This document shows, piece after piece, positions 1 to 64,000 of a DNA stretch of 64,000 nucleotides; the first letter of the stretch is position 1, and each line of letters opens with the position of its first letter. This DNA is from an uncultured Candidatus Babeliaceae bacterium (GTDB lineage Bacteria; Babelota; Babeliae; Babelales; Babelaceae): positions 1,152,001 through 1,216,000 of the forward strand of contig OY969927.1 of the NCBI GenBank assembly GCA_963704655.1, read 5' to 3'. The translations under genes were made by a program, and so were the position numbers. The notes beneath the pieces are model-generated. The model was not told the origin of the DNA, did not search any database, and was given only the letters and a program-made list of their open reading frames with translations.

Positions 1-284
1 GTAAAGCAATAAGTTTACCAAATTCACCGTATTTTAAGCCGCAAAAGTCGTCGACAGAGCCTCGAAACTTTTCGTTAGATGAAGATGTTTTTTCGCAACT
101 AGCCTGGTGTAATGTATGTGAAAAGAATTATCCAACTTTTTTTTTGCTTGAACATATCAAGGCTTGTAGGGCCGCTGCATTAAAAGAAGCTCAGAGGTTG
201 GGCAATATCCATGCTAGAAAAAACCTATTAACACCAAAATCAGAACAAATCTCATTAGTACAAATCACAATGGATCTTGATTAA
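1..284 (+). CDS. 3' end of a hypothetical protein with a C2HC zinc-finger-like motif (partial)
   Basis: Open frame from nt 3 to TAA 282-284, translated by hand; contains CNVC-x11-HIKAC. Confidence 0.6.
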   Translation, partial: KAISLPNSPYFKPQKSSTEPRNFSLDEDVFSQLAWCNVCEKNYPTFFLLEHIKACRAAALKEAQRLGNIHARKNLLTPKSEQISLVQITMDLD

Positions 285-305
285 TTACTTGTAGAATGTC
301 TTTTT

Positions 306-339
306 AAAAACCATGTTTTTTTAAATCATGGTTTTTTTT
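306..339 (+). terminator. Probable intrinsic terminator
   Basis: AAAAACCATG...CATGGTTTTTTTT inverted repeat with T tract after a stop codon. Confidence 0.55.
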
Positions 340-399
340 GGTCTTTTAATTATAGTATTTAAAGGAAAATGGGATTCTTAAAGGAAAATGGGTGTAGGT

Positions 400-840
400 A
401 TGAAGAAGATAGTATGTATTATGGTCTTTATGACATGCGTCTTATACGCAATGGACGATCAAAAAATGGAAAATATACCGCCTAAGATTATTGGCGCCCT
501 TAAAGAATTGCAACATAAAGAATCTTATTTAAACAATCGCATCGTGGCTGAAAAGAAAAAAAATCAAAATTCAGTACCAGATTTTTTTGGTGTTATGGGA
601 AAGTGTTCGCTTCCAGAAAGTTTGGAGTGCTGCAAGGACCCGCTTTTAAGATCGCAATTTCTTAAAGCCATAAAAGATCAGCACGTACGAAACGTTATCA
701 TTGTAAATTGGTTGGGGCATCAATCTCATCAAGGATCTATCAGCTCGCTCAGCGCTGGAATACTTATGTCAGATAATAGGCTGAGCAATTTAGTTTTAGG
801 AGGGATAGATTTTACAGATCATATTCCTCAAATAAAATAA
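400..840 (+). CDS. Secreted hypothetical protein
   Basis: ORF; MKK signal peptide ending LYA|MDD. Confidence 0.75.
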   Translation: MKKIVCIMVFMTCVLYAMDDQKMENIPPKIIGALKELQHKESYLNNRIVAEKKKNQNSVPDFFGVMGKCSLPESLECCKDPLLRSQFLKAIKDQHVRNVIIVNWLGHQSHQGSISSLSAGILMSDNRLSNLVLGGIDFTDHIPQIK

Positions 841-893
841 TAAAATGTAAAAAATATTGATTTTTATAGATAAAATGGCACAATTTACATAAA

Positions 894-1205
894 TTGTTAT
901 TGTTTTTAATTACTCATCTTTTCTCTATGGACTCGATGGACATCGATCAAAAGTACAAAATGCCAGAAAAGCCCATTATAAAGGCTCGTAGCAGCGGACG
1001 TCTATTATTTGAATTAGAATTACGTGAAGGTTTTAAATCGCCAAAAGAGCTTGATGAGTTGGAACATGGTAAAAAAAGAAAGCTTTTAGAGGATCGTATC
1101 AACGAAATTTCTCAGGACCCAAGAAAGCGCAGCAAGATAAAGGATCTGCTAGATCTTTTAGAAAAAGAATCAGCGTTATTACAAGATGATCGATTAGAGA
1201 TCTAA
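894..1205 (+). CDS. Secreted hypothetical protein (start uncertain)
   Basis: ORF; hydrophobic N-terminus ending LFS|MDS; basic KKRK and RKRSK patches. Confidence 0.6.
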   Translation: MLLFLITHLFSMDSMDIDQKYKMPEKPIIKARSSGRLLFELELREGFKSPKELDELEHGKKRKLLEDRINEISQDPRKRSKIKDLLDLLEKESALLQDDRLEI

Positions 1206-1218
1206 ATCATTATTGAGG

Positions 1219-2091
1219 TTATCGCCAATTGATTTCGCACAGGTCGTCATTAAAGACATCTGCGCGGGCGCTTTGGATATACGGCTCGAAAATGGCAATG
1301 CGTTCTTTGCATGCTGGATGCGTAAAGTCAAATGATTGACATGTAAGTTGGTTATTATCTTCTGTATGCTTACTTTTACATGTTTTTTCATCATAATATT
1401 TATTATAAGTTAGAAGAGCTGCCAATTTTTGCTTGCTGGTGAGTGTATTGGAAGTAACCACTGCATTAAAACCCTGATTGTCACAATCTTTTTCGAAGTT
1501 TCTGTGTATATCAATTAATTTGGTATAAATCTCAAAGCGGCTTGATTTATCAGGATTCTCATTATAATTTTTGATTTTTTGATTAACATCATGTATTGGT
1601 TTCATGAAATCTGGGTCTTTAGATAAATAGGTGGGGGTATCTAAAGTAAGATATTGGTATGTATCATGGTCTTCTCTCACCTGAGCTCGTACTTGATTAG
1701 CATTCCCTAAATTTGCTAATCCTTGAGCAATATGTGCGCCTTCATGACCTAATGCTGAGGCGTTTTTATTAAGTTCTTTTCTAACTTCATAACGATTTTT
1801 CTCTTCTGGGGTGGTTGTTCTTCCCATGGCAAATATATATTGGTCTTGCCCTGTCTGAACACTAATAGGCTCAATGAGTGTTAGTATCATAAAATCTTCG
1901 TCTTTTACAAGACGGTCCTTGTATTCTTTGCTCAATAATGCTGTAAAAGTGCTTTCTGCAAGTTCTTCTTTAAATACTTGTACATATTCTTCTTCTGATT
2001 TAAATGGCTTAAGTTCGTGGTACCAATAGTGTCCAGCATTAAGGGTTAATAAACCAGCAAATAAAGTTGTTAAAGTAGGTAAAATAGGCAT
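1219..2091 (-). CDS. M48-like zinc metallopeptidase, membrane-anchored or secreted
   Basis: HEGAH (HExxH), downstream EKDCD, C-terminal THP-x4-RI. Confidence 0.65.
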   Translation of the reverse strand: MPILPTLTTLFAGLLTLNAGHYWYHELKPFKSEEEYVQVFKEELAESTFTALLSKEYKDRLVKDEDFMILTLIEPISVQTGQDQYIFAMGRTTTPEEKNRYEVRKELNKNASALGHEGAHIAQGLANLGNANQVRAQVREDHDTYQYLTLDTPTYLSKDPDFMKPIHDVNQKIKNYNENPDKSSRFEIYTKLIDIHRNFEKDCDNQGFNAVVTSNTLTSKQKLAALLTYNKYYDEKTCKSKHTEDNNQLTCQSFDFTHPACKERIAIFEPYIQSARADVFNDDLCEINWR

Positions 2092-2256
2092 AATTTTCTC
2101 CAGTTTTTAGCGATATTTATCTATTATTACTACTAATAATAGCATTTTTAATAAAAATGTCAATTAGAATTATTTTTATCAAAGAATGTAGAGATAAAAA
2201 TGCGACCATAGACAATATATATACGTAATATGTAAGATGAAATTTGAGGTGGAATT

Positions 2257-2407
2257 ATGAAAAAAAATCAATGTTACGTTTCCCTTATCTGAAGAAACGA
2301 ATAAAAACCTTCATTTTAAAAAGGCTTATATTGAGGCTGAAAACGATCCTGATAGAATGCAAATTTTAGCAGACTGGAAAGATCTAGATATTGAGGGCTG
2401 GGAATGA
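2257..2407 (+). pseudogene. Antitoxin-like remnant (frameshifted; no toxin follows)
   Basis: RBS GAGGTGG then ATG. Removing one A from the A8 run gives MKKINVTFPLSEE...AYIEAENDPDR..LADWKDLDIEGWE, whose acidic DW tail resembles MazF-associated antitoxins. Confidence 0.45.
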
Positions 2408-2616
2408 AAATATCAAATTAAGGCCCAGGAGTAATTAATTTGCATTCTGAAATTATTATGGTAAACTATACAGTGGTAAGCTGTAATAATGCAGTTTATG
2501 TTATTTATTTTTTTTAAGGTCTCTCATGACATATTCTACTCATACCATGTCGCACGACATGTGTCAGAATCGGTTTCGTTTGGCTGCTACAGGCAACGAA
2601 AGCCATCACAATATCT

Positions 2617-2673
2617 ATGTTTATTTTATTCTCTCTCTTTCTCATTCATCTATTACTACTGTTTCTTTTTTAA
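2617..2673 (+). promoter_or_regulatory. Candidate Leu-rich leader peptide upstream of leuS (MFILFSLFLIHLLLLFLF)
   Basis: 18 codons, 8 Leu including CTA TTA CTA CTG in tandem; flanked by hairpins; 190 nt upstream of leuS. Confidence 0.3.
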
Positions 2674-2863
2674 GAAACTTTCTTCTTTTAGGCGCGTAGC
2701 GCTTATTCACTCATTTTTTTAATTTTTTTATGTATATTTTAGGAGCTTTTGCATGCCTTTTAGGTATTGTTGCTTGCGGTATGCAGGGGGTCTATATATG
2801 GTATAATTGACAAAAATACAGTATATTAACGGTATATTTCCTTAAAAATAAAGAAGATTATTT

Positions 2864-5395
2864 ATGAATTATGATACGCGTGCCATAGAAAAAAAGTGGC
2901 AAACTAAGTGGCAAGAAAACCCGCCAGCAGCAGCAAAACCTACCGGTTCGGGCAAAAAATATTACTGTCTTGATATGTTCCCCTATCCTTCAGGTGCGGG
3001 GCTGCATGTGGGCCATTGGCGCGGGTATGTGCTTTCTGATGTCTATACTCGTATCAAATGGTTACAGGGCTATAATATTTTACACCCAATGGGGTGGGAT
3101 GCTTTTGGTCTGCCAGCAGAAAACGACGCCATTAAAAATGGTATCCATCCAGCAATAAATACTGCTTCAAATGTTGCAACCTTTAAACGTCAATTACAAG
3201 ATGTTGCCGCGTTATATGATTGGACAAAAGAGCTTAATACTACTGATCCAAACTATTACCATTGGACGCAATGGATATTCTTGCAAATGTATAAAGCAGG
3301 GCTTGCCTATGAAGCTAATATGCCTATTAACTGGTGCCCAAAAGATTTAACCGGCTTAGCAAACGAAGAAGTTGTAAACGGCTGCTGTGAACGTTGCGGC
3401 ACACGCGTTGAAGTCAAACAAATTCGCCAATGGGTATTGCGTATCACCAACTATGCAGAAAAATTACTTGATGGTCTTGATAAGCTTGAATGGCCAGACA
3501 AAGTTAAAGCAATGCAGCGCAACTGGATCGGTAAATCGCAGGGCTTATTATTTACGGCAAAGGTTAAAGATACCAACCTTGAGATTCAGACTTATTCAAC
3601 GCATTTTGAAGCATTTTATGCAGATACGTTTGTGGTTATTGCCGCAGATCACCCATTACTGTCTACACTTATTGATGGCGTAAAAAATAAACAAGAGATT
3701 TTAGATTTTTGTGAGCGCATGGTTATTGAACGTAACCGTAACAAAGAAGAGTTTGTAAAAGAACCGCTTGGGATCTTTACTGGCCGATATCTTCAAGACC
3801 CGGTAACGGGTAAAGATTTGCCTATTTGGGTTGCGCAGTTTGTGCTTGCAGATTATGGCACTGGTATGGTTAAATGCTCTGCCCATGATGAACGTGATTT
3901 TGCCTTTGCAAAAAAATATTCTATCCCCTTAAAAGTTGCTATGGTTCCGCAAGATCCAGAATTGCGAAAACAAGTAGAAAACTTTGAGGTTTGCTTTACT
4001 GATACACAGAATGGCATTCTTCTAGAGCCTGCGCCATTTGCTGGCCGCAAAGCGGGCGATGTGCGTCAAGAGATTATGGACTATGCCGTGCAAAAAGGTT
4101 TTGCCGTTACCAAAACACAGTATAAATTGCGTGATTGGCTCTTTTCTCGTCAACGGTATTGGGGCGAACCGATTCCGCTTATCCATTGCGAAACATGTGG
4201 CATTGTACCTGTTCCAGAAGATCAGTTGCCTGTCAGACTTCCTGATGTTAAAAATTATCAACCAACTGGCACGGGTGAATCGCCATTAGCCGCTATTTCT
4301 GAGTGGGTAAATGTTGCATGTCCACAGTGTGGCGCACCTGCAAAACGTGAAACAAACACGATGCCGCAGTGGGCAGGTTCATGCTGGTATTTCTTACGTT
4401 ATCCAGATCCAAACTATGACAAAGGGCCATTCAGAAAAGAAGATATTAATTACTGGTTGCCGGTAGATTTGTATGTTGGTGGCATTGAACATGCCATTTT
4501 ACATTTGCTGTATTCACGTTTTTATGTAAAAGTTCTTTACGATTTGGGCTATTTGCCATTTGATGAACCATTTACCCATTTATTTAACCAGGGCATGGTA
4601 AACAAATATTCAGAAAAATCTGGTCTTGTTGAAAAGATGTCTAAATCTAAAGGTAACGTGGTTAACCCAGATGATATGGTGCAACAGTTTGGCAGTGATG
4701 TCTTGCGCATGTATATTCTCTTTATGGGACCACCTGAACTTGATTGTGAATGGCAAGATAATGGTTTACAGGGCATTAAGCGTTTTGCAAACCGCTTGTG
4801 GAACTATATGACACAATGTGATGTTATTATAAAAGATGCCCCGGTTCGTCCCGAGTGTTCTCAGCAAGAAAAAGTATCGATGGATAGGCAGCCCGCTTAT
4901 CCTGAGCCTATGCAAGGGTTAGCGGATAGTCGTGAGACTCTCGAGCGTCTTAATAGATTTATTAAAGACTTTCAGGAACGCTTAGATGTGTATAAACCAA
5001 ACACCGCTCTTGCTGCTTTTATGGAATTTATTAACGACGCGCAAGACAACAATATGAAATTTAGTACCGCTTCTGCTGAAAAAATAATAACGCTCTTTTC
5101 ATGCATGGCGCCGCACATGGCAAGTGAACTTCTTGAAGTCCTTTTGCATAAAAAACTTGAAGATTGTTCATGGCCAACATTTGACCCAGAATATATTGTT
5201 ACGTTAAATGATACTATCGCTGTTCAAGTGAACGGTAAATTGCGTGGCACTATTGTTGTTTCTACGCATGCGCCACAAGAAGAAATTGAAACGCTTGCAC
5301 GCGAGGCAGTTGCAAAATGGCTTGCTGATTTAACGATAGTAAAAACAATTTATGTGCCGCATAAAACAGTGAATTTTGTTGTTAAACCATCTTAA
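2864..5395 (+). CDS. leuS: Leucine--tRNA ligase
   Basis: [14 protein letters not shown] (HIGH-like), KMSKS, editing-domain GTG motif, RQRYWG. Confidence 0.98.
4841..4925 (+). repeat. Two degenerate palindromic repeat units, in frame inside leuS
   Basis: CCGGTTCGTCCCGAGTG..GTATCGATGG and CCCGCTTATCCTGAG..AAGGGTTAGCGG match the family seen at 41917, 63047 and 12776. Confidence 0.7.
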
Positions 5396-5409
5396 GCATA
5401 GGAGATACT

Positions 5410-5814
5410 ATGAAAAAATTGGCATTGTTATTTTTAGGTATATATGCAACATGCATCTACGCCGGAGAAGTTCCCAAATATGATTGCACATTAACTCCAG
5501 AAAAAAAGTTTGAGGTAGGTAGTTGGTTAATGCTTGGGGCATCATATTTCGATCAAGAGACGGTTCATCAACTTGCATTATTAAGAGAGCGATATTTAAA
5601 TGAATCTGCTGATGCTGGAAATCCCCATGCTATTCTATGGCGTGTCACAGATGTCGCTACAAAAGTAACTGCATGTGGTGAAAAAATTGATACTCAAACG
5701 CTAGAATCTCTTGAGAGTCAAGTAAGTGCTCATGTAAAGGATAAATCCGATTTAGAACTCGCGAATTTATATTTGAATCAAATTCGTGCTGGCAAGCAGT
5801 TATCCGGACAATAA
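5410..5814 (+). CDS. Secreted hypothetical protein, probable paralog of 6021..6863
   Basis: Signal peptide; LESLE..DL..LYLNQIR resembles LSSFE..DLLVLYNQLR. Confidence 0.75.
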   Translation: MKKLALLFLGIYATCIYAGEVPKYDCTLTPEKKFEVGSWLMLGASYFDQETVHQLALLRERYLNESADAGNPHAILWRVTDVATKVTACGEKIDTQTLESLESQVSAHVKDKSDLELANLYLNQIRAGKQLSGQ

Positions 5815-5891
5815 TAGTTATTACATACATAGTACGGTTTTCTGTCTCAAATGCTATTTATAAATAATTTGTTGTCTATTATTCTTTTAAA

Positions 5892-5919
5892 GAAGGGGCT
5901 CAAAAAAGAGCCCTTTTTT
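5892..5919 (+). terminator. Intrinsic terminator
   Basis: GGGCTC-AAAAAA-GAGCCC followed by T tract. Confidence 0.7.
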
Positions 5920-6020
5920 GTAACATTCTTGTTTTTAGTGAGTTTAATTTGCTATAAGGTTAAGTACGTGCGGTAGTTTGTATAAACTACAGGTTAATCT
6001 TTATACTAGGGGAGTGTAGT

Positions 6021-6863
6021 ATGAAAAGATTATATTTTTTATTCTTATCGATTTTTGGAACCATCATATACTCATCAGAACACTCTCAAGAACCCAGCAG
6101 CTCAGAACGGCGCGGATCGATTGTTGCCATGCTAGAACGTCGTAGTTCAAGTATAAAAAAATTTCTTTTGGGGAAAGATGGGCAAGAACAGATTAAACAA
6201 GAAAATACAAAACCATTATCCAGGCGCAGGACACGTTCTGCAGGTGATGCGGTAGTCCGTTATCATAATAAAAGTTCATTAATGACTCAATCAAGTTTGC
6301 CAGACCTAAATGACTCAATCAAGGAGCTCAAAGATAATGAAGATAGCTTATTTAAAGAAGCTATAAAATATTTAGATGCCTCTAAGAATGAGCGTGATCC
6401 TCATGTAAGACAAAAGCTCAGAATCCATGCAGAGGTAGATCTTGAAATACTTCGCCGTGAAAAAAAACATCCAAAGGCGATTCAATTACTTTTAGAAGAG
6501 TTTTATACGCAAGACTTTGATATCCGTTCATCTGAGCAATTGAGTTCATTTGAAAAGTCGTTACTTGAAGATTGTGGAGGACAAACCGATCTTCTTGTTT
6601 TATATAATCAATTACGTGTTCGCAAATTAACAACAGCAACTGATGAATTTGTATTTGATCGTTTTAAAAATGCTTTTTTAGCGCTTATTCACTTGCGTGA
6701 GTCAGATGAATTTAATGAAGAAAAAGTACAAAAATTTGCTCAACATGTGCAAGAGCTTGCAACAAGAAAAAAATTTCTTAAGAATGCTGCGCAGCCGCAA
6801 GTTGATAAAGAAAGTCTTGAAGTTGATAAAGAATCTCATGAAGACCAACGACTTGCAGGTTAA
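6021..6863 (+). CDS. Secreted hypothetical protein with Arg/Ser-rich N-terminal region
   Basis: ORF with RBS GGGGAG; signal peptide; RRGS, RRSSS, RRRTRS motifs. Confidence 0.8.
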   Translation: MKRLYFLFLSIFGTIIYSSEHSQEPSSSERRGSIVAMLERRSSSIKKFLLGKDGQEQIKQENTKPLSRRRTRSAGDAVVRYHNKSSLMTQSSLPDLNDSIKELKDNEDSLFKEAIKYLDASKNERDPHVRQKLRIHAEVDLEILRREKKHPKAIQLLLEEFYTQDFDIRSSEQLSSFEKSLLEDCGGQTDLLVLYNQLRVRKLTTATDEFVFDRFKNAFLALIHLRESDEFNEEKVQKFAQHVQELATRKKFLKNAAQPQVDKESLEVDKESHEDQRLAG

Positions 6864-6896
6864 AAGTTATTATGGAAAGAATAAAAAAGGGAAGTT

Positions 6897-7559
6897 ATGA
6901 AGATTTTTTTGGATACCGCTGATTATAAAAAGATTGCCGAATGCGCGCAAACAGGTTTAGTTGATGGCGTTACGATAAACCCAAGTTTGCTTAAAGTTCA
7001 AAATGAGCCACCACTTAAAATTGTGCGTGAAATTTTGCGTGTGCTACCTGAGGCTGAAATAAATTTGCAGGTAACAGAACAAGAGCCTCATAAAGTGTAT
7101 GAACAGGCAAAACATATTGCACATTTGGCAGAAAATATGCTTGTGAAAGTACCGTGCCATAAAATGTACCTTCCCGTTATTGCGCAACTTATCCAAGAAG
7201 ATATCCCAGTGAATGTCACCCTTGTTTTCAGTTTAAGTCAGGCGCTTGAAATGGCAAAACTTGGCGTAAATTATATCTCTGTTTTTATTGGCAGATTATA
7301 TGACAATGGCGTTGATGGCCTTGAAGTTGCAGCAGCGGTACAAGAGATGCTTGATACTTATGGCTTTGAATCTGAGCTTTTAGTTGCCTCTGTGCGCACC
7401 AAAGAACAGGTCGAAGGCGCTATTATGCTTGGCGCAGACGCTATAACTATGCCTGTAGATGTCTTTAATCAGCTTGCAGAACACCCACTTTCTGACGCTG
7501 GCCTTAAAAAATTTGCCGACGATTGGCAAAATGGGCCACACAAGCTACTATTGGAGTAG
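6897..7559 (+). CDS. tal: Transaldolase / fructose-6-phosphate aldolase family
   Basis: MKIFLDTAD, GVTINPSL, VKVP, NVTLVFS, LVASVR. Confidence 0.9.
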   Translation: MKIFLDTADYKKIAECAQTGLVDGVTINPSLLKVQNEPPLKIVREILRVLPEAEINLQVTEQEPHKVYEQAKHIAHLAENMLVKVPCHKMYLPVIAQLIQEDIPVNVTLVFSLSQALEMAKLGVNYISVFIGRLYDNGVDGLEVAAAVQEMLDTYGFESELLVASVRTKEQVEGAIMLGADAITMPVDVFNQLAEHPLSDAGLKKFADDWQNGPHKLLLE

Positions 7560-7634
7560 TCTTTTGACAAAAATTCTCTATTTGGTAATATTATTAGTAG
7601 GTAAGTAATGAAATTAACCTAAATGGAGGTATTT

Positions 7635-8216
7635 ATGTCATTTATTAAACAATTTTTAATGGTAAGCGCTCTGGTAGCGGCTATTTCTATGCCGAACCGT
7701 GCATATGCCCGCCAGATGGACATATCTGTTGGCGATTCTATAATTTATGCTGGTGTTACAGCTGTTTGCGCCTATATAATTTATTCTTGGGCTACGCAGG
7801 AAACAGGATCTGCTCTAACTACTCCTGCTTTAACTACTGATGATGATATGTATGGGGCCGTTCTTGAGACGTTTAAACAGGGCTCTGAAGACCCTTACGA
7901 AGATCATCTTGATCAAGTTTTACGTGAGGACGGGTATCGAATTTACGTTAAGGAAGATCAAGATAAAATGGTTGAATTTTTTGAAGCCATGAGAAACTTT
8001 ATTGATCCGATAAAAGATCTTCCATCTAAAGAACAATTTCATGATCAAATTGATGCTTTAGCGATAGAGCTTGAAGCAGAGTTGTTAATAAGCCGGGATA
8101 ATATCAATATTGATGCAAGAAATTCATTTGGTGCACGTGCTGCGCGAGCATCTTATTATGCGGACCATTTTAATGAAATTATTCGGCAAGCGGCATTACA
8201 GCCAATTGTTAATTAA
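7635..8216 (+). CDS. Hypothetical membrane/secreted protein, paralog of 8341..8943
   Basis: Signal peptide plus TM segment; LREDGYRIYVKED vs LRRNNYQVFLKED. Confidence 0.75.
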   Translation: MSFIKQFLMVSALVAAISMPNRAYARQMDISVGDSIIYAGVTAVCAYIIYSWATQETGSALTTPALTTDDDMYGAVLETFKQGSEDPYEDHLDQVLREDGYRIYVKEDQDKMVEFFEAMRNFIDPIKDLPSKEQFHDQIDALAIELEAELLISRDNINIDARNSFGARAARASYYADHFNEIIRQAALQPIVN

Positions 8217-8221
8217 AGATT

Positions 8222-8249
8222 AAGGCGGTGGTTTCACCGCCTTTTTTTT
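8222..8249 (+). terminator. Intrinsic terminator
   Basis: AAGGCGGTG-GTTT-CACCGCCTT followed by T tract. Confidence 0.85.
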
Positions 8250-8340
8250 GTAGTAATTTGCTTGAATGTTTTACTATAGTTTATTTATCTTTATACTATC
8301 TGATAAATAAATTTATATTCAACAAAAAAGGCTACATTTT

Positions 8341-8943
8341 ATGAATAAAAAATATTTTTTATGTGCACTAACTTTATCTGCAACATTAACTCCCATTTTT
8401 GCTCCTTCATCTAATGGTTCTTCTGATGGAAGGGCTCCTACTTTTACAGAAACTGTAAGTGCGTTTGCGGTATTCGGGGCGCTTTATTATGCGCTGTTTG
8501 GTGGTGAAGCGCCAAGAAAAGAGCAGCCAATGCCTCAAGCGCCTAAACCCATTATTACTGATCGTCGTCAGGAAAAATTAACACAAAGAATTTTAGATGT
8601 TTTTTCTAAAGGCGAAAAAAATGCGCTTGAAGGGTATATTTCAGAAAACTTACGCCGCAACAATTATCAAGTTTTCTTAAAAGAAGACAAAAAGGATATT
8701 GAAACATTATTTCGCGATGTGGAAGGTTTTGTAAGAGAGAAAATTCCTTGCTCAAATCAACGTGAGTATGTGGCAAAAAGAGTAAGAGTTTTAAGAGATG
8801 ATTTTAGAAAAGATTATGAGCTAAGCGCTTATAAAGATATCGACAGAGAACTTATCAGATGGGGCGCAGGCGTCATTAGACCAGATTCTTATGTGAGTAT
8901 ATTGTTAGATATCTTAAAGCAAGCTGAAACTATTGTCTGCTAA
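8341..8943 (+). CDS. Hypothetical membrane/secreted protein, paralog of 7635..8216
   Basis: Same architecture; shared C-terminal GA..R..Y...II.QA pattern. Confidence 0.75.
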   Translation: MNKKYFLCALTLSATLTPIFAPSSNGSSDGRAPTFTETVSAFAVFGALYYALFGGEAPRKEQPMPQAPKPIITDRRQEKLTQRILDVFSKGEKNALEGYISENLRRNNYQVFLKEDKKDIETLFRDVEGFVREKIPCSNQREYVAKRVRVLRDDFRKDYELSAYKDIDRELIRWGAGVIRPDSYVSILLDILKQAETIVC

Positions 8944-8959
8944 AAAAATAGTCGTTGTT

Positions 8960-9760
8960 ATGTATAAAAAAATCTTCTTGAAAATCATATTTTTTATAAT
9001 TATCTTAAGTGGCTTGCAGCCCAAGCCACTTAAAGCAGATGATGGTGCTGTTGTGGTAGTTGCTGGCATTGCCGCTTTTGTAGGTGCAACATGCATAGGC
9101 TATAAGGCATGGCAGCTGTATACATCGTACACACAAGAGCGTACTTTTTTAAAAGCAAAAGAGCTTTTAAAAAAATCTGTTTTTTGGGGAAATTCAGAAA
9201 CTGTTTATTCTGCTAATGGCAAAGAGATTATCAATCATATAAATGAATTAGCACTGCAGGGATATAAACCCGCTTTATATTTCCAAGCAGAGCACCCATG
9301 GCTTTTTGTAGATAGCATTATTTCTGAATTTGCGCCTAATATTTCACAACCTATTTTTTACGCGCGCTATGCACGTTTTAGCATCGAAAAATATAAACAG
9401 CTTGCTGCTCTTGGCGATATTCATTGCTATTTTAATGCGGGTAATTTAGGTATTGCCTGGCTCTATATTAAATATCATCATGGCGTTGATTATGCCCAAA
9501 TTTCAGGCGAAATCGATGAATATTTAGGCTATCTTGATACTGCAGCATGCTTAGGCCATCAAGGTGCCGTAAATGAAATTGTTCGAATTTACCAAGAAGG
9601 GCTTTTGGTAAAATATAATCAGCGTTTGATAGCTGAAATTCCTGGATATTATGAAGCAATTCAAAAGATGAGTGATTCTATCTATCCAATTTCTAACTTG
9701 AGAATATGGCTCTTTAAAAACTATTATAGTTTTTTGCAACTTTCACCGGTGGCGTCTTAA
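8960..9760 (+). CDS. Hypothetical protein with Sel1-like helical repeats
   Basis: Signal peptide plus TM; ALQGYKPA, AALGDIH and AACLGHQGA resemble Sel1 repeat ends. Confidence 0.6.
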   Translation: MYKKIFLKIIFFIIILSGLQPKPLKADDGAVVVVAGIAAFVGATCIGYKAWQLYTSYTQERTFLKAKELLKKSVFWGNSETVYSANGKEIINHINELALQGYKPALYFQAEHPWLFVDSIISEFAPNISQPIFYARYARFSIEKYKQLAALGDIHCYFNAGNLGIAWLYIKYHHGVDYAQISGEIDEYLGYLDTAACLGHQGAVNEIVRIYQEGLLVKYNQRLIAEIPGYYEAIQKMSDSIYPISNLRIWLFKNYYSFLQLSPVAS

Positions 9761-9833
9761 TTCTTTTAAGCTTGATTGATTAAGTAATATCGCTTACAAT
9801 TGCATATAAAATTATTAACATTAAAGGCTTTTT

Positions 9834-10163
9834 ATGAAAAAAATAGTATTAATTATTTCTGCTTTATCGTTTTTTTCACAGCAGCTATGTGCAATTGGTG
9901 AAGATTTACATCAAGTCTTATATGCGTTTTTTCAGGACAATAAGCTGGACGAGTCTTCGTTTATAGATCCTGTGAAGTTCGAACTAGATGTTGAATCAGA
10001 TAATGATTTAGAGAGCCATATGACTCAAAATGAACGGATGCACGATGTTCTTGATGCGTTGCTTAATGGTTCTCAATCAGATGAACTAGAGGATGAAGAT
10101 GATATAGGCGGGATGCAAATGGTAGCTCCTTGGCCATTGCTATATCTTTTGGGTTATTATTGA
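9834..10163 (+). CDS. Secreted acidic hypothetical protein
   Basis: MKK signal peptide; upstream region duplicated before 10268. Confidence 0.7.
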   Translation: MKKIVLIISALSFFSQQLCAIGEDLHQVLYAFFQDNKLDESSFIDPVKFELDVESDNDLESHMTQNERMHDVLDALLNGSQSDELEDEDDIGGMQMVAPWPLLYLLGYY

Positions 10164-10267
10164 GAATTTTCGTTATTGGATCACAGGGCGAATTTAAAGA
10201 TAAAAGCTTGATTAATTCGATGATATCGCCTATAATCACATAAAAACTATTACAAAAAAGGCATTTT

Positions 10268-10696
10268 ATGAAAAAAATAGCACTCATTATTTTCGCTTTA
10301 TTAGCATTTTCTAATTATTCATTATCAGCAATGGATGCAAAAAAAGAAAGTGCTTCTATGGAAAGTGTGGGGACTTTTTCAGGGGCTTTAAAAGTTTTGA
10401 CCGCATTTGATCAATTTATGGATAACCAAATGAGCAAAGAACTTGGGGCAATATCTAATGCGTCTACTGTTGTTGCACGTGGCATCAATGCTGCCCAAAA
10501 AGAGGTTATTATTGTTCCTTTTGGTCAGGATTTTATTAAAGAATTAACTGAAACATGCGATCAACCTTATACCCGTGAACAAATACAAAAAATTATGAAA
10601 TCAGAAACTTCAGCAGTTTATGCACTTGGTTTTGCGCAAGCGATAAGGCTTATAGCAAAAGTTCAAGAACAGCGTGAAGCTTCAGATGATAAATAA
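10268..10696 (+). CDS. Secreted hypothetical protein
   Basis: Signal peptide ending LSA|MDA. Confidence 0.75.
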   Translation: MKKIALIIFALLAFSNYSLSAMDAKKESASMESVGTFSGALKVLTAFDQFMDNQMSKELGAISNASTVVARGINAAQKEVIIVPFGQDFIKELTETCDQPYTREQIQKIMKSETSAVYALGFAQAIRLIAKVQEQREASDDK

Positions 10697-10764
10697 AATT
10701 AATATATTCTAGCAAAAAAACGGCGGCTATGGCGGACAGGCTTAATCTGTGATATAGTCTAAAT

Positions 10765-12744
10765 ATGACTATTTTTAAGCTACATTCCCCGTTTCCTGTT
10801 TCGGGCGATCAACCCAAGGCTATCGAAAAACTTGTTGAATCTAGGCCCGGTAAATCCACTCTTTTGGGGGTAACCGGCTCAGGTAAGACCTTTACTATGG
10901 CGCATGTCATAGCTCAGCAGAGTAAGCCGGTTTTGATTTTATCGCCTAATAAAACGTTAGCAGCGCAACTGTATGAAGAGTTTTCGCTCTTTTTCCCAGA
11001 AAATAAAGTCTGTTATTTTGTCAGTTATTATGACTATTACCAGCCAGAGTCGTACCTGCCAGCGCAGGATATTTACATCCCAAAAGAGACAAAAATTAAC
11101 TCAGAAATTGAGCGCTTACGCATAGAGGCCGCTGCCAGCATGATTAATAGGCAAGATACGATAGTTATTGCCTCTGTTTCATGTATATATTCTTTGGGTA
11201 ATCCTGCAGATTATAAAAATTTAGCTTTTTCGCTTTCATTAAATCAAGAGATAACGCGTGGTGAGCTTATAAAAAGGCTTATCTTTATACAATATGCTAG
11301 AAACGATATGGAAAAAAGCTCTGGAACTTTTCAAGTGCAGGGTGATGTTATAGAGGTTAATTTACCCTATCAAAAAGAAAAATTACGCATCGAAATGTAC
11401 GGCAGCTTTATTCAACGCCTTTCGTGGGTTACAAAACATGAAAATAGGGTGGTAAGCGAGCTTGATAACACCTTAATTTTTCCTGCAAAATATTTTGTTA
11501 CTACTCAAGAAAAAAAGGACGCTGCGCTTGCAAGTATAAAAGCTGAGCTTGAAGAGTATGCACCAACATTAAAAAACCCAATCTATAAAGAACGAATAAA
11601 AGCACGCGTAACGCATGATATGGAGCTTTTAAAAGAGCGTGGATTCTGTCCGGGCATTGAAAATTATTCGGTGCATTTTGATGGCAGATATTCTGGGCAG
11701 GCACCGTTTTGTTTATTCGATTTCTTTCCTGAATTTCTATTAATGATCGATGAATCACACGTTGCCATTCCGCAATTGCGTGGTATGTATGCTGGTGACC
11801 GTGCACGTAAATCGTCACTTATTGAATATGGTTTTAGGTTACCAAGCGCGTTTGATAACAGGCCGTTACAATTTTCTGAAATCGAAAAATATTTTAACGA
11901 TGTAATATTCGTTTCTGCGACTCCTGGCGATTATGAGATGCAAAAAAGTGATAACATAGTCGAGCAGATTATTCGTCCAACGGGCCTTATTGATCCTGTT
12001 GTTGAAGTGCACAAGCGCGAGGGCCAAATTTCTGATCTTATTAAAGAAGTTAAAGACACGCGTGAACGCGGGCTCCGTACATTAATTACGGTACTTACTA
12101 AAAAATTAGCCGAAGAGTTTGCGCATTATCTTGAAGAGCAGCAGATTAAAGTATGTTACTTACATTCAGATATTAAAACCCCAGAACGAACTGAGATTTT
12201 ACATAAATTACGCCAAGGCGTTTTTGATTGTTTGGTTGGGGTTAACTTGCTTCGTGAAGGGCTCGATCTTCCTGAAGTTGCACTTGTTGCCATTATGGAC
12301 GCTGATGTTGAAAGTTTTTTACGCGATAAACGTTCGTTAATTCAGACTATTGGCCGTGCTGCACGAAACAGTGAATCAAAAGTTATTTTATATGCAGACA
12401 AGATCACCAATTCTATGCAAAATGCTATGGATGAAACGGCCCGTCGCCGCATCTTGCAACAAGCATATAATAAAAAACATGGCATTACTCCGACTACGGT
12501 GCAACGAGAAGTTACCAAGAGTATTTCGCCTATTCAAAAGGCTATTATCGAAGCGCGTAAGGGCAAAAAGAAAACCTCCACTGCGCAAGAGGCTGGGAAA
12601 TATACTTCAGCTGATGTTCAAAAACAGATTCTTGATCTTGAAGCACAAATGCAACATGCTGCTGAAAACTTCAACTTTGAAGAAGCTATTGCACTTCGAG
12701 AGCAATGGATGCAATTAAAAGCACTTCTAAAAGACAGCTTCTAA
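10765..12744 (+). CDS. uvrB: Excinuclease ABC subunit B
   Basis: GVTGSGKT, YYDYYQPE, DESH, NLLREGLDLPEV, QTIGRAARN, C-terminal UVR domain. Confidence 0.98.
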   Translation: MTIFKLHSPFPVSGDQPKAIEKLVESRPGKSTLLGVTGSGKTFTMAHVIAQQSKPVLILSPNKTLAAQLYEEFSLFFPENKVCYFVSYYDYYQPESYLPAQDIYIPKETKINSEIERLRIEAAASMINRQDTIVIASVSCIYSLGNPADYKNLAFSLSLNQEITRGELIKRLIFIQYARNDMEKSSGTFQVQGDVIEVNLPYQKEKLRIEMYGSFIQRLSWVTKHENRVVSELDNTLIFPAKYFVTTQEKKDAALASIKAELEEYAPTLKNPIYKERIKARVTHDMELLKERGFCPGIENYSVHFDGRYSGQAPFCLFDFFPEFLLMIDESHVAIPQLRGMYAGDRARKSSLIEYGFRLPSAFDNRPLQFSEIEKYFNDVIFVSATPGDYEMQKSDNIVEQIIRPTGLIDPVVEVHKREGQISDLIKEVKDTRERGLRTLITVLTKKLAEEFAHYLEEQQIKVCYLHSDIKTPERTEILHKLRQGVFDCLVGVNLLREGLDLPEVALVAIMDADVESFLRDKRSLIQTIGRAARNSESKVILYADKITNSMQNAMDETARRRILQQAYNKKHGITPTTVQREVTKSISPIQKAIIEARKGKKKTSTAQEAGKYTSADVQKQILDLEAQMQHAAENFNFEEAIALREQWMQLKALLKDSF

Positions 12745-12750
12745 CTGATA

Positions 12751-12867
12751 CTTCGATAAAACTCAGTACTAAAGACTCGCTCATCCTGACACTTCGTCAA
12801 GCTCAGCGCTAAAGGCCCTGCCTGCCCGCCGTAGCCTTGGCGTAGGCTGGGTCGAAGGGTTAGCGAG
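12751..12867. repeat. Nested cluster of palindromic repeat units
   Basis: CTTCGATAAAACTCAG and CTTCGTCAAGCTCAG units; outer CTCGCTCATCCTGA..TCGAAGGGTTAGCGAG; inner CCGCCGTAGCCTTGGCGTAGGCTGG. Confidence 0.7.
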
Positions 12868-13040
12868 ATTCAGGATCCATCTCATAATAATTCATAATTT
12901 GCGGCTTGCTGCCGAACCGCCTTGGGGATTTTGTGATAAAACCCCCAAGACCCCCGATCATCCTGCCGGAGGCCGGTCGCTTCAATTCACTCGGCATGGC
13001 ACAAAAGTGCCGGGCCTCGGTCAGAGAAGCTCCTCGACTT

Positions 13041-13706
13041 TTATTTTATAGATAAATTCAGTTCACTATTTATAAATTGATCAATGGGCCAATAACCCAT
13101 AGCTCTACTATTATTAGCGAGTATCTCGCGGGTTTTAACCGGCAGGCAATGCGTAACCGTTGAAAAATATTGTGGCACGCTGACAAGCGGGGCATTGTAT
13201 AATGCATTGAGAACTTCAAAATTAACTGGGGCTGCACTTTTATCATACATTCCAAGTAATCTTACATGGCTTTCAAACCCACATGTGGTCAAATAAGGGG
13301 ATGAATTTTGAGTAAGCGTAAAGCTCTCATTTTTGGCAATGGTATGAGAGACGTAGCCAACAATTCTATTATTAATAGTCGCTTTGAGTTGTAGTCTGTT
13401 ATTTTTTTCTTTGAATTCTTCTTGGAACATTCTCCCTATAATTTTTTTTGCTGTAGATTCATCTGGTTTATCCGGAAATATTTTGAACAGGTTTATAAAA
13501 ATTTCTTGTGCGGCGGTTATATCGTTTTCTGAGTTAACGTAATCTATGGTATAAGTTCCATATCCAGTTTTTATAGTAGTAGGTAATGGTTTTTTATCTC
13601 TAAAAAAGGGATTCTTGCCCCAATCAGCACTCATGCTCTGCATGCCATGCAAATAGACGTTGCAAGTAGATAGTATAATTAATAATAGTATTTTAATGTT
13701 AGTCAT
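13041..13706 (-). CDS. Secreted hypothetical protein, possibly a degenerate GNAT-like fold; homolog of 14804..15400
   Basis: Shared MTNIKILLLII, YTID, LQLKA..N..IVGY.SH, GYWP. Confidence 0.7.
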   Translation of the reverse strand: MTNIKILLLIILSTCNVYLHGMQSMSADWGKNPFFRDKKPLPTTIKTGYGTYTIDYVNSENDITAAQEIFINLFKIFPDKPDESTAKKIIGRMFQEEFKEKNNRLQLKATINNRIVGYVSHTIAKNESFTLTQNSSPYLTTCGFESHVRLLGMYDKSAAPVNFEVLNALYNAPLVSVPQYFSTVTHCLPVKTREILANNSRAMGYWPIDQFINSELNLSIK

Positions 13707-13789
13707 AAATGTGTCCCTAATTTTGCCACTTTTTAATTTTTATGGTTATCGTAATAATTACTTAATGATAACATATTTTGGGAGTGGTT

Positions 13790-13873
13790 ATGAAAAATTT
13801 TAAAATAATTGTCTTTATTACGGGTTTATTGCCCGCTATATGCTACGTATATCAGATCCAAAGAGTCTTATAA
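13790..13873 (+). pseudogene. Truncated 5' duplicate of the M3 peptidase gene
   Basis: MKNFKIIVFITGLLPAICYVYQIQRVL-stop vs MKNFKIIVFLVGLLPTAWYVYQIQGKL at 15479. Confidence 0.75.
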
Positions 13874-13883
13874 ACTCACTTTT

Positions 13884-14018
13884 GCTGATGTGCAAAAACA
13901 GATTCTTGACCTTGGAGCACAGATGCAACTCGCTGCTGAAAGCTTTAACTTTGAAGAGGCTATTGCACTTCGAGAGCAGTGGATGCAATTAAAGGCGTTA
14001 CTAAAGGATAGTTTTTAG
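13884..14018 (+). pseudogene. Displaced duplicate of the uvrB 3' end (UVR domain)
   Basis: 45-codon match to 12610-12744. Confidence 0.9.
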
Positions 14019-14116
14019 TTATTGTTTTTTTAATATTAATTTTTTTCATTTATTGCTATATTATAATATAGTACTATATAAAATAGTGGCGTTTCTTAAT
14101 TTTGATAAGGTATTTT

Positions 14117-14485
14117 GTGAAAAAATGGCAAATCGAATATTGAGATGAGGGAAAGAATAAAAATTCTATCGAGAAGTGGCTTGATAAGCTAACCAAGGAG
14201 CAGCTCAAATCAGTCGCCAAAGAATTGCGAATGCTAGAGGAGATTGGAAACGAGCTAAGGCTACCTCATAGCAAGGCTTTGGGTGATGGTTTGTTTGAAT
14301 TGCCAGAGCGGCGACATGGATATCGTATTTATTATGGATTTAATGGTAAGAGTCTAATTATTTTGCTTGCTGCTGGGGATAAAACAAGTCAAGAAAGAGA
14401 TATAAAAATAGCTCGTGAAAGATTAACAAAAAATATAAGGATTGGGGACCATTATGAAAACAAAAAGCTTCCAGAAATACCTTGA
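14117..14485 (+). pseudogene. RelE/HigB-like toxin with an in-frame stop
   Basis: GTG start; KKWQIEY then TGA at 14141-14143; frame continues to LRLPHSKALGDGLFEL..GYRIYY..LLAAGDKTSQERDI. Confidence 0.8.
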
Positions 14486-14765
14486 ACAGCGTCTTAATAA
14501 AGATGAAATCGCTGAAATTGAAGAGCAAGCAAAACTTGAAGTTAAAATTTTAACTTCAATACAACAATTAATTTCGAGCGCTATGGAAGAATATATGGAA
14601 AAAAATAACATTGGTTTTAATGAGCTTGTTAGGCGCCTTGACTCAAGTCCAGCTCATGTTGCAAAAATTAGACGTGGTGAAGCAAATTTGACTCTGTCGA
14701 GCTTGGCACATCTTTTTGCTGCGCTTGGAAAAGAGCCACAAGAAGTCTTTAAAGGCAGAAAATAA
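14454..14765 (+). CDS. XRE-family HTH antitoxin (HigA-like)
   Basis: Overlaps the toxin 3' end; HTH with RGEANLTLSSL. Confidence 0.8.
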   Translation: MKTKSFQKYLEQRLNKDEIAEIEEQAKLEVKILTSIQQLISSAMEEYMEKNNIGFNELVRRLDSSPAHVAKIRRGEANLTLSSLAHLFAALGKEPQEVFKGRK

Positions 14766-14803
14766 ACTGATTCAGTTTGCTTTGGTTAGTGTGCGAGGGT
14801 AAG

Positions 14804-15400
14804 TTAATTCGCGAGTTCTTCAAATTCACTAAGCGGCCAATAACCAATAGTATCTTCACCAGCTTCGATTGGAGCAATGTTATCCGCCAGTCGGCTCTCG
14901 GTAATGGAGTTATTTTTTATAAAGTTTTTTGGGGCAAGTTTCAGATATTGAAAAATTTGCTCATAATCATAAGCATTTTTATCGCATACCATTAATTTTA
15001 AAAGACTTTTGTGTTTTATTCTAGCGTTGTGTTTAGAGGTTAAATCATCTTTTACGATTACATGGGAAGCATAGCCAACAATAGTACCATTTAAGCTAGC
15101 TTTTAATTGCAGAGTTATTTGGGTTTCCAGTGAGCTGCTTGCAAGTGTTTCTAATTCATTTTTAAACATTAAATAAATGGGTATGTCCAGCTCACCGGTT
15201 TTTATTTGGGCTTCTAAGATTTCTTGTGCTTTAACTATATCGCCACTTTCAGCGCGATCTATAGTATATATTCGGTCTTCAACTCCAAAATGCCAGGGGA
15301 ATGGCGTAATTTTCGTTAAAAAACTGTTCTGATTCATCCCATAAACGCACATATTGCAAGCAGATATGATAATTAATAATAGTATTTTAATATTAGTCAT
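14804..15400 (-). CDS. Secreted hypothetical protein, homolog of 13041..13706
   Basis: Near-identical signal peptide and promoter; shared motifs. Confidence 0.7.
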   Translation of the reverse strand: MTNIKILLLIIISACNMCVYGMNQNSFLTKITPFPWHFGVEDRIYTIDRAESGDIVKAQEILEAQIKTGELDIPIYLMFKNELETLASSSLETQITLQLKASLNGTIVGYASHVIVKDDLTSKHNARIKHKSLLKLMVCDKNAYDYEQIFQYLKLAPKNFIKNNSITESRLADNIAPIEAGEDTIGYWPLSEFEELAN

Positions 15401-15478
15401 AAATATGTCCCTAATTTTGCCACTTTTTAATTTTTATGGTTATCTTACTATGTTAAGAATAACATATTTGGAGTGGGT

Positions 15479-17575
15479 ATGAAAAATTTTAAAATTATTG
15501 TCTTTTTGGTCGGGTTACTGCCCACCGCATGGTACGTGTACCAAATTCAAGGAAAACTTATGGCACATTTAAATACAAAAACTGTTCTTGATCTTATCGC
15601 GAAGCCTGATGACGCATTGGCGATTTTTCCAAAAACAACACAAAAGATGCAAGAACTTGCCCAAGAAATTAAAAAGTTAACCTTAGAGCGCGTTGATGCC
15701 ATTAAAGTAATTCCTGCTGCTGAGCGTACGTTTGATAATACCGTTCGTGCAGGTGATAGTATGAATGCAGATATTGAAAAAGGGATGTCTTTGCTTCACA
15801 TGTGCCAGATGGTTTATCCAGACAAAGAGCTACGTGAAACGGCAGAAAAATTAATACTAGAATTGCAAAACTTTATTGTTGATAATCTCACCTTAAATAA
15901 AGATCTCTATAATGCCTTTATGGAGTACGTTAACGGCAATAAAGCCCAGGAAACACTCAACTCAGAAGAAGAGTTTTACATCTCAGAATCGTTAAAAAGT
16001 TTTAAACGTTCTGGATATGATCTTCCAGACGAGCAGCAGGCAGAATTAAAAAGATTACAAAAGGAGCTTGCAGAATTAACTCAACTTTTTAATGTTAATA
16101 TCGCCAAAGACGTTCGCTTTATTACCGTTTCACGGCAAGATCTTCAAGGGTTAACCGATGAACAAGTTGCGCCTTATTTAGATGAACTTTCTGGAAAATA
16201 TATTCTCAAAACAGATTACCCGACTGTGGATCTGGTGCTGCAAAATTGTACGCTTGAATCAACTAGAAAAGCATTGTGGGTGGAGTTTAATAACCGTGCG
16301 CATCCAAACAATAATGAAATTCTTAAAAAAGTTATTAAAATTCGTCACCAGATAGCAGAGCTTCTAGGCTACCCATCATATACGTACTGCAATCTTGATG
16401 ATAGCATGGCCCAATCACCAGAGCGTGTTCAAAACTTTTTAAAAGAATTAGAAACTCGTTCAACAGCAAAAGCGCAACAAGAGTTTGAAGAGCTTGTTCG
16501 CCAATTGCCAGAAGGTATCACATTAACTGCAGATGGCAAGTTAAAACCATGGGATGCGCGTTATGTTATGTATCAATACAAAAAACAGCATGCGGCTATT
16601 GATGAACGCGCTATTGCAGAATATTTCCCTCTTGAAAAAACTATCGACGTTTTATTAGAACTCTATGAAGAGTTTTTAGGTTTACGTTTTGAACAGCTTC
16701 CTGCACAAGGTCTTTGGCACTCAGATGTTAAGCTTATTAAAGCGACTCAAGATGACAAACTTTTAGGCTATCTCTTTTTAGATTTGCACCCGCGGGACAA
16801 TAAATATACTCATGCATGTAACTTGAGTATTATTCATGGCTTGCACAACAAACAGGGTGATATCACTGTCCCTGTTGTGACAGTTGTTATTGCTAATTTC
16901 CCAAAATCTACCGGTGAAAAGCCAGCATTATTAATGCGCAGTGACGTCAACACATTTTTCCATGAGTTTGGCCATGCGGTGCATGCACTCTGTGGCATAA
17001 CCGAGCTTAATGCATTTTCCGGAACAAACGTAAAGCGTGATTTTGTAGAACTGCCATCGCAGATGTTAGAAGAATGGCTCTGGCAACCAGAGGTGTTAAA
17101 ACGTATTAGTGGCCACTATAAATCTGGCATTAAATTACATGATGAACTTATTGCAGCGATTATTAAAATAAAAAATCTTGATACTGGATTTTTCCTTAAG
17201 CGCCAAATATCTTTGGCCTATCTTTCACTTGCGTGCTTTAACGAGCACATTGATGATGATATGAAGCATGAATATCAACTTCTTTTTGAACGCTTAATGC
17301 CGTACCAAGACTATTGCCCAGAAGAGAATTTTATCTCATCATTTGGCCATTTAATGGGCTATGGTGCGCAATATTATGGCTATTTATGGTCAAAAGTTTT
17401 TGCATTAGATCTTTTTGATTACATTAAAGAACATGGGCTATCTGGTAAAGTCGGCGCACGTTACCGCGATTTAGTTATTGGTAAAGGTGGCAGCAAAGAC
17501 CCGTATGCATTATTAGTCGATTTTCTTGGCCGTGAACCGAATAGTGATGCGTTCTTTAAGGACATGGGGATATAA
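15479..17575 (+). CDS. M3 family metallopeptidase (thimet oligopeptidase-like)
   Basis: FFHEFGHAVH, RDFVELPSQMLE, FGHLMGYGAQYYGYLWS, FLGREPN. Confidence 0.95.
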   Translation: MKNFKIIVFLVGLLPTAWYVYQIQGKLMAHLNTKTVLDLIAKPDDALAIFPKTTQKMQELAQEIKKLTLERVDAIKVIPAAERTFDNTVRAGDSMNADIEKGMSLLHMCQMVYPDKELRETAEKLILELQNFIVDNLTLNKDLYNAFMEYVNGNKAQETLNSEEEFYISESLKSFKRSGYDLPDEQQAELKRLQKELAELTQLFNVNIAKDVRFITVSRQDLQGLTDEQVAPYLDELSGKYILKTDYPTVDLVLQNCTLESTRKALWVEFNNRAHPNNNEILKKVIKIRHQIAELLGYPSYTYCNLDDSMAQSPERVQNFLKELETRSTAKAQQEFEELVRQLPEGITLTADGKLKPWDARYVMYQYKKQHAAIDERAIAEYFPLEKTIDVLLELYEEFLGLRFEQLPAQGLWHSDVKLIKATQDDKLLGYLFLDLHPRDNKYTHACNLSIIHGLHNKQGDITVPVVTVVIANFPKSTGEKPALLMRSDVNTFFHEFGHAVHALCGITELNAFSGTNVKRDFVELPSQMLEEWLWQPEVLKRISGHYKSGIKLHDELIAAIIKIKNLDTGFFLKRQISLAYLSLACFNEHIDDDMKHEYQLLFERLMPYQDYCPEENFISSFGHLMGYGAQYYGYLWSKVFALDLFDYIKEHGLSGKVGARYRDLVIGKGGSKDPYALLVDFLGREPNSDAFFKDMGI

Positions 17576-17588
17576 ATCTTACTTATTG

Positions 17589-18314
17589 TTAGGATAGGCC
17601 CAGTTTTTCTTTATAAAGACCTAATAACCTGCCATCGTACTCGCTGCTAGATGCTCTATCTAGTAGATCATCTTGTAAACGTCGATTATCGGTAAATGGT
17701 GTCAATGAACCGTGCTCTATTAATAATTTAGCCAAGTCGTAGTCTTTCGTATGTATTAATACGGGAATGCCAACAAATACTGCATTCTTTGCATCAGCGT
17801 TAGTATTTTTTAGTAAAAATTGTGTTAGTTCCATGTCTTGCCCCCGCGTAGCTATAGAGAAAACTGTTGTCCGCAGGACAGCAATGGGATGATTTGCATC
17901 TGCGCCAGCAAGGCATAAGATCTTAAAGTATGTCCTTTTGTAACGGTATTCATTGTCACCACAAGTTGTTTTACTAGCTGGCTTTACCTGGGAACTTTTG
18001 CCGTTTTGTATATGTTGCTTAAGTAGGGCGATAATACCTTGGCCGCTGCCATAAGTTGTTTTATTAACTAGCTCTAATAGGGAATTTTTGTCCTCTTGTG
18101 GAAGCTGTTTGATTTTGCTGATAAGTTCTGTCCCTTTGTCCGTATCTGGAAAAGTATCAAAATCTTGTGGATGTCCGCTATCCATTCCGCTATTAATATC
18201 GTCTTTAATTTCTTTAAAAATAATATCGACATTGACTGCTTCTTGCGCCATGCAGACAGTGGCAAAAGCTGTGAATGCGAGATTGGTTATAAGAATGATT
18301 TTGAAAAGTTTCAT
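17589..18314 (-). CDS. Secreted ankyrin-repeat-like protein
   Basis: AGADAN, LTQFLLKNTNAD, LAKLLIEHG. Confidence 0.65.
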   Translation of the reverse strand: MKLFKIILITNLAFTAFATVCMAQEAVNVDIIFKEIKDDINSGMDSGHPQDFDTFPDTDKGTELISKIKQLPQEDKNSLLELVNKTTYGSGQGIIALLKQHIQNGKSSQVKPASKTTCGDNEYRYKRTYFKILCLAGADANHPIAVLRTTVFSIATRGQDMELTQFLLKNTNADAKNAVFVGIPVLIHTKDYDLAKLLIEHGSLTPFTDNRRLQDDLLDRASSSEYDGRLLGLYKEKLGLS

Positions 18315-18455
18315 AATTTTGGGTTCCCGCGCACTATATTTTTAACGTTTTTTATATTTTTTTCTATATAATAAACATAACTTTATTAATAAAAGTGTCA
18401 ATTGGCTATTTGGAATAAGGCTTTAGGCGATTTTATCTAGTAATTAAGGAGCTCT

Positions 18456-19469
18456 ATGAATTTTCTTTCTATGTGCGCAGGTGCAGCTTCTAGTTTAATT
18501 TTTATATCTGCATGTGCAGCTGACGCATTTTACGATATTCAAGCACATAATAGAGATGTTTTTAGTGTTGATTTCGCACATGATGGTTCAGATATGGTAA
18601 CTGCATCTTGCTGGGATCAAGAAGTTGTTATTTGGGATGTTAAAGAACAAGCATCAAAACAAAAAATTAAACTTTTAGATGATGGAGACATTGGAATTCA
18701 CAAGGCATTATTCTCTGCACCAGAACATAATCAACTTGCAGCTCTTTTAACAGATGGAAGCGTGATAATTTGCGATACAAGAAGTAGTGATGTATTAGGC
18801 AACTTAGATCTTAACGGTAAGTGCAATTCCAACGGTATAGTTTGGCACCCATTTTTGCCAGTTGTGGCATTTTCTAATCGGCATGGTGGGGTTTCTGAGT
18901 GGGATACCATGCATAAAAACAAGGTCGGTGATGTTGATTTTGGTGTGTACAACGTTAGTTGTGTTGATTACAATTCAGATGGTGCTGTACAGACCGGACA
19001 CTATTTAAAAGATGGTAAAAGTACCTTTTTCATAAGAGATAGAAATGGAGAGTTTATTGAAGAGCAATCGTCTGAACCTTTTGCTTGGGCGGTAAGATGC
19101 GTGCCAGGTAATGATTCACTGGTGGCAGCGGCTTTAAATGATGGGACAATACATTTAAGAAATATCATTACCGGAAAGCTAGAAAGAACATTAAACGGGC
19201 ATGTTGTGAAGAATGGTGACTGTGCTATCGAGGCGCTTTGTTTTAATCCGCAAGACAATACTCAACTTGCAAGTGGTTCTGATGATAAAACGGTTCGAGT
19301 ATGGGACATTACATCAGAACGTTGTAAAGTTTTACAGGCCACAGCCGAAGTTAATTGTATCGCTTTTCATCCGGATGGTAAGCATCTTGCTGCCGCATGC
19401 TATTCTTCAACTAATGATAATAGCGGCAAAGTCAGAATCTGGAATCTGGCTCGTGCTTTAGCTGAATAA
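18456..19469 (+). CDS. Secreted WD40 repeat protein
   Basis: LASGSDDKTVRVWD, IAFHPDG, VVIWD, VRIWN. Confidence 0.9.
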   Translation: MNFLSMCAGAASSLIFISACAADAFYDIQAHNRDVFSVDFAHDGSDMVTASCWDQEVVIWDVKEQASKQKIKLLDDGDIGIHKALFSAPEHNQLAALLTDGSVIICDTRSSDVLGNLDLNGKCNSNGIVWHPFLPVVAFSNRHGGVSEWDTMHKNKVGDVDFGVYNVSCVDYNSDGAVQTGHYLKDGKSTFFIRDRNGEFIEEQSSEPFAWAVRCVPGNDSLVAAALNDGTIHLRNIITGKLERTLNGHVVKNGDCAIEALCFNPQDNTQLASGSDDKTVRVWDITSERCKVLQATAEVNCIAFHPDGKHLAAACYSSTNDNSGKVRIWNLARALAE

Positions 19470-19537
19470 TTACCAGCCCCCAGTAAACGACAGGACCTGC
19501 GTATGCAGAGTAGCTATAGGGTGCAGAAAATCCGTCA
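19470..19537 (-). repeat. Diverged duplicate of the 3' end of gene 20272..20541
   Basis: TTACCAGCCCC(C)AGTAAACGACAGG.CCTGCGTATGC... matches 20272-20338. Confidence 0.85.
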
Positions 19538-19604
19538 ACGAAGGGTAGGACAAAAAATTCACTTTTAAAAAATTTATAGATTTTTGTAAAATTTAACATA
19601 AATA

Positions 19605-19624
19605 TGTATACTTATTTGTATACA
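19605..19624. promoter_or_regulatory. Probable TA operator palindrome
   Basis: TGTATAC-TTATTT-GTATACA directly upstream of the antitoxin RBS. Confidence 0.55.
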
Positions 19625-19639
19625 GAAAGGTGTGAAATT

Positions 19640-19885
19640 ATGGCAAAAATGGCAAGAATAAGTGAAGATACCTCAAAGAAAATTGATGAGTTAGCTGAGT
19701 TATTAAGCGTTTCAAAGCAAAAAGTTATTGATATTGCTGTAAAATCTTATGAAAAAGAGCTTTTCTTTAAAAGATTAGATGCTGATTATGCTGCATTAAA
19801 AAAAGACGCAAAGGCATGGAAAGAGTTTCAGGATGAAATGGCTGAATGGGATGTAACTCTTCAAGATCGGCTTAATAATGAATAA
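19640..19885 (+). CDS. Antitoxin (RHH-like) of a MazF/PemK module
   Basis: RBS AGAAAGGTG; ends EMAEWDVTLQD; overlaps toxin start. Confidence 0.8.
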   Translation: MAKMARISEDTSKKIDELAELLSVSKQKVIDIAVKSYEKELFFKRLDADYAALKKDAKAWKEFQDEMAEWDVTLQDRLNNE

Positions 19886-20252
19886 AATGATCTCAAAAAA
19901 TCAAAAAAATTTAATTCAGCAAAGAGATATTTTGTTTGTAGATCTTGATCCTGTTGTGGGCCATGAACAAGCAAAAAAGAGGCCCTGCCTTGTTTTATCC
20001 CCAAATAAATTCAATGCAACAAAATCAGATTTAGTTGTTATTTTGCCTATAACTTCAACTTTTAGGGATATCATGACTTTTGTCACAATAGAACCTACAA
20101 AAAGTGGACTTTCAAAAACTTCTTATGTGATTACTGACCAAATTCGTTCTGTTTCGAAACAAAGAATATGTGGTACTGTCATAGGCCAGCTTGATCAATT
20201 CACTTTTCAAAAAATTCAACATATTGTAAAAATGCTTCTAGATCTTGATTAA
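19878..20252 (+). CDS. MazF/PemK family toxin
   Basis: VDLDPVVGHEQAKKRPCLVLS, LPITS, DQIRSVSKQR. Confidence 0.92.
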   Translation: MNKMISKNQKNLIQQRDILFVDLDPVVGHEQAKKRPCLVLSPNKFNATKSDLVVILPITSTFRDIMTFVTIEPTKSGLSKTSYVITDQIRSVSKQRICGTVIGQLDQFTFQKIQHIVKMLLDLD

Positions 20253-20271
20253 TTTTAATGGGAATTTATCT

Positions 20272-20541
20272 TTACCAGCCCCAGTAAACGACAGGGCCTG
20301 CGTATGCTGCGTATCCATATGGTGCGGGAAATCCGCCATAATTAACCGGTGTACCGTAGTAGGGGTTTGATCCTTGTGGGCCATCTGCCCAATATACGCC
20401 ACCAAGAGGTAAGCCAATACTCAAGCCAATTGCGGCATAACCGCCCCCATATCCGCCACCACCATTACGGTTATAACGGCGAGCTTCAAGGGTTAAGCAG
20501 CTTGCAATAACGCAAGCTGCTAAAAGAAATAACCTTTTCAT
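20272..20541 (-). CDS. Small secreted Gly/Tyr/Pro-rich protein
   Basis: MKR signal peptide; low complexity. Confidence 0.7.
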   Translation of the reverse strand: MKRLFLLAACVIASCLTLEARRYNRNGGGGYGGGYAAIGLSIGLPLGGVYWADGPQGSNPYYGTPVNYGGFPAPYGYAAYAGPVVYWGW

Positions 20542-20552
20542 AATGATACTCA

Positions 20553-20744
20553 TTAATCGTAATTGAATGGATCAGCGAATTCTGAATTATCATCACGGCA
20601 TTTTGGACAGTCACATTCATTTTCCCATTCTGGGTCGAACGTTTCGAGCATTCTGTGATGTCTTTTGCAGGTATTAAAGCTATCGTCTGCTACCAGTTGC
20701 GTGCTTAAAAGCACGCAACTGAGTAATAATACTATTCTTTTCAT
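20553..20744 (-). CDS. Small secreted Cys/His-containing protein
   Basis: MKRIVLLLSC signal peptide; CKRHH, ECDCPKC. Confidence 0.6.
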   Translation of the reverse strand: MKRIVLLLSCVLLSTQLVADDSFNTCKRHHRMLETFDPEWENECDCPKCRDDNSEFADPFNYD

Positions 20745-20748
20745 GGTA

Positions 20749-21462
20749 CTACTCAACATCTTCAGCTTCTTCAGATTCTTCTTTCTGAACAAAAGCTTTA
20801 GCCTGTTTAATCTGAGCAGCACGTATTGCAGCTTTAACTTTAGGATCATTCATTCTCTCTGGAGATATGAATACTGCGTCTTGCGGAACTTGTGGTGCAT
20901 TTTCTGTACCAGCACCTTGTCCCTCTTCAACTGGGACATTATTGTAATTATTAATTACGGTAGTATCGCCGCCATCGCCTTGGTTTGAAATGCCATAAGC
21001 AAGCGCAATAGTAAGAGGTAAATACAGACCAAAGCCCCAAAGACCCCAGCCCCATCCGCCCCAACCAGCACCCCAATAGCCAAAACCACCACGGTTCCAA
21101 CCATGGCCGTAATAACCATGATGACCAAATCCGCGACCAGCAGCGCCTCTATGAGCACCGGCTGCACCCTTATGTGCACCAGCGGCACCGTGACCAGCAC
21201 GAGCTGCAGAAGCTCTGCCTGCTCCAGATCTAGAAGCTGCATGTGAGGCTGCTGGACGTGAAGCTGCTCGAGCGCCGCCGCCAGAAAAGCCTCTTCCGCC
21301 GCCGCTAAAACCGCGTCCGCCACCGCCACCAAATCCACGGCCTCCGCCGCCACCCATGTGACCGCCTCCGCCGCCTCCGCCACCGCGACTATACAGATAC
21401 GTAAGATCAGCAGATACTATAAGCAGTGCGCTTATGAGTAAAAATAAACTTTGTTTTTTCAT
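20749..21462 (-). CDS. Secreted/membrane Gly-Arg-Ala-rich low-complexity protein
   Basis: Signal peptide; GGGGRGF repeats; GW-rich segment and a TM segment. Confidence 0.75.
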   Translation of the reverse strand: MKKQSLFLLISALLIVSADLTYLYSRGGGGGGGGHMGGGGGRGFGGGGGRGFSGGGRGFSGGGARAASRPAASHAASRSGAGRASAARAGHGAAGAHKGAAGAHRGAAGRGFGHHGYYGHGWNRGGFGYWGAGWGGWGWGLWGFGLYLPLTIALAYGISNQGDGGDTTVINNYNNVPVEEGQGAGTENAPQVPQDAVFISPERMNDPKVKAAIRAAQIKQAKAFVQKEESEEAEDVE

Positions 21463-21675
21463 GACTACTCCTTTTTTATTATTCATTATTTAGTTCTATA
21501 CTTAGATTTTATCTTTTTTGGTATGCAAAATGCAATAGTTTTGGTATTTTTTATTAAAAAGCTCATCTAGATCGTGATATTTTAGGTTGGTAACTTCTTG
21601 CCTTTTTTGTGTGCAAAAATTAGACTAAATTATGCAAAAAAACCTTTTAATCTCTATAACCTTAAGGAGTTTTTT

Positions 21676-22227
21676 ATGAACTATAAAATGCTTTTTATCG
21701 TAGCGGCTTTTAGTAGTGCCTACATTAATGCGCGTCATTATGAAAGTAATATGTGGCAATGGGGACAGGAGTTGCCCGCTTTTTCTTTAGAAAAAAGTGA
21801 TACCGTGGTTTTGGTAACGGTCGATACGGGAAAAAAAGTAACGGCAGATGATATTGTCATTACCCACAAAGATAATCGTGTTTCAGTTGATGTTAAAGGG
21901 CTTGATCATACGCTTAACTTAAAGCTTGAATCTTCTAAACATACATTCGGCATCTCAATGTGCAGTCAAACAAATCAAGAAAAGAAAGATGATCAAGAGT
22001 TTAGATCATATCAAGGTTCTTCTTGCATGCAACAGGTAATGTCGGTGTCAGTAGATCTTGCTGAGATTACTGCAGAATATAGCGGTACTAAATTGATCCT
22101 TTCTGTGCCGTTAGTAAAAGAGGCGCAGGGTAAAAAGATACAGGTTGTTATGAAAGATAGTGCAAGTGCAGTAGAAAAAGCACCAGAAAAAAAGATGAAA
22201 AACCACAAGCATATAGATGAAAAATAG
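21676..22227 (+). CDS. Secreted protein with Hsp20/alpha-crystallin-like features
   Basis: RBS AAGGAG; signal peptide; ITAEYSGTKLILSVP resembles the Hsp20 C-terminal motif. Confidence 0.55.
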   Translation: MNYKMLFIVAAFSSAYINARHYESNMWQWGQELPAFSLEKSDTVVLVTVDTGKKVTADDIVITHKDNRVSVDVKGLDHTLNLKLESSKHTFGISMCSQTNQEKKDDQEFRSYQGSSCMQQVMSVSVDLAEITAEYSGTKLILSVPLVKEAQGKKIQVVMKDSASAVEKAPEKKMKNHKHIDEK

Positions 22228-23353
22228 TTACCGTACGTGGATTGAAATAGATTCCAAGGCATTTAATCATAACATCAGCGAACTTACGAATCTCATCGGT
22301 CCACAAACTGCTTTAGGGGTTGTCGTTAAAGCAGACGCGTATGGTCATGGACTTGAACTTATTGGTAAATTGTGCCAGGAAAACAGCCAGGTTTCCTGGC
22401 TTTTTACTGCCGGACTTACCGAAGGCATCCGCTTGCGAGAAAGTGGCGTAACAAAACCCATCTTGGTTCTTGCGTATATCGATGACGATATACGGTATCT
22501 TATAGATTATGATATAACCTGCACGGTTGCTGATGTACACACTGCGCAAAAACTTTCAGATGTTGCAAAACTTTTAAAAAAAACTATCTCTGTGCACATA
22601 AAAATAGACACTGGTATGTCACGGCTAGGGTTTCAGCCAGGTGGCAACTTGTCGCAAGCAATAGTAGAACTTATGGCTCTTGAAGGGCTTTCTGTCGATG
22701 GGATCTTTAGTCATCTTTCTGATACCAATAACAGTGATTATTCTTTTACAAAAAACCAGTTACAAAAATTTGATCTTGCAACAGAGCTTGTAGAATCTCT
22801 ACTGGGTAAAAAGCTTTTTAAACACGTTCTTGCTTCTGGGGCATTACATCTTTGCCATTATTACCGTTATGATTGCGTAAGAATAGGATCAAATGCTTAT
22901 GGAATTTGGAAGTCAACGTTACAAAAGCAACGTTTAATGGCATTAAATCCTGAAATTACACTTATGCCACTGTTGACTTGGAAGACCCGCATTATTGATA
23001 TTAAAAATATTAATCCAGGGGATGCTGTAGGGTATCACCGCACGTTTATTGCTACAATGCCCATGAAGATAGCAATTTTACCTATTGGCTATTATGATGG
23101 ATATCCTCGAGGCTTATCGCACAAGGGTCGTGTGCTGGTGCGTGGTATTTATGCACCAATTATTGGCATTATATCTATGAACCTTATGATTATTGATGTG
23201 TCAGTTATTGGGTCAGTCAGAATTGACGACGAGGTTGTTCTGTGCGGAGACTTTCCTGGCGTTACCGCTCATGACCTTGCTGTTGTTACAGATTCGCTAC
23301 ATCTTGAATTTTTGGCACGAATTTCGCCACGCATACCGCGTGTATTGGTCTAA
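22217..23353 (+). CDS. alr: Alanine racemase
   Basis: VVKADAYGHG, HIKIDTGMSRLG, PIGYYDG. Confidence 0.97.
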   Translation: MKNSYRTWIEIDSKAFNHNISELTNLIGPQTALGVVVKADAYGHGLELIGKLCQENSQVSWLFTAGLTEGIRLRESGVTKPILVLAYIDDDIRYLIDYDITCTVADVHTAQKLSDVAKLLKKTISVHIKIDTGMSRLGFQPGGNLSQAIVELMALEGLSVDGIFSHLSDTNNSDYSFTKNQLQKFDLATELVESLLGKKLFKHVLASGALHLCHYYRYDCVRIGSNAYGIWKSTLQKQRLMALNPEITLMPLLTWKTRIIDIKNINPGDAVGYHRTFIATMPMKIAILPIGYYDGYPRGLSHKGRVLVRGIYAPIIGIISMNLMIIDVSVIGSVRIDDEVVLCGDFPGVTAHDLAVVTDSLHLEFLARISPRIPRVLV

Positions 23354-23371
23354 AAAAAATTGGGAGACGTT

Positions 23372-24052
23372 ATGGCAAAGCATTCTATTGAATTAAAAAA
23401 TGTTTCTAAAGAGTTTAATCAAGCGGGCAAAATAGTGCAGCTCTTTTCTGAAAGTTCGTATACTTTTGCGCAAGGGCAAACGTATGCGGTTACGGGTGTT
23501 TCTGGCACGGGTAAATCGACCGTATTAAATATTCTAGCCGGCATAGAAAAGCCAACATCTGGTTCCGTTTTGTATGACGGACAAGATAGTCACCGCTTTC
23601 CGCCAGAGAAATTGCGGTTACATTTGCAGCATCATGTGGGGATAGTTTTCCAATATCCATATTTGCTTAATGAACTTAATGTTTTAGAAAATATTGCCAT
23701 AAAAGGGCGCATTGCCGGGCTTGCCGCTCAGGCAGCTGAAGTTCAAGCGCGCGAACTTTTAAAGCAAGTTGGGTTATCTCATAAAGAGTCTGATGCTCCT
23801 GCGGCCCTTTCTGGTGGCGAGCAGCAACGGGTTGCTGTTGCACGTGCGCTTATGATGCGGCCACCATTTATTATTGCCGATGAGCCTACTGCTCATTTGG
23901 ATGAAGATAATAAAAAATTAGTATGTGATCTTTTATTATCATGTGCGCATGTGTTTGGCAGTGCAGTAATAATTAGCTCACATGATCCAGAAATTATTCA
24001 AAAAATGCAGCATAAAATTGTTATTCATCAAGGAAAAATATGTCACGTCTGA
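23372..24052 (+). CDS. ABC transporter ATP-binding protein (LolD/MacB-like)
   Basis: [33 protein letters not shown]. Confidence 0.9.
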
Positions 24053-25602
24053 CAAAGAAAAATATTATTGCTAAAACGATTCAGATTGGTTTTTTTACAC
24101 TTTTAAGCCGCGTATTTGGCTTTATCCGGCAGATGTTTTTAGCTCGTTATCTAGGCGCAGGGGTAATTTCTGATGCTTTTTTAACGGCTTTTAGAATACC
24201 TAATTCATTACGTAAGGTCTTTGCCGAAGGTGCTTTAAGCGCGGCACTAATTCCATCAATTGTTCATACAGCAAAAAAAGATGGGCAGTCTGCTGCAAGC
24301 AGATTAGTAACGTTGTCGTTTGTTATTATTGAGGCAATATTATTGGTTGTTTGTATCGGTATTTGGTTTTATGCAGATAATGTTGTTACCGTTGCCGCTC
24401 CCGGTTTTTCGCATGAACAGCATGCTGCGGCTGTGCCACTATTAAAGGTTCTTATTGCGTACATTATGTTTATCTCAAGTAGCGCTGTTTTAGCTGGCGG
24501 GTTACAGGCGGTTAACCATTTTTTTGTTCCAGCCTCTGCGCAGATTTTTGTGAATATCATCTTTATCGGCACATTAATGCTCTGCCTGCGCTATGATTTG
24601 CCGGTTATATATTTGGCGTATGGTATTATATTTTCTGGGCTTATTCAAACGCTGCTGCATTTTTGGGCATATTTTTATACCGGACTTCATATATTGATGC
24701 CCACTCAGAGCACGTGGGTTGAATTTGGTAAGGTATTGGGAAAATTTTTCCCCTGTTTAATTACTATGAGTATCATGGAGATTAATCTTTTTATTGATGG
24801 GCAGTTTGCTTCGTATCTGCAGCAGGGTTCTATTACCTTTATTTCATATTCTGCAGACTTTATGCGGATACCGCTGGGTGTCTTTGCCGTAGCCTTTTCT
24901 ACGATATTATTACCACATTTTTCTCGTGTTTTTGCCTATGCGCCAAAGCGATTAAGTTTTTATCTTTTAGAGTCTATAAAAATGATTGTGTGGATCAGCT
25001 TACCCGCAGCATTACTTATGGGCTTTTTTGCCCATGATATTTTTTATACCACGTATTATGGCAAAAATTTTACGCTGTATGATGTTCAGCAAGTGAGCAG
25101 TTTACTTCAGGCTTTTTTGTGCGGCCTTATCTTTTTTTCTGTAAATAAGATCTTAGTTAACATTTATTATGCGTTTCACTCTACGGTTATTCCTACGATA
25201 ATCTCTATAATTTCTACTGTGGTAAATATTGGCTTAAATTACCTTTTAATGCACCAATTTGCTGCATGGGGCCTGGTTATTGCAACTTCGCTGTCTGCAG
25301 GTGTACAGATGATTCTTTTTCTTGCAGTATTGCATTATCACTTTAATTTTAAGTTGTACTTTAAGCCGTTTTTTGGGTTTTTAAAGCGTTATATTGCGCA
25401 GCTTATAGTTATTATGGGGTTATTTTGTGCTTTATATTATGTATTGGTAAAAACTATTGCGTGGTATGCTCCGGAATTTGAGCATATACTTTTGAAAACG
25501 TTTGTACTTTGGCTATGGGTTACACCACTATGCATTTTAGCCGTTATAGTTTTATATTTCACAAGAAAATTCTTTGGAATTAAGCTCCACTTTTTAAAGT
25601 AG
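24040..25602 (+). CDS. murJ: Lipid II flippase MurJ
   Basis: SRVFGFIR, AFRIPNSLRKVFAEGA, many TM helices. Confidence 0.95.
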   Translation: MSRLTKKNIIAKTIQIGFFTLLSRVFGFIRQMFLARYLGAGVISDAFLTAFRIPNSLRKVFAEGALSAALIPSIVHTAKKDGQSAASRLVTLSFVIIEAILLVVCIGIWFYADNVVTVAAPGFSHEQHAAAVPLLKVLIAYIMFISSSAVLAGGLQAVNHFFVPASAQIFVNIIFIGTLMLCLRYDLPVIYLAYGIIFSGLIQTLLHFWAYFYTGLHILMPTQSTWVEFGKVLGKFFPCLITMSIMEINLFIDGQFASYLQQGSITFISYSADFMRIPLGVFAVAFSTILLPHFSRVFAYAPKRLSFYLLESIKMIVWISLPAALLMGFFAHDIFYTTYYGKNFTLYDVQQVSSLLQAFLCGLIFFSVNKILVNIYYAFHSTVIPTIISIISTVVNIGLNYLLMHQFAAWGLVIATSLSAGVQMILFLAVLHYHFNFKLYFKPFFGFLKRYIAQLIVIMGLFCALYYVLVKTIAWYAPEFEHILLKTFVLWLWVTPLCILAVIVLYFTRKFFGIKLHFLK

Positions 25603-25708
25603 TGCGTTTACGCACCAATAGCGCGTTCTATACACCAGTAGTTTACCTTAACGATGCTTTTAAAGTATCATACTAATAGCGAGGTTTAATTTTATAATGG
25701 GGTTATGT

Positions 25709-26143
25709 ATGAAAAAGTTGCTCTATATAGGTATTTTTATTCTGGTGCCATTCTGTTCAGCTAGTGAAGAAGTGAGAAAAACGGGCAGGCCAAAGTTAAC
25801 TTTATTAAAAGTACAGCATGAACGTATATCTTCTGTTCATTCTGTGCATGTTTTGTTTGGTGAAACACGATATATATCAAACCCACAAACACCTGGTGGG
25901 TCTAATTTAGATGAGCTTGTTCCTCAAAAAGCAGAAAAGGGAATGAGTTTGTTGACGTTGGAAAAGGAATGTGCTGGCATGCCGCCTCTTGCGAAATTAC
26001 CCTTTGAATATTCAGTTGATGATTTTGAAACTTTAAGCGGCTCAAAAACGAGTTCAAACGCAAGCTCAAATGAATCTATTTATAAAGATAAAAAGAGGCT
26101 TAGGCGTTTTTTTGAACGTATATTTTGGCTTAAAGATAAATAA
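25709..26143 (+). CDS. Secreted hypothetical protein
   Basis: MKK signal peptide ending CSA|SEE. Confidence 0.7.
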   Translation: MKKLLYIGIFILVPFCSASEEVRKTGRPKLTLLKVQHERISSVHSVHVLFGETRYISNPQTPGGSNLDELVPQKAEKGMSLLTLEKECAGMPPLAKLPFEYSVDDFETLSGSKTSSNASSNESIYKDKKRLRRFFERIFWLKDK

Positions 26144-26177
26144 TATTTAAAAAACATAACGATAATTACAGGAAGAT

Positions 26178-26510
26178 ATGTATAAAAAATATTTAGTTGG
26201 GATTTTTTGTGTTTTTTTGCTTAATGCACCAAAAATTAAAAGGGCAAGTCAGTCTATGAGATTATATGATAAACTTGAAAAGCTTCGTGAAAATGATAAA
26301 GATTTATTTTTAGCCTTGGCAAACCATCTTAAGATAAATGTGCCGTTAGCTTTAAGTGAAACTCAGGAAAATACGTTGGATAGTTTGGGATTGCTCCCGG
26401 GGAAAAGCTTGGCAGAAGACGATCGCTCTTTTATTGCACATTCAATAGTTTATAGTTCTCTAGTGAATGGTTATATTTTAGAGTCTCCTATTACAATTAG
26501 TCAGAAATAG
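26178..26510 (+). CDS. Hypothetical protein
   Basis: ORF with RBS AGGAAG and hydrophobic N-terminus. Confidence 0.65.
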   Translation: MYKKYLVGIFCVFLLNAPKIKRASQSMRLYDKLEKLRENDKDLFLALANHLKINVPLALSETQENTLDSLGLLPGKSLAEDDRSFIAHSIVYSSLVNGYILESPITISQK

Positions 26511-26586
26511 TCCTGTTGCGATAAATCAAAAAAAGATTACTCTAACTAATGATAGTTAACAAAAAAAAATTTAAGGTTATAGAACA

Positions 26587-27036
26587 GTGATTAAAAAAGA
26601 AATTTCAGCAGGGGTTATTGTTTATTTAAATGACCCCAAAACAGATGAACGATTGTATCTTTTACTACATTACGCTGGTGGCCATTGGGATTTACCAAAA
26701 GGCAAGTTAGAAAAGGGTGAAAGCTTTACTCAAGCTGCTTTGCGTGAGCTTAAAGAAGAAACTGGCCTGACAGCAACGATAAAAGATAATTTCCAAGAGT
26801 CACTTGAGTATATGTTTAGCAAAACTGAACGTGGGCAAAAGATAAAGATAGATAAAAAAGTTATCTTCTTTTTAGGTAAAGCGCCAAGCCAAGATGTTAC
26901 GATTTCTCATGAGCATGTTGGTTTTATCTGGCTGCCTTACAAGGATGCTTTTAATCGCCTAACATATCAGAATGCTCAGCATATTTTGCATATTGCGCAT
27001 GAATTTCTTGAAGAAGAAGAACGTTTTTCTGAATAA
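26587..27036 (+). CDS. NUDIX hydrolase, Ap4A hydrolase-like
   Basis: HWDLPKG, Nudix box GES..QAALRELKEETG, SHEH. Confidence 0.92.
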   Translation: MIKKEISAGVIVYLNDPKTDERLYLLLHYAGGHWDLPKGKLEKGESFTQAALRELKEETGLTATIKDNFQESLEYMFSKTERGQKIKIDKKVIFFLGKAPSQDVTISHEHVGFIWLPYKDAFNRLTYQNAQHILHIAHEFLEEEERFSE

Positions 27037-27062
27037 TTAAAAAATATTAGGGATATTTTTTT

Positions 27063-27284
27063 ATGAAAAAGACATTATTTTTTTGTGTGCTCATGGTAAC
27101 AAGTTGCCATCTCCAGTGCGTGAATGAATGTAAGCTTGAAGCTCGCAGAAAAGAACTAGCTGTTCTACAAGTGCTTTCCTACGAGCAACTTGTTGAAGTT
27201 GAAAAACTGAGACCCCAGTCTGCAGGAAAATCAGCACGTTTGCTTAACATTGTTCAACTATTTAAGGTTCAAAAAAGTAAATAA
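27063..27284 (+). CDS. Small secreted hypothetical protein
   Basis: MKK signal peptide. Confidence 0.55.
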   Translation: MKKTLFFCVLMVTSCHLQCVNECKLEARRKELAVLQVLSYEQLVEVEKLRPQSAGKSARLLNIVQLFKVQKSK

Positions 27285-27379
27285 GAAACTAATTCTAAAA
27301 CAAAGATTTTGTACCGGTATCACCCTAGAACAGTGTGTTTCGCAACATTTGTTTCAGGGTTCACCTAATTAATTTATAT

Positions 27380-27853
27380 TTAATTCTGTTCGGGCATTTC
27401 AGTATAGCGTGCACGTGTCTCTTCAGAAAGAACAGTGCTCTTGCAATATTCAGCCTTAATGGCACGTGTTAAGCTTTCTATTATAGCATCGTCTACCTGC
27501 GCGTTTGTGCATTCTGTAGAAACATAATCAAGTATTTCTTCAGGGGAAAATATTCCTAACTCAACGCATTTGCGTGCTTCATTGGCAATGATATTGGCAA
27601 CACTTTGCGTAAAAGCAATGCCACTATTCAAAATTGCTTCCTTTTCTTTATCTTTTGGCGCAAATATATGTAAAAAATTGGCAAGTGCATTAAGAAGATT
27701 TGCTATCATCACTTTATCACGTTGATTAGCTACGTTTTGTTGTTGCTCCAAGCACGTGAGGCATTTTGATTCAATATCTTCTGTGCACGCTGTTTCCATG
27801 CAAAATGTGCTTGTTGCAATTGCAGCGAAAAATAGTACTCGTGTCTGTTTCAT
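27380..27853 (-). CDS. Secreted hypothetical protein
   Basis: Signal peptide ending TFC|MET. Confidence 0.65.
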   Translation of the reverse strand: MKQTRVLFFAAIATSTFCMETACTEDIESKCLTCLEQQQNVANQRDKVMIANLLNALANFLHIFAPKDKEKEAILNSGIAFTQSVANIIANEARKCVELGIFSPEEILDYVSTECTNAQVDDAIIESLTRAIKAEYCKSTVLSEETRARYTEMPEQN

Positions 27854-27925
27854 TAAAAGTATCCCCTTACGAATAATTATAGTATGAAACACAGAGTACT
27901 AAATTGGAGAAACCAATGCTAGATA

Positions 27926-28486
27926 TTAACTAAGTTGTCTTATTGCTGCAGCTTTAACAATACTTTTTAGCGTTATAAGAGTTGGATCATCAGGGAATAT
28001 TTCAAGCTCATGAGTAATAATGTCCCATGGTGGTAACGCATATTCTAACCAAGTAGGTTCTAAAGGTCCCACAATTGTTGGTTCAGAGATTTTACAGTTA
28101 GGTGCATTTAAAAGAACTTCCAAAAGTTTTGTATCACCAAATTCTTTGGCAATCTTATAAGCTTCGTTTAAAACTGAGCTTGTGCGTTGCTCAGAGCTTC
28201 TAACTTCAAATATTTTATAAATGCTATTCATTTTGCACTTTATACCTGCCTGATAGAGCTGTTTTATCTCTTCTTTAAAAAAACCTTTATAACAACAATA
28301 ACATTTGTTTGTTTTGAGCTCGGGCTTAAGCTTTTTAAGCTGTGCTTTGTACAATGTTATCCTTTGTAGGTAGATATTAAAATCATCGTCAAGGGATACA
28401 AATCTTGATTCAAGTCCGTATGCAACGCTTGTGGTTAAGCATGACAAGAAGATAAAATTATTAATAATAAAAGTATAATTACTCAT
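27926..28486 (-). CDS. Secreted hypothetical protein
   Basis: Probable start MSNYTF; signal peptide. Confidence 0.6.
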   Translation of the reverse strand: MSNYTFIINNFIFLSCLTTSVAYGLESRFVSLDDDFNIYLQRITLYKAQLKKLKPELKTNKCYCCYKGFFKEEIKQLYQAGIKCKMNSIYKIFEVRSSEQRTSSVLNEAYKIAKEFGDTKLLEVLLNAPNCKISEPTIVGPLEPTWLEYALPPWDIITHELEIFPDDPTLITLKSIVKAAAIRQLS

Positions 28487-28580
28487 AATGGTGCTTTCAA
28501 AAATTAAGATAATTTTGTTTATGCAAGTATATAATACGGTATTTAGTTCTGTGATACTAGGTCTTGAGGCAAAATTTATA

Positions 28581-28614
28581 AAAAAAGGGCAAGCTCTCAT
28601 ATCAGAGCTTGCCC
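28581..28614 (-). terminator. Intrinsic terminator
   Basis: GGGCAAGCTCT..AGAGCTTGCCC with A tract (T tract on the minus strand). Confidence 0.8.
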
Positions 28615-28638
28615 GGTCAAAGAATTTTGAATGTTTTT

Positions 28639-29514
28639 TTAGCGTATAGTATTAATGCGTGATTCTGTATTGAGCTTTACAGCTTGACTGGTAGCTAGCG
28701 GATGGGCGCTTAAGACTTTATACGCATTATTTATTTGTTCTAAAAGCCCTTTACGCGTAGATAATAATAATGCTCTTTGTGTTGGTTTGCCTACGCCATT
28801 TATTTCATGAAAATTAAATTTTTTCATGTTGTTATAGTTTAAAAAATCTTCTATATGAACCGCTTTTTTTTGATGCGTTTCTGGATCACTATAGGCAATC
28901 TTTTTTTGTGCAAAGTTGCCCTGAGTTTTTTTGATAACGCCCATTAAAATATCAAGTTTGCTTGGCGCATTGAGAGATTGAATAAGAACAAGTCCTGGAA
29001 CAGTAAAGTGAGTTGTTACGGGCCCATTTTGATTTATTTCATAAATAGTATCATGGCCACATAATAACGCAGCATCAATAACTCTTTGTGCTGATACATG
29101 GGTATTTTCTGCATTGTTGTATTGACTCATTAACTGTATAAAATATTTAAATTGCTCGTTTTCACCATTAACTTTATTCATAGATGGATAAGAATTGAAT
29201 AGAACAATATCGAAAGGCTCTGGTGTAGCTGGTTCAAGGGTACGTTTTTGAGCTGGTGAATTGCTTGGTGTATCATCACCGAAATGTAGTTTCGATCTTA
29301 AGTTATAACCACTAAGCCTTCTTGGGTTTACTGGTGTAAGATTTGCAGGTGAGTATGCTAGCCCTGATCTTGTGCGAGATGCTGCCTCAAATTCTGGTGT
29401 AGTTGCATCTTGATACACTTCAATTTTTCTTCTTTTGGGTGCTAAAGCATCCATTGCTAACATGGGCAGGGTTGATGTTGCAGTAAGGAGTAAGAGTAGT
29501 TGTTTGATAGTCAT
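28639..29514 (-). CDS. Secreted hypothetical protein with NLS-like motif; paralog of 30564..31274
   Basis: MLA|MDALAPKRRKIE; shared D.IYEIN, T.PG, IEDFL motifs. Confidence 0.75.
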   Translation of the reverse strand: MTIKQLLLLLTATSTLPMLAMDALAPKRRKIEVYQDATTPEFEAASRTRSGLAYSPANLTPVNPRRLSGYNLRSKLHFGDDTPSNSPAQKRTLEPATPEPFDIVLFNSYPSMNKVNGENEQFKYFIQLMSQYNNAENTHVSAQRVIDAALLCGHDTIYEINQNGPVTTHFTVPGLVLIQSLNAPSKLDILMGVIKKTQGNFAQKKIAYSDPETHQKKAVHIEDFLNYNNMKKFNFHEINGVGKPTQRALLLSTRKGLLEQINNAYKVLSAHPLATSQAVKLNTESRINTIR

Positions 29515-29517
29515 ATT

Positions 29518-30504
29518 TTATTCTTTCCAATTATCGATAGCTTTTTGTATTCTTGCAATGCGAATTTCATGTGAAGGATGTGTTTCAAATAAAGCAAGAA
29601 CGTTCATTGCCATTGGGTATTTTTCCTTAAATTCAGCGTCGAAGTATTTTTTTTCAGGTGTTTCTTCAAAAAACTTTTTAAAATCTTCAAGCTCTTCTTT
29701 TGAAGTCGCACGTTGTATAGCAAAATCATCAGCCTTAATTTCTTGTTCACGACTTAACTTTGCGGTGGCCATTCTTGTTTCAATATTAGTTGCGATAGTT
29801 GCGCCATAAACTGTCAGTACTTTTCCCAAAAGACCTAATTTACTATTACTTTGTGAAAATGTTTTTTTAATATTATAGGCGTTCAAAGCCATGAGTAAGG
29901 CGCCATAGGCGATCGTTCTGTTTATTATAAGATTAAAAGTATTTTCATGGTCATTATGTACAAGATGGGCAATTTCATGGTTTATAACAGGCTTTTTATC
30001 TTTAAGCGTCTTGATAAATTTTTCATCTGACATGTAGCTATAATAGTTCTTTAACTCTTGAGGATCGGAATATCTGTAAATTATTGAGTTTTCATATTTT
30101 TCTACGTTCAGAGGTAATAAGTTCTTAGGTGTCTTTGCTAAATTATGTCCCATCATAATATAATTAGCATCTTTGCCTAAAAGGGCACTCGCATTATCTT
30201 TGAAATTTTCAGCAATTCCCAACATGGTGAATATCCCGATTTTCAATGGTTTGTCTAGTTGATAGGCGGTTGTAAAATGTTGTTTAAAAAGTTTTTGTTT
30301 TGAATCGTCAAAAAAAGTTTGAGACTCGGATATTTCTGTGGACTTTTCCCTTGAATTGGAGTTGTTTTTTAAAGCAGCAAATGTTCCATACGTTGTGCTG
30401 GCTGCTGTGGTTAAAACAAGCCCTTGGCACGCCCTATATGACCAAGTAGCTTCTAGGTGCACAAAGCCTGACCATAAGATGGTTAAAAGAATTAATTTTT
30501 TCAT
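29518..30504 (-). CDS. M48 family zinc metallopeptidase
   Basis: HEIAH, SREQEIKADDFA, THPSHEIRI. Confidence 0.85.
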   Translation of the reverse strand: MKKLILLTILWSGFVHLEATWSYRACQGLVLTTAASTTYGTFAALKNNSNSREKSTEISESQTFFDDSKQKLFKQHFTTAYQLDKPLKIGIFTMLGIAENFKDNASALLGKDANYIMMGHNLAKTPKNLLPLNVEKYENSIIYRYSDPQELKNYYSYMSDEKFIKTLKDKKPVINHEIAHLVHNDHENTFNLIINRTIAYGALLMALNAYNIKKTFSQSNSKLGLLGKVLTVYGATIATNIETRMATAKLSREQEIKADDFAIQRATSKEELEDFKKFFEETPEKKYFDAEFKEKYPMAMNVLALFETHPSHEIRIARIQKAIDNWKE

Positions 30505-30563
30505 GAAATATTTCTGCTTAAATTATATTATTTATATTTATATTTATATAAGAGAAAAAAATC

Positions 30564-31274
30564 TTACATGCGGAGTGGCGCGCTGGAGCTACTGCCTGTG
30601 CTTGGTAATGATGCTGGAGCTGGAGTTGTTAATTTAGCAAGTAAAGCTTTGCGTTTTGTATGTGATAGATGTTTGTCAGCGCCCTTTAAGTTTCTTATTG
30701 CCCATTCTCCACGATGATCATAGAAATCAAAATTGAGATCAATATGAGGACGTGTTAAAAAATCTTCAATAGTTATTGCTTTTTTTACTTTTTTATCAGT
30801 GAAAGCGAAAAGCTTTTTAGATAATTGAGCTACGTCGGGTTGCATGATTTCATTGATAAGATCGAGGTTGTTTTCTGCTGATAGCGCATCAAGTACAAGT
30901 ATCCCTGGAATGGTCCCTGGGCGCCCATTAATTTCATAAATAGCATCAAAATCACATTCTGCTGCTGCAGCTTTTACATCTTTTGACTTAATTTTGGTAT
31001 TTTTTGGATCTTGATAACAGCGCACTAAGCAAAAAAAGCCTTGAAAATATGAGGTGCTGTCAGAAATTACTTTCGTAGTCGGAGCAGTGTATAAATTAAC
31101 TGCTGTATCAGCTTCTAATGGAGTTGAAGAACTTGCTTCTTGTCCGCCATTTAATCTTTTTGCACCACTAAAGGTGTAATTAGGAAATAGGCGTTTTTTA
31201 GTTGGCTCGCCAGGTGCTTCTGCAGCAAAGCAAGAAAGCGCATAAAGCGCTATAATATAATATTTGATCTTCAT
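30564..31274 (-). CDS. Secreted hypothetical protein; paralog of 28639..29514
   Basis: Signal peptide; PTKKRLF; DAIYEING, TIPG, IEDFL. Confidence 0.75.
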   Translation of the reverse strand: MKIKYYIIALYALSCFAAEAPGEPTKKRLFPNYTFSGAKRLNGGQEASSSTPLEADTAVNLYTAPTTKVISDSTSYFQGFFCLVRCYQDPKNTKIKSKDVKAAAAECDFDAIYEINGRPGTIPGILVLDALSAENNLDLINEIMQPDVAQLSKKLFAFTDKKVKKAITIEDFLTRPHIDLNFDFYDHRGEWAIRNLKGADKHLSHTKRKALLAKLTTPAPASLPSTGSSSSAPLRM

Positions 31275-31373
31275 GATATTCTTTCATTAAAATGATAAAC
31301 TCTATATTTTTTTATTTTAATTAATAGTTTATCATTTTAATTACAACTGTCAATTTTATTGCAAATTGAAATG

Positions 31374-32672
31374 CTAATCGGTGCTTTCTAGGGTTTCTGG
31401 CATTGCATGGGCAAAGACAAGAACCTGTAAAATACGCTTAGGGCTGGCCTGCTGAATTTGGAAATGGTACGTTTTATAGGTGAATCGGTCACCTTTTTTA
31501 GGTAAGCGTTGCAGCTTTTCTATCAGGAAGCCACTTAAGGTAACCGCATCTTCAGTTTCAAAGGTGATGTTAAAGTAAGCAGCAAGCTTATCAAGCTCGA
31601 TACTTGCATCAACTAACCAGCTATCATGCTTAAGCGCGATAATCTTTTCATTTACTTCTTCATACTCATCCCTAATTTCACCAACGATCTCTTCTAAGAC
31701 GTCTTCCAGGGTAACAAGGCCAATAATACTGCCATGTTCATTAAGAACCATAGCGATGTGCATCTGTTGGGTTTTGAACTCTTTTAGAAGTTGGCTAACT
31801 TTAATGCTTTCTGGGATAAACAGAATTGGGCGGACAATGCTTTTGATAGGTTTATCTTCGTTATGTAAAAATGCTACAAAGATATCTTTTAAGTGCAACA
31901 TACCAATAACATTGTCTATGGTACCTTCGTATACCGGAAAGCGTGAGTACTGATATTTTTTAAAGCGTTCGAGCGCCTCTTTTTGTGAGGTATCAGAAGA
32001 AATTGCAATAACATTTGTTGATGGAATCATAATCTCGCGGACGCCAGTTGTGCCAAGCCTAAAGATACTTTTAAGCATAGCCGTCTTTTCTGTCTCCATG
32101 AGCCCCTTTTCATAGATATAGTCTATAAGAAACTGTATCTCTTTTTCAGAGGTGATTCCTTCTGATTGAACATTAGTTTTTTCACCAACTTTTGCAACCA
32201 CAAAGTCTGATATACTCACTAAAAGATTCACGGGAAAATAAAGCAGGTAATAGGTGACAGCAGTAACCCCTAATGTATAAGGGAACATCTTGTCGCCGAG
32301 AGCCTTGGCTACGTTTTTTGGGATCACATCGCCAAAAACCAAAATTGCTGCAGATGTGAAAAGAATATCAAGCAAGTAGGATGCAGGAAATCCAGCAAAA
32401 AAGTACTGGGTAATTGCAGAACCCGCATTAGCCGCTGCTACGTTTGCAAGACAGCTTGCAATAAGAATAGCCGAAAATATACGGTGTGGTTGATCTTCTA
32501 GCGTTGCAAGGAGGCTTTTGTAGCCAGTGGTTGATTGTGATATCTCTTTAAGCTTAAAAAGACGCATTGCTGTAATGGTGGTCTCTAAAAATGAATAAAG
32601 TGCGCAAAATGCAAGCGAAATGACAAACACTATGATATGCGTATATATACTACTATCCGGTATGGGTCCCAT
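31374..32672 (-). CDS. HlyC/CorC (CNNM-CBS-CorC) family transporter
   Basis: N-terminal TMs with GDVIPK; CBS pair YSRFPVY and GLVTLEDVLEEIVGEI; CorC domain. Confidence 0.92.
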   Translation of the reverse strand: MGPIPDSSIYTHIIVFVISLAFCALYSFLETTITAMRLFKLKEISQSTTGYKSLLATLEDQPHRIFSAILIASCLANVAAANAGSAITQYFFAGFPASYLLDILFTSAAILVFGDVIPKNVAKALGDKMFPYTLGVTAVTYYLLYFPVNLLVSISDFVVAKVGEKTNVQSEGITSEKEIQFLIDYIYEKGLMETEKTAMLKSIFRLGTTGVREIMIPSTNVIAISSDTSQKEALERFKKYQYSRFPVYEGTIDNVIGMLHLKDIFVAFLHNEDKPIKSIVRPILFIPESIKVSQLLKEFKTQQMHIAMVLNEHGSIIGLVTLEDVLEEIVGEIRDEYEEVNEKIIALKHDSWLVDASIELDKLAAYFNITFETEDAVTLSGFLIEKLQRLPKKGDRFTYKTYHFQIQQASPKRILQVLVFAHAMPETLESTD

Positions 32673-32704
32673 ATAATTAATCAACCTTTCTTGATTGTAA
32701 CTTT

Positions 32705-34681
32705 TTATTCTTCATCACCATCTTCTTCTAATGCTTCTTCAGCAGTAAATTCATATTCTTTATCAAAGAACGTTTGTAACGATTTGCTACGTGAAGGGTG
32801 GCGCAATTTACGCAACGCTTTCACTTCAATTTGTCGAATACGTTCACGAGTTACGCCAAAATCTTTACCTACTTCTTCAAGAGTATGTTCAGATGCAACG
32901 TCAATGCCAAAGCGCATTTTAAGTACTTTTTCTTCTCGTGGCGTTAATGTTTTGAGCACCTCGCGAACACGTTCTTTTAAGTCGCTATTTGCAACGGTGT
33001 CAGCAGGTGAAAAATCATTTTCATTTTCGATAAAATCTTTGATAAATGCATCTTCACTATCGCCAACTGGAGTTTCAAATGAAATCGGCTCTTTAGAGAT
33101 CTTGATGATATTTTTAATCTTTTTCTCATCAATATTTAGTTCTTTTGCAAGCTCGGCATGGGTCGGTTCACGACCATGTTCTTGAATGAAGGTGCGTTTA
33201 ATTTTATTAATCTTATTAAGTGTTTCAACCATATGAACCGGTACACGAATTGTACGTGATTGGTCCGCAATTGCACGGGTGATTGCTTGGCGGATCCACC
33301 AGGTTGCATAGGTAGAAAATTTATATCCACGTTCAAATTCAAATTTTTCAACCGCTTTCAGTAAGACCGATATTACCTTCTTGAATCAGATCAAGAAATG
33401 TAATCCACGGTTTACATATTTTTTAGCGATATTAACGACAAGACGTAAGTTTGCATGCGCGAGATTATCTTTTGCACGTTTATCTTTTGTCTGACAATCC
33501 ATAAGCTTTTTAAAGAGCTGTACGATTTTATCGTATGGTAAGCCAACTTCATGTTCGATCTTTTTGACACTTTTTTGTGCAGCGCGCATGGTAGATTCAA
33601 CTTCTAGCAGCTGTTCTTTTTGATCCGCATCAAGATTTTTTTGCGCGGTTAATTCGGCAATCTCTTGTTTACATTGTTGACCAAGTAGGTTCTTTTCATC
33701 AATTTTTGCAAGGGCTTTTTCGATGCGCTTAACTAATTTGCGAATTAATTTGTTAGAAAATTTAATAGATTGGATCTTTTTACTGATCTCTTCTTTATTT
33801 TTCTTAACTTCATTTAACATCGCTTTTTTTTGAGCTTCAGTCTCTAGCTTGCCGCGATAACTGCGGTAAATCTTCTCTTCGTTGTCTATAAGTTGCTGAA
33901 TTTCAGTAATCTTTTTTAAAAGATTCTCTTTTTCTTCTTCATATTTTGGTAAATTTTCTTCACCGAATTCAGAAAACTGAATAATATCTTTTAGTGTTGA
34001 ATTGTCTTTGCTTAATTTTTCGCCAATAGCGATCAGTTCTTTGTGAATAAAGGGAAACTTCGAAAGTGCCTCAATGCTATCACTTTTACATGACGCTATT
34101 TGTTCAGCAATAACAGTTTCTGTTTTTTTATTCAAAAGTGGTATCTTGCCAATGTCGCGTAAGTAGCATTTAACACCATCAGGCATATAGCTTGATTCAG
34201 CCGCCTCTTTAATGGTATCATCAGCTTCTGGGTCATCCTCAGAAGCCTCGGATGCATCTTCGTCCTCTTCGGCAAAATCAAAGGTGCTTTCAAGGTCACC
34301 GGTGAATTTACGCGTAGCGGTAGTTGTCTCATCTTGAGCAAACTCTTCTAATTCTGCACCGGCTTCGAGCTCATCGTGCATTAAAAGTTCTATATTTTCA
34401 CGTTCAATAGTTTTTAAAAGGTCACTGATCTCTTGTTCAGTAAAGTTATTTGCTTCAGCAAAATCCATTACCTCTTCGTAAGTTAAGACATTGGTGCGTC
34501 TGCCCTTATCAAGAAGACCTTCGGTAAGTTCTTGTTTAAGATCAAGCTCGCGGTTGCCTGTAGGAGCAACAACAGTTTTTGGGCTGCTTTTTGTTGCGCT
34601 TTGACGCACTATTTTAGCTGCTGGCTTAGCAGAAGTTGGCGCTTTTGGTGCGCTTTTGCGCACTACTTTACTTGTCGTCAT
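32705..34681 (-). CDS. rpoD: RNA polymerase sigma factor RpoD, interrupted by two compensating indels in region 2
   Basis: [44 protein letters not shown]; one missing base at about 33396-33398 and one extra base at 33361. Confidence 0.93.
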
Positions 34682-36558
34682 ACTTGGTCTTTCATAAACA
34701 ATTTTTGCTTAAGATTCTGAAATTGAGCAATTATGGTTTCTAATTCTTGATTTCTATTCAATTTCTGAGCCTGAGCTATTTTAATTTTGACACCATTTAC
34801 TATCATTTTCCACCGTTTTTTATAAAACTGTAAAAAAAGTTCCTCCAGCGCGGGGCCTTGTCCTTGAACTTCATCCTCCATCAACAGAGATACGATGAAC
34901 TCCTTTTCATGTTCGGTGCATAGATCTGTTACAGAGACATTGTTCAATAGATCTTTATGCATTTGGAGACGCTCGATAATCGGAAATAAATAAGGAGTAA
35001 AAGCTAGTTTCAAAAAAGCATGCTCTTCTGGCGTCAGGATATATTTTTTACTTATTATAGCAGAGAATATTTTTTTCTCCAAATCGCTAATTTCTATTTG
35101 TGTATTATCAGCTTCTGATTTTTTTTCAATAACTTGCTCTGGCGTGCTATTTGTCACGGCTCGCCCTGAGCGAAGTCGAACGGGTGCGGGGCTGCCTGAA
35201 CCCGGTACAGGGTCACCTGGTTGTAATAGTCGATCGCCTGCTTGATCGCCAGGTTCAAATATAGAATTTTTACGCGCATGGAGCCCCTTCTTTTCAAAAA
35301 AGTGTTTCTTCAGGTTCTCATAAGGTACTTGGCAAGCTTGTGCAGCCTTTTGCAGTAAAAAATCCTGTTTAATCGGATCCTGAACCTGCATGATAAGTTC
35401 TACAATAGCCTTTATGCGTGCCATGCGCTCATGTAAACTCAGCTCGCCTTGATTGTTTTCTGCTGTCTTTTGTATAAAATACTCAAAAATATTAACTGCA
35501 GTTACTGTTAAATGAGTTACATCAGCTCCTTGAGCAACAAGTGAGCAAGGATCCTCCCCTGTAGGAAGCTGAATAACATAAGGTTCAAGTTCAACGTCCC
35601 AGCATAATTGTGTAAGGCGCAGTGCCGCCTTTTGGCCAGCAGAATCGCCATCATACACGGTATATAACTTTTGCGCATAGCGTGATAAATTTTTGATATG
35701 TTCTGCTGTGCAGGCAGTTCCCAATGTAGCAACTGTTTGTGGAATTCCCGCTTGTGCAAATGCGATGCAATCTAAATACCCTTCAACCAGATAAACGGTA
35801 CCAGTATCTTGTATATGCTTTTTTGCCTGGTGAAAACCGTATAAAATAGTCCCTTTTGAAAAATAGGGGTGGTCCTGGGAGTTATAATATTTTGCGCGAG
35901 TATCTTCAGGCATAAATATGCGGCCACCTAGCCCGCATGGTCGCCCAAGGGCATCATGAATTGGGAATGTTATCCGTTCTTCATAGGGGCTATAGAGTGT
36001 TTGCCCTTCGCGTAAAATATTTGCCTGGATAAGATCCTGGGCCATGATATTATTATCTTTGCAGGCAGCTAAAAGTTTTTTAATGCTTTGTTGTCCGCCA
36101 GGAAAGTAGCCGATAGAGAAATTGTCGATGCTTGCTTGGGTGATTCCGCGGTTTTTAATATATTCTTGGGCAACTTTTGATTTCTTAAACTGTTCGATGC
36201 ACCATTGTGCGACAATTTCGTGCACGTGAGTATAGATCTCTTTTTCATGCTTGTTGGCAGTAAACTGTTGCAACGTCTCTTCTGGAAGCTGAATTGCGTA
36301 TCGTTCTGCAAGGTGCTTCACGGCTTCTACTGGTGTGCAATGTTCAACTTTGGTAATAAAGGTCACTACGTCGCCACCGTTATGGCACCCAAAGCAATAA
36401 AATATCTCTTTGTGGGGACTTACGGTAAACGAAGCCGTCCGTTCATGGTGAAACGGGCATTGGCCCTTCCAGTAGTTTCCAGCCCTTTTTAAGGTAGTAT
36501 ATTCCTGAACAACGTCTAAAATCTGGATATGTGTTTTGATAACAGAAAAAATATTCAT
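34678..36558 (-). CDS. dnaG: DNA primase
   Basis: CPFHHERTASF..CFGC zinc finger, KYYNS, VEGYLD, YDGDSAG. Confidence 0.97.
   Translation of the reverse strand: MNIFSVIKTHIQILDVVQEYTTLKRAGNYWKGQCPFHHERTASFTVSPHKEIFYCFGCHNGGDVVTFITKVEHCTPVEAVKHLAERYAIQLPEETLQQFTANKHEKEIYTHVHEIVAQWCIEQFKKSKVAQEYIKNRGITQASIDNFSIGYFPGGQQSIKKLLAACKDNNIMAQDLIQANILREGQTLYSPYEERITFPIHDALGRPCGLGGRIFMPEDTRAKYYNSQDHPYFSKGTILYGFHQAKKHIQDTGTVYLVEGYLDCIAFAQAGIPQTVATLGTACTAEHIKNLSRYAQKLYTVYDGDSAGQKAALRLTQLCWDVELEPYVIQLPTGEDPCSLVAQGADVTHLTVTAVNIFEYFIQKTAENNQGELSLHERMARIKAIVELIMQVQDPIKQDFLLQKAAQACQVPYENLKKHFFEKKGLHARKNSIFEPGDQAGDRLLQPGDPVPGSGSPAPVRLRSGRAVTNSTPEQVIEKKSEADNTQIEISDLEKKIFSAIISKKYILTPEEHAFLKLAFTPYLFPIIERLQMHKDLLNNVSVTDLCTEHEKEFIVSLLMEDEVQGQGPALEELFLQFYKKRWKMIVNGVKIKIAQAQKLNRNQELETIIAQFQNLKQKLFMKDQV
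35157..35184 (+). repeat. Palindromic repeat unit, in frame inside dnaG
   Basis: CGGCTCGCCCTGAGCGAAGTCGAACGGG is nearly the reverse complement of the intergenic copy at 50879; encodes PVRLRSGRA. Confidence 0.8.
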
Positions 36559-36636
36559 AGATATTTAGTATAACCTAATGAATTTTTTTGTGTGTAAAAA
36601 AAGTTAATGTGTTTTCTGAACTTAAGGTGCTGTGCT

Positions 36637-36963
36637 CTATAGCTTTTTGTTGGCAATTAAAGCTAATTGCGTAGCTCCGCTCATGCTTCCTATAATGCCT
36701 ATAGTTGCAAGAATTGAAGCCCCGATTAATGTTATTATAGGGTCGTTATATTCAACCTCTTGCCATGTTAAGCGTGGAATTTGTCTGTGTGCTAACCATG
36801 CGCCAGCCAAAAGAAGAAAAGTTGCTTTTGAGATGTTTTGCCAACTATCAACAGAAAGTTCTTCTTTAAGAGCCTTTAAATCAATTGTTGCTGTATAGGG
36901 AGTATGAAATAGTGAGATTGTTGAAATTGCTAAAATTATTTTACTCAAAAAACTCTTTTTCAT
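36637..36963 (-). CDS. Small membrane hypothetical protein
   Basis: Signal peptide plus two TM segments. Confidence 0.65.
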   Translation of the reverse strand: MKKSFLSKIILAISTISLFHTPYTATIDLKALKEELSVDSWQNISKATFLLLAGAWLAHRQIPRLTWQEVEYNDPIITLIGASILATIGIIGSMSGATQLALIANKKL

Positions 36964-37322
36964 ATCAATTCCTCACTAGTAATTTTAAAGCTTCCATCAG
37001 GGTTGCAATAAGTACCTCTAAACATATCATGTGCAGTTTTTAAAAGGGTTGAGACGCCAAAAAGAGGGGTACCTAGCCCTAACAAGCAAATACCTGCGAT
37101 AAAATATTTATCACTATTTTTTAAAGGCATTAACTCTTTTTCTAAATTGAGTTTATATGAGAGCGCTTGTGCGAGCAATGGTAATGTCATTAACGCGCCA
37201 ACGGCCATTATCCCTGCTGACCCATATTGCATGTGTTGATAGGTTATCGTATCGCTTATACAATAACTCGGCGTTGAGCAGATAAAACCCAAGCTTAATA
37301 GTATTAATAATAGTTTTTTCAT
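36960..37322 (-). CDS. Small membrane hypothetical protein
   Basis: Signal peptide plus two TM segments; 4-nt overlap with the next gene. Confidence 0.65.
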   Translation of the reverse strand: MKKLLLILLSLGFICSTPSYCISDTITYQHMQYGSAGIMAVGALMTLPLLAQALSYKLNLEKELMPLKNSDKYFIAGICLLGLGTPLFGVSTLLKTAHDMFRGTYCNPDGSFKITSEELI

Positions 37323-37391
37323 TAAACACCCTTGTGGTTTATATTCTATTATTAATAATAGCGTCTTTATGTGAAATTGTAAAAGTGATGC

Positions 37392-38456
37392 TCAAAAGCT
37401 TGATTTTAATTGATCTTTATACGTTCTATTATTCTTCTCAAGAACTTCCAGAAGTGCAGTGGTCTGTAGATTGCGGAAGCGGTCAATGATGTTTACTTGG
37501 TCCTGAAGCTCTTTTTCGATATCTTCGTCATGTTTGAACCCTGTGGTATTAAAAATACTTGCTTTGCTGGCATCTATTTGTCTTTGGTAACTTATTACCT
37601 TTCGCTCCAAATCAGGGGGCAAAATATGAAGGGTTGTTTGCGCAATAAGGAGCGTTAACATATTTCTTAAAAAGAAATCTTGGAACGTTAATTTACCTTG
37701 CGCGGCGCGTTCGTTTTGTTGGATCTGTAACAATTTCTTTATTAGACCTAATTTAATGAAAATATTATTTATTTCAGCTTCATTCCAAGGATTGGGTGCT
37801 TTTATAGGGCTTTTTTCGTCGAATGTTTGTAATATTCTATCATCAAAAAAAAAATCATCTGCGGACACTAGGTTAAATTTTCGATAATTACAGATCGTTT
37901 TTTTAGAACCAAAATCTGGTTGTTCCTCTATAAGCCTATATTCAAAATACCCATAATCACGTAAATTATCGTCTTGTTTAATCGTCCCAGGCAGATATAG
38001 ATATTTTTTGCCTTCTGGAAAATCGAGTACTAAAGCGTGTTTTTCAAGATGTGCGTCTATGGTTGCGGGAAACGTTCGGTAAGCTTCATCGGGCGAAAAG
38101 GTGCTTGCTCTGGAAACGGGGCTGGTGACATAAAGTTTGCGCTTTTCGTCATATTCAAATTCGGGCAAATTGTTTTCTATATCTAGTATCTCAAGTGCTT
38201 GCCATCTTTCAGTGCTCCGCCTGGAATCATCCTGTTTTAAAGATAATGGGCCACTATTGGTTCTTGGTGAATCACTTATGAAAAGAGGCTTTGGACGAAT
38301 CATGATGCCATCTGGTCCAGTGCCTTCTGATACTGCCCTTCGTAGCCTTTGAATTTTGTCCATTCCATGCGCACATGGGCTCATGGTGAGTGCTATAAAG
38401 AAAAGAATTTTGATTTTTTTATTTCTTATTACACAATTATAAAAAATTTTTTTCAT
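37392..38456 (-). CDS. Secreted hypothetical protein
   Basis: Long ORF; signal peptide ending AHG|MDK. Confidence 0.75.
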   Translation of the reverse strand: MKKIFYNCVIRNKKIKILFFIALTMSPCAHGMDKIQRLRRAVSEGTGPDGIMIRPKPLFISDSPRTNSGPLSLKQDDSRRSTERWQALEILDIENNLPEFEYDEKRKLYVTSPVSRASTFSPDEAYRTFPATIDAHLEKHALVLDFPEGKKYLYLPGTIKQDDNLRDYGYFEYRLIEEQPDFGSKKTICNYRKFNLVSADDFFFDDRILQTFDEKSPIKAPNPWNEAEINNIFIKLGLIKKLLQIQQNERAAQGKLTFQDFFLRNMLTLLIAQTTLHILPPDLERKVISYQRQIDASKASIFNTTGFKHDEDIEKELQDQVNIIDRFRNLQTTALLEVLEKNNRTYKDQLKSSF

Positions 38457-38649
38457 ACTAAAACCCTCCTATATATTAAAAATATTAAGGCTTAGGGTGA
38501 GCAATAGTCAATAATATGATTATTAAGGGGTGAGGCACCTTAATAATTTCAGCTTGAAAATCTATTTATTTCTGGTATACTTATATTTAACTTAGTAGCG
38601 TAATGCTCTATAAATATAAACAATAACGTTAATAATTAAAGGAATTACA

Positions 38650-38958
38650 ATGAAAAAAATGTTATTATTGAGCGCTCTTTTTGCTGCTTCAGCAGTTATG
38701 GCTATGGATCAAGAAAATAAAACTGCAGCGTTAAAAAACGATGTAAAAACTCTTGAAGCTATGAAATTGGGTGTTCAGCAAGCTCTTGTAAATGTGACAT
38801 TATCACCAAACGTAACTGTTCGCAGAGGTAAGCAATCTATTATCAAGCCTGCTGCATCTGTCGTTGACAATGTTGGCATATTAGAAAGAAAAGAAGCTGC
38901 TTTAACCTTGCAAATTGCAGCTGCTAAAGCAAGATTAGAAGAATCTCAAGCTAAGTAA
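38650..38958 (+). CDS. Secreted coiled-coil hypothetical protein
   Basis: RBS AAGGA; VMA|MDQ. Confidence 0.75.
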   Translation: MKKMLLLSALFAASAVMAMDQENKTAALKNDVKTLEAMKLGVQQALVNVTLSPNVTVRRGKQSIIKPAASVVDNVGILERKEAALTLQIAAAKARLEESQAK

Positions 38959-39004
38959 TGTTACTTTAATAATTAAATTCTTAACATCTTAGATTTACAT
39001 AATT

Positions 39005-39044
39005 AAGCCCCTGTTACTGTTTTCAGTAGCGGGGGCTTTTTTTT
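39005..39044 (+). terminator. Intrinsic terminator overlapping the lgt 3' end
   Basis: AAGCCCCTGTTACTG..CAGTAGCGGGGGCTTTTTTTT. Confidence 0.75.
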
Positions 39045-39832
39045 GCGATTAATTCAGAGAAAAGAATAAGAAGTATACCCGCGCACAGTATCCCAATGCT
39101 TATCCACTGGTGAAAAGAAAGTTCGGATGAATACACAAGTGCATCGGTGCTATTAATAATGCGGTCGCCACGATAAAAATCGACCACAAAGCGTTCAAGA
39201 CTAGAAAATATTAAAAATAAACCAGCCAATGTGCCCGGCTGTAATCTAAAGCGTGCGCAGAGCTGTAATATAATAAAAATTCCCAAAAAGATAAGTGAGC
39301 TATAAAGCTGCGTAGGAATCAGTGGCATGTTTAATGGCGCATGCGAACCTGCGTGCGTATACATAATCGACCATGCCGATGTAGTGGCGCATCCAAAGCA
39401 ACAGCCAGCAAACAAGCAGCCTAAGCGAGCAATTGCTTGTGCCAATGGGATATAAAGTGCCCCTAAATCTAAAATGGGTAATACGGGTATTTTGTGGTAC
39501 CACAAAAATAGTGGAACAAAGATAAGCCCTGCAATAATTGCGCCCAATATAGAAAGTCCGCCGTTCCAGACAGAAACCATTTCAGTTAGAGTGTGGTATG
39601 ATTTCCATTCACTTGCAATATGCAATACCCGAGCGCCGATTATGGCAACAATTACTGTATAAATAATAAGCTTTTCGTAAAGAGCCGAACTTATATACTT
39701 TTTACGCAAGAGGTGATTATAACTTAATGCAATAAAAGCGGTGATTCCCAGCGCAACAAAAACGCCATAAATATGTATTGAAAGTTGGCCGAATAAGTGA
39801 AAAATCTCTGGATTTAAACTAAATGTTAGCAT
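39023..39832 (-). CDS. lgt: Prolipoprotein diacylglyceryl transferase
   Basis: IIGARVLH, WNGGLSILG, RLGCLFAGCCFG, PTQLYS, RFVVDFYRGD. Confidence 0.95.
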   Translation of the reverse strand: MLTFSLNPEIFHLFGQLSIHIYGVFVALGITAFIALSYNHLLRKKYISSALYEKLIIYTVIVAIIGARVLHIASEWKSYHTLTEMVSVWNGGLSILGAIIAGLIFVPLFLWYHKIPVLPILDLGALYIPLAQAIARLGCLFAGCCFGCATTSAWSIMYTHAGSHAPLNMPLIPTQLYSSLIFLGIFIILQLCARFRLQPGTLAGLFLIFSSLERFVVDFYRGDRIINSTDALVYSSELSFHQWISIGILCAGILLILFSELIAKKSPRY

Positions 39833-39857
39833 AAATTACATTTCTAAATTTGGCCGC

Positions 39858-39950
39858 ATGGATTCGACTACGCTCACCACGAGCGGCCTTTAACCCGTGC
39901 ACCCTGAGTGCCCGAAGTAGCGTTAACGCGAAGACGGGTGTATCGAAGGG
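39858..39950. repeat. Inverted dimer of the palindromic repeat; overlaps the mnmG stop codon
   Basis: 93 nt; near copy of 40245-40337. Confidence 0.9.
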
Positions 39951-41869
39951 GCGGCACTAATATTATTTAACTGTTCGCGGCACTTAAAAATCAAAAGGGA
40001 AATTGCTGCAGGCGTCATGCCCTGAATAAGAGCCGCTTGTGCAATGGTTGCCGGTTTTGTTTTTGCAAGTTTTTGCCGTAGTTCAATAGATAACCCAGAA
40101 ATGTCGCTGTAGTCAAGCATTTCTGGAATAATAAGCTCTTTATAATGCTGCATCTTTTCAATCTCACGCTGTTCACGGTGCAAATAGGGCCCATATAAAA
40201 GCTCAGCAAAAATCGACGCCCGTGCGCGTGATGTTAATGCCGCTATGGATTCGACTTCGCTCACCACGAGCGGCCCATTTAACCGTGCACCCTGAGTGTC
40301 CGACGAAGCTTTTAGCAAAGACGGATGTATCGAAGGGTCATATAATCGATCAATAGCTTCATATGCATATGCGCTATCGCCGGTGCCAAGTTTTTGAATA
40401 ATCGTAATATATTCTTTATGTGCTTTTATGCTGTCTGTAACTGCGATAACTGTGTTGTTTTCTGCTTCGATTGCATCATGCATCTCTTTTGATATCAAAT
40501 TAAGTGCATAGGCGCGCTTGTGAAAACGCTTAAAGACATTGTCCTGACGCAGCACAAGGCGACGTTCAGCGCGTGAAGTAAACATGCGATACGGTTCATC
40601 TGCGCCATGTGTGACAAGATCATCGATCATAATGCCGATATAACTTTCATTGCGGTCAAGTACAAATGGTTCTTGATTATGCGCTTTTAAATGCGCATTA
40701 ATGCCCGCAACAATACCTTGACCAGCAGCTTCTTCATAGCCCGTGGTGCCATTAATTTGGCCAGCTAAAAAGAGGCCAGGAACCTTTTTAAGTTCAAGTG
40801 TGTGATGTAACTCTTTTGGTGAAACATAATCATACTCAATAGCATACCCTGGACGTGCTATTTCAACATTTTCAAAACCTTTAATGGTGCGTAAAAATTC
40901 AAGCTGAACCGGTAATGGCAACGATGTTGAAAGGCCATTTGGATAGACTTCATCGCTGCTTGCGCTTTCTGGTTCAACAAAGATATGGTGCGCATCTTTA
41001 TGCGCAAAGCGTGAAATTTTGTCTTCGATAGACGGGCAATAACGTGGCGGTGTGCCCTTAATGTGCCCCGTATAAATAGGTGAATGGTGCCAATTTTTTC
41101 TGATGGCATCATGGGTGTTTTTATTAGTATATGTTACAAAACAGTCCATTTTATGGGTAACTTTATGGGGCGTAAACTCAAAAAGTGCATCAAGTTCGTC
41201 TGACCCTTGGCGCTCCATCTGCGAAAAATCAATACTAGAGCGTATTAATCTTGCAGGTGTTCCTGTTTTGAGCCTGCCCATCGTAAGATTTAAGCTTTTT
41301 AAAAATGCAGGTAAACCTACTGAAGCCTCTTCTGCCTGGCGGCCACCAGAGTAATTAACCTGGCCGGTATGAATTAAGCCATTTAAAAACGTCCCAGTTG
41401 TCAAAATAACCGCTTTTGAGGTGTAAGATGAGCCTTCACGAGTAACTATGCCTATAACCGATCCTTGTTCGTTTAAAAGGCATTTTTCCACCATGGCCAT
41501 ATAGATAGTTAGGTTCGGGGTAGCTTGTAAGTATTTTTGGCTTAATTTATTATATTCAACTTTATCGATCTGGAGCCTTAATCCCTGAACCGCTGGCCCT
41601 TTGCTGGTATTCAGCATTCTGGCCTGAAGATAGGTTTGGGTGCATAATTGTGGCATTAATCCGCCAAGAGCGCTGATCTCAAAGACAATGTGCCCTTTGC
41701 CTATTCCGCCAATGGCAGGATTACAGGGCATATGGCCTATTTTGTCTCTGTTTAGCGTTATAAGCAGGGTTTTTGAGCCCATTCTGGCGGCTGCATACGC
41801 AGCTTCGTTACCAGCATGCCCGGCACCAACGACAATAACGTCAAAATCGAAGTGTTGTGTGTTATTCAT
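39923..41869 (-). CDS. mnmG: tRNA uridine-5-carboxymethylaminomethyl modification enzyme MnmG (GidA)
   Basis: [55 protein letters not shown]. Confidence 0.98.
40245..40337. repeat. Inverted dimer of the palindromic repeat, in frame inside mnmG
   Basis: 93 nt (31 codons); encodes [31 protein letters not shown]. Confidence 0.9.
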
Positions 41870-41916
41870 ATTTTTATACTTGTATATTTTTTAGACGATA
41901 TGAGTTTTTTCACTTT

Positions 41917-41973
41917 CCGTGCACCCTGAGTGTTCTACGTAGCACAAAGTGCGTAGTAGAAAGTATCGAAGGG
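41917..41973 (+). repeat. Palindromic repeat unit in the mnmG leader
   Basis: CCGTGCACCCTGAGTG-[hairpin]-GTATCGAAGGG. Confidence 0.85.
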
Positions 41974-41991
41974 CAAATTGTTTTGGGCTCA

Positions 41992-42081
41992 TTGAATTTA
42001 ATAATTATAAAGTATAACATGAATTTTGTAAGAAATCTGCAAAGAAAAAGGGCGCCCAGTTGTCCTCAAGGCACCCTTTAT
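41992..42081 (-). repeat. Direct repeat (terminator plus promoter), copy 1
   Basis: About 90 nt, matches 43116-43203; contains TGTTATACT on the minus strand. Confidence 0.9.
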
Positions 42082-42102
42082 AAAAATTATAGGCTATTTT
42101 TT

Positions 42103-43104
42103 TTAATTTCTTACGTATTGTTTTTCATCAAATTCAGTATTGCCGATTTTGTAGCCTAAGCCTCCCATAATGGTAAGCCAATCGTAATTTTGATAGGAAT
42201 CATCATAACGCGTTGCATTAGAAAAATTAGTTTCAGGAGTGATTTTTGCATTTGTAAGGTCTGTGTTTACTAACCTTGCATTTTCAAAATTTGCACCAGT
42301 AAGATTTGTTTTGGAAAAATTTACGGTTGTAAGGTTAGAATCGCTGAGGTTGGCATAAGATAGGTCTGCACCCTCTAGGCTACAGATACCATAATCATTA
42401 CTAACCCCTCTTAAATCAGCATGTGAAAGATTAACATTTTTCATACTACAAGGATAAAGTTTGGTTAGTTTTGCGCCCACAAGTTGAGCTCCGTCAAATT
42501 TTGCATTTGCAAGCTCTGCGTAGCTAAGGTCTGCGCATGATAGGTTTGCGTTGGTGAAATCTGCAGAGATAAGGTATGCCCCTTTAAAGTTTACAGAAGT
42601 TAAGTTCGCCTTTTTAAAAATTACGCCACAGAGGCTTGCTTTGCTAAAATTTGCCTGTCTAAGATCAACGTTGCTAAGATCTGCTACCATATTGAATGCG
42701 ACACTGTTTGTTGTCCTATCTAAGTACAGTTCTTCTTTTTCAGTTAGAGGATTAATGATTCTTACTATACGGTTATCATTCCAAAGTATAGGCGCATCAA
42801 TTTTATGCAGTATTCTGTTTTGAACATTACTTAAATCGATATTTTTAAGATTTTTTTGACCACTTTTTACGATATCAGTGTTATAGTTCAAAATAAATTT
42901 TTGATGGTTAATGAGTTGTTCTTCTGATTTTTGATCATACCCTGAATCTTTCCACGCCTTCCTATCTTTCTCCCATTGGGGTTTTGTTTCTTCTTCTGTA
43001 TAAGCGACTTTATATCCTAGCGCTCTCCAGGCATCATTGAGTGAAAATGCATTTAGGTATGCTGTTGTCAGGCATAATAATAGTAAAAAATAACGTAATT
43101 TCAT
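42103..43104 (-). CDS. Secreted pentapeptide repeat protein
   Basis: Many A(D/N)L/F-xx repeats; signal peptide. Confidence 0.92.
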   Translation of the reverse strand: MKLRYFLLLLCLTTAYLNAFSLNDAWRALGYKVAYTEEETKPQWEKDRKAWKDSGYDQKSEEQLINHQKFILNYNTDIVKSGQKNLKNIDLSNVQNRILHKIDAPILWNDNRIVRIINPLTEKEELYLDRTTNSVAFNMVADLSNVDLRQANFSKASLCGVIFKKANLTSVNFKGAYLISADFTNANLSCADLSYAELANAKFDGAQLVGAKLTKLYPCSMKNVNLSHADLRGVSNDYGICSLEGADLSYANLSDSNLTTVNFSKTNLTGANFENARLVNTDLTNAKITPETNFSNATRYDDSYQNYDWLTIMGGLGYKIGNTEFDEKQYVRN

Positions 43105-43115
43105 AATATTTTTCC

Positions 43116-43203
43116 TTGAATTTAATAATTATAAAGTATAACATGAATTTTTTAAGAAATCTGCAAAGAAAAAGGGCGCTGAGTTATCCTCGGTGCCCTT
43201 TAT
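43116..43203 (-). repeat. Direct repeat (terminator plus promoter), copy 2
   Basis: Matches 41992-42081. Confidence 0.9.
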
Positions 43204-43227
43204 TAATGTAATTATCTATTAAATAAA

Positions 43228-43734
43228 TTAAATTTTTTCGTTTATTCTTTTTACAAATTCATCAAATTCTAAAACGGTTTGACAGATTACGCCATTAAAG
43301 CGGCCACAATTATCTTTTATCCAGCATTTTGTATTTGGATCCATAGACATTGGTATATCTGCCTGTGCTGCTGTAGCTCCTCTCAAAAGGGGCGATAGAA
43401 GAGAAAAGTATAGATAATGGGTAGTAAATAGTGCGGAGAAATCAGTTTGAATGATAATCTGTTTGTCTTTATCTCCACGCTGTACCGTAAAACGAACTTG
43501 TTCGCCAAGTGGTGTGCGCAGGGTTGCCTTCTCTTGGCCGTTGAAGCCTTGAGCAGTGGTTCGTTCTTTCCAGCCTGCAGATGAGTACATATAACCAAAA
43601 AATGACGCATCGACACTTTTCTTGAGATTTTTCATCACAAAATCAGTAACTGCATAATCTTTATGATTAACTGAAAATAGATTACTTTCAGAAAAGGATA
43701 TAAGGGTTAAAAAGAGGGTTATGCTCTTTGCCAT
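43228..43734 (-). CDS. Secreted hypothetical protein
   Basis: RBS GGAG; signal peptide. Confidence 0.7.
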   Translation of the reverse strand: MAKSITLFLTLISFSESNLFSVNHKDYAVTDFVMKNLKKSVDASFFGYMYSSAGWKERTTAQGFNGQEKATLRTPLGEQVRFTVQRGDKDKQIIIQTDFSALFTTHYLYFSLLSPLLRGATAAQADIPMSMDPNTKCWIKDNCGRFNGVICQTVLEFDEFVKRINEKI

Positions 43735-43801
43735 AGTTAATATCTCCATCAACACCCTTTATCATTATTTATCATTGATTAGTTTGCTATAAATCAAAAT
43801 A

Positions 43802-44179
43802 TTAAGAAATTCTTGCTATAAACCAGCCCCAAAAATTGGCCCAATTATTTTCTGAAGATGCCCAATCAGTTTTATTAAATTCAAAAATATCATTACTAAT
43901 ATGATGTTGCATTGCTTTTGAAGCACTGATTTGCATCAAAAATAGTAAAAACCATGGGAAGTTATCATACTTTTTTATAATTTCATAGCCGATTGCATGA
44001 ATTGCTACAGAAGAGCCTAATTGTGCAATATACCCTGCCCATTGGTACTTTTGTGAGTGTGGGACTTCAACTTTTGGTTCTTCTTGAGCTTCGACTGTCT
44101 TTACTGTGAATACTATTTGATTATATGCATAGGTATTTAAACTCAAGAGAGCAGCGATAGTTAACATAATTTTTTTCAT
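43802..44179 (-). CDS. Secreted/membrane hypothetical protein
   Basis: MKK signal peptide. Confidence 0.7.
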   Translation of the reverse strand: MKKIMLTIAALLSLNTYAYNQIVFTVKTVEAQEEPKVEVPHSQKYQWAGYIAQLGSSVAIHAIGYEIIKKYDNFPWFLLFLMQISASKAMQHHISNDIFEFNKTDWASSENNWANFWGWFIARIS

Positions 44180-44216
44180 AAATTCCCTTTATAATATTTT
44201 ATTTATTACTATTATA

Positions 44217-44244
44217 ATTATACGATATTGGGCGATTTTGTCAA
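44217..44244 (-). promoter_or_regulatory. Sigma70 promoter, duplicated at 44942-44969
   Basis: TTGACA-16 nt-TATAAT on the minus strand. Confidence 0.75.
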
Positions 44245-44338
44245 TCAGGACTATTAAAGATGCGTGCAGATGGGCATTTTGGGAAAAAAACAGCAAAAAA
44301 GCGCCGTGGGGTTTAAGCCACGGCACGCTAAGTTTATT

Positions 44339-44899
44339 TTAAGAATTCAAGTATTCTTTAATCAGTTTTGTTGCCATTGGCAGATCAGTTTTATCGCTGA
44401 TTGCAAAACCGCCTAAACCTGCAAAACCAACTGTGTGATTAAGCAATCCGATTACAGCAATTATCTGAGTGAGGTAAAGGGTGCTCTGATAAGTTTCTAA
44501 AAGTTTAAATGTTAAAAGACTTCCTGCGATGCCGAAAATTGGACCAGAAAGAGCAATCGCTGCCATCTGTAAACGGTGATCAAATAAATTCTTATCATCA
44601 AAAGTGCATTGTATCCAACTATAACCTGTAGCAGGGTTAAAGCCTCCAAGCTTTAAACCACCCAACTGGGCGTAAACTTCAGACGATGCTGAGTTGCGTC
44701 CCACGGTAATATCAATTGGGCAATCATAGAGTAATTTAGCTGTAATGGCATGCCCGAATTCATGGAATGTTGTTAGCGCCATGCCAAGAAGATAAGCACC
44801 TGTAATATCTTTAGCGATATTCGTTGGAGTAAAATAAGATTTCGCGGGTAATGATAATAATAATGTGCTTACTATTAATAAAATCTTTTTCATATTCAT
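44339..44899 (-). CDS. M50 / site-2-protease-like membrane metallopeptidase
   Basis: FHEFGH within a TM segment, IALSGP. Confidence 0.75.
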   Translation of the reverse strand: MNMKKILLIVSTLLLSLPAKSYFTPTNIAKDITGAYLLGMALTTFHEFGHAITAKLLYDCPIDITVGRNSASSEVYAQLGGLKLGGFNPATGYSWIQCTFDDKNLFDHRLQMAAIALSGPIFGIAGSLLTFKLLETYQSTLYLTQIIAVIGLLNHTVGFAGLGGFAISDKTDLPMATKLIKEYLNS

Positions 44900-44941
44900 A
44901 TAGGGTATCCCCTCTTAAGTCTACTATTTATTACTATTATA

Positions 44942-44969
44942 ATTATATATTATAGGGCGATTTTGTCAA
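44942..44969 (-). promoter_or_regulatory. Sigma70 promoter, duplicate of 44217-44244
   Basis: TTGACA-16 nt-TATAAT on the minus strand. Confidence 0.75.
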
Positions 44970-45071
44970 TTGGGCCCATTAAAAATGCGTGCAGATGGCC
45001 GTTTTGCAAAAAAATCGCCGTGGGTTTAAGCCACGGCGCGGTATTGTAATCTATAGCTTTAATCAAAAATT

Positions 45072-45602
45072 TTAATTTAATAAAGCTGTTGCTCGTGCAA
45101 AGAACTTTTCTTTCAAAAGTGTATCCGAGTCATTGCTGAGTAACTCATTACCTATGGTTAAGCACCAATTGCATTCATTAATTTCCTTTTGAATATTCTG
45201 GTCGACATCGCTAAAATTGAGTAGTGAGTCTGCTAATGCTACAGTCAGACCTGCAAAAGCGGCAAAAGCGAAACTTGGAATACTGAATAAACTAATCTTG
45301 TCTGAAAGGTCTGATGCAAATACTATACCTTCCGCAAATAGATTTTTCTCTGATTTAACAGCAATCCATTGAATGAGTAATAGCTGTGTTAATAAACTCA
45401 CATTCCATCCCCTGATGAGTGGTCTTTTAACATTACCAATTTCTATCTCTTTAATTTTTTTTGTGAGAGTTTTTTGTTTTTCTGATATCTTGCCGACTAA
45501 TGTAGATATCTCATCTTGTTGGTTCTGGTCAGCTTTTAAAGATGGCTGAAAGTATAATGTAACCAAACTAAGTATTAATAGAGCTTTTAAAATTTGTTTC
45601 AT
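45072..45602 (-). CDS. Membrane hypothetical protein
   Basis: Signal peptide plus TM segments. Confidence 0.7.
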   Translation of the reverse strand: MKQILKALLILSLVTLYFQPSLKADQNQQDEISTLVGKISEKQKTLTKKIKEIEIGNVKRPLIRGWNVSLLTQLLLIQWIAVKSEKNLFAEGIVFASDLSDKISLFSIPSFAFAAFAGLTVALADSLLNFSDVDQNIQKEINECNWCLTIGNELLSNDSDTLLKEKFFARATALLN

Positions 45603-45619
45603 AATTTCCTTAAATTTTT

Positions 45620-46189
45620 TTATTTTGTAGACATGGACTTTGCAAGAAATCGAGCCAATAACCTGCAGGGTGTCGAGTCAATCGCTACTGCGCGTTGACC
45701 TGCTACATCCACTGGGCGGTAATTTTTTTGATTTGTATCAGCACCCTGTACAACAAGTGCCTCTGCTTTTTGTAATAACTCTTCCTGCTTGCCTTCATAA
45801 GCAAAGCATTGTGCTGCTAAATGCTGTAACGGTGAAAAGTTATAATCATCTGTTTTATTTGGATTAATGCCCGCTTCTAATAAAATCTTCATAACCCCAG
45901 GCTCAACTTGATAGTCTGTAGCAGCGTGTAGAAAGGTGCGGCCAGCGCCATAAGTTGCATGAGCATCTGCGCCCTTTTGAAGTAATGCTTCAGCAAGCGC
46001 TGAGGTTTTTACATACTTAAGTGGTTTTCTAGAATTGGCCGGTTTATTTGGGTCAATCTGACCATTTTTAATAGCATCAGCAAGTTTTTGTTCTTCTTCT
46101 TTTGTGTGAGATCCCCACCGAATTTCCTCTTTACGTGCAGATATATTTAAGGAAATAACTAATGAAAGAATTAGTAACTTTAATTTCAT
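45620..46189 (-). CDS. Secreted ankyrin repeat protein
   Basis: LLQKGAD, GRTFLHAA, LLEAGINPNKTD, SPLQHLA. Confidence 0.88.
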   Translation of the reverse strand: MKLKLLILSLVISLNISARKEEIRWGSHTKEEEQKLADAIKNGQIDPNKPANSRKPLKYVKTSALAEALLQKGADAHATYGAGRTFLHAATDYQVEPGVMKILLEAGINPNKTDDYNFSPLQHLAAQCFAYEGKQEELLQKAEALVVQGADTNQKNYRPVDVAGQRAVAIDSTPCRLLARFLAKSMSTK

Positions 46190-46228
46190 AATTAGCCTTT
46201 TGATTATTAATTGACTTTTTCTGTTCTT

Positions 46229-47260
46229 TTAAACTTGTCTTTTCATAATATTTTCAACTGAACAGGCAATAACATCGGCGCTTTGTTGCGTATAGCCGCC
46301 AGAAAGAACCATCATCACGGGGATTTTATTATCAATTGCAGATTTAATAACCATTTCATCGCGTTGTATAACGCCAGCTTTAGTTACACTCATGCAACCA
46401 AGTTGATCACCCTCAAGGATATCTGTGCCGGCATTATAGATGATAAGATCTGGCTTATGGGTCTCTATCGCGGCTTTAAGCGGTTGTTTTATGAGCTCAA
46501 GGTACTGTGTATCGTCAGTATACCATTCAAGTTCAATTGGATATTGTACATGTTGAGTTGCTGCACCATCGTGGACGCGCGGGTAGTTATATTTACCGAA
46601 AGCATCGACTATACATATTCTTTTATCATCACCAAAAATGGTAGATACGCCATTACCCTGGTGAGCATCTAAATCAACTATTAATACTTTTAAATCTGGG
46701 TTTTCTTGCCAAAGCTTATTGACCGCTAACGGGATATCGGCAAAAAAGCAAAAACCTTCACTGATGTTTGCTTTAGCATGGTGATAGCCGCCTGAAAGGT
46801 TAATGGCAACGCCATGTTTCATAGCAAGTTTTGCAGCGAGTATTGTGCCGCCTGTAGCATGTCGCATTGGCTTTAGTAGCTTAGTTTGCAACAGAAAATT
46901 AGGCATATATGCCAATAATGGTACGCCAACTGTATGTGCTATAACTTTTGAATTTTTTAAACTATTTAAATAATCTTGCGTATGAATGCATAACAAGTCT
47001 TGATCGGTTGCTGGTTTTGCCTCATGACACGTGCTATCCTGCAAAAGTGCTTTGTTTTTAAGATGATTAAATACTTTGCTGTATTTATGCGAATCAAAAT
47101 GGTGTAAGTATTTTTCTATGCCAAAGAATGAAATATCATATTTATCGCTATAGACAATATGCGTTTGTTTAAAATCAGGCGAATATTGGGCATGCGAGAA
47201 TGCAATGCTTGCAATTTGAATTATCGTTATAAACAATGAGTATAGTAAATTATATTTCAT
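46229..47260 (-). CDS. Histone deacetylase family protein (class IV, HDAC11-like) with signal peptide
   Basis: GGYHHA, GFC, DLDAHQGNG, YNAGTDILEGD.LG, SGGY; hydrophobic N-terminus ending SHA. Confidence 0.93.
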   Translation of the reverse strand: MKYNLLYSLFITIIQIASIAFSHAQYSPDFKQTHIVYSDKYDISFFGIEKYLHHFDSHKYSKVFNHLKNKALLQDSTCHEAKPATDQDLLCIHTQDYLNSLKNSKVIAHTVGVPLLAYMPNFLLQTKLLKPMRHATGGTILAAKLAMKHGVAINLSGGYHHAKANISEGFCFFADIPLAVNKLWQENPDLKVLIVDLDAHQGNGVSTIFGDDKRICIVDAFGKYNYPRVHDGAATQHVQYPIELEWYTDDTQYLELIKQPLKAAIETHKPDLIIYNAGTDILEGDQLGCMSVTKAGVIQRDEMVIKSAIDNKIPVMMVLSGGYTQQSADVIACSVENIMKRQV

Positions 47261-47353
47261 GGTTTTCTCCTAATAAAACGCCACGGCTTTTTATGACCAT
47301 GGCGCGTATAACCTATCCATTTCCCCGTCTTTTATAGACCGGTGAGAATTTAT

Positions 47354-47830
47354 TTATAATCTTGCAGCTTTGTTGATACGAGCCAACAGAACACCTTTGT
47401 CGAGGACTTTAGGTTTTGTAGCTTTTCCTTCTTCTTTAGCGAATAGGTCTTCAAGAGACCCTTGATACTTTGCTATAAGGTTTAAAAGCAGGTAAAAACT
47501 ACATTTGTTTTTACATAAGTCTTTTAATTCTTTAGCAAGCGATTGTAAAATTTTATGTTGTGATTTTTCAAGGTGCGGAACCGCTTTACATGCCAAAGAT
47601 GTAAATGATTCTGTTACTTCATAATCTGGGTCAGTAAACAATGGCGCAAAAATCGCTGCAGCATGTTCTTCAGGAGTTTTAACGGTAGTTATCGTTACGT
47701 CCACTTCAATTACTTCTATCGCTTCAGTAGTATGGCTATGTTTTGCCAAGACAGTTGATGTACTTACAAAGGTAAGAAGGGCTGCTAGGCCAAAGAGTGA
47801 TAATTTATTAGCTTTTTGTGTTCTTTTCAT
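47354..47830 (-). CDS. Secreted hypothetical protein
   Basis: Signal peptide ending VLA. Confidence 0.7.
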   Translation of the reverse strand: MKRTQKANKLSLFGLAALLTFVSTSTVLAKHSHTTEAIEVIEVDVTITTVKTPEEHAAAIFAPLFTDPDYEVTESFTSLACKAVPHLEKSQHKILQSLAKELKDLCKNKCSFYLLLNLIAKYQGSLEDLFAKEEGKATKPKVLDKGVLLARINKAARL

Positions 47831-48075
47831 AAGGTATTTTCCTTTCAAGGTGAAGTTTAAGTTATGAATTACTTTCACTTAAGCGTATAGTTTAAGTATA
47901 GACCACCAGGCTTAACCGTCAAAGGGGGGTGTTTTTTCCGCTCCAGATCGATATATCGCTAAAAATAGGGGCGCCTTGGGCATAAATTTGCCCAATAGGT
48001 TCACAGACCGGCAAAAAAAGGGTATATTGTGGAGAAACTTAATAAAAATCTATCATCAAAACCACGAGTTTAAGC

Positions 48076-49278
48076 ATGTTTTTTAGTTCCCGCTTTATTT
48101 ATATAGCATTATTTTTCATTCTTGCCCTCATTGGCTATCAAGGGTACCGCTACTTTGGCACCCATACCCCCCCCACTATAGAGATATCTGATATGCAAGA
48201 TGGTGGTTACTACGCCGGAGACAAGGAGTGTCTATTAACTGTGCGGGGTGATTATCCCATAAAAACCGTTTCCATGTGGGTTGATGACAAGCCCCTTGTA
48301 AACCGTTTTAAGGTAAACAGTAAGCTTTTTGAGCGTGTTATGCCTATTCTTTCAAAAGTGATAACAAATGGTAAGCATACCCTTAAAATTGAAGCGCAAG
48401 ATGGCTCTTATAACCAAAATACAACGGTTAAAGAGATAGGTTTCACCGTGGATAATAGCCCATTACAGGCTGCATTTGTTAAGGCTGATGCTGAATTTAA
48501 GGTATTTCAGGGCAGAACGCTCCATGTGCAATTTCAGGTAAATAAACCTATAAAATCGGCTATGGTGAAAGTTTTATCACATAGTTATCCATGCGTAGTA
48601 GAAATGCCTAAATCGAACATCTATGAGTGTTTTGTGCCTATTAGCGCTGAAGAAGTTCCTAATGAATATCTTTTTGCTATAGAGATAGAAGATCTTGTGG
48701 GTAACAGCGTAACCCTTGATAATAAATTTCATGTGGTGATGTATCCATTTAAAAAGCAGCAGCTGTCTGTACAAAAAGAAAAAGTGCAAAAAGAGGCCGA
48801 GCTGGGGCTGCCTGCAGATATGTTAGAATCAGCTTTAAAAACAATTGCTCAAGCATCACCTACTGAAAAACTTTGGCACGGTGTCTTTTATGTGCCCTGT
48901 GACATGACCGGTGTTTCAACTGAATTTGGCACTATTAGAACAACTCAAGACAGAGGCAAATATCCGCATAATGCAATTGACTTGCTTGCGCGCCCTAAAA
49001 GCGTTGTTTGGGCCTGCCAAGATGGTGTAGTGGTTCTTAAGGAGCGTTATGCTCATAGCGGTTTAACCGTTGGTATCGACCATGGTTGTGGTGTAGTTAC
49101 TCTGTATTATCACTTAGAGACCTATGGCAATGTTGAAGTCGGGCAGAAGATTAAAAAGGGCACTCCGGTTGGAACATTAGGCATGACCGGGTATGCTAGT
49201 GGCTATCACTTGCATTGGGAGATGAGAATATATGATATTCAAGTTGACCCTATGCAGTGGACGAAACATGATTTTTAA
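48076..49278 (+). CDS. M23 family metallopeptidase
   Basis: HNAID, YYHL, GYHLHWE; N-terminal TM. Confidence 0.92.
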   Translation: MFFSSRFIYIALFFILALIGYQGYRYFGTHTPPTIEISDMQDGGYYAGDKECLLTVRGDYPIKTVSMWVDDKPLVNRFKVNSKLFERVMPILSKVITNGKHTLKIEAQDGSYNQNTTVKEIGFTVDNSPLQAAFVKADAEFKVFQGRTLHVQFQVNKPIKSAMVKVLSHSYPCVVEMPKSNIYECFVPISAEEVPNEYLFAIEIEDLVGNSVTLDNKFHVVMYPFKKQQLSVQKEKVQKEAELGLPADMLESALKTIAQASPTEKLWHGVFYVPCDMTGVSTEFGTIRTTQDRGKYPHNAIDLLARPKSVVWACQDGVVVLKERYAHSGLTVGIDHGCGVVTLYYHLETYGNVEVGQKIKKGTPVGTLGMTGYASGYHLHWEMRIYDIQVDPMQWTKHDF

Positions 49279-49777
49279 AAACGTAGAAATATATTTTTTA
49301 TATGCCCCGTCAAAAGTTCGATGGGGCCTTACTTTTACACTTTTATTACTGATATTTTCTTGCTGGTGGTATTTTGCATTTGCCCCATTGCGCGGCAAAC
49401 TAAAAATATCTGAGAATAAATTTGAAAATGCCTGCCAGGCAACTCAGGAAGTCGACCAGCAAGCTTTAATTGATTCTATTAATACTAAGGCTCTCCAACA
49501 AAGAATCGCATTTGTAGGCGATTATAACCACTTTCTTAAAGATCTTTTAGCAGGCGGCCTTGAAACAACCGCTGTGACCATTGAAAAAACAGATAAAATC
49601 GATGGTTTCGCGGCAACTTCTATCAAAATTGCCTTTACGGGCCCATTTGAGAAATTTTATACATTTCTTTCTGGGCATCAAAAAAACTATCTCTGTTTAT
49701 GGAACAGCTGCATGTGCACTCAATCAACCAAAGACATTCTATTTGTAAATGCAGATATTACTATATATTCTAAGTAA
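49268..49777 (+). CDS. PilO/GspM-like bitopic membrane protein
   Basis: One TM, coiled coil, then IKIAFTGPFEKFYTFL. Confidence 0.45.
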   Translation: MIFKNVEIYFLYAPSKVRWGLTFTLLLLIFSCWWYFAFAPLRGKLKISENKFENACQATQEVDQQALIDSINTKALQQRIAFVGDYNHFLKDLLAGGLETTAVTIEKTDKIDGFAATSIKIAFTGPFEKFYTFLSGHQKNYLCLWNSCMCTQSTKDILFVNADITIYSK

Positions 49778-49866
49778 TAATTCCCAAAACCATTGCTTTT
49801 TGCTTTATCTTTTTATTAATATTAATTATAGAGATAATATTAATTAAAATAAAAGGAAGAATTGTT

Positions 49867-50352
49867 ATGAAAAAGATAGTATTTTTGATTGCGCTTTCAA
49901 CAGCGTCGCTATATTCAACTTTTTGGCTTAATTATAAAGATAGTCCAGAGGGTTTTGTTGTGCAATCAGTTAGTGCTAGCAGCAAGGAAGAATGTAGAAA
50001 GGTCTGTAAAGATGGCGGTGGTACTTCTAATCAAGATTATGATGGTTGTGGGTGTCAAGGAGCAATGAAATATACTATGCCGCGAGACAAGGAAATAAAA
50101 TTGCCCGATGGTGTTATACCATTACATTTTAACTATTTTATTAACAATGCTAAGGACTTTAAGGACAAAAAACTTATACCCGCACAAGCAGAAGAAGGCA
50201 TTAAACAGGAATGTATAAATACTTGTAAAAGTGTAGGTAAAGAATCAACTTCTGTTGAGGGAAAACCTTTTAACGTAAGGCTTGATTTATTGCAGTTCAA
50301 CGAATATGAGAAAAATTTTGCGGCTACTAATGGCGAATGCTATTGCAAATAA
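49867..50352 (+). CDS. Secreted cysteine-rich protein
   Basis: Signal peptide; two CxxxC...CxC units. Confidence 0.75.
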   Translation: MKKIVFLIALSTASLYSTFWLNYKDSPEGFVVQSVSASSKEECRKVCKDGGGTSNQDYDGCGCQGAMKYTMPRDKEIKLPDGVIPLHFNYFINNAKDFKDKKLIPAQAEEGIKQECINTCKSVGKESTSVEGKPFNVRLDLLQFNEYEKNFAATNGECYCK

Positions 50353-50358
50353 ATAATG

Positions 50359-50432
50359 TAATTAAAATAAAAAGGAAAAAGATAAAAAAGATAGTATTTT
50401 TGATTGCGCTTTCAACAGCGTCGTTATATTCA
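50359..50432 (+). pseudogene. Duplicate of the RBS and signal peptide of 49867..50352 with the start codon lost
   Basis: Matches 49841-49917; ATG replaced by ATA. Confidence 0.8.
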
Positions 50433-50515
50433 GTGGCCGAGATCCAAGAGAGCTATTCCGTTTAATTAAAATTAAATATGTATTAGTGTGTTTCACTTAG
50501 ACTCATACACCAGCC

Positions 50516-50558
50516 CCCTTCGATACGCCGCTCTAGAAGCGGCACTAAGGGTGCACGG
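50516..50558 (-). repeat. Palindromic repeat unit
   Basis: Reverse complement reads CCGTGCACCCTTAGTG-CCGCTTCTAGAGCGGC-GTATCGAAGGG. Confidence 0.85.
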
Positions 50559-50668
50559 GGTGTGGGCAATAAACTAAATTTAATTTTAATATCTAGCAAT
50601 TAAAGTATTTTTTACGTTATATCTAGAGTTGTGTTTTAAAGTTACTCATATGGTTGAAGGCGCATCTT

Positions 50669-50866
50669 ATGAAACTATTTTTCATCATGACTCTTTTTCT
50701 TTTTCAATCTCTATTTTCAGAAAGTATACGTAATATCTTTGAGTATGATACCAGTTGGAATCATGCAGATTATGATATTGTTGCGCATGGCCACATGCAC
50801 GAAACGGGCAAGACTTTTAAAGTTTTACAGTGTGGAAGTGAGTCAAAAATAGTTATTGAAAAATAA
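50669..50866 (+). CDS. Small secreted hypothetical protein
   Basis: Signal peptide; last 12 codons duplicated at 50912-50947 with only synonymous changes, which supports coding. Confidence 0.65.
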   Translation: MKLFFIMTLFLFQSLFSESIRNIFEYDTSWNHADYDIVAHGHMHETGKTFKVLQCGSESKIVIEK

Positions 50867-50878
50867 TTAGATTTTATA

Positions 50879-50905
50879 CCCTTCGACTACGCTCAGGGCG
50901 AGCGG
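50879..50905 (-). repeat. Palindromic repeat unit (minimal form)
   Basis: CCCTTCGACTACGCTCAGGGCGAGCGG. Confidence 0.85.
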
Positions 50906-51198
50906 CTGTCGTGTGGCAGTGAATCAAAGATAGTTATTGAAAAGTAAAAAAAAGCCCTTCAACTCGATTAAAAGCTGAAGGGTTAGGGGGGAGAACAATT
51001 CTAGAATGAATTGTTCATTTAGGGACGTTTTTTAATAGCAAATTTATTTGTAGGAAAAATTCTCTACTTAACTTTGGTTGAGACTAACAATCTGTTTTAG
51101 TAAAGTCAAGCGAGTTAATACTTTTAATTTTCTTATATTTTTCTGAATCAAAAAAAATGCTGTAATCTTGCACTAATTCGATATATTAAAAAAATAAA

Positions 51199-51636
51199 TT
51201 ATTTTAATTTTTCTTCCAGGTTCCATTTTTTAATAATAAGATCATGCAATTCAAGATCATTGTCTTTAATAAGTTCAACAAAACGAGTTTCATCGAATCT
51301 GAAATTTCCCGGCATACCTTTTGCTGGTTCTTTTATCCTTGTCTCCATGTAAGCACCGCGTTGCACTGATGCTGCAATAAATGGCTTTATTAAATGAAAT
51401 TGGTTTTTATTGCTTAATGCGAATCTACATAAATCTTGAAGATAATTATCTTTTGCAGGCTGTTGAAAATCCACAAATGCGGCCCAGTATTCTTCTGTTG
51501 CTGAAGTTTTTGATTCTGTTAAAGCGGCAAGTGCGATTTGGTCTTTTGTGATTTTTAACAGAAGCTCAGCTTTATTTGTATCATCAAATGCGTATAAGCT
51601 TGTAGCGAAAAATAGGCAAAGTGAAATAAGTATCAT
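51199..51636 (-). CDS. Secreted hypothetical protein
   Basis: RBS AAGGA before MILISL; LYA|FDD. Confidence 0.65.
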   Translation of the reverse strand: MILISLCLFFATSLYAFDDTNKAELLLKITKDQIALAALTESKTSATEEYWAAFVDFQQPAKDNYLQDLCRFALSNKNQFHLIKPFIAASVQRGAYMETRIKEPAKGMPGNFRFDETRFVELIKDNDLELHDLIIKKWNLEEKLK

Positions 51637-51646
51637 GGGGGTATCC

Positions 51647-52654
51647 TTATGTATTTGAATTGTTGCTTGTGATAAGTTCGTTGCTATGTTTAATGAGTGC
51701 TTGTTGTATATAGCGCAATTGCTGAGATTCAGGATCTTTTTCTGCCAGCAAGGTTGCCAGTTCAATCGCTGTTTTGTTAAGTATCTTTAAAGCAAATTCA
51801 CTTTTTTCTTTGCCGTCCCATGCTTTCATTTTTTCATTAAAAAGTTCATGATTGCAATTTCTGGTTATCCATTCAAATTTTCTTTGTAGTTCATGTAATG
51901 AATGCTCTTTAGCATTGAGGATTAGTTTATGTAAGATAGAGCCTCTAAAATTATCATCAAAATTATCAGGGCGATAAACTAAAGATAATAGATTTGGATC
52001 GAGTCGTACCTTTGCCTGGGAATAATTTAAAAGATCTGATTCATAATCGGGGCCCATTATGTCAAATAGGTGTGCATTATCGGGAGTAGGCCGTATTTCA
52101 GAAGGTTCTAGCAATCTAGCAATATCGACGGTGCGTGCGTTTTCCCAGATGTCTGAAAAAATATTATCAAAGAGCCAAGAATATAGTCGTGCGTCATGCT
52201 GCACTAAAGAAAGTATTTTTTTATCATTAAAATCACAAGCAGTTGATATAAGATCACGGATATCCGTTCTCATTTGAGAATCATTCAAAGAAACATTCTT
52301 AATGCACATAGCTACTAAACAACGCGTATATTTATACTTATTTTTTTCCCTATCTAACCAAAATAAAAAAGAATTAAAGCAGAAGGTCTGGGCCCCTCCT
52401 TCTAATTTATCAAATGCTAACCAATGCTCTTTTTTTTTCTGCTTTTTGCAATAGGTTGTAATTGCCCAGGGATTATCAGGATTTTCATCATCAAAATCAA
52501 AACTTTTTTTACGAAGTTCGCTTTGATTTATAGGAGGCTGTTTCTCTATTTCTTGCCAAAGTTTTAATTGAACCTCAAGTATTTTTGAAACAGACTGATT
52601 TTCTGCAGCGTATAAAAAACTGCCCATGCAAAGCAGTAATAGAAAAATCATCAT
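51647..52654 (-). CDS. Secreted hypothetical protein, possibly with degenerate ankyrin repeats
   Basis: Signal peptide ending LYA|AEN; GSILHKL. Confidence 0.7.
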   Translation of the reverse strand: MMIFLLLLCMGSFLYAAENQSVSKILEVQLKLWQEIEKQPPINQSELRKKSFDFDDENPDNPWAITTYCKKQKKKEHWLAFDKLEGGAQTFCFNSFLFWLDREKNKYKYTRCLVAMCIKNVSLNDSQMRTDIRDLISTACDFNDKKILSLVQHDARLYSWLFDNIFSDIWENARTVDIARLLEPSEIRPTPDNAHLFDIMGPDYESDLLNYSQAKVRLDPNLLSLVYRPDNFDDNFRGSILHKLILNAKEHSLHELQRKFEWITRNCNHELFNEKMKAWDGKEKSEFALKILNKTAIELATLLAEKDPESQQLRYIQQALIKHSNELITSNNSNT

Positions 52655-52685
52655 ATGCTCTCCCAAGAGAATAATAATAAATTAA

Positions 52686-53399
52686 CTATGAATTATAGAT
52701 GAATTTTTTAATTTCGGGAAAGTTATTTGGTTGAGACATAAATTCTTGCGAGTTGGCAGTTTGCACAATCGCGCCTGCGTGCATTAAAAATATTGTGCAG
52801 GGTAATTGCTCAACCAATTGAACATCGTGCGTTGCAACCAAAATTGTGTAGCCTGCTTGCGATAATTCGGTAATGGTTCGGGCGATATGAGTTTTTAAAA
52901 GTGGGTCAAGCGCAGAGGTTGGTTCATCAAAGCAGATAACTGCCGGTTTTTGCGCAATGGTGCGTAAGATAGCAAGACGTTGTTGTTGACCACCAGAAAG
53001 TTCGTCAGGGAACCTGTTTGCAAGTTCAAGCATGCCGTACTGTTTTAAAAGCGTTAATGCAATTTCGTGAGCTTGCGCTAATGACATCTTTGTGCGCCCC
53101 TTACAGAGTGGAAAGATGATATTGTCTTTCACCGATAAATTTTCAAAAAGATTAAATTGCTGAAAGACCATGCCAACTTTTTCAGGAGTAAGATATTCTG
53201 CATCAAGAAAGATGGTTCCCGTATCCTGCGTTTCAAGGCCAGCAATAATACGTAATAGGGTTGATTTACCGGTTCCAGAAGAACCAAGTAATACACCAAT
53301 ACTGCCAGTTTGAAGCTGTAAAGAAATATCGTGTAAGACTATTTTTGAGGAAACACCGGAGGTGCCGAATTTTTTAGAAAGATTTTTTATCTGTAGCAT
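52686..53399 (-). CDS. Polar amino acid ABC transporter ATP-binding protein
   Basis: GSSGTGKST, GMVFQQFNLF, LSGGQQQR, FDEPTSALDP. Confidence 0.93.
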   Translation of the reverse strand: MLQIKNLSKKFGTSGVSSKIVLHDISLQLQTGSIGVLLGSSGTGKSTLLRIIAGLETQDTGTIFLDAEYLTPEKVGMVFQQFNLFENLSVKDNIIFPLCKGRTKMSLAQAHEIALTLLKQYGMLELANRFPDELSGGQQQRLAILRTIAQKPAVICFDEPTSALDPLLKTHIARTITELSQAGYTILVATHDVQLVEQLPCTIFLMHAGAIVQTANSQEFMSQPNNFPEIKKFIYNS

Positions 53400-54042
53400 G
53401 GTAAGAAAGCTTTGATTCTAAAAGGGTGATAGCATACGATAAGCTCATGGTTATAATCAGATAAATAACTGCAAGAGCAATATATATAGATAGTGCGTCA
53501 TACGTTTGTGAAATAATGGTTTTGCCCACAAAAAAGAGTTCGGTAACACCAATCATCGATGCCAAAGAGGTGTCTTTTACCAGTGTTATTGCTTCGTTTC
53601 CCAGTGCTGGCAGCACTGTTCTAATTGCCTGTGGTAAAATAACCGTTTTTAATAATTCTTTACGTGGAATGCCTAACGTTTGTGCCGCTTCAAGTTGGCC
53701 CGTTGATATACTGCGAATCCCCGCTTTAATTATTTGGCTGATATAGGCACTACTATTCATGCCGATAGCAATTAACGCGCACCAGAATGCACTCAAATGT
53801 AGATGGTTACTGACAAGGTAATAGATAAAAACGATTTGAATAAGCATGGGCGTGCCACGCAGAATTGTCGTATAAACTTTAATAAGTATGCGCGCTACGC
53901 GAGACCCTGACGTTTCAAGAATAGCTAGTAATGTGCCCAATAATGCACCAATAAGCAGTGCACCAACTGCAAGCGCAAGTGATATGCCTGTTGCTTTTAA
54001 AAGCTCAGGCGCTCTTTGAAGTATCAGTGTAAAATTTATCAT
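53374..54042 (-). CDS. Polar amino acid ABC transporter permease
   Basis: RGTPMLIQ, GQLEAA, ILPQA, LVKDTSL. Confidence 0.95.
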   Translation of the reverse strand: MINFTLILQRAPELLKATGISLALAVGALLIGALLGTLLAILETSGSRVARILIKVYTTILRGTPMLIQIVFIYYLVSNHLHLSAFWCALIAIGMNSSAYISQIIKAGIRSISTGQLEAAQTLGIPRKELLKTVILPQAIRTVLPALGNEAITLVKDTSLASMIGVTELFFVGKTIISQTYDALSIYIALAVIYLIITMSLSYAITLLESKLSYHATDKKSF

Positions 54043-54058
54043 ACTCTATTTCCAATGT

Positions 54059-54166
54059 CCGCATGGTTCGACTCCGCTCACCACGAGCGGCCAGTCCCGC
54101 TTACAAATTTCTTGTTCTCTCCCTTCCGCTCACACTGAGCGGAGGCTGAAAGCCGAAGTCGAAGTG
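54059..54166. repeat. Inverted dimer of the palindromic repeat inside the ABC operon
   Basis: ATGGTTCGACTCCGCTCACCACGAGCGG and CCGCTCACACTGAGCGGAGGCTGAAAGCCGAAGTCGAAGTG. Confidence 0.85.
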
Positions 54167-54928
54167 TCATGCTAAATACCATTTCTCTTTTAACTGAGCA
54201 AGTGTACCGTCTTCACGTAATTCCTGCAACGTAACATCTATTTTTTCTTTTAATTCAGGGGAGTTTTTTGAAATTCCCAATGCAGTAAATTCTTGTAATT
54301 CTTCTATAGGTACAATGCGGACAGTGTCTGCGCCAATAGCATCTTGTAATGGTTTAATTGTGCCGCCACCTGTTACAAACGCATCTACTTTGCCATGTTT
54401 AAGTGCAAGCAGTGCATCACTGGTGCTTGGGAGTCTGAGTAGATTAATTTCAGCTTTTTGTGAAAGCTGTAAATCAGCAACATACCCTTGGTTAACCGCA
54501 ACAGTTTTTCCATACAAATCACTGAGCGAGTTGATCGAATTGTTATTGCTTAATAACACTATTGCAAGCGGGTCCGCCTCTATATACGGTGTACTAAAAA
54601 GCACACGTTCTGCACGTTCTGGTGTGTGTGACATGCCTGCTGCAATAACGTCAATTGAGCCAAATTGCATTTGCGTTAAAAGTGTCTCAAAGGGCATATT
54701 TTCTAAGCGATAGGGCATGTTTAAGCGACTAAATATCTCACGAATAAGGTCGATATCAAAGCCAACAATGGCACCCGTATCATCGATAAAACTAAAGGGT
54801 GCAAAATCGGCGCTGGTGCCAACAACTATCTCTTGTGTATTGCGGCCCTTAGGCTTTGAACAGTAACGAATAGTTGCCACGGTAGTAGCAACCATGAGTA
54901 TCATGATAATTTTTTGTAAACTTTTCAT
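54167..54928 (-). CDS. Amino acid ABC transporter substrate-binding protein (family 3)
   Basis: VGTSADFAPF, GFDIDL, TPERAERVLFSTPY, DGTLAQLKEKW. Confidence 0.95.
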   Translation of the reverse strand: MKSLQKIIMILMVATTVATIRYCSKPKGRNTQEIVVGTSADFAPFSFIDDTGAIVGFDIDLIREIFSRLNMPYRLENMPFETLLTQMQFGSIDVIAAGMSHTPERAERVLFSTPYIEADPLAIVLLSNNNSINSLSDLYGKTVAVNQGYVADLQLSQKAEINLLRLPSTSDALLALKHGKVDAFVTGGGTIKPLQDAIGADTVRIVPIEELQEFTALGISKNSPELKEKIDVTLQELREDGTLAQLKEKWYLA

Positions 54929-54943
54929 AATTTATTTCCGTAC

Positions 54944-54985
54944 CCGCTCACACTGAGCGAAGGCTGAAAGCCGAAGTCGAATGTG
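54944..54985 (+). repeat. Palindromic repeat unit
   Basis: Near-identical to 54126-54166. Confidence 0.88.
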
Positions 54986-55017
54986 TTGGGGATTGAAAGT
55001 GACATTCTTGAATTACT

Positions 55018-55788
55018 TTAAACTTTGTGGGTGAAAACTGCAATAAAACCAAGGTTATAGAATGCCATTCTGAAATTGGGGTTAAGTTCAGAAGCTTTTT
55101 TGAGTAATTCAAATGCGCGTGCCGGGTTTTCAGGCTGTTCCATAAAATGCACAACTGCCAAATTATTAATGGTAGTAAAGTTATTTGGATTTAATGCAAA
55201 TGCTTTTTCAAGCCATGAATGTGCGGTTGCGTAATCATTTTTTTCATAATCAAGCATACCTAAATTATTATATGCGTAATCAAAGTTTGCATCATTTTCG
55301 ATAGCCTTTTCAAACATTTCATGTGCGCGATCAAATTTTTGCAAATACATGTAAACAATGCCTAAATTATTATAAAAGGCTGATGCATGCGGCTCTTGTT
55401 CAATTGCTTTTTTAAGATATTTTTCTGCTTCGCTATGCACATTATTGCTTGAAAGGAATGTCCCTAAGTTATACAGTGCAGCAGAAGCAGATTTTTCACC
55501 AGCAACGGCCTTTTTGAGATTTGCAAGACCTTCTTGGACATAGCCAAGGGCGCATTGCATTGAGCCTAAATTGCTCAAAAGATGCGAAGATTGTGACTGC
55601 GCATTTACTGCTTTTTGGTAATATTCAAGCGTTTTTTGCGGATTATTGTCTTGGAAATAACCATTTGCGGCTGTTAATGCATGCTGCGCTTGGTCATTAA
55701 TGCCTTCAACAGAGGTGTAATAGATATAAGGGGTTTGTAAGGTGCTCGTCATAAGACGTGCTTTAACATCGACGGTTGTTTGTGTCAT
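55018..55788 (-). CDS. Tetratricopeptide repeat protein
   Basis: Repeated YNNLG/YNLG helices, KA.ELNPN. Confidence 0.9.
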   Translation of the reverse strand: MTQTTVDVKARLMTSTLQTPYIYYTSVEGINDQAQHALTAANGYFQDNNPQKTLEYYQKAVNAQSQSSHLLSNLGSMQCALGYVQEGLANLKKAVAGEKSASAALYNLGTFLSSNNVHSEAEKYLKKAIEQEPHASAFYNNLGIVYMYLQKFDRAHEMFEKAIENDANFDYAYNNLGMLDYEKNDYATAHSWLEKAFALNPNNFTTINNLAVVHFMEQPENPARAFELLKKASELNPNFRMAFYNLGFIAVFTHKV

Positions 55789-55880
55789 AGTTTTTGCAGG
55801 GCTAAAGTGTTACTTTTTATTTTATTTTAATCTATTTTGCAAAAAAGTAATAGGCGGGATCACGTATATGTTATGCATAT

Positions 55881-55912
55881 AAAAAAAGCCACGGCATGAT
55901 ACCGTGGCTTTA
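55881..55912 (-). terminator. Intrinsic terminator
   Basis: AAAAAAAGCCACGG-CATGATA-CCGTGGCTTT. Confidence 0.75.
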
Positions 55913-55938
55913 ATATCTTGATTATGACAGTACTTTTT

Positions 55939-56466
55939 CTAGCGACCAAGCACTATGCTTGGCTTACTTAGTATTAAAAGCCCTATAATGGCTGCTGGTA
56001 TAGCAGGACGTGCAGCCATAAAAGCGCCTGTTACTGCTGTGCCAATCGACAATGTTGAATATAAAGCGTTTGATTTATAGTTTCGTTCCATATGTTGTAA
56101 TGCTTGCGTCAAAGATAAATGAGTACCATCAGCAGTTACAACAGATTGCGTACCAAGGGGTCCCTTGTATATTCTATAATTGCCAACTGTTTTATAATCG
56201 CCAACTTCTATTCCTGGTTTTAAGGTTCCATTAGCGACACCTTCCCATGCTAAGCGTAGCTCATCTTTTTGTCTTTTAAGGGTGTTAGCATTGTAATAAT
56301 AAGCGCTCATGCCGCCAGTTAAAAGCCCGGCCCCTGCTAAGAAATCGCCTGCCCAGCTGCCCGTTACAGGTTGGAAAATATTATTAATATCAATCATTGT
56401 TTGGGTTTTTTGTGAACTCAAGCCCAAACCAAGGGCAAAGAGTAATAAAAGCTGTTTTTTCATCAT
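55939..56466 (-). CDS. Secreted/membrane hypothetical protein
   Basis: MMKK signal peptide; TM segments. Confidence 0.7.
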   Translation of the reverse strand: MMKKQLLLLFALGLGLSSQKTQTMIDINNIFQPVTGSWAGDFLAGAGLLTGGMSAYYYNANTLKRQKDELRLAWEGVANGTLKPGIEVGDYKTVGNYRIYKGPLGTQSVVTADGTHLSLTQALQHMERNYKSNALYSTLSIGTAVTGAFMAARPAIPAAIIGLLILSKPSIVLGR

Positions 56467-56601
56467 TTTTCCTTTAAATTGTGATTGCAATATCTCTAAT
56501 AGTAATTATTGCAGATTTTTTGGTTAAAAGGCAAGATATTGGCTTATGTAAGCCCTATTTTCAGGTTAAAAACAGGGGTGTTTTTGGGTAAAAAAGCAGG
56601 T

Positions 56602-57099
56602 TTAGGCTTTTTTTAATATAAAACTTACGTGTCCAGAGCTTTCAAGGTATGCTTTTTCGATCTTGGAGACATCGCTGGTGCCTGTTTGTGTGCGTAATAG
56701 GGTATGAAGGTCATGTTCGGTAATGAAGCATTTTCTCATGGCCTTCCATTGAATTTTGCCGTCTTCAACCAATACTATCGGTTTCCCTTCGACAATAATT
56801 TTGAATGCGATTATGTAATAATCTATTACGACAACGAGCCAATTAAGAACCAGAAGAAAAATGGCCATACCGAGTGTTTCATAAAATAATGGTCCAGTAA
56901 TTGCGGCTGCTAAAATTGAACCGATAATGATATACAAGAAAAAATCTGAAACGGTTGTATATCCCATAAAACGTTTATTTAAGCGTGTTAAAAAAATGCC
57001 CAAAATATATACACATAATGCACGTGCTATCATGTGCCAAACGGTTAAATGTACCGCATCGACTCCAAAAAAATTATTTATAACACTGAGTATACTCAT
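56602..57099 (-). CDS. DUF421 (YetF-like) membrane protein
   Basis: Three TMs; EGKPIVLVEDG; AYLESSGHVS. Confidence 0.88.
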   Translation of the reverse strand: MSILSVINNFFGVDAVHLTVWHMIARALCVYILGIFLTRLNKRFMGYTTVSDFFLYIIIGSILAAAITGPLFYETLGMAIFLLVLNWLVVVIDYYIIAFKIIVEGKPIVLVEDGKIQWKAMRKCFITEHDLHTLLRTQTGTSDVSKIEKAYLESSGHVSFILKKA

Positions 57100-57173
57100 G
57101 ATAATCACCTTAAAATTAATCGACTTACGTAACCGTTTAATTATGATAAATATGCATGTTTAAATTCAAGCGA

Positions 57174-58793
57174 TTAATAAAGTTGGTCAAGTGTGGCCTT
57201 GGGTGTAGTTTCTGCAAGTGCAGCGTAAAATGTTTCGTCATATGAGCGTGTTTGGATAACAATGGGCATAGGGATAGCATGTCCAAGCAATAAGACTTGT
57301 TTTTTGCTATCAAGTGTAGCTAAGACCGTTTTTAGTTCTTGGCTGCCATGTGTGCCGGTAAGCACTGCCTGAATATCTTTTTCATCACTTAATTGTGCAA
57401 CAATTTTGGTGCCAAGTTGTGAAATTATTTCTGGGTCGATTCCAGAAGGACGTTGATCGATCACCAATAACGAAACATAATATTTACGCATTTCACGCGC
57501 AATGGTACCAAAGATTGTTTGGCGCGCAGTTTGTGGGTTTAAAAATTTGTGCGCCTCTTCAATGGTGATCAGCAACTTGCGTGGTTCGTCTTCTTTTCTA
57601 TGAGAGCCAAGAAATTTTTCTGTTTTTTCTATATACAGTGCGTGGATTCTGCGCGTAATAATATTTGCCAATAATAAATAACAAAATGTAGAAGTGAAAT
57701 TTCCAAACTCTATAATTACTGAAACGCCGCGTTGGAGATATTCAAGCAGCTGATCAATAACGGTATCATGCGTTAGATTTGGGTCAAAAAATGGCAAGCG
57801 TTGAATTTGTTTCAGTTTTCTGTGAAGTGCGGTGAGTGATTCCGGGTTACATCCAGTTTCTTGAGCAAGCTCTTTTAGGCGATCCCCAGAAGTGAGTAAA
57901 ACAGAGAGCCAATTATTTCTATATTTAGATTCAAGCAAATACGCAGATTCACATGCTGTTGGGTGCAAATTAAGCTCTTGCTGTAATGACAAAATATCTT
58001 CAACTTGCAGCGCTTGGTAACTTAATTTTATGGCAACATCGGGTGTTGCCCCGCGTCGTTTTGTTGATGCAGGGTCAAGTGAAAATATTGCTATTTTGCT
58101 GGGGAACAGTGTCTTGAGCCCTTTGACAAATGATTCATGGGAACCTTCTTTGCGTGCTTGCAGGCCGTATTCGCTGTGCATATCAAAAATAAGCGTTACT
58201 GCGTTAGTATTTTTAATAACACCCGCTAAAACTAAACGTGTTAAAAAAGTTTTTCCGGTTCCTGTTTTACCAAATATGCCATTACTTCGTTCAAGTAATT
58301 TTGGGATATTAAGACACACAGAAACATCCATTTCTAATGGCGTGCCGATAGAAAAATAGGTTTCATGGTCCTCTTTTTCACTGCCAAATATCGCCGTAAT
58401 TTCATGGGGCGCAACAGAAGTTACCGGGCAAAAATGTGCCGGAATGCTGGTAACCGGTGACCGTTCCAGGCGATTATTTAAAACAACCATGGGGCGCAAG
58501 ATTGCCGTTGCGTGCAGATAGCGCTGTTTAACGCGTTGCCACAGTAAATTGTGTTTGTTTATCGGTGGATATTGCACCAATTCTGTTGGTAGTGGTTCTA
58601 GAAAAATATTGGTGATCATTGAAAAGTATCGATACTCTGCACCGGTGATACTTACAAATGTTCCAGCTTTCAGGCTATCAAGATCGACATGCGAACTTAT
58701 GCGCATGACAAAACCATCTGAAAGTGACCCGGCTATAATGGTGCCGATTGGCGCGCAATCGCGCACTATTTTTTTTTCTAAACTAAGCTGCAT
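57174..58793 (-). CDS. HerA-like (DUF87) ATPase
   Basis: N-terminal HAS-barrel-like region, GKTGTGKT, FDMHSEY, IEEAHKF, REMRKY, DQRPS. Confidence 0.9.
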   Translation of the reverse strand: MQLSLEKKIVRDCAPIGTIIAGSLSDGFVMRISSHVDLDSLKAGTFVSITGAEYRYFSMITNIFLEPLPTELVQYPPINKHNLLWQRVKQRYLHATAILRPMVVLNNRLERSPVTSIPAHFCPVTSVAPHEITAIFGSEKEDHETYFSIGTPLEMDVSVCLNIPKLLERSNGIFGKTGTGKTFLTRLVLAGVIKNTNAVTLIFDMHSEYGLQARKEGSHESFVKGLKTLFPSKIAIFSLDPASTKRRGATPDVAIKLSYQALQVEDILSLQQELNLHPTACESAYLLESKYRNNWLSVLLTSGDRLKELAQETGCNPESLTALHRKLKQIQRLPFFDPNLTHDTVIDQLLEYLQRGVSVIIEFGNFTSTFCYLLLANIITRRIHALYIEKTEKFLGSHRKEDEPRKLLITIEEAHKFLNPQTARQTIFGTIAREMRKYYVSLLVIDQRPSGIDPEIISQLGTKIVAQLSDEKDIQAVLTGTHGSQELKTVLATLDSKKQVLLLGHAIPMPIVIQTRSYDETFYAALAETTPKATLDQLY

Positions 58794-58900
58794 AAAAATT
58801 CCCCCATGTTAATATCTATTATTACTGTAAGTTTTTTTATGTCATAATTCAACAGAGTGCTTATTTATTGTAAGCTTAATTTAATTTTTTAAAGGAATAA

Positions 58901-60280
58901 ATGAAACGTTTTTTTTATGCACCTATTTTTTTTCTTCTTTTACATAATCAGCTCGTGGCTCTTGAAGCTGCCCAAAAATGTAAAGTGCGATTTAGAACTT
59001 TACCAAAAGAAATAACAGAAATGGTTCAATTATACGCTATTCATAATGAATTATTTCCGGAAAAAAAGTATGTTGAAGCGCAGCGATTTGAAGAGAGCTT
59101 GTTAAGGAATTTTGCGCTATTTCCAGATGGCAAAAGGATAGCGTTGCAGCTCTGGAATGACGTGACTGTCTATGATCTTGAAAAGGGTACATTATTACAA
59201 AAAATTGGATATCGAGATATTAAAGGGATTGATGTTTTTCCCTGTAATAAAAAAGTCGCTATCCTTGCTGGGGAAAAAGTTCGTGTTTGGGACTTGGAAA
59301 AGAATGTTTCTTCTGTACATGGTGGATATTATGACGATGCTAGAATAGCTGTTTTTAACGATGGCAAAAGAATAGTTTTTGGTAAAAGTTTTCCTAAATT
59401 AGTAAATCTTGAATCTAATGGCGCAGAACCAAATCATCAATTTTATAGCAATATGTATGATGCAGCGACAAAAGATTTAAAAGTTTTCCCTTCTGGTGAT
59501 AAGCTTGCAACCACAGATGAGCGTTGTGTTATTATCTGGGATGTTGCTACAGGCAAAAAACAACACTTTTTACATCATGCAAGCAGAGTATCTTCAATTG
59601 CGATATTTCCCGATGAGCAAAAAATAGCCACTGCTTCAGGTAGAGAAATAACTATCTGGGATGCTATAAAAGCAACTAAATTAAAAGAGCATCGTTCTTC
59701 AGCGAGCATTTACACATTAGATATATCTTCAGATGGTAGCAAGATAGCTTATGGTGGCAATAATAGTGAGGTTGAAATACGGGACACACAAAATTGGCAC
59801 TTGTTACATTCTATTGGTGTAGGTGACCATGTAAATGGTGTTAGATTTCTTCCCAATTCGTCTGACTTTATATCGCGAACAATGGGTAGTGTAAAACTTT
59901 GGGTTGAAGCTAAACCATACATGATGAAATATTTAGAGAAAAATACCGATCGTGATATAAAGTTCTTGTTATGGCTTTTTTTAAAGTATAAAAATTTTTT
60001 ACATGAAGAATATCCTGCAAGAAGCTGTATGCGTATACAAGATGTTGTTTCCTTTGCAAAAAAATTAAACCCCAAAAAAGATATTTCTGTTGATAGTTTA
60101 ACAGCTATAAGAAATAGAATGCCTAAAGATATTCAGCGCGTTTTAGCAAGATCCTTAGGTATTTACTCGTGCTCAGATGAAAAAATTGATCAGAAAGTAC
60201 AAAGTATTCGCCTGTTTGAACTTCAAGATAGACCGAGAAAAGAGGCCCTTGCGCGGGCTTATGCTGCTTTGAGAGGCTAA
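58901..60280 (+). CDS. Secreted WD40 repeat protein with an F-box-like N-terminal motif
   Basis: FRTLPKEITEMV after the signal peptide; VRVWD, IIWD, TIWD repeats. Confidence 0.8.
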   Translation: MKRFFYAPIFFLLLHNQLVALEAAQKCKVRFRTLPKEITEMVQLYAIHNELFPEKKYVEAQRFEESLLRNFALFPDGKRIALQLWNDVTVYDLEKGTLLQKIGYRDIKGIDVFPCNKKVAILAGEKVRVWDLEKNVSSVHGGYYDDARIAVFNDGKRIVFGKSFPKLVNLESNGAEPNHQFYSNMYDAATKDLKVFPSGDKLATTDERCVIIWDVATGKKQHFLHHASRVSSIAIFPDEQKIATASGREITIWDAIKATKLKEHRSSASIYTLDISSDGSKIAYGGNNSEVEIRDTQNWHLLHSIGVGDHVNGVRFLPNSSDFISRTMGSVKLWVEAKPYMMKYLEKNTDRDIKFLLWLFLKYKNFLHEEYPARSCMRIQDVVSFAKKLNPKKDISVDSLTAIRNRMPKDIQRVLARSLGIYSCSDEKIDQKVQSIRLFELQDRPRKEALARAYAALRG

Positions 60281-60367
60281 CTTACTTAAAAAATTGTTTC
60301 TTGATCACAACTTCTTTTATACTTAAATGGTTTGTGCGTTTTTGGGAAACACTTTTTAGGGGATCAT

Positions 60368-60820
60368 ATGAAGAAAGTAATAACGCTACTATTTTTTTGT
60401 ATACCTATGCACGCAGTTGGGGATAGGCTCATACAATCTTATTTTGGTAATCGGCTTGCAGAAAGTTCTAGCAAGGACCGTGTCGAAATTTTTTGGGTTG
60501 GGGAAGAAAGTAAATTTAAAGTCAGAACTATCGGAATTTCGCCCAGAGAATTTAATACCAAAGATGAACTCTCTGTTAATGCTTTGGTTTGGAGTGACGA
60601 TGGTCGGTATCTTGCTATCGGTTCAAAAGATTGGGTAGAGGTGTGGGACACAGCTTACCAATGTTTTGCAGAAATATCCCCAGATGACACTTTAGTTGCT
60701 CTATGTGCAGAATGCAAAAAGAGGCAAGCTTGTGTAATTGGCCGTGTTACTCAGATTGCCCCAAAAATAAAGGCTTTGAAGGACCGTTTTGAAGAGTTAA
60801 GCAAAAATACAAACCGTTAG
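60368..60820 (+). CDS. Secreted protein with a single WD40-like repeat
   Basis: VNALVWSDDGRYLAIGSKDWVEVWD. Confidence 0.7.
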   Translation: MKKVITLLFFCIPMHAVGDRLIQSYFGNRLAESSSKDRVEIFWVGEESKFKVRTIGISPREFNTKDELSVNALVWSDDGRYLAIGSKDWVEVWDTAYQCFAEISPDDTLVALCAECKKRQACVIGRVTQIAPKIKALKDRFEELSKNTNR

Positions 60821-60822
60821 TT

Positions 60823-61065
60823 TTATTTGTTAGCAAACTGTGCTTGTCTGTCTTTATAGACTTGAAATTTTACAGCCTTTTGACGCTGTTCGGCAGAAGC
60901 GCCTGATGATGGGTTTAGGATATCTATAATAATATTAAGTTGTACTTCGCCGTAGGGTAAACGTGCAGCCAGTTTAAGTTGATCATTAATTTCCTGAGAT
61001 TCTGCGTTCAGCGCAGTAATTAAAAAACTTACAGTTAGTAGCAAAAATAAATTTCTCAATTTCAT
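60823..61065 (-). CDS. Small secreted hypothetical protein
   Basis: RBS AAGGAG; signal peptide. Confidence 0.65.
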   Translation of the reverse strand: MKLRNLFLLLTVSFLITALNAESQEINDQLKLAARLPYGEVQLNIIIDILNPSSGASAEQRQKAVKFQVYKDRQAQFANK

Positions 61066-61133
61066 AATAATTACTCCTTTTATCCTTACTTTAATTCTAG
61101 CAGTAACTATATTTATAAATCAAGTGAATAATA

Positions 61134-62842
<1,709 letters not shown>

Positions 62843-62982
62843 TCAGATGTTTGGTGCGCTTTGGCGCACTGTTTTATGATAAAAATCAATTTGTATGTAG
62901 TATACCACTTTATTTTTTTGATGCACATGGTATGTTGGCAATGCACCTCCACCAATTGATGATCTTCTGAGTTCATCGATAG

Positions 62983-63017
62983 AACAGACGGTGAATTAAT
63001 TTTCACCGTCTGTTTTT
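62983..63017. terminator. Bidirectional terminator-like hairpin; core identical to 63659-63682
   Basis: GACGGTGAATTAATTTTCACCGTC. Confidence 0.75.
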
Positions 63018-63046
63018 ATCCAAATTTATATAAAATTCGAATTCCC

Positions 63047-63096
63047 CCCGCTTATCCCGAGTGAAACTGAGGGAAGCGAAATTTTGTATCGAGCGA
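63047..63096 (+). repeat. Degenerate palindromic repeat unit
   Basis: CCCGCTTATCCCGAGTG...TGTATCGAG. Confidence 0.6.
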
Positions 63097-63205
63097 CGGC
63101 TGGAAAGTGTTGGGGATATAATTGATTTAATATGTTATTATTTACTATATATAGAGTAATTTTTAAAAAAAATAATAATTTTATTTAACATGCAGGCGAA
63201 ATTAT

Positions 63206-63643
63206 ATGAATAATTATAGATTAATAGTATTAGTAATGTTGTTTCTAACCCCTTTTTTGCAGGCAGGCGGTGTTCTTAAAGGAATGACAGGTTCAGATGT
63301 TATCCGCAGATATAAAGATTTGGAAGAAATGGCAAAGAAAGCAAAGCAGCAAAGTACACCAGAAAATATTCAAACGCTCGATCAATTTGGAAAGGCTATG
63401 GCAAATAAATGGCAGGCGGAAACTATTGATTTTTTAAATGAGTGGGCCTTTAACGGCAAAGTTTATGAAGCTTATTCAGTTGGTGAAGATGAATTACGGG
63501 GTATAGACCTTAAAGAACAAGCTTTAATAAGTGAATTGATACAAGCTGGCTTTGTTACAACTGCAATAGATGATAACAAAGTATCCTTTGCATTAAAGAC
63601 ATATGATACATATATTTTAAAATTATATGGTTATATTGATTAA
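63206..63643 (+). CDS. Secreted hypothetical protein
   Basis: Signal peptide ending LQA. Confidence 0.75.
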   Translation: MNNYRLIVLVMLFLTPFLQAGGVLKGMTGSDVIRRYKDLEEMAKKAKQQSTPENIQTLDQFGKAMANKWQAETIDFLNEWAFNGKVYEAYSVGEDELRGIDLKEQALISELIQAGFVTTAIDDNKVSFALKTYDTYILKLYGYID

Positions 63644-63651
63644 AATTTATT

Positions 63652-63689
63652 AAAAAAGGACGGTGAATTAATTTTCACCGTCCTTTTTT
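63652..63689. terminator. Bidirectional terminator between convergent genes
   Basis: AAAAAAGGACGGTGAA..TTCACCGTCCTTTTTT. Confidence 0.85.
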
Positions 63690-63715
63690 AATAAACTATT
63701 TACGCTGCAAATTAT

Positions 63716-64000
63716 TTATGCCACTGACCCTTGCGTAGATTCTGGATGAGCGGGTGTGAGTTGCACTATAGCAACTGGTTTAATTTCTTGTGGCATTAAA
63801 ACGTGTTTAAGTACTTCGTTTGCGTGGTTAACCCAGATAAGATCAATATCTTTGGTAATCTCTTCAAGTCCTGCAATATCGCTCTTATTTTTATACGGCA
63901 AAATAATGTGCGTAATATGGTTTCGTTTTGCAGCCAAGATCTTTTCTTTTACGCCACCGATCCGCATAACATCACCTCGTAGGTTCAATTCCCCTGTCAT
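63716..64000 (-). CDS. lon: Lon protease C-terminal domain (partial)
   Basis: MTGELNLRGDV..IGGVKEKILAAKR. Confidence 0.92.
   Translation of the reverse strand: MTGELNLRGDVMRIGGVKEKILAAKRNHITHIILPYKNKSDIAGLEEITKDIDLIWVNHANEVLKHVLMPQEIKPVAIVQLTPAHPESTQGSVA

Follow-up and report, generated by a model that had tools for sequence, protein, structure and literature searches.

How did one chromosomal locus come to carry two 3' ends of uvrB and two starts of an M3 peptidase gene, with different genes between them? The window, the whole 64,000-nt stretch analyzed here, comes from contig OY969927.1 of an uncultured Candidatus Babeliaceae bacterium. We consider it probable that two diverged haplotypes of a hotspot were concatenated by recombination with DNA of another lineage.

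Arrangement of the locus

ORFs and translations place all parts of the locus at the positions given in an earlier note on this DNA. The features are as follows.

10765-12744, + strand: intact uvrB (659 aa; Pfam UvrB, UvrB_inter, Helicase_C and UVR domains)
12586-12744, + strand: tail1, the repeated 3' end of intact uvrB (52 codons and TAA; ungapped match to 13860-14018)
12745-13040: GC-rich spacer of 296 nt between the convergent uvrB and gene A, left part of cargo unit 1
13041-13706, - strand: gene A (221 aa)
13660-13756: left copy of the island (about 15 first codons of A and the left half of the A-M3 intergenic region)
13707-13789 and 15401-15478: the two copies of the A-M3 intergenic region, the putative promoter
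13757-13861, + strand: right half of promoter copy 1 and M3 stub (ATG at 13790, M3 homology of 24 codons)
13790-13873: truncated M3 ORF (27 codons and TAA)
13860-13861: M3/uvrB joint (2-nt overlap, AA)
13860-14018, + strand: orphan uvrB tail (52 codons and TAG; UVR domain still recognized)
14117-14765: toxin-antitoxin (TA) pair
14117-14485, + strand: RelE/ParE-type (Gp49/HigB-like) toxin gene (Pfam Gp49)
14454-14765, + strand: HTH antitoxin gene (Pfam HTH_26)
14804-15400, - strand: gene A' (198 aa), distant homologue of A
15354-15450: right copy of the island
15451-17575, + strand: right half of promoter copy 2 and full M3 gene (M3 ATG at 15479)
15479-17575, + strand: full M3 peptidase (Pfam Peptidase_M3, E 8.6e-112)

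The GC-rich spacer of unit 1 and the TA pair of unit 2 lie opposite each other in the two units. The GC content of the spacer reaches 62%, its fold z-score is -1.84, it is unique in the window by blastn, and 12745-13040 has no Rfam match. One of its motifs, GTCGAAGGGTTAGCGA, occurs in the insert of the related locus L001 too. The toxin matches PF05973 (Gp49, E 4.2e-13) and NCBIfam TIGR02683 (E 4e-15, below its cut-off), and the antitoxin matches PF13443 (HTH_26, E 1.5e-5). At the DNA level the pair distantly matches a TA pair of a Pigmentibacter plasmid, where the antitoxin is annotated as a helix-turn-helix regulator. The toxin gene and the antitoxin gene downstream overlap at 14454-14485, which is a type II TA arrangement, but the toxin frame is not intact, being interrupted in the translation by an in-frame TGA at codon 9 (14141-14143).

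Gene A belongs to no Pfam or NCBIfam family, and among 1.84 billion representatives its only relatives were P0002 (93% identity), which is encoded on a 4758-bp contig, and A' (E 5.6e-8). A word-based protein search with A' returned no further relative. The homology of A and A' is genuine but distant, with 28% identity when the shared first 25 residues are left out (E 3e-10) and 28-31% amino acid identity across comparisons. The protein of gene A has a hydrophobic N-terminus as judged by eye, and from this reading by eye alone the A and A' proteins are probably exported. A GNAT-like acetyltransferase fold was considered for both and is not supported: they have no Pfam or NCBIfam match and the AF2 model of A is unusable (pLDDT 33). 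The sole leads to such a fold were language-model neighbors at 0.90-0.91, namely GNAT clusters for A and DUF1999 for A'.

The uvrB-M3 gap is a variable-cargo hotspot

Of 47 related loci, 32 keep the order uvrB to M3, and their gaps measure -14 to 6877 bp and hold toxin-antitoxin modules, repeat-protein genes and orphan genes. A Pfam family was found for 18 of 50 gap ORFs, and TA parts (MazF, HepT/MNT, AbiEii) were found in five loci. The gap is a hotspot of variable cargo in Babeliales (Dependentiae). The sister loci L001 and L003 hold differing TA modules, and cargo turnover at this site is, to judge from the sequences, fast.

The uvrB protein of the window is 93% identical to that of L005 and 89% identical to those of L001 and L003. 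In the closest relatives, L002 and L005, uvrB and M3 are separated by 75 bp, and in L004 by 41 bp; gene A is absent from all three gaps. By tblastn, A and A' matched none of the 47 related loci, and no genome was found that holds one haplotype alone (uvrB-A-M3 or uvrB-TA-A'-M3). As the uvrB-M3 gap of the nearest relatives lacks gene A, both units are hotspot cargo. The locus had been described as duplicated; two units are indeed stacked, but a simple duplication does not agree with nearest relatives whose 75-bp gap is without A.

Divergence of the uvrB tails and the M3 starts

Over their last 44 codons the two uvrB tails differ by 18 nucleotides overall, at 13 synonymous and three non-synonymous codons (E>G, H>L and N>S) and by TAA versus TAG, and the hand count in the earlier note was exact. 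The orphan tail does not start at 13884 as that note had it; the actual start is 13860, and 13860-13867 (AAAGAGTC) is identical to L002 uvrB. The full 52 codons contain 13 synonymous and eight non-synonymous differences, five of the latter in a linker that varies among intact uvrB genes too, and the orphan has no premature stop. Between the last 44 codons of tail1 and of the orphan tail, dS is 1.02 and omega is 0.038. Whole-gene uvrB of the window and of L002, the nearest other species, gives a dS of 0.97 and an omega of 0.040. The values of the tails equal those of whole genes between species and support the proposal, made from the bias in the hand count, that the tails diverged as working uvrB in separate lineages.

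Simulated decay and the M3 stub, which is L002-like, bear this out. In-place decay was simulated as one constrained copy and one neutral copy under three mutation settings. A non-synonymous count as low as the observed one occurred in 0 of 4000 simulations for each setting with 44 codons and in 0 of 3000 for each setting with 52 codons, and in the 52-codon set 70-82% of the simulated orphans gained a premature stop.

The truncated M3 ORF is present at 13790-13873 as had been reported, but M3 homology extends only to 13861 and the last codons are out-of-frame uvrB. The first 72 nt of the stub are 93% identical to L002 M3 and 76% identical to the window's own M3, the start of which is 75% identical to L002 over the stretch matching the stub. 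Overall, the full M3 of the window is 77% (amino acids) and 74% (nucleotides) identical to that of L002, and at most 85% identical in every 150-nt segment. Site patterns among the two units and L002 over 13757-13861 place unit 1 with L002 at 18 sites, unit 1 with unit 2 at five and unit 2 with L002 at two (binomial p 0.011 for the grouping and 0.0004 for the relative rate). The tree joins the stub with L002 at a support of 75/86, which is a weak tree from a short sequence, and the AU test did not reject the stub and the full M3 as a single clade (p 0.18). The foreign origin of the truncated M3 start appears at least as clear as that of the orphan tail. The orphan tail as a whole is not L002-like, having 10 sites in common with L002 versus 17 for tail1. 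Its first eight codons (KESYKLTF) are closer to L002 (KESGKLTA) than to tail1 (QEAGKYTS).

These data also bear on an in-place tandem duplication that would have spanned the uvrB tail through the M3 start, with later divergence, decay and partial gene conversion. The end of one unit is joined to the start of the next, which is the exact topology of a tandem duplication, and the two tails are each other's nearest in the tree (support 80/83, a weak tree from short sequences). Gene conversion could account for the 97-nt island, but it would have erased synonymous differences as well, and one neutral copy cannot be reconciled with an omega of 0.038 at a dS of 1.02. The M3 of another species is closer to the M3 stub than the stub's sister copy is, and duplication would need 18 changes in the functional copy versus two in the pseudogene copy. 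The cargo also differs, A and A' being only 28% identical. In-place duplication is largely refuted, and we regard it as very improbable; the locus shares the joint topology of an ordinary tandem duplication, but its copies are not each other's products.

The low dN of the orphan tail would be uninformative on origin if the tail were selected as an expressed UVR-domain mini-protein. An open frame of 69 codons (13809-14018) contains it, the UVR domain is still recognized (PF02151, E 1.8e-5, 24.7 bits versus a cut-off of 21.5), and upstream of the tail the M3 promoter, RBS and start are all present in an intact copy. A GGAG, created by the E>G change, is found 5 nt before an internal ATG (13923-13925), but a start at this ATG would drop half of the first UVR helix. 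A word-based search of proteins of 37-121 aa found no such protein in the collection, and a second uvrB tail was absent from all 31 relatives. Selection on a peptide explains neither the L002-like M3 stub nor a dS of 1, and a selected mini-protein seems highly unlikely to us.

Two changes in the relics affect invariant residues. In the M3 stub, TGG>TGC replaces a Trp with Cys that is kept as Trp in all six intact M3 starts compared, and in the orphan tail E>G hits a Glu present in tail1 and in the tails of all five relatives. The two changes indicate relaxed constraint. As part of the whole explanation, the orphan uvrB tail and the 24-codon M3 stub are likely to be non-functional scars that keep the codon pattern of former working genes.

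Proposed recombination event and known systems

Compared with the L002 M3 start and L002 uvrB, the window has M3 (about codon 24) fused to uvrB (codon -52) with an overlap of AA. The two copies of the island, 13660-13756 and 15354-15450, are identical at 90 of 97 nt (93%), including perfect matches of 23 and 39 nt, and identity is 77% on the right flank and about 34-57% on the left. The island holds a -35-like hexamer, TTGCCA, described here for the left copy. It is probably the site of homologous exchange. A breakpoint had been expected inside uvrB, and the max-chi-square test against L002 gave no significant one (p 0.14). Local hints lie in uvrB nt 1601-1800, where the window equals L002 at 26 sites versus 4 and 7 (Fisher 0.0015 without correction for the 10 segments), and in M3 nt 1-400, where window-unique sites are in excess (p 0.001). 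Neither an integrase nor a transposase was found in the locus itself or in 30 further ORFs scanned in the window, and no tRNA gene or att-like site was found at the locus.

In the event that we propose, unit 1 would consist of a uvrB tail, the GC-rich spacer, gene A, the M3 promoter and the M3 start, and unit 2 of a uvrB tail, the HigB-like TA pair, gene A', the M3 promoter and M3. The donor lineage would differ from the host by about the synonymous divergence of different species. One end would be the illegitimate joint at 13860-13861, leading from M3 codon ~24 to uvrB codon -52, and the other end would most likely be a homologous exchange in the island, which takes in the A/A' 5' end and the left promoter half. 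The donor may have been linear and anchored by homology at one place, or circular, with closure at the M3/uvrB joint and entry by a single crossover in the island. The first form is homology-facilitated illegitimate recombination (HFIR), which the earlier note had favored; the 2-nt joint fits it, but the expected uvrB breakpoint is not significant and a circular donor fits equally well. We infer that the event was a single one.

With an L002-like M3 stub beside an orphan tail that is not L002-like, a single donor is not established. The same mismatch, together with the local L002-like excess in uvrB nt 1601-1800 and the fast cargo turnover seen in the differing TA modules of L001 and L003, would be expected of a multi-step mosaic, in which the units came from separate events and lineages and the stub and the tail from different donors. 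Such a mosaic needs more events than one joint and one crossover, and the L002-like start of the orphan tail means that one donor related to L002, its tail being a mosaic, could still account for the data. We consider the mosaic quite unlikely. A broader proposal is that the uvrB-M3 gap is an integrase-free cassette-exchange site across Babeliales. Cargo would pass from lineage to lineage as DNA with pieces of both flanks, the joint would be the scar of circle closure, a single crossover would take place in the island of A 5' end and promoter, and the orphan tail and the TA operon would now be transcribed from the duplicated M3 promoter. This proposal is doubtful.

The tandem could also be an assembly artefact, in which two co-occurring populations, one with cargo A and one with TA and A', were falsely strung together by metagenome assembly. 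The relatives are all MAGs, so the window is probably one too, and rpoD elsewhere in the window has a double frameshift, an indel problem of the assembly that shows at least one such defect in an essential gene. The exact runs of 23 and 39 nt common to both units could tangle an assembly graph, but from a mistake at the common 39-mer one would expect exchanged alleles, not a stack with M3 and uvrB both truncated. The overlap at the joint is only 2 nt and provides no shared k-mer to create it, so that the joint must exist in reads. Moreover, the W>C and E>G changes at invariant residues are what real relics, but not working haplotypes, should show, and divergence from L002 and L005 is alike left and right of the joint. 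An artefact is unlikely, and the preferred reading remains concatenation by recombination.

HFIR has been described in Acinetobacter, Pseudomonas stutzeri and Streptococcus pneumoniae (PMC3240628; PMC5361080). As described in PMC3240628, foreign DNA is held by homology at one end and forms a nearly homology-free joint at the other. The present locus is similar in having one joint with a 2-nt overlap and a nearby stretch of high identity, and in having an insert from a diverged lineage (tail dS 1.02 versus 0.97 between species; stub grouping with L002). It differs in that the anchor crossover is a candidate and the donor putative, and a circular donor with one crossover would give the same product. 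To our knowledge, transformation is not known for the present organism.

Orphan arrays formed by displacement are known from T6SS effector-immunity arrays in Vibrio cholerae and from 'C-terminal displacement' at Rhs loci (PMC5361080). As in those arrays, diverged modules were added beside the resident one without replacing it and orphaned gene ends were left; according to that account, HFIR was proposed and simple duplication was ruled out by the heterogeneity of the arrays (PMC5361080). In the arrays, the 5' part of the toxin gene serves as the conserved anchor, and keeping the immunity gene offers a selective reason (PMC5361080), whereas at our locus the relics belong to two housekeeping flanks (uvrB and M3) and no benefit of having A and A' together is known. 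Chromosomal integration hotspots are flanked by conserved core genes. The conserved uvrB and M3 flanks in 32 of the 47 loci and the variable gap between them are similar to this, but no integrase, tRNA gene or att-like site was found here.

The event is a clear but ordinary recombination footprint of an already known kind and involves no new mechanism. Dependentiae are known mostly from metagenomes, and the isolates infect protists. Our analysis indicates that a gene relic of 44-52 codons can be dated and traced to its source from its codon pattern. It provides direct sequence-level evidence that Dependentiae exchange chromosomal DNA over roughly species-level distance (dS ~1), and that this exchange takes place at a conserved uvrB-M3 hotspot with turnover of toxin-antitoxin modules and of orphan, probably exported, proteins.

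Arrangement of the repeated locus

Re-examination of the window confirmed the order of features set out in the earlier note, namely uvrB, gene A and a truncated M3 peptidase start, followed by a second uvrB end, a toxin-antitoxin (TA) pair, gene A' and the full M3 gene.

Features of the uvrB-M3 locus
10765-12744: uvrB
12745-13040: GC-rich spacer, 296 nt
13041-13706 (-): gene A
Between A and the 27-codon ORF: A-M3 intergenic region, first copy, 83 nt
13790-13873: 27-codon ORF with an M3 peptidase-like start (M3 stub)
Closing at 14018: second uvrB end (orphan tail)
14117-14765: Gp49/HigB-type toxin gene and HTH antitoxin gene
14804-15400 (-): gene A'
Between A' and the full M3: A-M3 intergenic region, second copy
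15479-17575: full M3 peptidase gene

The repeat of the uvrB tail is present, but it does not start at 13884 as had been noted; its true start is 13860, which extends it to 52 codons. In L002, one of the two closest related loci, uvrB reads AAAGAGTC-GGGC-AAACTTACT and the corresponding window stretch reads AAAGAGTC-TTAT-AAACTCACT; the match at AAAGAGTC places the beginning of the orphan tail at 13860. A reading of 13862-13872 as decayed M3 sequence was rejected, because the L002 sequence identifies this stretch as uvrB. M3 homology runs to 13861, and the parental M3 and uvrB sequences overlap by AA only. The earlier hand count over the last 44 uvrB codons was exact (13 synonymous and 3 non-synonymous differences, plus TAA/TAG). 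Over 52 codons the tails differ at 13 synonymous and 8 non-synonymous codons, and 5 of these 8 lie within an 8-codon linker that is variable between intact uvrB genes too.

A joint created by chimeric assembly is unlikely, because the parents share no k-mer there and both relics are altered, the stub by W>C and the tail by E>G, at positions invariant in the intact genes. The rpoD gene of the window, which carries a double frameshift, speaks for such an artefact. This gene (about 33230-33390, minus strand) is split into two ORFs. Its region 2 lies in another frame, enclosed by two 1-nt indels that compensate each other at a distance of about 33 nt, and the split is either a real defect or the result of assembly indel errors.

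Divergence of the uvrB tails and the M3 stub

Over the last 44 codons, the two tails have a pS of 0.556, a dS of 1.02 and an omega of 0.038 (Nei-Gojobori). Whole-gene uvrB comparisons gave a dS of 0.97 and an omega of 0.040 for the window against L002, and 1.65 and 0.030 against L005, the other closest relative. In-place decay was simulated with one copy constrained and one neutral, in three mutation settings per codon set. Non-synonymous codons were as few as observed in 0 of 4000 simulations in each setting for 44 codons and in 0 of 3000 in each setting for 52 codons, and 70-82% of the simulated orphans in the 52-codon set gained a premature stop. The low omega and these simulations uphold the earlier claim against in-place divergence of the tails. 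Because the dS and omega of the tails resemble those of uvrB between the window and L002, the orphan tail looks like the end of a once-working uvrB from a lineage at roughly the distance of another species representative. In a maximum-likelihood tree of these very short pieces the two tails were sisters with weak support (80/83). Selection on the orphan tail as a UVR mini-protein has no support: the joint-spanning 69-codon ORF was not found in the protein collection by a word-based search of proteins of 37-121 aa, and this explanation would leave the M3 stub unexplained.

Over its first 72 nt, the stub shares 93% identity with the M3 gene of L002 and 76% with the window's own M3. The own and L002 M3 genes are 75% identical over the same 72 nt and 74% over the whole gene, with no 150-nt window above 85%. 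At three-way sites in 13757-13861, the stub agreed with L002 at 18 and with the own M3 at 5, and the own M3 agreed with L002 at 2 (binomial p 0.011 and 0.0004). The slow-evolving copy after an in-place duplication cannot be the pseudogene. The grouping of the stub with L002 received 75/86 support by maximum likelihood on very short pieces, which was counted as weak and against the stub evidence, and the AU test of a clade of stub and own M3 gave p 0.18, also on very short pieces.

Cargo between uvrB and M3

The window is Babeliaceae-like DNA of the Dependentiae. An M3 peptidase query retrieved 47 related loci, with 69-77% protein identity for the best five (Babeliaceae, Dependentiae, MAGs). 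uvrB is followed by M3 in 32 of the 47, with gaps from -14 to 6877 bp; the distance is 75 bp in L002 and L005 and 41 bp in L004, and inserts of 462 and 976 bp are present in L003 and L001. Of 57 gap ORFs listed, 7 overlapping ones were left out and 50 were scanned against Pfam; 18 had a family and the other 32 had none. TA components included MazF (L001), HepT/NTase_sub_bind (L003, L020 and L028, where an MNT partner accompanies it) and AbiEii (L035), and further families included ABC transporter parts, ankyrin, LRR, WD40 and DUF1622. The variable content between a retained uvrB and M3 marks the gap as a cargo hotspot. By alignment, both window units (one with the spacer and gene A, the other with the TA pair and gene A') are cargo, and their insertion lies precisely in the space that separates the uvrB stop from the conserved M3 promoter. 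A second uvrB tail or M3 start was found by blastn in none of the 31 relatives examined; the four matches obtained were other short repeats or low-complexity sequence and no flank relics.

Several observations concern single loci. In L024, a 5.2-kb cargo is bracketed by two copies of a short element (2505-2580 and 7435-7462); one copy directly follows the uvrB stop, and the other precedes M3 by about 250 nt. uvrB of L002 (7961-9922) was read by tblastn in three overlapping frames, which indicates frameshifts in this MAG gene. In the window, a second toxin gene, of PemK/MazF type (19878-20249, E 2.9e-26), follows M3 at a distance of 2.3 kb and resembles gap cargo of L024 and L001 (tblastn).

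The HigB/Gp49-type toxin gene of the window's TA pair (14117-14485) has an in-frame TGA at codon 9 (14141-14143) and the overlapping HTH antitoxin gene is intact, so that the module looks like one on its way to an orphan antitoxin. Searches of phage and plasmid collections gave a distant plasmid match for the TA pair only, and no phage match for the locus.

The spacer (12745-13040) reaches 62% GC in a genome of about 37% and has several hairpins. Its motif GTCGAAGGGTT(A/G)GCGA recurs in L001 (9025-9140), where the insert in this gap begins. Apart from one weak 37-nt match, no spacer repeats were found in the window or the loci, and two motif searches showed no excess over chance. Rfam gave no match in the whole window at the gathering threshold and none in 12500-15700 at E<=1, no tRNA or tmRNA was found, and promoter and terminator counts were not above those of shuffled sequences. 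Elsewhere in the window are a short GC-rich repeat in three copies 87-92% identical (39851-39950, 40236-40337 and 54054-54092), an island of 300 nt whose GC content reaches 71% (21021-21341) inside an ORF without a Pfam family (20752-21486, minus strand), and, between successive genes on the minus strand in an array of small genes, direct repeats that are 120-156 nt long and 80% identical (41989-42136/43113-43261 and 44200-44330/44925-45043).

Genes A and A' were proposed to be alleles, and their homology was confirmed without the first 25 residues (28% identity, E 3e-10). Only two relatives of A were found among 1.84 billion representatives, the protein P0002 (93% identity) and A' itself (E 5.6e-8). 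Word-based protein searches added none, and tblastn gave no match to A or A' in any of the 47 loci. Pfam, NCBIfam, AF2 and Atlas gave no usable functional assignment for A, whose AF2 model from a 3-sequence alignment had a pLDDT of 33; the A and A' queries (13041-13703 and 14804-15397) lacked the start Met. Both N-termini are hydrophobic with a lipobox-like motif (...SAC/...STC, by eye), and Lgt is encoded in the window. Leads to a GNAT-type protein are weak and come from language-model neighbours only; one is DUF1999, which we take to be a member of the acetyltransferase clan. A pair of adjacent small genes (9834-10163 and 10268-10696), both of which start like signal peptides, has the same pattern of shared 5' end and diverged body as A/A', with 80% identity over upstream DNA and first codons (9768-9867 against 10204-10301).

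Routes to the tandem

The recombination product comprises M3 +72, the end of one haplotype, fused to uvrB -156, the start of the other, plus a high-identity island. This island (13660-13756 against 15354-15450; 90 of 97 nt identical, exact runs of 23 and 39 nt) spans the promoter's left half together with the ~15 codons that open A/A'. Identity between the units is 77% to its right, and to its left the genes are barely alignable. The island is the only site of plausible homologous recombination between the haplotypes, either as the crossover site or as a later conversion tract.

Homology-facilitated illegitimate recombination (HFIR) and a circular intermediate would both yield the observed product. 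HFIR would use linear DNA with one homologous anchor and one illegitimate end. With the anchor in uvrB, the orphan tail would be native, and the stub, A and the 3' part of the intact uvrB would be foreign; with the anchor in M3, native and foreign would be exchanged. In the circle route, a donor segment self-closed at the M3|uvrB joint would enter by a single crossover in the island, and the stub, orphan tail, TA pair and body of A' would be foreign.

The breakpoint suggested within uvrB was not significant in a scan (p 0.14). uvrB nt 1601-1800 has a local L002-like excess (26:4:7; Fisher 0.0015, uncorrected), and M3 nt 1-400 has an excess of window-unique sites (p 0.001). The stub is L002-like, in contrast to most of the orphan tail (10 sites against 17), which indicates a mosaic in this region of either the donor or L002 itself, as would be expected beside a hotspot.

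The described pattern that comes nearest is seen at T6SS effector-immunity and Rhs loci, where displacement leaves orphans that are retained; HFIR was proposed for it (PMC5361080), and PMC3240628 gives a summary of HFIR. The literature searched yielded no report of this locus or of recombination in Babeliales. The orphan tail and M3 stub are scars, and the uvrB-M3 tandem adds one more case to an already known type of event, from a phylum that has been little studied.

Follow-up and report, generated by a model that had tools for sequence, protein, structure and literature searches.

Composite hairpin repeats read in frame within MnmG, and ending it, in a Dependentiae bacterium

Two 93-nt units lie in mnmG (gidA), an essential gene of tRNA modification, of an uncultured, protist-associated Candidatus Babeliaceae bacterium, one inside the gene and one at its 3' end, within a 64,000-nucleotide stretch of DNA that was analysed as a whole (the window; contig OY969927.1, positions 1,152,001 to 1,216,000). 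We consider it highly probable, at about 0.88, that these units represent a GC-rich, non-autonomous hairpin repeat of composite build, in which a module Y is joined to a module X, and that this repeat spread after the lineage diverged from its nearest sampled relatives, its mnmG copies being either read in frame or ending the gene. The case belongs with the in-frame palindromic repeats of the kind described as Rickettsia palindromic elements (RPEs), now in a Dependentiae bacterium. Such selfish DNA in proteins has hitherto been regarded as peculiar to Rickettsia, and the way it moves was never settled. Here an unrelated intracellular lineage shows the same habit, and its near relatives allow clean comparisons of filled with empty sites.

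The host genome (G000) is a single contig of 1,298,077 bp with 38.0% G+C. The features that matter here, in window coordinates, are the following.

39023..39832, minus strand: lgt, a prolipoprotein diacylglyceryl transferase-like open reading frame (ORF), named from a reading of its translation and supported by alignment with relatives
39833..39851, minus strand: remnant of the original 3' end of mnmG, today a non-coding spacer directly upstream of lgt; boundaries approximate
39852..39950, plus strand: copy A, a Y+X composite at the 3' end of mnmG (Y 39852-39888; X 39895-39950)
39923..41869, minus strand: mnmG (gidA), 648 aa, intact, from its ORF and translation
40241..40337, plus strand: copy B, a Y+X composite within mnmG (Y 40241-40275; X 40283-40337), whose minus-strand reading gives residues about 512-544
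41917..41973, plus strand: copy C, an X unit that lies 48 nt upstream of the start codon, in the mnmG leader
50516..50558 (genome 1202516-1202558), minus strand: a further X unit, intergenic
54058..54092 (genome 1206058-1206092), plus strand: a further Y unit, intergenic, followed by more modules

The product of mnmG matches E. coli MnmG structures (E=6e-169), and the gene shares 91% identity with its closest relative. Both 93-nt copies were found where the initial annotation had placed them, at 39858-39950 and 40245-40337. Y extends 4-6 nt further (CCGCT/GGCCGC before ATGG), and with this extension the elements span about 40241-40337 and 39852-39950, or slightly more. Copies A and B are identical at 86 of 94 aligned positions (91%), differ at the other 8, and form the closest pair among the 8 Y+X composites of the genome; being each other's nearest relatives, they probably have a local origin. 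The third unit reported in the leader at 41917 is also present, as X only. It sits in a leader insertion of ~116 nt (roughly 41880-41995) that exceeds the X unit itself, downstream of a promoter-like site at 42004-42032 (minus strand) recognised by its match to consensus. Neither a promoter nor a terminator was found by scanning within the repeat elements. No Rfam family reached its gathering score in the 64-kb window, and none matched the repeat elements at E<=1, the sole match being a weak ctRNA-like one at 42039-42081.

Module Y is about 37 nt long and consists of a short stem round a conserved loop, while module X, 43-58 nt in total, has a variable hairpin set between a left box of 16 nt and a right box of 11 nt. 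The original description of the unit as an inverted dimer captures one aspect of this arrangement, as the reverse complement of Y has the box architecture of X (9/16 positions of the left box are shared), but it does not extend to a single repeated sequence: X and Y are two distinct module families, each separately dispersed. A stem of at least 5 bp abuts the conserved boxes in 27/34 X copies and is built from 19 different stem arms, with a mean stem of 5.5 bp vs 0.6 in shuffles. The central hairpin of X is a real, covarying constraint. Its loops are mostly three-base G-N-A (GAA or GCA), which are typical of very stable DNA hairpins rather than RNA. Modules nest within one another's hairpin loops and form mixed arrays, and the ends of copy A pair over 5 bp. 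As thermodynamic folding of whole composites is unremarkable (z -0.5 to -1), the structural case rests on covariation.

The modules are dispersed throughout the genome. In the window, the 16-nt X box occurs 4 times against 0.10 expected, a number reached in 0/100 shuffles. Genome-wide, 37 matches to the X box and 42 to the Y core were found with up to 2 mismatches, and nhmmer gave 39 matches for Y at E<1e-4. Two other approaches to this census were dropped, namely a loose generic box regex (91 matches vs 24 in reversed sequence) and self-BLAST, which was swamped by the internal repeats of giant fibre genes. No IS with ends matching the repeat was identified. The initial annotation had proposed searching the genome for the consensus and counting coding and intergenic copies; the search reveals a multi-copy repeat with 37 X and 39 Y copies. 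Of these 76, 20 (26%; X 10/37, Y 10/39) lie wholly inside called ORFs, and another 3 X and 1 Y overlap the end of an ORF. The ORF calls are crude (1,258 ORFs, 88.7% of the genome), and some copies counted as inside near a 5' end may owe this to a falsely extended N-terminus. Set against an ORF coverage of 88.7%, coding sequence is strongly depleted of modules, yet read-through copies are numerous.

Comparison with relatives indicates that the copies at mnmG were gained. The gene was found in 28 of the 31 genomes searched (G000 included), and 19 orthologues were aligned, 4 belonging to the same genus and 15 to other genera or families within the order. A gap of about 31 residues had been predicted at the insert, and it was observed in 19/19 orthologues, spanning 31 columns in the 4 from the same genus and 26-32 columns over all 19. 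Copy B reads in frame with a net difference of 31 codons, as anticipated from the sequence alone. When the DNA of the 4 same-genus genomes is aligned, copies A, B and C all show clean presence/absence, with copies A (3') and C (leader) absent from 4/4. Within the lineage, no repeat-less orthologue was found to carry a similar and equally long peptide at this site. E. coli MnmG does have a native segment of ~24 residues there, dissimilar from the insert, which all 19 relatives are without. Its absence from them implies that the site varies naturally in length, and the segment appears to mark a length-tolerant position, not to make the insert ancestral. The mnmG repeats are evidently insertions, not losses elsewhere. 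At the internal site, the flank belonging to Y, which recurs in mnmE, overlaps a similar native hexamer, so the internal element measures ~97-99 nt and a few bases of the target were replaced or are shared. No target-site duplication can be seen at the junctions in mnmG, mnmE, valS, murB or cca.

The 3' end of the gene records a second event. In the closest relative, the stop codon of mnmG overlaps the start of lgt. In G000, an insertion of about 105-110 nt lies roughly 30 nt ahead of the position of that stop, and the original tail persists downstream of copy A as a diverged non-coding relic (39833..39851) that aligns base for base with the final mnmG codons of the closest relative, L002. Copy A was correctly read at the outset as encoding the end of the protein: its final 28 nt supply the codons for PSIHPSSR and the TAA at 39923-39925, which sits in the loop of the X hairpin. 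In the frame common to the two copies, the loop of A reads TAA and the variant loop of B reads through. Copy A also keeps lgt and mnmG apart.

Could an assembler have misplaced repeat copies into mnmG? In favour of such an artefact, short unitigs end at the Y module, and among the contigs from public runs no independent one spans copy B's left junction. Nevertheless, contigs from runs of three studies (one run may be the window's own source sample) cover copy A with both its junctions (contigs labelled X2, 39853-40022; X3, 39717-39867 and 39882-40032; X5, 39687-39885) and span copy B's right junction (X1, 40244-40481; X2, 40267-40417), and all of them show zero differences from the window sequence. 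A joined, empty-site form was not seen among these contigs. The frame is preserved exactly, the genome is one contig, and the 8 differences between A and B mean that they are not a collapsed duplicate. A misassembly is hardly credible in the face of this evidence.

Beyond mnmG, modules were compared in several genes against five relatives (G001, G002, G003, G005 and G018).

mnmE: about 25-28 aa from the same Y+X composite as in mnmG; absent from 5/5 relatives
valS: 37 aa from a three-module array; absent from 5/5 relatives
murB: a module insert of 26 aa; absent from 5/5 relatives
cca: 29-32 aa from a Y+X variant; absent from 5/5 relatives
murG: 23 aa; absent from G003 and G005, with related module peptides at the same site in G001 and G002
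gatA: an X unit that seems to stand in place of a variable loop of about its own length, not to add to it
DAO-like ORF, genome 546834-548030: an in-frame Y; without a close orthologue among the 5 relatives

Candidate ORFs at genome positions 652604, 955814, 1281839, 259259, 931923 and 865097 were left out of this comparison. The repeat is therefore dispersed and sits in frame in mnmG and other housekeeping genes, and the proposal that a system analogous to RPEs exists in a different lineage is borne out.

What do the inserted residues do to MnmG? An AF2 model built on 20 sequences (mean pLDDT 83.5, pTM 0.85) has pLDDT below 50 both in the insert (residues 516-542) and in the new tail (640-648). 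The insert is predicted to be a low-confidence loop in the C-terminal helical domain, flanked by two confident helices (499-509 and 547-575). Residues 506-549 were also compared with a large protein collection, which yielded 12 word-sharing candidates (proteins of 356-1134 aa), none at E<=0.01. The insert is probably translated and neutral.

Two other fates of the inserted sequence have to be weighed. One is adaptive exaptation, in which loops encoded by the repeat are retained for a function, for example as a common interaction surface. In the MnmE-MnmG complex, the same Y+X composite is present in both partners and in the same frame, the MnmE peptide from the composite reading ...PLVVSKVESIAA and the MnmG peptide deriving from the same composite, and in MnmG the insert falls within the C-terminal helical domain. 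However, module inserts are also present in five other unrelated housekeeping genes, the closest relatives manage without them, the inserts are modelled at low confidence, and no homologous peptide was detected among the proteins of 356-1134 aa drawn from the large collection. With ~20 copies inside ORFs, the pairing of MnmE and MnmG is a post-hoc coincidence, and we regard exaptation as very unlikely. The other is removal of the element after transcription or translation, in the manner of a tiny intron or an intein, leaving the mature protein unchanged. Conserved boxes round a covarying hairpin do resemble a structured nucleic acid. Yet all the inserts confirmed by comparison with relatives preserve the frame and are free of stops, which would be needless if they were spliced out, and the TAA of copy A serves as a stop. 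The elements match nothing in Rfam, whether at the gathering threshold or at E<=1, and their predominant loop type is one typical of stable DNA hairpins. Removal is thus very improbable, more so than exaptation, and translation of the insert into a neutral loop is the reading that we retain.

The events at this locus may be pictured as follows. One composite would have landed in a length-tolerant loop of the C-terminal helical domain of MnmG. As the copy adds a net 31 codons in a stop-free frame, it would be read as a flexible loop on the protein surface, and the gene, which is essential, would survive. A sister copy would have landed about 30 nt before the native stop and, with the TAA of its loop in the same frame, would have replaced the last 8-12 residues, terminated mnmG and pushed lgt away. 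A third insertion, of an X unit, would have lengthened the mnmG leader. One and the same element may accordingly lengthen a protein or end it, the variant in the hairpin loop alone deciding which. For the annotation of AT-rich small genomes, this carries a warning that GC-rich segments may be repeat-derived.

The expansion seems to be confined to one branch of the family. Among 41 family genomes, Y (up to 2 mismatches) is found 34 times in G000, 1-6 times in five others and not at all in 35, while X (exact pattern) is found 21 times in G000, once in each of two others and not at all in 38; many of these genomes are fragmented, and repeats often go unassembled in them. The distribution of X and Y is best read as a recent lineage-specific burst that followed the split from the nearest sampled relatives, and because the burst is recent, the copies are still nearly intact. 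The Y core itself reaches much further. Its 21 specified bases were found in 55 stretches of a species-level genome collection, compared to ~0.3 expected by chance. By their titles, the records belong to Chloroflexota, Methylomirabilis, Lysobacterales, delta-proteobacterial/myxobacterial lineages, Binatia, Planctomycetales, Armatimonadota, Nitrospira, a member of the Patescibacteria and Dependentiae. These cross-phylum loci share their wider context, often with sister modules close by. In the literature searched, we found no report of in-frame palindromic repeats in Dependentiae and no text matching the motif strings; the comparative genomics papers on Babela and TM6 leave palindromes, MITE, GIY-YIG, mobile elements and inverted repeats unmentioned.

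A candidate source of mobility is provided by a group of small nuclease genes. G000 encodes 9 mini GIY-YIG ORFs of ~100 aa, in addition to one of 432 aa. Five of the 9 are bracketed on both sides by a single type of module in inverted orientation, with four types in total. Inverted Y copies flank the ORF at genome 767552-767908 and X copies flank the one at genome 474580-474915; a third module type brackets the two most similar GIY-YIG paralogues and a fourth brackets another. The ORFs of the X and Y types match Pfam GIY-YIG, at E=6e-17 and 1e-14, and NCBIfam gave nothing above cut-off for the nuclease ORFs. The nearest solved chains to the nuclease are the UPF0213 proteins 1ywl and 1zg2. Away from these cassettes the association is sparse. 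A GIY-YIG profile was matched near 2/16 X/Y loci of relatives and near 1/55 cross-phylum Y loci, the latter through a 434-aa ORF 1.6 kb away. One relative has an inverted Y pair round a small cargo gene that is not a nuclease. No replichore orientation bias is apparent with skew-defined replichores (X 22/37 and Y 19/39 in one sense), which counts against some single-strand mechanisms, as these would predict bias.

These observations can be reconciled in more than one way. Our tentative explanation, which we would put somewhat short of even odds, is that the solo and composite modules are derivatives of the GIY-YIG cassettes, copied through cleavage of a single-strand hairpin followed by repair or recombination. 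Alternatively, the modules may have spread passively, by slippage at hairpins, gene conversion and illegitimate recombination, with no dedicated enzyme and with the GIY-YIG genes as mere landing sites or cargo. The absence of target duplications, the nesting of modules in one another's loops and in mixed arrays, the small number of solo copies near nucleases and the inverted Y pair round a non-nuclease cargo are all in keeping with such a process. It accounts less readily for five nuclease genes that are each bracketed by one of four module types, with the two most similar nucleases sharing a type, or for the clustering of three X copies at a single gene of 336 nt, given that 32 full copies spread over 1.3 Mb should put ~0.02 there. 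The published Ssn nucleases, moreover, cut their own flanking hairpin repeats (PMC11893778). Passive spread is nonetheless a possibility of real weight, though a minority one in our estimation.

Derivation from the nuclease cassettes can be taken further, at the price of a more doubtful claim. X, Y and their sister modules would be the non-autonomous offspring of mini GIY-YIG cassettes, each putative nuclease recognising its own ssDNA hairpin, and the copying of modules, rather than a transposase, would drive the RPE-style in-frame remodelling of essential proteins. Given that the Y core spans many phyla and that the Ssn paper counts Rickettsia among the repeat-rich species, the pairing of nuclease and hairpin could even be the engine of in-frame palindromic elements generally. 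We think this extended version unlikely on balance, but with module-bracketed GIY-YIG genes as candidate cognate enzymes, mobilisation becomes testable with a few oligonucleotides and two 100-residue proteins. In a bolder corollary, the two 93-nt copies in mnmG, which are direct and 387 nt (129 codons) apart, could recombine to leave an in-frame MnmG without its C-terminal region.

Several known systems resemble parts of this picture. GC-rich hairpin clusters of mitochondria, fungal and other, invade AT-rich compact genomes, sometimes including coding sequence, in the presence of GIY-YIG endonuclease genes. The modules of G000 are likewise GC-rich hairpins invading an AT-rich compact genome with GIY-YIG genes, but the mitochondrial clusters are organellar and their sequences presumably unrelated. 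MITEs, which have terminal inverted repeats and target-site duplications, are also small, non-autonomous and dispersed, and are occasionally intragenic with in-frame fusions (PMC10969869). They differ in that here no target duplication was seen at five filled-vs-empty sites, no matching IS was identified, and the nuclease cassettes end in modules, not in IS-type ends. REP/BIME-RAYT systems and the Neisseria mosaic arrays share with the present case hairpin repeats, a cognate enzyme gene with its own flanking repeats, and mosaic units. Their enzyme, however, is an HUH transposase in place of a GIY-YIG protein, and REPs are essentially extragenic whereas X and Y are often in frame (partly after PMC11893778).

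A parallel in layout is offered by the Ssn nucleases, which cut their own NTS/SRM repeat as single-stranded DNA (Chenal et al. 2025, PMC11893778). In both systems, directional hairpin repeats with conserved flanks number tens to hundreds per genome, cluster at particular genes and occur as inverted pairs round a single-domain GIY-YIG gene of ~100 aa; symbionts are enriched among the repeat-rich species, and Rickettsia is among those described as SRM-rich. There are differences as well. To the eye, the X and Y boxes are unlike the NTS consensus, and they flank a variable covarying hairpin or none; NTS are 2% intragenic, compared to the 26% of X/Y copies in called ORFs; and the best solved relatives of the nuclease here are the UPF0213 proteins.

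For the effect on proteins, the nearest counterpart is the RPE. RPE-1 to RPE-10 (Ogata et al. 2000, 2002, via PMC10969869) are short palindromic repeats found in frame in housekeeping genes, whose peptide segments were judged compatible with the fold and for which no transposase is known. RPEs are single elements of about 100-150 bp, while the units described here combine modules of 37-58 nt into a 93-nt Y+X composite or a 111-nt three-module array. They also belong to a Dependentiae lineage, with a motif that looks different by eye, and their module types bracket mini GIY-YIG genes, an arrangement of which we saw no report for RPEs. In each of the two systems, dispersed palindromic repeats of an intracellular bacterium with a small genome have entered unrelated housekeeping genes and given rise to extra peptides in frame.

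The 93-nt composite of the dispersed hairpin modules Y (~37 nt) and X (43-58 nt), present twice in mnmG, is also found in frame in another gene of the same genome (G000), outside the window:

C1 (the single contig of G000), 1022503-1023972: mnmE with an in-frame Y+X composite (locus L021)

The composite directly follows the NKSD motif of mnmE and is read in the same frame as that of mnmG (...PLVVSKVESIAA), and none of the five relatives compared carries the insert. The products of mnmE and mnmG are partners.

In mnmG, copy A at the 3' end and the internal copy B form direct repeats (window 39858-40337) at a spacing of 387 nt, or 129 codons. If the two copies recombined, the product would be an in-frame MnmG lacking residues ~544-640 and terminating at the stop codon of copy A; no such recombined joint was seen in contigs from public runs covering the region. 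Two further features lie upstream of mnmG:

42103-43104, minus strand: 333-aa open reading frame that, by eye, looks like a secreted pentapeptide-repeat protein
42039-42081, minus strand: weak ctRNA-like Rfam match (24.9 bits, gathering score 50)

The second covers a GC hairpin and the T run behind it, and is probably no more than the terminator of the upstream gene.

Several X units, including the mnmG leader copy, form the center of larger elements, in which the AT-richer sequences on either side make up an inverted repeat of their own, and at three genome sites the X hairpin loop holds other nested modules:

Window 41880-41995; genome 10345, 170539, 951474, 1151413 and 1202558: larger X-centered elements
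Genome 931960-932053, 951396-951474 and 958303-958409: modules nested in the X hairpin loop

Longer X hairpins resemble short ones with an extra mini-hairpin placed between repeated GAA(G) motifs, a pattern suggestive of insertion or slippage in the loops of hairpins.

Among same-genus relatives, the murG site that carries an insert in G000 (L024) holds different but related module-derived peptides in two genomes (L113, L114) and is empty in two others. This site is either an insertion hotspot or the location of an older insert that is now decaying. In one same-genus relative, an inverted Y pair flanks a 155-aa open reading frame (L070, 3800-4400), which is not a GIY-YIG nuclease and matches nucleotidyltransferase substrate-binding proteins weakly, below the cut-off (E=0.007).

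A text search of the literature for the motif strings found no printed mention of the Y core. Within the same stem context, this core occurs in genomes of at least 10 phylum-level groups (55 stretches, L042-L096), often in tandem arrays or adjoining sister modules.
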